Below are positions 1-64,000 of a DNA stretch of 64,000 bases, piece after piece (the first letter of the stretch is position 1; every line of letters starts with the position of its first letter). The notes below the pieces were generated by a model. That model did no database searches and had not been told where the DNA came from. It was given only the letters and a program-made list of their open reading frames with translations. This DNA is from Setoptus koraiensis (lineage: Eukaryota > Animalia > Arthropoda), in contig CM106586.1 in the NCBI GenBank assembly GCA_048013815.1, forward strand, positions 8,742,001 through 8,806,000, in the 5' to 3' direction. A program made the position numbers and the translations under genes.

Positions 1-970
1 GACACTGAAAGTCACACACGCGCGCGCACACGTTAATGGCGGCACGGGGGCGCCGCCAAGTGACAAGCATATTTTTTACACCTGAGGGGAGCGGGCCCGA
101 GACACGAGGAGCGGGCGCGCACGCGAGCAAGCGGCTCGTTAAATATTTGTTTTAAGTATGTAACAGCGCCACTGTTGCATAATCAGTTGCTGCATCATAC
201 ACGTGTTGTGCGCAACACGCGCCCGGCCAATCAGTCGGCCGGGCGCCGAGTCGACGCCGTGTCATCGTCCGCTCTAGCTGCCGAGTCGCCCGCTGTCGGG
301 CAATCGGTGGGCCGGTGCGGCCCGGAGTGTCCGCTGCGAGAGTCGGCGGCGGGTGTTGGCGGCGGGTGTAAGCGGCAATCGCTCAGTTGTCGCTGCCGGG
401 TATATTGTCCACTGTCGTCGTGTGATGTCGTGTGCCGTTGTGGCGCTGTCGTCGCCCGGCGTGAAACCGGCCACGAACGGGCCCGCGCGGGTTTAGTGGC
501 AGCGTGTCCAGGCGAGCCGCTATCGCACAGACGGACGCACAGGTGACCGGTGTGACGGGCACGGGCAGGGGGCAGTCGCGCACAAGTGCCTGAATGTGTC
601 TTGTTGCCGTGGCCGGCCGCCGGTGTCGTTGCATGCCGGTCGTTTAGTTTTATTTCAAGGTGCCCGTGCACCAGCTCACACGCTAGCTGGTCGGCTGTGA
701 TGATATCTTTTTCAGTGCACAGTGTGCGCGGTTTGCGCAATGTGCACTGAAAAAGCGCTGGCGCGGGGCCCCTGCAGCAAGGCCGCTGAGCACAAGTGTA
801 AACTTGTTTTTTGGCTGGCCGCGCTGTGCAGGCTCGCGCTGGCCACTGCTCACTTGTCAAGATTGCCGTTGCACTTGTTTGCAGTTGTCTCCCGCTCCGG
901 TGTGCGTGTGTGTGTGTGCGTGCGTGTGCCGATACAAACACGCCGGAAAAAGGATCCCCCGGGCGACCCG

Positions 971-1036
971 ACCGGCCGCGACCGGCCCCAACTGGCCCCA
1001 ACTGGCCCCAACTGGCCGCGACTGGCCGCGACTGGC
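971..1036. repeat. 10-bp minisatellite (ACYGGCCSCR) x ~6.5
   Basis: Direct reading: accggccgcg accggcccca actggcccca actggcccca actggccgcg actggccgcg actggc. Confidence 0.9.
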
Positions 1037-1341
1037 GAGCCGAGCCCGCCAGTCGGCACGTCGTGTTTGTTGATACAGACAGGCTGCAGACGGACGGACG
1101 CTCGCACGGCTCCACAGAGACTGGCGCGGCGAGCCGGGCAACCGGGCCAGCGAGCCAGAGCGTAAAAATTGTAATTGGCGAGCCCCGGATAAAAATTCAA
1201 TCCCTTGGCCGGCGCGCAGTGTCAATGTTTATGTTGTGCGTGTGTGTGTGTGTCGGCCGTTATGGCGAGCCGCGCCGCACGACAACAATGCTCGCCATTC
1301 GGCACACTGTTCATCGGCCGCGATTATTATTCGGGGCCCTC

Positions 1342-1404
1342 GATCGGGCGCTCCACGGGGCCGATCGGGCGCTCGACGGGGCCGATCGGGCGCTCGATGG
1401 GGCC
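1342..1404. repeat. 21-bp minisatellite x3
   Basis: gatcgggcgctccacggggcc / gatcgggcgctcgacggggcc / gatcgggcgctcgatggggcc. Confidence 0.9.
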
Positions 1405-4140
1405 GATTCGGCCGGGCCCGCCATGAGCCAGATACGAGCAACGAGCGTGGCCAACTGGCCAGCGACTGGACGGGCCGCTGGCTGGACGTGAGACGGGCTC
1501 GCAGTTGACCAGTGGCTTGCCAGCGGCGCACGATAAAAGTCGCACAATGTAACACGCAGCGCACACACAGTACATATGCCGTGAGCGTATATCGTGTATG
1601 CATGTGCCGCGCGCGCCACAATGGCGTGGCCGTACATTGTGCGCCGAGGCGCCACTGGGCTGATTGGGGCCCCGGCGGCCCGGTCGGCTGGCTGGGCCCT
1701 AGCGCTAAGCTTAGTTAGCGCTATCAGAACGCACTATTAAGCGTCCCCGCACAACAACAGCAACAACAACAGCGGCAGTGGCAACAGCAACAACAACAGC
1801 GCCACCAACAGCAACAACAGCGGCGCCAGCAACAACACCCACACATGGCTCGCTTGATAATGGCGAACGGTGATGGTCGGTGACCTCATTCCCGGGCAAT
1901 CGATGCCCCCCATCTCTGGCTGTTGTGGGTGCTGGCGCCAGTTTGCAGCGCTGGCACAACTGGCACCGCTGGCACCACTGGCGCTATTGGCACCGCTGAC
2001 ACAGTAAACTTGACGGCAACTCGGTCGTAACTTGCGACTCGTGCCGCTCGCCGCCAGCAGCGCGCCCGCACCAAGCCGCGCTAACGCTGGCAAGCTAGCG
2101 CTGGCAAGCTAAGCGACTCGGGTAACTGGAGTGTGTGCGGCGCGGGCCCGTGCAAACATGCCAATTGCTGGCAGTTGCGGCCCGGCCCGCGCAACGGCGC
2201 GCAAACGCGCCCGACAGTGGCACAGATTGTGGCGCGTTTATGGTGCGCTCATGGTGCGTGCTGCGGAACAGGGGCGCAGTGGCGCCCACGGAGCCCCTAG
2301 AATAGAGACGCCTAGCGACTCGCACACAGCCTAGCGACTCGCACAGGCACACAGGCGAGCGACTTGCACGCGCACACATGCGAGCGACTTGCCCGCGCAC
2401 AGCCATGCAAAGCGGCGATACAGCGCTCGGGGCCCCACTCGATGTATCCCATCTGTGGGCGCACTGCACATTATGTACACTAATAGTTATCCGTGCCGTT
2501 ATATCCGCCACATGGATAACTTTATACGTGTGTGTGTGTGTGCGTATCCGACGGCACGGGCGTCGGAGCGACGCGCCCGCCAACGAGTCAGCGGACGAGC
2601 CAGCGGACGAGCCAAGAGCAATAAGTAAACTTGTTGGCTTGTTTGCTCTGGCGGCCACCGACGGCTCAGCGGCGTGGCAAGGGGGCCCGATGTTGCCAGT
2701 GCCGGCGAGCACGTTGCAACGGTACAGATATAACGCCGTACATAATGCCGTATAACGAGCGGCCTGTTTCATGCGCACCGTTTTAAGGTTATAAACAAAT
2801 ATACGATCGTCTTATCTGTCGGTGGGGGCCGACTTAAATGTTTGCGCCGCTTGCCTGAACGGTCTGAGTGGCCACACTCATATATTGCGATATATGGCGA
2901 TACTGCCACGCCGGGCCCCACTGGCAATATTATTATGGCTGGCTTACTCGCCGCAGTAATATCACTGGCCAATATTACTGGCCGCCAATAATATCAAACC
3001 GCCAATAATATCCAATTGGCATGCAAATGTCAGTATCGATAATATTGATATTGGGCCCGTGCGTCGCCTCTAGCCACTCGCTGCCGGCTGCCGGCAGCCG
3101 CTTGGGCCGGCCTCTCAGCACGCGCCAGCAAGCTGGCGGCGGCCCGCCCGACAGCGAGCCGCCTCGCGCTCAAAAATCAAACACGTTTTGCAAATTGCCC
3201 GGGCAACATGATGCCTATTAGCGCCATAATGCTGTTTGTGTATGCGAAAACGTATTTGCGATCCGTCGGGCGATCTGTCGGCGATATGTTGGCGCGCGTA
3301 CCCATTTGCGGATTATGGGCGCACTTGTTTACAGTTGCGGCCGGCCCGCTCTCTGACCGGTGGCGCCGCTCGCCGCATCGTCGGGCATGCCGGCTCCCGT
3401 CAATATACTCAGTATCCCGAGCGCACTCCGACCGAGCCAGTCGGGCCGGCCGGCCGGCCAACCAAACCAACCAACAAACCAACCAACGGCCAACAGCAAC
3501 GCAACGGACATGTCGAACGGACACAACTACAATTAGCCAGTTTTGTTGCCGTCACGCTGCTAATTTATGAGTTGCCATATTTAATTTGTGCCATTTGCGC
3601 CCCATTTGCATGCTGCTCGCCGCACAAAACCGGCCCGCGCAGACACTTGAAGAGTCCGTTGGAAGTTTGCCAAGCTCGTTCGGCTCGAACTGGCCCCGTT
3701 TGCCTGCTCATTGCATTCGTTTGCTTGCTATGCGCGCCCTCACAACGAATTCGTTGCGTCGGGTTGCCACTAGTTGCCAATTGATTGGCCGGCGTTGCCG
3801 CGATGCAAATCGACACAAAGATACACGAATTCGGCGCTGGTTCGGGCGGCTTCGGTATCGTGCGAATCCGAAATTGGAATCGAGTTCGGAATCGCAATCG
3901 TTCGACGTCGCAAGCTGCGCAATCACGGCGCTGTGCAGCGAACGCCGAACGTCGGATGTCGAACGTCGAACGTCGGATGTGGAACGTCGCGCGGCGCAAG
4001 AGGCGAATTTATAGAATTCGCTGACGGCCCCAGTGGCTGACAGCTGCGACAAGCGAGCCGACGACAGGTGCACGCGCGGTCCCAAGCCGCATTGTCAGTT
4101 TGGACAGCTTACAAGCTTTGTTAGCGGCTGACCGAGCGGC

Positions 4141-4204
4141 TGATATACCGCGCGGGTGATACACCGAGCGGGTGATATACCGAGCGGGTGATATACCGAT
4201 CGGG
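4141..4204. repeat. 16-bp minisatellite x4
   Basis: Four copies of a tgatataccgagcggg-type unit with single substitutions. Confidence 0.9.
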
Positions 4205-5093
4205 CGAGTCATACACCGGTGACACACAATAGTTGTGCTCAGACACGCACAGATGTACACAAATAAACAAAGATATACGCAGTTGTACTCGCACGTATGC
4301 AGATGCACGGGGGCCCGCACAATTGCACACAGTGTTGTCTTAATGCCGACGGTGGCGACACGCAAAAGTAGCGGCAAAAGTATTATTTGTGGTAATAGAA
4401 TAGCGGCGAACGCGTTCTTTGCATGCCATCAATATTGAATAGATTGTGAGCGCGAGCCATCGAGAGATTGCATTGTGCAATGCGAGCAGTGCGCTCCTCT
4501 CGAGCCGCTTCTTTGTTCTTTGTTCTCCACTCTACGCTCACCATTTATCTCTTGGTCACATCTCTTGGCTGGCCGCTGCGCCGCCGGGGCCCCTATTGTG
4601 CCGCTATTGGCGCTTGTGCACTGGCTGTGCACAGCAAGCGCGCACCATTGAATCAATGGCACTGATCGGCCTCGAACAGCGCCGGCCAGCTTGATACAGT
4701 TACTTGTTGTGTGTCGGCGGCTTGATAACGGGCCTCAAGGCGCCATAACATGCCATAACATGCATGTAACCAGACACACAGTTTATGTGGGGCCCACTGG
4801 TGGCCAGCGCACAGCCAACTGACATTGTGAGAGCGCAACTGCAAATTGGCGCAAAATGGCGCAAACTGCGAACTCCAATCTGCGACCAGCGAACCCCCGA
4901 ACGCCGAACCCGGGCCCCAGTGGCCGTGTCAGTGGCAGCGGCATTACATTTAAGTGCGTTACTTAGGGGCCCCAAGTTGGGGGCCGGCCGGCCAGCCAGC
5001 CAGCGATATCTGCATGCAGCTGAATGCCGTTCGCGAGCTACGCCGCCATGTCCGCCGCTATGTCACGCCGTGCGACGCTGTGCGACTCCCCCG

Positions 5094-5155
5094 CACACAC
5101 ACACACACGCACACAGACACACACACACACACGCACACACACACTCACACACACA

Positions 5156-5196
<41 letters not shown>

Positions 5197-5198
5197 AC
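5094..5198. repeat. imperfect (CA)n microsatellite
   Basis: About 105 bp of CA repeats with occasional interruptions. Confidence 0.95.
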
Positions 5199-5355
5199 GA
5201 CGCGCCGTAATGAGTGCCAGTTGCCCGGGCTCGAAAATTTCGCGCTCCCCTTGCTTCCTCTTTCTTCGTTCGGCCCCTTCCTTTTCTCTGGCTCCCGCTC
5301 GGCGTTTTGTTGTTACCGTCGGCCCCAAAATCGTTATTCATCGTGTCTCGCCGCG

Positions 5356-5356
<1 letters not shown>

Positions 5357-5400
<44 letters not shown>
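5357..5400. repeat. (TG)n microsatellite
   Basis: Perfect TG run of about 22 units. Confidence 0.95.
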
Positions 5401-5401
<1 letters not shown>

Positions 5402-8080
5402 AATGGTAACGGCTAAATTCGGTTAGGCTATTTAGACTGAGGCTCGGCTGGCTGTCGCGCGGGCTCTCCTATCGCCAGCTTGCCGCCACCGAGCTGCCCC
5501 AATTCGGACCGACTCCCACGAGGAGCCCCGGCGAGCCAGCCAGCCAACCCCTGCTGGCAAGCTTGCCAGTGTGCCGATTGAGGCGGGCAGCCCGGGCAGG
5601 CTCAAGTCGCTGCGAGGCCCGGGCAAGTTGGCCAGATCTGGTGCAGATGCACACGGGCCCCGGCCCAGTGTGCAAACTGGCTGGCACATCCCGCCGGCGC
5701 AGCAGTATCGGCAGTCGCACACAACAGTGTCGGCCCTGTCCCGTGACAGGGCAATGCCCTGATTCTCGACTCGCCTAACGCTCAAACAGCCGCACACTCT
5801 CATATCCGAGTACCCGAACACTCTCAAATCCAAATACCCGAGTACCCGGACGCCCGAACGCCCGAACGCCCGCATACCCAAATCGAATGGGGGCCGGCGA
5901 GCCGCCGGGCGGTGCGCGCTTAGCCAGTCCGGGAGTCTCCAAAATAAAGATTGAAGAGCTATCGACTCGATCAATTGACGCCCGGCCGCTGGGGCGCGTC
6001 GATCGCACCAACTCAATTGGCTACTTGGGCGCCCAATCTCATGGCTCGTTGGGGCGCCCAATTAGTGGCCAATTAGTCGCCGACTGGATGGGCTAATTGA
6101 GAGAGAGGGAGTCTTGGGTCCGTTGTGGGCGCTCTGTTGTCGATATTGTTCGCCAGTGGTGTGTTAACTGAGTGCTGGCGGGCGGCGGATAAATGCGGAA
6201 TGCGAGCCAAACGTAATGGCGGTTTGGGCAGGGGGGCCGATGATGGCCGGGCCCGGCGCCGCTGCCGCCAGGGGGAATGGGCCAAACATTCAATTGGCGA
6301 CTTGACTGGCCGTGATTCAATTTGCACTTTTGCGCCGCCGAGCGCGCGTGATGCCATCAACCTGACACTGTCGGCTGATGCTGCCGCTGATATTATGGCA
6401 ATGGCGTAATGGCGCAAGTATGGGCCAGAGTATACAGTGTAATGGGCACCATTTATTAGTGTAATCCAATACACTACTAAGCGAGTTGTCATCGTCAGCT
6501 GATGGGTCTCATGACAGCCAGCTGTTCGGGCGCCCACACAGCGCCCCGTTAAGAGCTCTAATTGGCCGCTTGACCAGCGTTCGCGCCACACCGAGGCGCG
6601 ACAGTGGCAACGGTCAAGCACTGGCGACGGTCAAGCACTGGTCAAGGACGTCGCACCGAGACGGGCCGGCCCGGGCCGGAGCCGGAGACGAACGGACCGG
6701 AGTCGAACCGACCGGAGCCGAACCGACCGAAACGCCAGCGACGGGTGGGCGCAATGTCGGGCCGGCCGTTGTTTGGCGGCAAGCGCTCGCGTTTGTGCAA
6801 TTTGTAGCTGTTGTGCCAACGATGCGAGTGCGGGCCCCAAGTAACGGCGCTACTTGGGTCGTGATTCAAGTACAAATCACTTTGCAAGTGATTTGAATAC
6901 GGCGGCCACTATTCAAATCGGGGCCGCACACTCTATGGCGCGCTCAGTGGCGAGTGTTTCCAGTCCGGGCAGCCAAAGCGGGCCCGCCAAAGTGGGCCCG
7001 TTAAAGTGGGCCCGTCTGAGCGAGTTTTAAAGAGCTGCTCTTGCGCACAAATTATAATATTTTAATATTATAATATATAATGTGTGCGCGTATAAATAAA
7101 AGTTGAGAGAGCGAAAAAACGATCAATTTCTGTGAGCGTGCACCAGCAAAAGCAACAGCAACAACAACGGCAACAACAACAACAACAACAGCCATAGAGA
7201 ACGTTACGTAACGCACGGCCTTGCAACGTGCTATAACACGCAGCACGTGCTGCCTGGAGCGGGCAGCACGCGTTACAAACACAACAGTTAGGCAACAAAG
7301 CAGCAACATGCACTCTCACAAGGCACATTAGCCGATGTGATAATGTGAGCTTGCCAGTGGCACAATGGCCGAGTTTTGATGCCCGGGACCCGGGTTCAAG
7401 TGGCGGCGGCCGGGCCGGGCGAGAGAGCGGGCGCACACTCAGTTGAGGCTGCTCAGTGTGCAGCGCCAACAACTCGTTGATACCGCTGACCTAGACACAG
7501 GCCATATAGCACGGGCGGCATTGCGTAGCGCCAACGGCGGTTACGCAATAGTTGCGCCAGCGCCAGCGCCAGTCCCAGTCCCAGCTAACCACAGTAGCAG
7601 CAAACTGACCGAGCGACCCACCGACCTGGCTATAAAGTGACCTAGAAATTTGCACAACGCATGCGCCCCGTGCCCCGCTCGCTAAAGCCCCTCACTGGGG
7701 CCCCTGGGGACCCTGCTGTCTCGACTGGCGGCTTGTGTGCGGGGCCCCGTTTCTCGACACAGCACAGTTACAGTTACAGTTACAGTTGCTTGTTTGACGC
7801 ACACACACACACATAACTGTTATTATTATTATTACCGTTATTGCATAACCGATTGGCATGGATTGTTTGTTGCAGCGTTTGTGACAGTGTTCAATTACGC
7901 AACGACAACACGTTGTTCGTAGTGCACGCTACTCATCTTTCATGTGCTCGTCTGTTCATGTGTTTGCATAACATTATATCACGTATATATATATTATATA
8001 TTATATATTATATAATCTATATCTATCCATTATATAATGTAACTAGTCCATGGCACAGTGGCAGTGTTGAGTAACGTCAG

Positions 8081-8160
8081 TATTAGTCGGCATTAGTCGG
8101 CATTAGTCAGCGTTAGTCAGTGTTAGTCGGCGTTAGTCGGCGTTAGTCAGTATTAGTCAG
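8081..8160. repeat. 10-bp minisatellite YRTTAGTCRG x8
   Basis: tattagtcgg cattagtcgg cattagtcag cgttagtcag tgttagtcgg cgttagtcgg cgttagtcag tattagtcag. Confidence 0.9.
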
Positions 8161-9045
8161 TATTGTCGAGTAACGGTAACGTGTTATGTAACGTGCTATG
8201 TAACAGTTTCCTGTCGAACAATCGAGTGGTATCATCATGAGCACGAGCACACCGATAGACCGATAGACCGATAGACGACGCAATGGTCGTCGAGTTCAAG
8301 TCGCCATCCGTCAAACAGTCAATGAGTATGTGTCATGTCAACAAGCACTCAAGTCGCTATTAATTATGTAACACGCTGGCAAGCCACCACGACACACACA
8401 CACACACACACTGACGACCAATTAAAACAATGCCAATCATGTCACCTGTCGTTACCTGTCGTGTTAGTTAGCGACTCTTACAACATGCATCACATGAAAC
8501 AACAATTGACACAATCATCATGTAAATAACAGTTATGCGAACAGTTATTCGGAACAATGTCAACTACTCACAGCTCAGATTAGGTTGCAGATTATTTAGC
8601 GTTATTCAGCCAGCGGTTGCATTTCGAAAAACAGGCACCACCTTTTGGACAGAGGCCCGCGTAACCATTTTAGATGCATGTGGCCCCAAAATCAACTAGC
8701 AAGTCGTAGTCAGCACTGTCAATGGGAACCATTACATCATACATGAATATACACAAACATATATATACACAACAATATATATATACAAATATATATAAAC
8801 TGTTTTGACAGAACCAGCCGCACACCGGAAAACAAAACAGAGGCGCACAAAACAATCATACATTGTACATATACTTTTTTAAACTTTGACACTAAACTTT
8901 TTATTATGCACATAGCGGCCATTTTTGGCATATTTACAATAACACATTTACAACAACAACAACAACAACATCAACAGCAACCACTTTTTTTCATCATTGT
9001 TACATGTTTTTACCACATGTGTACTAAACAACAAGATCAAACGTT

Positions 9046-9147
9046 ATGAGCCAACACAATCCAAGTGGGCCAGGTCAAGCCAGCGGCAGTCAAGCCAGGG
9101 ATACGGGCCAAAATGAGCCGTCTACTTCGGCGGCGGCCGACGCACGG
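9046..9147 (+). other. possible first coding exon of an unidentified or decayed gene
   Basis: ATG at 9046 opens MSQHNPSGPGQASGSQARDTGQNEPSTSAAADAR and ends at a strong phase-0 donor CGG|GTAAGC. It is GC-richer than its flanks. I found no intact downstream exon. Confidence 0.3.
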
Positions 9148-9154
9148 GTAAGCC

Positions 9155-9217
9155 ATTCGTTACAAACTTTGTTTATTCGTTACAAACTTTGTTTATTCGT
9201 TACAAACTTTGTTTATT
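9155..9217. repeat. 20-bp tandem repeat x3
   Basis: attcgttacaaactttgttt occurs three times perfectly. Confidence 0.95.
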
Positions 9218-11832
9218 AGCCCCTTATTATAGCCCATTAGTAGTGCACTCCAATTAGCTTGATAATGGTCTTGTTGCTCGTGTTGCTCGTCGTTGCTGAC
9301 TTGGTCACCGCAAGCCCGCTTGGTCAGACCAACTAGGAAATTGTTTTGTTTGACAGCAGGATCACTTGTCAGCGTCACAGATCAAGGCGAGATTATTGTT
9401 ATTGAAATAACAATAGTGCTGGATTAGAGAGAACAACCTCTGTTAGTCGGTTCGTGATAATCACAATAATTGCTTTTTAATCATTGACTCGCTTATCAAT
9501 GAGCCGAACGCTTTCAAGTGGCAACTCACGCAATTCGCCGCCGACGTTATCATGCCAGTGGTGTGAGTAGGTGTAAGAGACAAGTGCACTAATTCAACAT
9601 GATGATAATAATATCAACAAAATGACAATTAGTATCACATCACACTCACACGCTATTAGTCTAATAGTATTAGAGAAAATAATGTGTATACAAACATGAC
9701 ACATGTCGCCAATGTGTAAAGATGAGAAAAAGATATATGCAGCTGCCAATGATCAATTCACTGTCTAGACAATGAGACGTTATCACGTGAACCTTGCAGT
9801 TTGTTGGTCGCAATTGATTAATTATCGCTCCTGTGTCGCTGCCTTTTGGTTTGATTTCTCGCTTTGATACGATCCTCATTTTTACGTGATGTGTGATATG
9901 ATACCACTAGTAAGCGAAGTACAAAGTGATCTATGATTCACGATACATGCCCACCGACCATGTATACGACCACCAGTGATTTCAACTTGTTAGCTGCCGT
10001 GAACTTGTCAACGCATTGTAATATTACAACGCAGCAAAAGAAAAAACAATTCCATTTTCAACAATGTCCCAGTGGTATGTTCCAACCATCACTTGTCCAA
10101 AAATTGCAACGCTAAATGGTCTGATAAGCTCATGGACCATTATGACAGTGGCTTGATCTATTGATATGCTGACGCTATCGTGCACTGATGAATATCAACT
10201 AGTTATGACTGGTTGACAATGATATTCGCAACCGGCGATAACAACCAACTAATTAGTGGTGAAATAGATCAAGACTAATTGCCCCTGAACCATATCGACG
10301 TTCCTCCAGATATGTGTTGGCCAATGTAGCTCATATCTAAAATTCAGACAGATTTATTCAGTTGGGTCGAGTGTATCAACGACAGGAAACTGATGCATGC
10401 TAGCTGTCGTGATCTCGTATCAAACGCTGTCTAGTTGCTAGCACTGTAATTAAGATTGTTGTCCTCATCCATGCTAGCCTTCAGTTGATCCGCTATCGAT
10501 CTCTCCTTTATTAATTGTTGCGCGATAATTGATGTATCAGGATCATCACGAGAGGTAGACATGTGCGCTTTGATCAGATCCTCAATATTTTATCCTTAGT
10601 CAACATCAGCTGGGCTGGTATTCACAAATACTACTTATGTAAACGGAAATTCCAACGAATATTCCTTACCTGTTGAGTTGACAGACAACATCGTTGCTAT
10701 GGACAAGTTAACGACTATTGTGTGCGTGATTGACTTTGTTGGCTTCGTATTGGCACTTGTGATTAATCGTGAATGTTGTTGTTGTCTCAGATTACCAGTA
10801 TATTTCCGATGGCATGTTCTTCAACTTGATTTTCCTCCAAATCTCTTGCCGACTGGCGAGCATCAATGGAATTTCAATGATCTCTAGTGATGTAGTGATT
10901 TACTATTTGGCAGTGATTATATCCCGACGTACTCCAAAGCATGTGATCAAACGAGTATTCATAATTATTGTGTTGCCATTAGCAGACCCATTAGATCGCT
11001 CAAGGTCCACCTGTTGCATGAATATTGAGAATTTCATGTATCAGTTAGTGCAAATCAGTTATCTTTGGTCTTCTTAGTAATTCATGACATTCACAAATGT
11101 AGATACATGTGAATATTCTTGGTCCCATGCAACAAGAGTATTTATATATAACAGCCAGATGCTTACTCTTGAGAACAATGGGTTGGATTTTGCTGTAATA
11201 TAATAATATTAATGTGCTGTCTAATGGTTTGTTGAGCTCATCCCATAGTGTTGTTATTCCCTGGGAAATTCTTTCATTCTTTCGAGATAGCTATTCAATA
11301 GATTGTGGTGTATTGTTGCCGACGATTGCCAATATCGCTAGAAAATATTAAAATCAACATGCTTACTTGACGCACGCACTGCTAACCGTCCAACGGTGGC
11401 AAAGGGATGGAAACAGCTCCAACGACTACATTATTGTCATTATTGTTATTATTATTATTATTTGTGATTGTTTGTTTGCCTGCATTATATTTATCTGTTG
11501 CTGTAAATATGTTCTCATCATAATCATACAATCATTTTTGTTTTGTAATTATAAATTATTACAATCTGAAGTGATAAGAATATCAACAATTGTTGTTTTA
11601 GTTTATTTTTGAACTATCACAAAAGCGACATTCTTGAAACTAATCATAATAATAGTAATAATATCGACAACGACAGCAACCATAATATTCTTTCATTTGG
11701 AGTTACACCATCCATAAAAGCATCTCAATTAGGAAACACATATTAACTCATCATTTGCGTATTCCATATATTTCCTTTATGCCATTTTTTCACTATACAT
11801 ATCATATTTCACAACATATCAAGGAGAAAAAA

Positions 11833-13755
11833 ATGAGCACATCGTCGATGTCTGAGATGTCCGATGTTGCCGGTATGACACTAACAAAAGCCAAACAAGT
11901 CACAGTTACCCATCCAGGGAATACAAAACCAAAGACAACCAGAAAGAAACATAGCGTCTCAGCTGGTTTAGATATCGAGAAAGAGATACAAAGGATTAAA
12001 GAATCGAAAAACACCAGATTAGATTTGACTAAATGTAGCATTTCTACATTGCCTTCATCCATTAAAGATTTGGTCAATTTACAAGAGCTTTATTTATACC
12101 AGAACAAATTGACCTCATTGCCAAACGAACTAGGTAGCCTGCACAATCTCAAACAATTGGCCATCAATGAGAACAGCTTGGTTACCCTGCCCGACTCATT
12201 GGAGAATTTAAGATGTCTCAAAATTTTAGACATTAGACATAATAAATTGAAACAAATACCCGAGGTTGTCTATAAGCTTACATCTTTGACAACTCTACAT
12301 CTCCGTTATAATAGAATAACAATGGTCGACTCTGGTATTGGAAATCTAACGGTAGGTACCTAGTATACCTCAATGCCTTTTTTTGAAGATGCTCCCTAAA
12401 CTTGGGATGACAACGATAGACAAACTTTCATCAACAAGTTACCATCAATCTAAACTGTTGCTCTTACCATCTTCCCATTTACTATCTACAAAATTTCCAC
12501 AATTAATTTGGTCGTGCAGAATCTCAATATTCTAAGCTTGAGAGAGAACAAAATTAAACATCTACCGTCCGAAATTGGTAATCTGAAAAATTTGCTTACA
12601 TTAGATATGGCCAAGAATCATATGGATCATTTACCTACTGAAATCGGATTATGCAGAAATTTGACAGCCTTGGATGTTCAGCACAATGAACTAGTTGAGA
12701 TTCCAGAAACTATAGGAGATCTCAAAAATCTAACTAGGCTGGGGCTCAGGTATGCAGAAATCTAACACTCTCCTCAAAACTAATTGTTTGAACATCAACC
12801 AGTTACCTTTGATCGAAGCTAATCTTGAACTTTTCAACGATCATCTCTTATCATTTTGTTCAGGTACAATCGGCTTGAGTTTATTCCAAGATCCCTAGGA
12901 AATTGCATTTATCTAACTGATCTGAATGTTGAAAACAACTCCTTATCTCAGTTACCAGAGGGCTTGCTATCTAGTCTCAACCAACTAGCCAATTTGGTTC
13001 TATCTAGGAATAAATTTACTAGCTATCCTATAGGCGGTCCGTCTCAATTCTGTAATGTTGAATTGGTGAACATGGAGCACAATCTTATAACAAAAATCCC
13101 CTTTGGCATATTTTCACGTGCCAAAAATCTCTCCAAACTTCATATGAAAGAGAATCAGCTCACATCGTTGCCCCTTGATATAGGAAATTGGAGCAATCTG
13201 ACTGAACTAAACTTGGCCACAAATCAATTGACTAAAGTTCCCGACGACATACAACATTTGGAGAAATTGGAACTGTTGGTTTTAAGCAACAATTGTCTCA
13301 AGCGCTTGCCAACAACCATCGGCTCATTACGTAATTTGAAATTTTTAGATATTGAGGAAAACAAAATTGAAGTTTTGCCCAACGAAATAAGTAATCTAAG
13401 GGAACTAACCCAGCTCATTATGAACAACAACAAGTTAACATCTCTGCCGAGGGCAATTGGACATTTAACAAAGCTAGTCCAATTGAGTGTTGGAGAGAAC
13501 AATCTCAGTTACATACCGGAAGAGATAGGAACTTTGGAGAATTTGGAGACGTTACATCTTAATGAGAATCCACATTTAGAGAATTTACCTTTCGAGCTTG
13601 CCTTATGTACACGATTACAATTGATGAGTATAGATGGTTGCCCATTATCGCATATACCTCCAGAGATAGTATCGGGAGGTCCATCAATGGTGATACACTA
13701 TTTAAAAACCAAAGGTCCTTACTATTGGATTGATGATCATCAATCAAATTGTTGA
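11833..13755 (+). CDS. SHOC2: leucine-rich repeat scaffold Sur-8/SHOC2; exons 11833-12351, 12520-12749, 12864-13755
   Basis: Tandem LRRs (LxxLxLxxNxLxxLP). N-terminal [19 protein letters not shown] resembles the arthropod Sur-8 VTVKHP..KP motif. [19 protein letters not shown] and C-terminal [34 protein letters not shown] match SHOC2. GT-AG introns 12352-12519 (phase 0) and 12750-12863 (phase 2) join the three ORFs in frame. Confidence 0.93.
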
Positions 13756-13787
13756 ATTATTTACTAGATTATAAAATAATTATGTGC

Positions 13788-14519
13788 TTAAACACTTGTT
13801 AAGTGTTCAATGACTTTTGACACTATTGAATCCTCAGATGAGCTAACCCAGGCTCTACCATTCATTCCAAGTGCTATTTCGTATTTATACATGTCACCAA
13901 GTTTCTCTAATAAATTACAATCTGGATTTAAAAGCATCCTAACTGTATCAATCGAGAGCGTTATCATCCTACCACCTTTGTCTCCAATAACGCCCATACC
14001 TTCCTTTTTGCCCGTACTGGATACACACACGAGCTCTGTGTCCATATGTTTACTAGCGGACAATACTTTGGCGTAGACTAAATCGCCAACATTAATATTT
14101 GGCTTGTTTCGCTTTGTTGAGCCTTCAAAGGCTAACAGAGACAATGATGCGAGATCTGAGGAGTTGATATCAACTCTGGCATTTGTGCTACTCTTAGAAT
14201 TTACAATACCGATAACATATTCTCCCCTCGATGCGACATATCTCCTTTGGTGTGAGTCAATCCAAAATAAGTTATTGTTTCTCATTTTCAATACGCCCGC
14301 CTTGCTGGCATAAATTTTATCTCCGTGCCTCCTGAGGCCGGGTCCAAATATAAACAGAGGTTTGTGGTTTTGTGCATCGTCCGTCCGTTGTTGTGGTTGT
14401 TGTTGTTCGTCCTTGTTGGGGTTGTTGTCCTGACAATTGTCTAGTATTGGTCCGAGATATTGCTGCAGATCGTCGCCTGGCAATACAATGACCGGCGCTG
14501 CCGACGGCTCGGCCTCCAT
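13788..14519 (-). CDS. EXOSC3: exosome complex component RRP40 (intronless, 243 aa)
   Basis: VIVLPGD N-terminus, FGPGLRR..KAGVL, WIDSHQRRYV..GEYVIGIV, VDI...A.LSLLAFEGSTKRNKPN..VGDLVYA, ELVCV..GK..GMG and EIALGMNGRAWV are the RRP40 S1/KH signatures. Confidence 0.95.
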   Translation of the reverse strand: MEAEPSAAPVIVLPGDDLQQYLGPILDNCQDNNPNKDEQQQPQQRTDDAQNHKPLFIFGPGLRRHGDKIYASKAGVLKMRNNNLFWIDSHQRRYVASRGEYVIGIVNSKSSTNARVDINSSDLASLSLLAFEGSTKRNKPNINVGDLVYAKVLSASKHMDTELVCVSSTGKKEGMGVIGDKGGRMITLSIDTVRMLLNPDCNLLEKLGDMYKYEIALGMNGRAWVSSSEDSIVSKVIEHLTSV

Positions 14520-16173
14520 CGTGTGTCGACTGTGTCACTTGGAGACAATGGTGATAATATTGACAATGCGGTACTATCAACGACAGTGATAAAGATGACA
14601 CTGTAAGCGGCGGATATAAAGTGTAAATAAATGCAACACAATAATAAAAATATAATATCGAGATAAGTTGGCGATTGCCGGAAAATGGAGGACAACGTGC
14701 CGCGTTTATTTTGGATATTATTTGTTTGTATATTTTCGACAAACTCACACATGTGTTGCTGCAAAAGTGGCCAAGAAGTTTGCCAACATCTAGTTGGAGT
14801 TTCGTCCGCAGGGCGGCGTTTGATGTTTCAGTGTGGCGCGTTTTTTGTCTATTGATGCACATGGCTCGAGTTAATTACCATTGTTATGTAATTACAATCA
14901 GCGACTGTCACTACAATATGGGGGCTTACTTTTCGTTAGACAGTGTTAGACACTGTCAAATTGTGTGCGAAAATTGTCATTTGCGATGACGTGATAATAC
15001 ATTAGATTATTATTATGAGTAAGAGCGCAAGATAATACCTCCGGACAAGCCTAGCCTAGCCGAGCCAAGCCAAGCTGGCCAACTAACCAGCCTAGCCAGC
15101 CTAGCCAGCCAGCCAGCCGGCCGGCCATCCAGAGGCGGCTGGCAAGTCAAGTGCGTGCGCTAAGCCTATTACGTAACGTGTTAACATGGGGGCCGAGCTG
15201 GGTTGTTGTTGTTGTTGTTGGGAAGTTGTTGGCGGAGCCACTTGCGCATTCGATTGGCGCAGTCTAACAACAGCAGCAACAACAGCGACAACGGCAGTCA
15301 TTGTTGGCAAAGGTCGGCCAAGTTGGCCCGAAGTTTGAGTTTTTCATCTTCTATATTGTGTGTCGTGGTTGGCTTGTCGTGTTTGTTTGTTGATGTTCAT
15401 CATCTCATTTATCAATTGAGTTTCTCGCTTTCTCATTTGTAATTTACGCCACAACAGCAACAGCAACAGCAACAACGGCGACAGCAGCAACAGCAACAAC
15501 GGCGACAGCAGCGACAACAACAGCACTTTTAGCTCCAAACAAGTTTCAAGCGAACTGACAAGAGATAGACACAGATACGTTTTGCACGTCGTTATATTTG
15601 TTTGGTCGTTATTATCGGTTGATTTGAGCCCATTAGTTTTGTTTTGCAATCGCGTTGCGTCTTGATATCGCACGCAGATAAACGGAGAGAGAGAGATAGC
15701 ATAACAGTAAATTAACTTGAGACCCGCAACCAACGCAAGCCGAAAAACTCATAGCGCACTCAATCAATAAACAGCAGCCAGCTCGACAAATCATCGTTAC
15801 TTGGCGTCGCATCTCATCGCATTATTACATCACATTATAGTGCATTACGTGACTTCGTTAATCAAACAAGCAACAACTGTCATTACGACGACGACAACAC
15901 GCCAGAGCGTGGTCTGGCCAAGCAGCGCCCTTGAGCAGCGCACAAAATTAACTACCTGATTGAACTTAATCACCAGCCATTGGAAACATTTAGTAATTTT
16001 TAATGATGAAAACTTATGTTGTTGCAACTGTCTACTACTACCTTTAAATTGCACCATATCGCACCACTACATTACAGTAGTGCAATACACCCACAATAGT
16101 GAATATTTGTTTGTGTTAATGTGGACATTGTGTTGAAATTCTATAAAACAACAACACAACACACACACACACA

Positions 16174-19100
16174 ATGTCAGAGCTTACAATATTTGAACAG
16201 ATCTCCAATTCATCTAGTCAACATCATCATCAAACTGGCCTCACTGTTGAGCCTCACCATCATCATCAGCAAGCGGTTCATCAGCAACAGCAGCAACTTC
16301 CGGCTGGCGCAAGTTCGCTCAATGCACAAAATCAATCAGACGATCGTCAGCAAAATCAATCGGCTGAACAGAAGACAAAACCATTGGACTCTTCTCTATT
16401 CTGGCGGGTAAGTCAACTCCACAACAACGCCATCGCAAGCCAATAAACAAACATACTGGACAGACAAATGAGCGTATCGAGCCGCTCCATTGACCCCATC
16501 CCAATTGAGACACTGCCGAAACTCAGATACTCAATTGCGACGGGGGCGCCCACCAATCAGCGGGCGCCCACAAATAACAACAACGACCATTCGCGACCGC
16601 CAACTTGATTTATATGAGCATGATTTATATGGGGCACTTGCGCTCTTTTGCGCTTTTTCGGTGCGCCATGTTTGGTCAGCAACAACGGCCGCGCATTGTT
16701 TTTGCTTTGGCCGGTGTTGCTGGTATTATATAATCGTCAGTCGCTGAAAAGTCGCCTCACTCATGCCACTGTCGACTGGATGCGAAATCAATTGTTTCGG
16801 CTGTAGCGAATGCATCATACATCACGGGCGAGTTAATAGTCAAGCGAAACGCAATGTGCTGTGTCTGTCGTCACCGAAACCCGCAGCCGGAAGCCGGCCA
16901 ATTTGAGACGTCTAAATTGCGTTGTTGCTGGCTCGACGCAACAACAACAACAACAAGCAAATCTGATTGTTGCCTCAAATGAATTTCCACTCTGCTTGCA
17001 CACACACAGGCTAGACACAAGAAACGGGCAAAACGGCGAATGATTTGTTCGTTTGTGTTTACACTGAAAGCAATTTAATCAAATGTTTCAGCCATATTGC
17101 CGCTCCTCAGCGGCGCCCCTCATTTGCCGCAACGTCTTGAGCTGCAGCCAGCATTTTTGGACTAGACAGCGAGCTTGAATCGTTGCTGCTTGCTGCAACT
17201 TTCTCGCTTTCTTTTGTTCGGGCAATTTATTTTAAATTAATCACATCGCGCCGCGCCAGCAACATTGATCATTGACTTATGCAAATCGAAATAACCTCCA
17301 ACTTCTGGGAGGCTCATGCGAATGCAATGACCATAATGAGAATAAAATAACCCCGGGATCGTGCGTCGACTCGCTGGCGAAAGCGCCAGCCAGTGGAAAT
17401 ATCTGCACAAGCGCTGGCCAAGGCCAGAAAATGCGCGCCCGAAAAAGGCCCAGAGAATGCGTGTCGGAAAAGGGCCCAGAAAAGTGACCACTTTGTAGAG
17501 GACGATTTCTGCGCTCACTTGTAAATCTTCCTCTCGCGAATCGCCGCCACTGCCATTGCGATTCGATCGGCCCACGAAGAGGGGATTTCGGATGCGATAT
17601 CCGATTTCGGACACTGGCGGACATTGTTCACATTCCGTTATTTTTGGCTCATCACGTGGCCAGCGGAAGCCACGTGCTAAATGAGTGATTGGGCAATAGG
17701 TCACCTATACTCATTTGATGCACTTTTCCCGGGAATAAAGCCCGCGCTGAAGCATGATCAATTCTGTTGTGATTTTCATTCTGGCCCAGTATGGCATCTA
17801 TGCAATCTCTGTGAATATATACATTCACATTTAGAGGATTCCAAACGAATGTGCGCCTATTTTTTCGTCGGCCGTGATTCAGCGCCAGCTCGCACGCGTC
17901 TGATGACGCGTGCGAGCTGGCGCACCAAATCAGCGCTTCATTTGTCCATTTACAATCGCATCCACTGAGCCCATGAGCGGGCCCCAAATCGATTCTAATT
18001 CGAATTTGAATTCTGCGACTCGCAGTCGCCCGCTTCCAGTGCCACCCTCAGAATTGAATGCGTTCGAGTCGGATATTCGAGTCGGATATTCGAGTCGGGT
18101 GTGAATTCATAGTTTGCAGTTGTTTGGCCGGTCAGCTAGACAACAATATTTAAGTGCACACACTTAAAATCGCCGTCAGTGTTGCCCAGACACTGTTGCC
18201 AATGTGCAAACAATGACATTTTCTCCGACTGCTTTCATTATTTTCCTAGCCAACGCATGCATACTTTTGTGCCAGCTCCCGATCCAGATCTTTGTGAGGC
18301 TCTCGCCTTTGGAGGGCCTTTGGAGATGGTTCGCGTGCGCGGATCAGAATTTTTTCATGAAACTCGTCGACAAAGCAAGTGCCAGAAGCCCAAAAAGTGA
18401 CTGCTGGAGCGGCATAACAAAAATATAGACGACGCAGTGATCATCGTGGGCCGGCTCGAATGAAAAAAAGGAATCTCTTCATTGAAGTCGATTGATTCCA
18501 GCGAATCAACGATGGATCAGCGATTGATTTTTGCCCTCTGCCCAATTGTCCGCCGCATTTGTGCGGTCATGAATGAAAAATTTCATTCCATTTGTTATTT
18601 TGGTTTTGGCCTCTTGCCACTTGCGATTCTTTTTGTGCCTGCTATTCTTTTATTTATACTCTCTCTCTCTCTCGCTCTCTAAATTTATCTCGAACGGCGG
18701 CTCTCTGGTTGGGCCCACAATTTATAAAGTATCAAGCGGCTTGGCTGTCTTGGCAAAGCCAGTGCCGACAGCACACCATACACAATATATAGATGGATAT
18801 ATTCTGAGCGACGGCTCGATCCATCGACCCGTCGACCACTGATCAACTGACCCACTGGCCTTATGGCGGCGCCAGCAACCAGCGATAGATCACGGCTCAC
18901 CAGCTCGTTCGCGATCGCCCAACGACATTGTCGGGCCAACAATAAATGGTCAACTGGTAATCATATCTAATATCTTATATGTCTTATGTCTCATATGTTC
19001 CCTTATGTGTCTCTCGCGCGCGTCTTACACAACTTTGGTTGGACCGGTTGTCGTTGTGGTCGGCGTTGTTGGTGCAGTCGGCCTTGTTGTTGGTCGCCTG

Positions 19101-22100
19101 CCATACAACTCGCTCTACAATATCTCATGTCTGCGCAAGCTGACAAAAGAGACGACAATCTCGCACTCCGGTAATCTCACTGGGGCCCCAAACGGGCTCC
19201 AGACTCCTGTGCGCGGGCCACCAAAAAGAGCTCTACTCTCTCTCTCTCTCTCTCTCTTTCTCTGGTCCGCTCGGTGCGTCCGTCGAGTCGACAGCAGCGG
19301 GTCGACAGTATCGGGTCGCCAGCAGCGGATCGCCAGCAGCGGGTCGACGGCGCCCAGTCGCCCGGGTCGCCGTGCGGCGCGCTTCCGTTTCTTGGCTTAG
19401 TGCCATCAATTGATGCAGAAACGACAGCGGCCGGGCCGGCTGGCACTGGAATCAATTCTTCGAAATCCCGCCAGTCACATATCTCACTGGCAGCAGTGGC
19501 CGGTTCTTTGTGTTGGGTGCCTGACGTTTTTCTTGGTATTGCCGCGCTCATTCTTCTTTGGATATCTCGATACTGTGCGCGCTTTAAACGTATATACGAA
19601 ATGTATCCACTGTGTCGGGTGCATGTGAAAGCAAAAAAGAGGGGATGCGGTTCACCTCAAATACCAAATTGCGCGCATTGTTATGATTATGTGATTATGA
19701 TTGCGGGGGCCCCTTTAGAGTTGTCGATGTCAAGATGGGACAATGCGTCCATGTGTTTGTTTATTTGTTTGTTTGTGACGGGCGCGTTTGTGTGTGTCTG
19801 GAATCCATAAGTAATCTAGCGGCCAATGAAGCGTGATTTCGGCTGACTTGTGATACGCTCTCTCATTCTCTCTCGAAATGTATCATCAGCGGCACGGCGC
19901 CACGGTCATGGGGCCCATTAGTTGAGGGGCGCCCACAACGTGCGCGTGTCTGTGCGCGTATCGAGACGAAATGGGAATCCGATTGATTTTTTACATGGCT
20001 CCGTGCCATTTTCTGACGGGCCCACCTTTTCTGCCACGGCCATACAGAGAGTCGCCACGGCGATACAGAGAGTCGCCACAGTATAGAGAGCATAGGGCAG
20101 TTGGCGACTCGCCAGTGTCTAGTCTGCCGGACGGCTGACTGGCATCGCGAAGCCGACAATATGCCCAAATTGCCGTTGCTGCAACAATATAATATTACAC
20201 AATTGCACTTGTTATTTTAACTGCCTGTCGGCGCTGCCCATTTGGCCGCAACGACGCACACACACACACGGCACAGGTACCCCCAAAGAGGCTACAATTT
20301 TGTGCGCCCGCTTTTCTAAAACTTTTTTCAAATCCGCACTATATCCGCCGCTATGCACGCCCTGCTCGCCGCTCCGTTCAGACTGCATAATCAAGTGCGC
20401 GCGAGGGAGTCTGGACGCATTGGGGAGCGAAGAAAAAAACACCAACTGAATATCGGGCTCCAAATTTGAGACCTTTATTTATATATGCTGCAAAGCAAAG
20501 TTTGCACTGCGCTTTGAGGGGCGCACTTTCGAGCGACAGCTATATGCTAATATAATAATAATGTAGTTTTAGTTCAGATTGAAATCGGCTAAATCTTGCC
20601 GGCTTCATCTGTTGAAACGAGCGGCGATGATAGCGCCCGCGACGACCACGCCGCCAGCCGGCGGCCAACGCGGGATTAGAGGCTAGTCAAGTGGCGCGCT
20701 GGCAGTTTTATTTAGTTTTTGCTCATTTTGTTTGTTCCAATTAATCAAGTGAGGCATGCAAATCAACTAGCTACAAAAATATATCCGCATGTCGTGCCGT
20801 ATGCTGATAACAGCAGCCGGCAAAATGGCCCGGGCGAATGGGCTTTTTGTTGAAAATTTTCATCGAGTCCGTTAAGGAGTTAATTGGAAATGGCGAGCTG
20901 GCGCGTTGTCGTTGTTGCGACTCGACGCGACTATGCACCGCAAACTGCCAAGCACTGTCTGGACCAGACAGTCTAGTCACCAGACTCTGGCGGAGGAGCG
21001 AAAATCATCATTATTATTATTATTATTATCGCCGTCATCACGGTTGCAACTTGGCCACTGTGGCCGGCGCTCGCTATAGTCGGCACAATCGCTGCAGTCG
21101 CTACGGTCGCCATGGTGGCCGCGGTCGCTATAGCCTCTATACTATAAAGTCTATAGCGACCGTGGAGTCCATGGTCGCCGCGGTCGCTACTGTCGGCGGT
21201 CGCTGCAGTCGGTTTGCGGAACGGGCACCAAATAGAAATTAGGCCATTATCATCATATTGTGTTTCATCGCTATGTGCTCGCTCAAATGCATATACTTAT
21301 ATGGTAACTGTTCGCTTATGCGTAAAGTCGTAGACGCCGCGGCAGCGGCAAAAACTGCATAACGATGCCATCAAGCCAGCAACCATACCGCGCGGGTCCG
21401 GCCGCGCTCGCATCGGGCCGCCTCAATTAGTGCGCTGATGGACGCGACCCGATGCAATTTGGCCGCTCGGTCGGCGCGCCCAACAACGCGCCATCGGCGC
21501 ACCTTATCCCGCCGTCATTATTCTATCTCCGCCGACTCTCTGGCCCGACTCTCCAACCCGCTCGCTCTAACCCGCTCGCTCTAACCCGCTTAGCCCGCGC
21601 TCTAATGAGACCAACTGGACCAACGAGCCAACGACTGGACGCGCCAAGCACGGGGTAACTCGATATATCCCTGTCGCGTCTCACTCGACGGCCACTGGCC
21701 GATAGTTTCACCAACGAGGGCGACCGACCGACTGAGGGCCCCCGTTTCTGCTAACTAACTCACTGACTCACCGACTCACCGACTCACCGACTCACCGACC
21801 AGCCGACCAAGGAAGCCACTGCAAACAACGGGCCACAGTAAACCAATTAACATCATCAGTTGACGAGGTGATAATATGACGCGACAAGACATGACGAGAA
21901 TGGGCCAAACGAAACTGTTGTCCTATTGCTGCTGCCGCTGTCACAAACAAATGTCGTTTTCGACACAATTCAATTTGTTCTTTTCGCTGCTAGTAATTTT
22001 GATATTTTTCCCAATTGACTCCTTTTTATGAGCTTTTTCTTTCTCAAGCCAATCATCGGAATTTGTTGTCGTTGTTTGCGAAACAACGACAACAATTCGA

Positions 22101-25100
22101 TTTGTTTGACGAACTCTGGATTACGTAAGCTGCAACGTGATGCAACGGCCCAAACGAAGATGCTGCCCACGATCCATGGGCTGCACCAGCATGTCGCCCG
22201 GCTGGCGCGCTTGCTGTTGTGCGCCCCTGGCGATCTTTTCTCGTTGTTGTTTCAAGCAACTTAACGTTGTCTCCATCTAACAAGCCACAGTTCTCGTAAG
22301 CTCCCGATCTCGCAGGGTCCAGGGGCACCACCTACTGGCGCTATCCGGACACAATCGGGCAGCAACGAATAGAAACACAAACAAATGTTTTGTTTTGCCC
22401 CTTTTCTTGTGAGCGTCGTCGTCCATCAAAACGTTTGTGCGAGTGGGTCAAAGCGAGAATAGTCAATGTCAGCACAAAAATAATTGGATCACATCTGATC
22501 CGCTCGCAACAACAATATTATCGCATTATCATTTGTCTTGGCTTGTTCCGGCGAATAATTTCATCACGCTGTTTCAACTACCATTTTCTGTCCGATGATT
22601 TGTCGATTGTGCCACGAAAAAACGTGCCAAAAATACGAGTGGCACCTTATTGCGTCATCATTTGGCTACTTGTTGTTGTTTTGATTTTCCTGGTACTATG
22701 CAGGTGCGGCATCAAATTTACAACAACTGCCGTAGTCTATTTATATATTTATATATACATGGTCGACGGGAACACAATGAGAGCAGTCGAGTCACACCGA
22801 GCCGGATCAAATCATATGGGATTTGCTTGCGTCACATCGTTTCGGATCAAACCAGATAGAGTCGGATCAGATTCGGCCAGATAGCTGCCGGCTGAGATAC
22901 TTGGCCTTTTTTTCCGTCGCTATACTTGGCTAGCTAGCCGACTTCAGTGAACTGGAATAACTGCGCCAAACAAATAAATAAACAGTGACACCGACATGTA
23001 ATATTGGCACGCAACTGTCACTCGGAGAGTGACAGTTAATTTCATTTGGTTCGAAATTTCAACTTGCAACACTGCAAAACACTGCTGCGCCACCAAAAAT
23101 AATAACTCCCTGCTATCGCTGTAAATCTCGCATGAATATCCAGCAGCAGTTCACTTTCTATCTCAACGATGTTGTTCGCACGTTCTCATTCGCCAGCCAG
23201 CCAGCGGCACAATCAAAATCAACCAAAAACCCACTGACTATCTTGAGACCCAACGACAGACAGCGCGCATCAACCATGAGAAGGCGTCGCGTTTCAGTCG
23301 CGAAATTTATAAGCCAAAAATAAACTCCCAGTGAGCTCGCTTGCCGTTTTTTTTTAGACGCCGCTCAATTTCGTCTCGCGTCACGTTGCCCGTCTGAGCA
23401 GGAGCTACCTTGCCCAGACAACCACCCAACAAATAACAATGTGTCAAAAAGGCGTGTCGTCAATGTTGCCGGTGCCTTTTTTCAGTAATAATTGAACCCG
23501 GAAACATTTGTTCGAGGCGGAAGTTTCTTTTTTTTTTCGCCCAGTCAGCAACTCAGAAAACACGTATCATAGTTAATGGTGATTAAAGAATTGTTTCGGA
23601 GCGCGCGTTTTTGTGCTACCAGGCGTGCTCGCCAAGAATATAATTTTCATCATCGGTGAATTTGGCTGCACCGGAAAAATGTTGACAGAAAAAAAAGTTA
23701 TCGACCCTTTATTGGGAGCCGTTAGAAATTGGAGACGCTCACTAGACAGATAGACAATATAGTTGAGTAGAAACCGGAAGTCGATTTTCGCATAATTCGG
23801 TTTTCGCCAGACGACCGGAAATTTTTCGGACAGTTTCGCTCGAAGAAAGTCACCGATCAATGGTCCTGTTTCGGGTGCATGAAATAAATAAATAAATAAG
23901 ATTTATCCTATCGCATTGATTAATGACATGATAAACTTATCAAATTTTTCACTCAATGTCAAACTCACTTCCGGAAACTCCAAACAGACTGAACAAATAA
24001 CTGTGGCCTGGATAATACTAATAACAATAGTGATAGGCAATTCGTCCATTTTATACAAGTTGAAATTTTCGAGGAGGCGCAAATCCAACATCAACTACTT
24101 CATAATACATTTGGCCTTTGCAGGTGAGTACCGTTGTGCGGGCGAGCGAGAGGCCGACCGACTGTGGATGCCGAAAGAAAAAGAACGCGCCGAAGAAGCG
24201 CGTTTTTCGGACGCGTTGTGATCGCTCGATTTCGTTCAGGCGAACGCTCGCCGAGCAAATGCTTGAAATTGGGGCCGCTTTTGTTGAGTTTTGGCGGTAC
24301 TCGTCGTACTGTCATCGTCTTGTCAGTGCGAGGCGAGAATCATGGACAAGCAACAACAAGCAATTTGGCAAGTCCCACTGGCGAGCTGTATGTCGAGTGG
24401 CACAAATTAGAGAGCTGGAGAGCAGTCATTCATCAACTGTAGATGGTTGCCATGATTGCTCCGGGCGATATTACGTCACACTACACCTACCACGGGGCAC
24501 ATGTATGTAACACGGCACATTGTAACACATTGTGTTACAATGTTGCGCAATACAATGTTGCTACTGGCTGTGTTGGGTGCAATCGTATGTAGCCTACATA
24601 ATGGCATGATTATCCGGAACAGAGCGCGCTTGTTTGGGGCCCCACTGAGTCGCACTGAACGTCGGTTGACTGACTGAACGTCTGAACTGCCAACACCGGC
24701 TAAATGTTTGTGTCCCGATGGTGGACGCGCGCGCGCGCATTTTATCGCGGATAAACTATAACTAAAAACGACAACGTGACGCCGTAATGATATCGAAATT
24801 CAATTTTGCGCGCAATTGTGTGTCGCTTGGTTACATAATTTATCAATGCTGCTATCCGGCGACATCTAGATTGTTTGATATGGTGTGTGTTTGAAGAAAA
24901 AAGAACAAGGTACATGTAAACGTACATGCCCTAGTGTACGTAATATGCAAATGATGCTATCATATATGAGGGTGTTGGGGCGCATCAGTCACAAGTGGAT
25001 GCTTTTGAGACGCGACGCGACGCAAATAGAGACACTCCATCATTGTGTCACCCAGTGGCCAATGTGACATCTCCGACTGAATATGTGCCGACAACACAAC

Positions 25101-49879: not shown

Positions 49880-50343
49880 ATTGTGGGCGACGCAATGTTG
49901 GTGACTCAGATATATGCTGTATATGTATATATGTCATCATTTGAAGATTCATATTTCTGGCGCGCGCCAGATGGACTGACTGTCCGAAAAGTCATTGACG
50001 ATGCATATCAGTGAGTCTTTATCACTTGTTAACGATAATCGACAGGGTGCGAATGGAAATCATTGGGCGCTGGTAATTGAATCTGCAATATGTTGGTGCC
50101 CACCACGATCAAATGAATGAGCACACTCGGTAAGGTGAGCAAAGCAGCTACTTCTGCTAATTCAACATTGTAAGAAGCTTGTTACATTGTGTCGCTAGTG
50201 AGATAATAAGCTAAGTCAAATGAATAACGGCAGCTTGTGGCAAGCATAAATACAAGTTATCAAGAGAATATTAAAAAATCACGACTGTCGGATAAGATAC
50301 TATTGAACTAGGCCAATCCAACACAGTGCTGGTGATTTGTTGC
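49880..50343 (+). repeat. upstream duplication block U (copy 1), 5' flank of membrane gene A
   Basis: Near-identical to the reverse complement of 57964-58545, apart from an indel of about 105 bp. Confidence 0.9.
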
Positions 50344-50347
50344 GGGC

Positions 50348-50629
50348 ATGCCGCAACTTCCTCGGCCGAAGCCCGAGGAAGACCGACCCTGGATACCGAT
50401 GTCAATTATAATAGTTATAGTTATTGTGGGTTTAATTTTTGAATGTTTGATGGAATGGGGTGAGAGTCTCGCCAAATTCTATTTACTGAATAGAGTCGAG
50501 AACACAAGAGATGACCAAACACCTGATAACCCTTGGTCCCCACAACCTCTATATCCTGTCACACCTGATCAAAATAGAGATGCAAGACGGGTCAGCCAGC
50601 GAGGACCAGGCCGACCAGTTCGCCAGTGA
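50348..50629 (+). CDS. small single-pass membrane protein, family member A (93 aa)
   Basis: ATG ORF with TM WIPMSIIIVIVIVGLIFECL. Its tail PDQNRDARRVSQRGPGRPVRQ is homologous to the tails of members B-D. Confidence 0.75.
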   Translation: MPQLPRPKPEEDRPWIPMSIIIVIVIVGLIFECLMEWGESLAKFYLLNRVENTRDDQTPDNPWSPQPLYPVTPDQNRDARRVSQRGPGRPVRQ

Positions 50630-51125
50630 GCACGCCGAGAAGCAGGCTGTAGTGATGTTGATGAGATGATGCCGAGATGCAATAAATCTTATTCTTTCAC
50701 AAAATATATAATTAATTAAAATAGCCTATATCTCGTCCAAATTGATGTTTCATTCTTTGTTTCCAACCCGTACAGTTCAAAAGTTAGTTTTTCTTCAAAA
50801 AATCAAAAAGCATCAAACCTAGAATCTTCAAACTTTACCCAAAACACCATCTATATGCAGGTAAGTATGTGTGAAAAAATGAACAAGAAAGCTCGACCCG
50901 AATCCGAGATACTTACTGTTTCATTAATCTTTTCCAGCAGTGTAAGGGCTTGTCGGCTGCACTGCTGCCCGCGAGATAATGAGTTACATTGAATGTACAA
51001 CGTTTGCTGCTGGCGTGCATAAATACATGTGTCTAACAAAGTTGTAAGTGAATATTTGAAAAAAACAATTGCTAGATTGGACACAATTGGACAGGACCAA
51101 TCAAATACAGTGCTAGTGCCAAGAC

Positions 51126-51461
51126 ATGCACTGGGACCGTCATGACCCGGGACCCGAAACAGAGCGTGAATGGTGGTTTTTTGTCTACTTGGCTCTCTTT
51201 TGCTTAGCTGTGTTGGTGTTCGTTCGTTGCTCCATATGTATTTATCAATATGGATGTCAATTTTTGTGCACTAACTATTTTCTGAGAAGAGACAGCTTTT
51301 TCGCACCAGCTACAGGAGCACTTGATCACCCTCCTTCATACCCCCGAACACCCCCATACCCACCTTATGGATCACCTGACCCACCTGACCAAAACAGAGA
51401 TGATGCAAGAGACAGCAGACCGGTTAACCAGCGCGGACCAGGCCGAGCAGCACGTTATTAA
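51126..51461 (+). CDS. small single-pass membrane protein, family member B (111 aa), PPSY motif
   Basis: ATG ORF with TM WWFFVYLALFCLAVLVFV and tail HPPSYPRTPPYPPYGSPDPPDQNRDDARDSRPVNQRGPGRAARY. Confidence 0.8.
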   Translation: MHWDRHDPGPETEREWWFFVYLALFCLAVLVFVRCSICIYQYGCQFLCTNYFLRRDSFFAPATGALDHPPSYPRTPPYPPYGSPDPPDQNRDDARDSRPVNQRGPGRAARY

Positions 51462-51897
51462 GATGCTATTGAGTCGCCATTAAGATGTCACTAATTGTGT
51501 GCTGCATGACCAACAACAACCGAGAGGTAATTTTCAAGTAATTTCTGCTAATTAATACACTTGTCAGTTGCTATCTGCGAAACACAGTAACATTATTGCA
51601 TCAAATGACTTATTTGCTGCTGCCATACGCTCATCGATTCGCTCATATCTGATCAGCTGCTTCTCGAATTTCTCTTTGAGTGGCGTCCAACTAGTTTCTT
51701 GCTTCCAGTGCCATCCCGAATTGATGCCACAAAATATCCAGTCATTTGCATGCTCTCATCATACAACATTCCAAGGTTACAAAAGTTTAGACTGCTTGTT
51801 TTCAATGTGCATCGCCAACGCTTCAGCACTTACCTGTCGTCTTCATAATGGTTGTTGTTGTTGTTGTTTTCGACTATTGGACATAGTAGAGGGTCGC
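51360..51897 (+). repeat. duplication block K (copy 1): constant C-terminus plus 3' flank
   Basis: Near-identical to the first ~535 bp of 53688-54360 and, inverted, to the corresponding part of 57041-57719. Confidence 0.92.
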
Positions 51898-52588
51898 ATA
51901 GGCACGCCGAGTGGAGCCCGTTATAGAGATGACAATCGATATGATATCAATCGTGCCACACGATCAACTACAAGCGACTAGCAACCAAACGGAAGTGCCG
52001 AAGAAAGATATGGGCATATTAAAGTTGATTCTATTTGTTTGTGCGGTTTGTAAAGACTCTAGTATTGCATTATATTCAACATATGATAGATAACTGGTTA
52101 TCACTATCAGTATTAACTTGATTTGATTGCACAATACTACTCCCTATTATGACTGATTGGTATGCTGTCTAGGGCGGTGCCACAGCTTCGTTTGGCTGAT
52201 AGGCTGATAGATGGTTTTTTGTAACAATAAATGATATTCATCTGCCGCAAACAACTTTCACCATCTTGCACAAAATATTATTTCTTTTGTGGTTACGAAA
52301 GGCGCTGGGGGAAAAAAAGGCACGTAAAGCCATAATTATGTACGCGTTTGTGCAAACGATAATTGCCTACGCTATTTGCATATTTGTTTACATTTGCCTG
52401 CCTGTCTGTCTGTCTGTCCAAAGTGGCCCGGCGGAAGTATAAATATCGGCACATCGGCACACCACAACCTCACTTGTCTTTGAGATTTCAAACGAAAACC
52501 ATCGAATTCACTTCAAACTCAATCAACCTTCTAGGTCATTCTAGCTACTCTAGCACCAAACAACCCAAACGCCAAACCAAACGTCAAA

Positions 52589-53012
52589 ATGATTAAGGCA
52601 CTTGTAAGTATACTCACACTAATAGTCACTGTTACTGTTTGACATTTCTCGTGACATAATTCACAAACAAACAAGTCAATTAACTTTTACTAATTTTCAA
52701 TTTCAATTGTTTTCGTCCACAATCACACAAACAAACAATTTCAGATCTTGATTGCTGCTCTACTCGTCGTTTGCGCTGCTGTCGCATCGGCCCAATACTA
52801 CTACGCTGGATACCCAGCTTACTCGTCAGTCGGTTACGGATATGCCTATCCAGCATATGGGTAAGTGTTAACCGGTTATATCTCTATTATCAGCTAATTG
52901 ACACCAAAACACAGAGAATTGACTAACAATAAAAACTTATCTGATTTTCAACCCGATTGGACCATCCGATTGAACACACAGATACTCTGGCTACTATTAC
53001 GGAAAGAAATGA
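52589..53012 (+). CDS. secreted Tyr/Gly-rich peptide E (53 aa); exons 52589-52603, 52745-52860, 52982-53012
   Basis: Spliced product MIKAL|ILIAALLVVCAAVASA-QYYYAGYPAYSSVGYGYAYPAYG|YSGYYYGKK*. Donors are GTAAGT, acceptors CAG, and the phases (0, 2) are consistent. Confidence 0.85.
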
Positions 53013-53236
53013 GCAGTGAGACAGTTTATTGTCCCATTCTACCCATTCAATGACATCAATTGATCTTGGATCGATTGGTTCTTGACAAACGAACATTCGG
53101 ATACATTCTTGAGATAATTCAATGCGATAAAACAACAATAAAAATCTATACATCACCAATGGTGAATCATTGCAGTCAATAAGAAAAGTTTTCGTCTCCA
53201 TCCCTCTTTGTTGTCGTTGGATTGAATTTTATTGAG

Positions 53237-53284
<48 letters not shown>

Positions 53285-53462
53285 ACATATAAACCTTTCT
53301 TTCCTCTCTATTCATTCCAACAACAACCACAATATTTGAAATATAATATTTCTGTCGCGCGCAACAGCGAGAAAAGTGATTGACGCTGCATTCATGTATC
53401 AGTAAGGATCAGCTTTTTGCAATCTAATACAGTGCTGGTGATTTGTTGCAAGCACTTGAGTC

Positions 53463-53789
53463 ATGATGACAAACCAACGGACTAATTATCCTCCAGGGTT
53501 TTTTCCAGAACCACCGAAGAAGGATCCTACAGGAGTGATATTTGTTTTAGTTTTATTTGGCCTAATGCTCCTTGTAGCGTGTGCGATCGAAATAAATGGA
53601 AGGTACAAGGATTTCTATCTACTGAGATTAGCCCAAGGAGGCAGATCTTTTGCTTACAACCCACCACTTCCCCGAAACCCCCCATACCCACCTTATGGAT
53701 CACCTGACCCACCTGACCAAAACAGAGATGATGCAAGAGACAGCAGACCGGTTAACCAGCGCGGACCAGGCCGAGCAGCACGTTATTAA
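53463..53789 (+). CDS. small single-pass membrane protein, family member C (108 aa)
   Basis: ATG ORF with TM GVIFVLVLFGLMLLVACAI. The C-terminal ~35 aa are identical to member B. Confidence 0.8.
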   Translation: MMTNQRTNYPPGFFPEPPKKDPTGVIFVLVLFGLMLLVACAIEINGRYKDFYLLRLAQGGRSFAYNPPLPRNPPYPPYGSPDPPDQNRDDARDSRPVNQRGPGRAARY

Positions 53790-54360
53790 GATGCTATTGA
53801 GTCGTTATTGAGATGTCACTAATTGTGTGCCACATGACCAACAACAACCGAGAGGTAATTTTCAAGTAATTTCTGCTAATTAATACACTTGTCAGTTGCT
53901 ATCTGCGAAACACAGTAACATTATTGCATCAAATGACTTATTTGCTGCTGCCATACGCTCATCGATTCGCTCATATCTGATCAGCTGCTTCTCGAATTTC
54001 TCTTTGAGTGGCGTCCAACTAGTTTCTTGCTTCCAGTGCCATCCCGAATTGATGCCACAAAATATCCAGTCATTTGCATGCTCTCATCATACAACATTCC
54101 AAGGTTACAAAAGTTTAGACTGCTTGTTTTCAATGTGCATCGCCAACGCTTCAGCACTTACCTGTCGTCTTCATAATGGTTGTTGTTGTTGTTTTCGACT
54201 ATTGGACATAGGAGAGGGTCGCGTTTTCGCATCGCCAGCACCTGACCGTCATTGGTGTGTTATCGTGAAAGGTATACAACAGGTTGGAGTTTGGGCTGGC
54301 CAAGGTCGTTTCACACATAAAGCTTTCTTTTCTTCCTATCTATTCCAACAACAACAACAA
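53688..54360 (+). repeat. duplication block K (copy 2, extended)
   Basis: Direct repeat of 51360-51897. The extension to ~54360 is shared only with the inverted copy 57041-57719. Confidence 0.92.
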
Positions 54361-54440
54361 CGAGGTTTTGCCTACTGCATGCTTAATTGGAGTCGTTAAC
54401 TAAATCTTTTCCACCGAGAATGCCATTCTGCAACAAACTA

Positions 54441-54595
54441 TTTCTTTCTCTTTCTCTTTCTCTTTCTCTTTCTCTTTCTCTTTCTCTTTCTCTTTCTCTT
54501 TCTCTTTCTCTTTCTCTTTCTCTTTCTCTTTCTCTTTCTCTTTCTCTTTCTCTTTCTCTTTCTCTTTCTCTTTCTCTTTCTCTTTCTCTTTCTCT

Positions 54596-54670
<75 letters not shown>

Positions 54671-54680
54671 TCCCTCTCCC
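54441..54680. repeat. compound pyrimidine microsatellite (TTTCTC)n-(TC)n-(CCCTCT)-like
   Basis: About 160 bp of TTTCTC hexamer switches to about 60 bp of TC, then C-richer variants. Confidence 0.95.
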
Positions 54681-56039
54681 ACTCCCACGATATTGGCTTC
54701 GCATCAGTTTTATTTGCTTCCAGCAATACATGCTTGCCTGTACCTAGATAGACTAGACTCTTGCCGATCAATTGTGTCTCCCAATGAAGTAACCAGAAAA
54801 CTTCGCTTTCTCTCAACCTAAACAAATCACACATGCTGCCTTGAGCCACCCTGAACAAATGGTAATTTCCTGATCATTGCGAGGCACGACAAAATTGTCA
54901 CTATTTTTCTCTCTTAAAATATCTGTCGCCCCGAAAAGCCACCTCCAGTAGATTCTTCAGCACGATGTCCTTCGAGCTGGCTAATTAAACAATAGATGCA
55001 GTTCTATTCGCTCAGTTATCCAATTGAAACTAGCTAAAATAATTGAAATCGATAAATGTAACCCTTTTGGCACTTGCACTCTCCATTGGATATCCATTAA
55101 ATTGCAATTAATATTTATCAAATGAAGAATGCACTGCTGTGCAACACAATATGGGCGAGCAAGTTTTTGCTCAGCACACAAAGCGCTCTTATGTAATTTG
55201 TCGTGTTTTTCGAGTCACACGAATGGCCCTAACATCTTCTGTGCCATTTAGAAGAAAAGCCAGATTTATAGCTTTTTGATTTATGGCTTTTCGTTGATTC
55301 TCAATCACGATAAATACATTAATTATACATTCTGTGTGTATCTTACATTAATGTATTCCATGTAAGATACACATGAAATATATTAATGTATTTTACCACG
55401 AGTATATTCATAGAATTAATTAGTTAATTCGTCCAAAGGCATGTTGCTATGTCCCTGTGGGTAGAATATAGTTGAGCATCGTTATGGCTTTCTTATCTTA
55501 TCGTCGAATATGCGTTCATTCTAGAGCTTTACACTGGAACCTTTTTCTTCCCAATGCGCACAAAAGAAACTGATTTTTCCGCGATTTATCTTATCGCCAA
55601 CGAAAAGTGGTTTTCATATATTTGAGCATGCTGGTTTTTTCCATTTGTCAATGTGATCCAACAACCCGGGATGCCAATCTCTCGTGTTGTTACCTCGGGT
55701 GCAACTTAATTGAACGAAGCAGCGAAAATGGTTCAGTTAAATTGAAAAGAGGTTAGTTTATGTGTGTCGGGACAACTCTTATTGCTAATAGTTGTTTGCT
55801 AGACACATTGACTGTGGCTGCTAATGGCCAATTTGAGCCGTCCATCACCGATGGGCGCATCATCAATCCGATGATATCGGCCACTTGCGCAAATAAAATC
55901 ACTATAAAAGGGGCACGATCTGTTCGCCGATAGTCATCACTCTCACTACCATTTGACAACATCAACACCAACAACAATTGGCAGTTAAACTATTTGCTAC
56001 TTGCAAGCTGAAACAAGATCAACCACTAAACCAAACAAA

Positions 56040-56454
56040 ATGATTAAGACACTCGTAAGTCACATTACCATGAGCAACAGTTACCACCCTGATGCAACAA
56101 TTAATACTTAATAAATAACAATCAATAATCTCTAATTACCAATAATGATAATAATTACTATGACCTCGGCGATGATTTTCTCAGGCTCTCATCGCTGCTC
56201 TAGTTGTTGTTTCCGTTGCGGTCGCTAGCGCTCAATACCATTACGGTCACGGTGGCAGTGGCTACTCAGGATACGGAGGACACGGGGGATACGGATCATA
56301 CGGAGGTTACGGAGGACAAGCAGGATACGGAGCGTACAACGGCTACAATGGCGGATATAGCGCCGCCTACCCAGGCTCGTACGGATATTCATCGGGCTAT
56401 GCCTATCCCAATAACGGTTACGGTAGCTCGTACGGCGGATATTATGGCAAATAA
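56040..56454 (+). CDS. secreted Gly/Tyr-rich peptide F (94 aa); exons 56040-56054, 56185-56454
   Basis: MIKTL|ALIAALVVVSVAVASA-QYHYGHGGSGYSGYGGHGGYGSYGGYGGQAGYG...SSYGGYYGK*. It has the same 15-nt first exon with GTAAGT donor as peptides E and G. Confidence 0.88.
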
Positions 56455-57040
56455 TGAGATGTAACCATGAAAAATTTGTTTGCGGCATATGACCACTGTC
56501 TCTCTGATTCCATTGTTTATCATCCTTATCATTAGCATTATTATATATTAATAATGATAGATCAATCAATTTACTATTCAATTGGTTGATTGAGACGCAT
56601 TGCAGCGAGCTTATGACGATACTCTGTTTCACTCAAATCCAATTCAACATGCACAACATCTTGTGATGCATCAATATGTGTAACTACGTCTTGTTAGTGA
56701 AACAAGTTTCTCAATAAAACAAAACATTACGAACGTGTTTTACTCTCTACGTTTCCAAGTCAAACTGGCTGCTCGCTTATTGTCTTGTTAGCTTCTTTCG
56801 ATCACGAATTCAGACTGAACGGTCCGCTGTCAATGCAACTAACATACTCTTCATCTACTATCTGGAAACTTTTTGGCGCATTGCACAAGATTGAGATCAA
56901 TCGATGAACATGAGCTCACTACAGGAAAGAGAGAGAGCGAGGAAAATGCGAGCGGCAGGTTGACAAATTTCTACATGAGAGAACAAGCAAAGTCGGTAGG
57001 AAATATTCCAAATCGAATGGAAAAGGCGGCATAGTCAAGA

Positions 57041-57719
57041 TGGTTGTTGTTGTTGTTGGAATAGATAGGAAGAAAAGAAAGCTTTATGTGTGAAACGACC
57101 TTGGCCAGCCCAAACTCCAACCTGTTGTATACCTTTCACGATAACACGCCAATGACGGTCAGGTGCTGGCGATGCGAAAGGGCGACCCTTTTCTATGTCC
57201 AATAGTCGAAAACAACAACAACAACAACCATTATGAAGACGACAGGTAAGTGCTGAAGCGTTGGCGATGCACACTGAAAACAAGCAGTCTAAACTTTTGT
57301 AACCTTGGAATGTTGTGTGATGAGAGCATGCAAATGACTGGATATTTTGTGGCATCAATTCGGGATGGTACTGGAAGCAAGAAACTAGTTGGACGCCACT
57401 CAAAGAGAAATTCGAGAAGCAGCTGATCAGATATGAGCGAATCGATGAGCGTATGGCAGCAGCAAATAAGTCATTTGATGCAATAATGTTACTGTGTTTC
57501 GCAGATAGCAACTGACAAGTGTATTAATTAGCTGAAATTACTTGAAAATTACCTCTCGGTTGTTGTTGGTCATGTAGCACACAATTAGTGACATCTCAAT
57601 AGCGACTCAAGAGCATCTTAATAACGTGCTGCTCGGCCTGGTCCGCGCTGGTTAACCGGTCTGCTGTCTCTTGCATCATCTCTGTTTTGATCAGGTGGGT
57701 CAGGTGATCCATAAGGTGG
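57041..57719 (-). repeat. duplication block K (copy 3, inverted)
   Basis: Reverse complement of 53688-54360 with scattered substitutions. Confidence 0.92.
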
Positions 57720-57947
57720 ATGTGGGGGGTTCGGTGGGTATGGGGCGCTTGGGCCGTATGCGGGCGGTGCGATGTAACGTTTATCTACGTAATTACCTCC
57801 TCTTCTCATTAAATAGAGTACGCAGAGATATTGAATAAAGTCCCATAATATCACTATTACAACAAAAATTACAATGAGACCAAACATAATAGCAGCACAA
57901 ATCGCCGCCACCTTTTCCGGAGACGGAAGGTCATCGACCTCAGACAT
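57618..57947 (-). CDS. small single-pass membrane protein, family member D (109 aa), PPAY motif
   Basis: ATG ORF with TM VAAICAAIMFGLIVIFVVIVILW and tail APPAYGPSAPYPPNPPHPPYGSPDPPDQNRDDARDSRPVNQRGPGRAARY. Confidence 0.8.
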   Translation of the reverse strand: MSEVDDLPSPEKVAAICAAIMFGLIVIFVVIVILWDFIQYLCVLYLMRRGGNYVDKRYIAPPAYGPSAPYPPNPPHPPYGSPDPPDQNRDDARDSRPVNQRGPGRAARY

Positions 57948-57963
57948 TGTAAGTCAAGTATCG

Positions 57964-58545
57964 GCAACAAATCACCAGCACTGTGTTGGATTGGCCTAGT
58001 TCAATTGTATCTTATCCGACAGTCGTGATTTTTTAATATTCTCTTGATAACTTGTATTTATGCTTGCCACAAGCTGCCGTTATTCATTTGACTTAGCTTA
58101 TTATCTCACAAGCGACACAATGTAACAAGCTTCTTACAATGTTGAATTAGCAGAAGTAGCTGCTTTGCTCACCTTGCCGAGTGCGCTCATTCATTTGATC
58201 GTGGTGGGCACCAACATATTGCAGATTCAATTACCAGCGCCCAATGATTTCCATTCGCACCCTGTCGATTATCGTTAACAAGTGATAGGCACCTCCTAGA
58301 ATGTTTGTCTCTATATTTGGATATTGAGCAGTTGCCGACTTGCTCGAATTTTCATAAATCTTCAAGGTGAACCAGCGAAAAGATGAGCTCATCCTCACTG
58401 ATATGCATCGTCAATGACTTTTCGGACAGTCAGTCCATCTGGCGCGCGCCAGAAATATGAATCTTCAAATGATGTATATGATATATATACATAGACAGCA
58501 TATATCTGAGTCACCGACATTGCATCGCCCACAATGAAAGATTTG
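57964..58545 (-). repeat. upstream duplication block U (copy 2, inverted), 5' flank of gene D
   Basis: Reverse complement of 49880-50343, with about 105 extra bases at ~58288-58396. Confidence 0.9.
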
Positions 58546-58959
58546 AAGAAAACCCTGAAACTATTCTGACTCTAGCGGAGAGGACAAGTTTTGTGAGAAA
58601 AAGAAGACAAAATTTTCGTTGCTTGTGATGTTCGCATCGCCATTGGCGATGCGAATGTTTTTATTGTTGTTTTTTTAGCTTTGTACACTCTCACAAACAC
58701 TTGCGAATGGCAAAAATGCTCGACATTTGTTGTTGTTAATGTCTCGTGTTGTTTGCTCTATTCTTTTGGGGCCCTGTAAAGAATAGTGGCAATAGTGATG
58801 GTGTTGCAAATAGTTAGTTGAAACCATTGTAAATAGTAGTGAGAGTGATTCATACAAAGTTAGTGACAATATCAGCTAATTGATATGTGTTTAACATGTT
58901 GTGTTGGTTGAATTTATGTCATGGGATGTGTAAAATGGGAGAAGAAATTAACTCGCTCC

Positions 58960-59365
58960 TCATTTCTTGCCATAATAGGCTGGGTAGGCAGCATATCTGT
59001 GTGAATGGAAGAAGGCGATCGGGTTAGTTGATTTGATTTACTTAGTTGTTGGCGAATATTTGGCATTTGAGGAGTCTAATCGTAAACACTTACCCATATG
59101 ATGGATAGGCATATCCGTAACCGACTGACGAGTAAGCTGGGTATCCAGCGTAGTAGTATTGGGCCGATGCGACAGCAGCGCAAACGACGAGTAGAGCAGC
59201 AATCAAGATCTGAAATTGTTTGTTTGTGTGATTGTGGACGAAAACAATTGAAATTGAAAATTAGTAAAAGTTAATTGACTTGTTTGTTTGTGAATTATGT
59301 CACGAGAAATGTCAAACAGTAACAGTGACTATTAGTGTGAGTATACTTACAAGTGCCTTAATCAT
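58960..59365 (-). CDS. secreted Tyr/Gly-rich peptide G (55 aa); exons 59365-59351, 59209-59094, 58996-58960
   Basis: MIKAL|ILIAALLVVCAAVASA-QYYYAGYPAYSSVGYGYAYPSYG|YAAYPAYYGKK*. Exon 1 through exon 2 is an inverted near-copy of peptide E. Confidence 0.85.
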
Positions 59366-59933
59366 TTTGACGTTTGGTTTGGCGTTTGGGTTGTTTGGTG
59401 CTAGAGTAGCTAGAATGACCTAGAAGGTTGATTGAGTTTGAAGTGAATTCGATGGTTTTCGTTTGAAATCTCAAAGACAAGTGAGGTTGTGGTGTGCCGA
59501 TGTGCCGATATTTATACTTCCGCCGGGCCACTTTGGACAGACAGACAGACAGGCAGACGAATGTAAACAAATATGCAAATAGCGTAGGCAAAGTATCGGT
59601 TGCACAAGCTCAAGCTAGCTATGTGGCCACTTAATTATGGCCTATCCCCCCTTCCCCCGTGTTGCATAGGCAAAAAAGAACAGATATTTCGCGCAAGATA
59701 CTATCTTGAAGATAGTGAAAGTTGTTAAAAGATGAAGCATTATCGATCATTGCTAGCCCGGCTCGGCGAAACGCCGCCCATGCCACACGGCGGCTGTTGT
59801 TGTTGCTGCTGTTATCATTATTATGTAAGATGACCTTCAATTTCGCTTCCCCATCTTCTGACAGCCAGTTGTGGATAAAGAGTTGCGCCTGTCAGTTTTA
59901 TTTTATCTCTCTCTCTCTCTTTCTAGACTCTAG

Positions 59934-59957
59934 ACTCTAGACTCTAGAGTCTAGAGT
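59934..59957. repeat. 24-bp perfect palindrome at the end of a CTAGACT heptamer run
   Basis: actctagactctagagtctagagt is its own reverse complement. Confidence 0.85.
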
Positions 59958-62900
59958 GAGAGCGAATAGCAGGAGGCAGCAGGAGTAATAGCTGGTATGT
60001 ACATAATTGTTATGTTGAGCGGCACGAGTTTCCGAAGAAAACAAAGTGGCGCTGCTGATTGCAAAACACGCATAATATGATAATGTGCAAGAATGTTGCA
60101 CTTTCACGGGGAATTGATACACACTCACGTGAGAACATAGTCGCTTTCAAACATCAATTATCCTAGGCAAAAAATCGGATATTTAATAATCAATTTTTAC
60201 GATAACGTAGGCAGCAGCGATAAGCGGCTAACAGCGAGCAGTGTAGTGAGAATTTTATTTAAAACTTCGATAAGGCGCACGCTCGACTGAACAATGAATT
60301 ACGATGGGGGAACCTACAATTAAACTGGCTGCCAGCTATAATGAGCCTGTTGTGGCGGCAATAAATACAACAAGTTGTTTCGCAATAGATTAGCAGCTCA
60401 AGAAAAAAAGAAAGAAAGAGTTAGCGAGTTGCGCTAAGAACCGAGGCCAGGCGAGAAAAGCAGATTATGGCTGCATAGTTAATCATAACCACTATCGCGC
60501 CACATCTCTTCGTCTGGCTAGATAAGAATTCGTCTAAGAAGCCGTCGCCAACGAGATGCCGCCAGGTGTAAATTATTATCGTGGCTTCGTTTGCTCATTA
60601 ATCCGTTGTTGGACAAGTCTAATGTAACAGTATAATAATGCATAATGTTTGTTGTTTGTGACAATGTGCCCGACACTGTCAGCCAGAGATAGCTCGAATT
60701 CGTTGCAACTAGTCTTGAGAAGCATTGAATTCAATTGGCTGCGAGCTGTATCGCATCGCCGTCATAATTAGTTTGTGCATAAATGTTTTGAAAATGTTCT
60801 GGTCAAATGGCGGCAAGCGAGCAAAAAATTAACGATCTCTAACCATGGTAAACAACATGCCGGGGGTTGGTGCGGGCATATTTTTATAGTTTGTTTTGGC
60901 ATGCAAAACAAACTATAAATATGGTTGAATCAAAATAATAAATAAACTTTATTACGCTGCAGCCACAATATCAGTTCAAACGCTGAACGTAAAAGGAGTC
61001 TTCTGGATGCCAGAATCTGGAAGCACTTCGTCCACATTATCTCGTTGTAGATCTCGTTGAATATCTCGCTAATAACTCCCCGGTTGGTTGCAGCGCAATA
61101 CTGTTTGTTTTCACGATATGATTGATCACATGATGATGATGATGATGATGTTGTTGTTTAGTGATCAAGGTCAGCAGTTTCGATTAATCAAATCGCAAAT
61201 TTTCGAAACCAGCAGCAGACAACAAGGCGACGCCAGCGATTTTACATCGTTGCCAATATCAATTGCTGTAGCAAATCATCCAGAAAATTCAATTCGTCCA
61301 TACAGGACGGCAACATTCTGGTGAAACTCCATGAATGTGTGAATATTGTTGCCATTATCACTGCACGAGCTATGCGAGTGGTTTTATTCAAATAAGCACC
61401 TTCACTAATTGGCATTATTAGTATTATAGTATTAGTATTATAGCTATTGAACTCACGACTTCATAGGAAGTTGTTAGTTGCTAGCTGAAGTCGTTGTGAG
61501 CCAATCAGCCAAAAGTAACCAATCACAGGTAGCAATATGATGATGAAAGAAAGAATCAACAACGTTGGTGAGATTATCTTTTTGATCATTATTACCATTA
61601 TCAATATTTTCATTATGATTATGATTATTATTATTATGATGCAATGTGCTAACTTTAACTCAACTGCTATTAACGTTGCAACACAAATAATTCATCCAGT
61701 CTGGCTGTAGATTTACTTGCGAGTCTCTCTCCCTTTTATTGAATACTGCTATTATTAACTATTGCCACTATTATAACTCGTCTATTGAGATGGAGTGTTT
61801 TCTAAGAAGAGAATCCCCGCCACCGCCACAAGCACCATTATTATTATAGTCCGACGATGCTAAAAACTAAGCTATTGACAAACACTATCTTATATCGGCT
61901 ATAAGCCGCCAACAAAAAACCTGTTTCTCAGCCGGCAGCCGACAGCCTGATTAAACACACACTCACACACTGTATCACATGATCCGATGGATATCCGCCT
62001 ACAATCACTTGCTTGCCATCCAGTCAACTTGTTTGCTCACGCTGTCTGACAGCTCATAACTTTCGTTTGACTTTTATCCAAGCATCGAAACCGCGCCAGC
62101 TAGCACTATCTGTGTATGTGTCCAGCAGGCCACCGAAGCAGTGGAATTCCTAGCGGCCGGAAGTGAGAAGCGGCTCGCATTATGTATGGCACAGAGTAAA
62201 CAGAATTGGCGAGAGTACTAAGAGAGCGGGGCGCGAATGTTTCTCGCAAGATAAGCGTCACATAATTCGTTCTTTTTATTGATTTGCTATTGTTGCCACG
62301 TGCTGAGATTCTTATCTGGAATTGTTGCGCGCGCGTTGCACGTCGCCCGTCGCTCTTGTTATATAATGTTTGTGTGCGTGTGATAATTGGTCTTTAACTA
62401 TCGCTGTCGAGAGTAGTTAGTTGCTACTTTAGCTGGAAGATAATTTCTACCAGTAGTTATAGTATATAGCCATGGAAATAGGAGGCGAGGGATAAAATAA
62501 CACCAATGCTTGCTCCATTGCGCCCCGATCTCTATCTTATACTGCACGATAATAACAATGACGCGTGACATATTCGCACTCTGCAATGCTGGCGGTATTA
62601 GCAGGGCCGCCTATGATGGCACAAGAATCAACACTAGATATGATCTCCACTGAAATATACGACTAGCAACAAAATGCCAGACTCCTAGGTTAGTCATAGC
62701 TAATTCATTATCTATATTGCGACGATGTTGTGTTCAGTCAACCGCAAATCTGATTCTCATGACTTCACCACTCCACTGAAAAACACCAACACTCTCACCG
62801 TGTGCCACATTTTCTTCTTGATTGATTGCAGACGGGCGAAATTTTGGGGCCCCAACGAAAAATTGCTCCTAAGCTTTCAGCTGTTTCTTTGATATCCTCA

Positions 62901-63011
62901 AAGTCTATCAAGAGAAATTGTCGTTCTCGTTTGATTTCACCCAATCGATGCGACATTGAGCGTCAGTTGGCTTTTGCTTGTCACCGGTTCCAAATAAACA
63001 AACAAACAAAA

Positions 63012-63551
63012 CTAGATTTTGTTTATTTTCCACTGTTCGTGCTGCTCCTGTTCTTGATAGGCCAATATAGAATCCAGCAATCGTATGTATTTAATGGCTA
63101 CTCGTAATATCTCGTTCTTGCTCAATTTCTTGTCTGGCGGATAAGTGGGAACTAGGCGCCTCAAGTTGGCGAATGCCTTGTTGACATTTTGTTGGCGCCA
63201 TCGTTCACGATTGTTCGTGGAGTTTCGTTTCTTTCCACTGTGCGAATGATTATTATTACTAGTAGTTCGTTGCAATGAGCTCATTCCTTCACCTTTTATT
63301 CGCTTGGAATTATCTCTCGTGTTTTCTTTTATTCTAGCGAGACGTATGTTGCTCTTCAGTAGCGACGAGTTGCACGAAATGGACCGTTTTGCAGTGATCT
63401 TGTTCTTCAAGTTGATCACCGCCATTTGATCCTCTACCTTGCTGATTTCTTCGCTTGAGATAGCCATAGGAGATGAAATGCTCGATGCAAACGACGATGA
63501 CGAACTTGACACATTGTTCACATCTGGCGTACTTTCAGCCGGACTGGACAT
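63012..63551 (-). CDS. TAL1: SCL/TAL1/LYL1-class bHLH transcription factor (intronless, 179 aa)
   Basis: [45 protein letters not shown] matches the SCL-family signature [42 protein letters not shown] 63551 is the first in-frame ATG after an upstream stop. Confidence 0.92.
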
Positions 63552-64000
63552 CCTCTTGAGAAATAATGCACTTCAGTTGAAAATTGTTGAAAGAACTTTA
63601 CCTAATGACGAAATAATCGACTTGCCGCCTCGAATGTCACTAGGTGAGAGATAAATTAATGTGTGCTCAGAGTTCGAATAATATAGAGGACCCAACTCTC
63701 GCTAGAGTTTTCCACCATCACATTAGATTTGCGAGTTTGCGCACGACAAAAAATCGATACACTCATGCGTGGCTCATCGGGGGACCGGGGCCTCCCCGAT
63801 AGCGTCACTTATCGAGTGATAGGAAGACACGCGGGCCAATTGTTGGAGGTGGCCAAACAGATAATTGAAGACTTTATTCTTAGATAAAACATTTTTGTTT
63901 TTTGTTTGAAGCAGTATTATGCAACAATAATGACAGAACAGATTAAAGAGTATAATTGGTCGATTTAGCGTTGGTAGAAACTAACAAAAGCTGATTAATG

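Follow-up and report, generated by a model that had tools for sequence, protein, structure and literature searches.

Why four neighbouring open-reading frames (A to D) should combine almost unalignable N-terminal halves with a near-constant C-terminal tail is the question raised by this locus, which lies in a 64,000 nt window (the whole stretch of DNA analysed) of the Setoptus koraiensis genome. The original prediction read the pattern as a diversifying set of adaptors, in which a variable part selects a target and a constant, PY-rich tail recruits an effector. Copying of DNA between old paralogues could produce the same appearance.

Four putative membrane protein genes at one locus

The four intronless reading frames of 93–111 aa with one transmembrane (TM) segment each, on which the original prediction was built, were reproduced in coordinates and length. 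Gene A (50348..50629, + strand, 93 aa) has an N-terminus with a P-x-PE motif, a TM segment at residues ~16–34, the post-TM sequence KFYLLNR and a diverged tail, and a canonical PY motif is absent. Gene B (51126..51461, + strand, 111 aa) has its TM segment at residues ~19–37, followed by NYFLRR and by PPSY at residues 69–72, whilst gene C (53463..53789, + strand, 108 aa) has a TM segment at residues ~24–42, DFYLLR, and PPLP at residues 67–70 with no PPxY. Gene D (57618..57947, − strand, 109 aa) has a TM segment at residues ~16–34, VLYLMRR, and PPAY at residues 61–64. The final 33 residues are identical in B, C and D, and the version in A is diverged with a 4-residue gap; the post-TM motifs, the two PPxY motifs and the tail relationships all stand as first described. 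A common plan emerges: within a single exon, a short N-terminus leads into one strong membrane helix, which is followed by the juxtamembrane motif Y-L-[LM]-x-R and then by a Pro/Tyr-rich tail.

Each protein contains one 19-residue hydrophobic window (Kyte-Doolittle mean 2.5–3.4, within residues ~16–42), the peak of which was matched by 0 of 4000 residue shuffles in every case; a signal peptide is absent and only one helix is predicted. AlphaFold2, given the four-sequence alignment, modelled the gene D product as a single helix over residues 10–49 with the remainder disordered (pLDDT 91–96 across residues 11–40, low-confidence coil after the helix). Charges flanking the TM segment, N versus C side, are −3 vs +1 in B and D, 0 vs +2 in C and 0 vs 0 in A, which favours an N-out/C-in topology for B and D, does so weakly for C and is neutral for A; the topology of A and C is accordingly uncertain. 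The predicted extracytoplasmic part is just ~10–23 residues, and several cysteines lie beside the helix in B and D. The proteins would consist of a probably extracytoplasmic N-terminus of that length carrying the P-x-PE motif, one long helix in which the TM segment runs on into the Y-L-[LM]-x-R motif, and a probably cytosolic tail of ~45–60 residues that is disordered, charged and rich in Pro and Tyr.

Several features argue that the frames are coding. The probability that the variable part stays open is 0.009–0.033 for each gene and ~7e-8 jointly (dinucleotide shuffles), an in-frame stop lies 1–4 codons 5′ of every ATG (giving open frames of 97, 114, 109 and 111 aa for A to D), every ATG has a purine at −3, and GC1>GC2>GC3 holds in 4/4 genes. 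Judged on these features, A–D are very probably four real genes for single-pass membrane proteins, the expression of which is inferred.

A family without detectable relatives

Searching the whole 48.8-Mb genome recovered four members only, all at this locus within 8 kb. The original description of the family as unrecognised was borne out. Pfam hmmscan of A–D at E<=0.1 and E<=10 returned just four unrelated TM-type matches (E 0.04–0.5), exact look-up in a 15-billion-protein collection found 0/4, and a word-index homologue search with D gave no match. When the four-sequence alignment was run as a profile against 1.84 billion representatives, a lone borderline match was returned, P0001 (E 6.8e-4), a singleton from one SRA run which aligns only to the charged end of the tail; it lacks both a recorded contig and a counterpart in the genome, and was treated as a chance match. 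Among metagenome contigs the tail pattern fitted 216 stretches, with 0 relatives among them, and a PDB profile search matched only TM-juxtamembrane peptides. In the Atlas, which compares language-model features, the nearest clusters include two fungal small-protein families, PSI_induc_2 (0.84) and RCR (0.77), and at scores of this height the likeness is a lead only.

The family lies between an EGF gene (44.5–46.5 kb) and a bHLH gene (63.0–63.6 kb). The flanking bHLH gene has a full-length relative, 75% identical, on a 10.6-kb Logan contig; tblastn found no match to the family in that contig, which stops 700 nt short on the family-facing side. On these searches, A–D is a lineage-restricted family without detectable relatives, in an eriophyoid-mite-like genome.

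Shared DNA blocks and probable copying between genes

The constancy of the tail had been taken as the mark of an effector module, a reading that is not supported at the nucleotide level. In B, C and D identity spans the tail, the stop codon, the non-coding 3′ flank and an antisense 63-codon ORF, amounting to 97–98% over 556–689 nt, of which ~450–570 nt lie past the stop codon. The B copy of this 3′ block (51337..51897, + strand) comprises the final ~41 codons of B followed by a spacer of 99 nt, and then the antisense frame (ORF E) with the sequence upstream of it; the C copy (53670..54361, + strand) is ~140 nt longer, the extension being common to D only, and the D copy (57043..57742, − strand) is inverted. 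As the identity continues into non-coding DNA, tail constancy in B/C/D reflects recent gene conversion or duplication, and not only selection on an effector module.

A second block joins a different pair of genes. The 5′ flank of A (49851..50343, + strand), in which identity stops 4 nt before the A ATG, has an inverted copy in the 5′ flank of D (57964..58564, − strand), in which identity stops 16 nt before the D ATG; the two are 98.8% identical over 324 nt and then 92% over 171 nt, and only A and D share it. With its 5′ flank shared with A and its 3′ block with B and C, D is a three-part mosaic. This flank, the identity past the stop codon, the 22-nt motif and the position of the PY motifs outside the identical tail (both described below) go beyond the original prediction.

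Block ends differ between copies, B leaving the alignment at column 600 and C and D continuing to column 743. Between the two stop codons the spacer shows ~95% identity whichever pair is compared, versus 98–100% in the tail coding sequence, and synonymous divergence (pS) is 0–0.08 in the B/C/D tails versus 0.60–0.80 in the cores. Identity across coding and non-coding DNA, edges that differ by pair and older neighbouring sequence are the hallmarks of gene conversion, and all are found here. One block edge is nearly common to all three tail copies (within 10 nt), for which conversion accounts only by invoking the end of homology. A transposable element was rejected as the identity of the block, which is confined to this locus, as was a continuation of the tail, by read-through or splicing, into the ORFs of 137–167 aa on the same strand, since stop codons close the frame on either side of the candidate 41-nt intron.

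Candidate ORF E occurs in three copies, solely alongside B, C and D: copy b (51564..51755, − strand), convergent with B, copy c (53892..54083, − strand), with the same product, and copy d (57324..57515, + strand), with a single H-to-Y difference. Of all segments in the block E varies least (1/192 variable columns vs 7/99 in the spacer, Fisher 0.0026), and upstream of it lies a start codon followed by GTAAGT, with an acceptor that is in frame but weak; the candidate intron is 79 nt long. It had no Pfam match and no Atlas hit, and its recognition score was low. No RNA structure signal was found over E on either strand (folding z −0.9 and −1.25), and Rfam and ARAGORN, used to look for structured RNAs and tRNAs, gave no match in the window, the conserved blocks included.

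Upstream of the start codons lies a 22-nt motif, CCAATCNAANACAGTGCTNGTG, a putative promoter-proximal or 5′UTR element, at 50313..50334 (+) for gene A. A genome-wide motif search placed it also at 51097..51118 (+) upstream of B, at 53419..53440 (+, 1 mismatch) upstream of C and at 57973..57994 (−) upstream of D. Across the 48.8-Mb genome it is found 5′ of these four start codons only, and a reversed control pattern gave 0 matches; a further match with 2 mismatches on the same chromosome was discounted, a related ORF being absent there.

Age of the variable cores

That the N-terminal halves are barely alignable was confirmed against segment-wise shuffles, with z-scores of 0.0–3.2 among pairs and B vs C at chance (z 0.02). 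The proposal that they are diversifying fared less well. In the variable part pN (0.45–0.54) is lower than pS (0.60–0.80), though both are saturated and the underlying alignment is unreliable. With the cores saturated at synonymous sites, diversifying selection is not demonstrated, and the pattern does not require it. One comparison points the other way: between B and D the upstream non-coding DNA can be aligned (67% over 146 nt) and the coding core cannot, so the core could have evolved faster than neutral, which would favour diversification over plain age.

The tail and the PY motifs

The tail was described as constant and PY-rich, and this holds in part. It is Pro/Tyr-rich, and it is constrained in A, which lies outside the copied block: A vs B gives dN 0.227 and dS 0.638 over 26 codons (dN/dS ~0.36), supporting conservation of the tail at the protein level beyond the reach of copying. 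It lacks the canonical [LP]PxY motif, however, which occurs only in the semi-variable linkers of B (PPSY) and D (PPAY) and is absent from A, from C and from the constant tail; two of four members carrying PPxY is expected by chance with P=0.155 given composition. The tails carry other short linear motifs as well, PPLP in the case of C and PPY/SP in each of B, C and D. At least 21 WW-domain matches, multi-WW open frames among them, were found in the genome. Anchored at the membrane, the tail would present several short linear motifs and thereby bring in WW-domain proteins, for instance ligases of the Nedd4 type, a role that we offer as a tentative guess by analogy with Rcr1, PMEPA1 and Commissureless.

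Competing explanations

Taking these results together, we regard A–D as probably, if far from securely, tandem paralogues of old origin that ectopic gene conversion or duplication has patched and that encode membrane-tethered linear-motif scaffolds. The genes would be old copies with saturated cores, in which selection would preserve only the membrane helix, the tail, a small number of motif positions and the 22-nt upstream element. Later ectopic gene conversion or segmental duplication would have given B, C and D their common 3′ block, made up of tail, spacer and E, and A and D their common 5′ flank, with block edges falling at the limits of alignable sequence, that is, at the upstream motif and the tail. 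The constant/variable pattern would come mainly from genome dynamics. The adaptor model, with a hypervariable TM/ecto part picking the target of a Nedd4-type ligase recruited by the tail and the whole cassette kept by selection, appears unlikely. Its architecture suits single-pass PY adaptors, the genome encodes WW-domain proteins, the A tail is under purifying selection, and the core, enclosed by conserved flanks, shows only chance similarity even for B vs C and is less alignable than the non-coding DNA upstream of B. Against this, [LP]PxY is missing from the constant tail and the two PY motifs in the B and D linkers are at chance level, tail identity is DNA identity running into a non-coding flank, and a signal of positive selection is absent, pN being below pS with both saturated; there are moreover only four members in the entire genome, and the ecto part is just 10–23 residues long. 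In a bolder version the upstream element and tail would serve as recombination anchors that reshuffle promoters, cores and tails (with E), so that diversifying cores pick membrane targets which the tail hands to WW-domain ligases. This would give an animal with a streamlined genome a small variable-recognition, constant-effector adaptor set, and we consider it very unlikely.

The block might instead have been kept alike for the antisense unit E or an overlapping 3′UTR pair, the B/C/D tails being merely carried along, and the low variability of E, the start codon and GTAAGT upstream of it with an in-frame acceptor, and its restriction to the neighbourhood of B, C and D would all suit that account; A nevertheless retains the tail protein (dN/dS ~0.36) with no E downstream, the acceptor is weak, neither strand gave an RNA structure signal, and E itself scored low for recognition and matched nothing in Pfam or the Atlas, all of which makes it an improbable driver. 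We are similarly doubtful that A–D are micropeptide regulators of the phospholamban/sarcolamban or FXYD kind, the helix acting on a pump, channel or receptor and the tail serving only sorting or turnover. The helix with its Y-L-[LM]-x-R motif is the sole confidently predicted structured part, cysteines adjoin it in B and D, and the PDB profile matches are all TM-juxtamembrane peptides, but at the protein level the helix is the least conserved part and the tail the most, and the Pfam searches showed no likeness to such families. Most improbable of all is that A–D are not genes but ORFs arising by chance in patchily repeated non-coding DNA. The same 10-kb stretch does hold unsupported ORFs of 92–167 aa, such as the same-strand 3′-block and microsatellite ORFs, and 0/4 exact sequences are in the public protein collection, yet chance would have to yield the joint open-frame probability of ~7e-8, a hydrophobic cluster in 4/4 proteins that 0/4000 shuffles reach, a codon-position GC pattern alike in all four, a purine at −3 with a stop just 5′ of each ATG, an upstream motif exclusive to A–D and dN below dS in the A tail.

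Comparison with known systems

In overall plan A–D resemble the yeast proteins Rcr1/Rcr2 (RCR, PF12273) and Pin2 (PSI_induc_2), which have a short N-terminus, no signal peptide, one TM segment and a disordered cytosolic PY tail, and which are small single-pass Rsp5 adaptors; these are fungal families, and A–D differ in coming from an animal genome and in having canonical PY motifs in B and D only. Rcr1 is a plasma-membrane Rsp5 adaptor, and P/L-P-x-Y is the WW-binding consensus (PMC7401822). Neither the RCR nor the PSI_induc_2 (PF27934) profile was matched by A–D at E<=10. In animals, Commissureless, PMEPA1/TMEPAI and NDFIP1/2 (NEDD4_Bsd2) are membrane-anchored proteins whose cytosolic PPxY/LPxY motifs bring WW-domain ligases to their partners, and a like working model may be proposed for B and D. 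These proteins are, however, longer or have three TM segments (Commissureless is ~370 aa, NDFIP has three), unlike A–D, which are 93–111 aa and lack the motif in the conserved part of the tail. No match to the Commissureless, NDFIP/Bsd2, WBP1 or Shisa profiles was obtained with A–D at Pfam E<=10.

At the DNA level the closest likeness is to paralogues converted patchwise, in which blocks of 97–99% identity, in direct and inverted orientation, have sharp edges against anciently different sequence, as they do in A–D. A–D differ in that the blocks flank the divergent island on both sides and the flanks differ by pair. Conotoxin precursors exemplify families that are hypervariable in the core and conserved at both ends, the core being likewise unalignable between paralogues, and diversifying selection is documented in families of that type; their products are secreted peptides, however, whereas A–D would be membrane proteins in four copies with saturated sites. 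The locus is a small, clean case of how patchy gene conversion can mimic a constant/variable-region design without a dedicated mechanism, and it calls for caution in inferring such designs from sequence alone.

A comparable eriophyoid assembly has ~6,000 genes (PMC11920263). If A–D are expressed, they would add four micro-membrane proteins, so far unannotated, to a genome with only about that many genes, and that so stripped a genome has kept a four-copy family without known relatives points to a lineage-specific role. The 22-nt element, being unique to A–D genome-wide, offers a ready handle on the regulation of the family.

Four probable single-exon genes without detectable relatives

ORFs A (50348–50629, + strand, 93 aa), B (51126–51461, +, 111 aa), C (53463–53789, +, 108 aa) and D (57618–57947, −, 109 aa) encode micro-membrane proteins with a short N-terminus, one transmembrane (TM) helix and a disordered, proline- and tyrosine-rich tail, and on rechecking the sequence, all positions, lengths and motifs in the original prediction were as it had stated. 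Each protein has one hydrophobic stretch, reached by 0 of 4000 residue shuffles in every case, and all four carry a juxtamembrane Y-L-[LM]-x-R motif and, immediately N-terminal to the helix, an invariant P-x-PE that was absent from the earlier list. For D, AlphaFold2 (four-sequence alignment) returned a single helix at residues 10–49 followed by low-confidence coil, with confident pLDDT at residues 11–40. As the variable parts (N-terminus and TM) have no alignable DNA in common they are independent trials, each remaining open with a probability of 0.009–0.033 under dinucleotide shuffles (ca. 7 × 10−8 jointly). In all four ORFs an in-frame stop lies 1–4 codons 5′ of the ATG, a purine occupies position −3 and GC1 > GC2 > GC3, with a GC3 (0.35–0.39) resembling that of the adjacent EGF and LRR genes. 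From these features A–D are very probably genes. A 22-nt element, CCAATCNAANACAGTGCTNGTG, is located 15–40 nt upstream of each ATG; allowing ≤2 mismatches, it has one other match in the 48.8 Mb genome, without a related ORF.

Across the whole genome, searches at the DNA level and with six-frame translation found these four members only. No credible relative was detected in Pfam, by word-index search, PDB profile search, metagenome scan or a profile search run exhaustively over 1.84 billion representatives, which bears out the proposal of a family without recognised relatives. The only profile match, P0001 (a 111-aa singleton protein from SRA run SRR3989338, E = 6.8 × 10−4), has a motif, present twice, that is similar to the charged tail end (PD-x-NRD-x-ARD), and is probably a chance match, as no contig is recorded for it and nothing corresponds to it in the S. 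koraiensis genome. Control searches demonstrated that the searched collection does contain eriophyoid sequences, from Fragariocoptes setiger and from Logan run SRR33593474, where the bHLH gene of the window (63012–63551, −; TAL1/HLH-like matches) has a full-length relative sharing 75% identity (contig L021, 9401–9946). Even in the bHLH coding sequence nucleotide identity is ~75%, so a fast-evolving 100-residue protein could go undetected, and the lack of matches means ‘no detectable relative’, not ‘species-specific’. A–D are a real, sequence-novel, four-member family of micro-membrane proteins.

Mosaic structure and history of the family

The last 33 residues are identical in B, C and D and diverged in A. 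This identity extends to the nucleotide level: it begins ~41 codons before the stop, at start points agreeing within 10 nt and preceded by a ~40-nt zone of decaying similarity, and continues past the stop codon for another ~450–570 nt at 97–98%, the block ending ~435 nt past the stop at B, whilst C and D are alike for ~140 nt further. The convergently oriented A and D have a 5′ flank in common (98.8% over 324 nt and 92% over 171 nt) whose identity stops where the conserved upstream element ends, 4 nt (A) and 16 nt (D) before the start codon. D is therefore a three-part mosaic, with a promoter flank like that of A, a core of its own, and a tail and 3′ flank like those of B and C.

Inverted arms at 50020–50343 and 57964–58287 (99% identical) enclose all four genes. 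Were these arms to undergo homologous recombination, a 7.6-kb segment would flip and, as both arms are alike over ~500 nt, the outcome of the inversion would hinge on sequences further out. Another inverted repeat pair lies between B and C (52348–53061) and beyond the 5′ flank of D (58911–59607), sharing 89% identity overall and 99% in a 510-nt core; neither a convincing ORF nor an RNA was found in it.

The variable parts exhibit pS of 0.60–0.80 and pN of 0.45–0.54, and pairwise core scores are 0–3.2 sd over a null in which residues were shuffled within segments (B vs. C, z = 0.02, despite 100% identical tails), values which mark the cores as old. The simplest history is one in which old tandem paralogues retained the upstream element, the helix, the tail and some motif positions, and recently underwent ectopic conversion or duplication. 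In the 3′ block, a 99-nt spacer separating the convergent stop codons is ~95% identical in all B/C/D pairs, whereas the tail coding sequence is 98–100% identical, so the copying is not brand-new and the tail has been conserved since. The A tail lies outside the block and differs from that of B with dN 0.23 and dS 0.64, so the tail is truly conserved at the protein level. Most of the striking constant/variable layout, which the original prediction had read as diversification of a recognition part, is explained by copying in patches among old paralogues. One point favours that diversification: upstream non-coding DNA of B and D is alignable (67% over 146 nt) but their coding cores are not, so core change may be at least neutral-fast. 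Relaxed constraint or diversifying selection may alike fit four saturated paralogues in one genome.

The 3′ block also contains an antisense 63-codon frame, ORF E, in three copies (51564–51755, −; 53892–54083, −; 57324–57515, +) with one amino-acid difference, convergent with B, C and D and with stop codons ~100 nt apart. No other segment of the block varies as little (1 of 192 columns variable vs. 7 of 99 in the spacer, Fisher 0.0026). A candidate first exon, ATG plus 10 nt, runs directly into a GTAAGT donor, and a candidate 79-nt intron closes where the open frame begins, at an in-frame but weak acceptor; ORF E may be a two-exon micro-gene. Searches with the 63-codon exon alone found no family and no other genome copy, and there was no RNA-structure signal.

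PY motifs and the adaptor proposal

The canonical WW ligand is P/L-P-x-Y (PMC7401822). B and D each have a single copy, located in the linker that precedes the identical tail; at this position C carries PPLP, A has nothing canonical, and the identical tail itself contains PPY-PPY, which does not match. The tails are about one quarter proline with 4–6 tyrosines, and the motif is expected in at least two of four such proteins by chance with P = 0.155. The constant tail as an effector-recruiting module, as first proposed for a Nedd4-type adaptor, is not supported, the two canonical motifs lying outside the identical tail and at chance level. The charges on either side of the helix point to a cytosolic tail in B and D, with A and C undecided. 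Like that of any animal, the genome encodes WW-domain proteins. A membrane-tethered linear-motif tail recruiting WW-domain proteins is the likeliest way of working, though a doubtful one, and the adaptor idea is a reasonable, if weakly supported, guess.

Genomic surroundings

The window is animal DNA, encoding a rhodopsin-type GPCR, calcium-binding EGF repeats, LRR repeats, an alpha/beta hydrolase and the bHLH gene, in an assembly totalling 48.76 Mb in two contigs; published eriophyoid genomes have two chromosomes, span 32–47 Mb and are mostly intronless. The GPCR (28111–29892, +, 593 aa, single-exon) is closest to cardioacceleratory peptide receptors, its best relative being that of the eriophyoid mite F. 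setiger. Together with the size and contig number of the assembly, this leads to a reading of the genome as that of an eriophyoid-type mite; no viral or toxin-like sequence was encountered. Base composition is strongly heterogeneous across the window: the first 8 kb are 55–63% GC, and GC3 of the GPCR gene is 0.75 vs. 0.35–0.39 in the other genes.

Directly after the 3′ block of C, a (TCTTTC)37 array (54443–54666) extends to ~54700, passing into (TC)n, and a (TC)21 run lies upstream of C (53238–53280); these arrays give rise to long spurious ORFs in both orientations. Between C and D, overlapping ORFs of 86 aa (+) and 135 aa (−) at 56204–56632, the latter without a Pfam match, span a 9-nt tandem repeat (56268–56332). 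On the Logan contig the bHLH relative adjoins RIO1, DUF7042-7044 and BRAP2 genes, and two non-coding patches flanking the window bHLH gene likewise align with this contig at ~74–75% identity.
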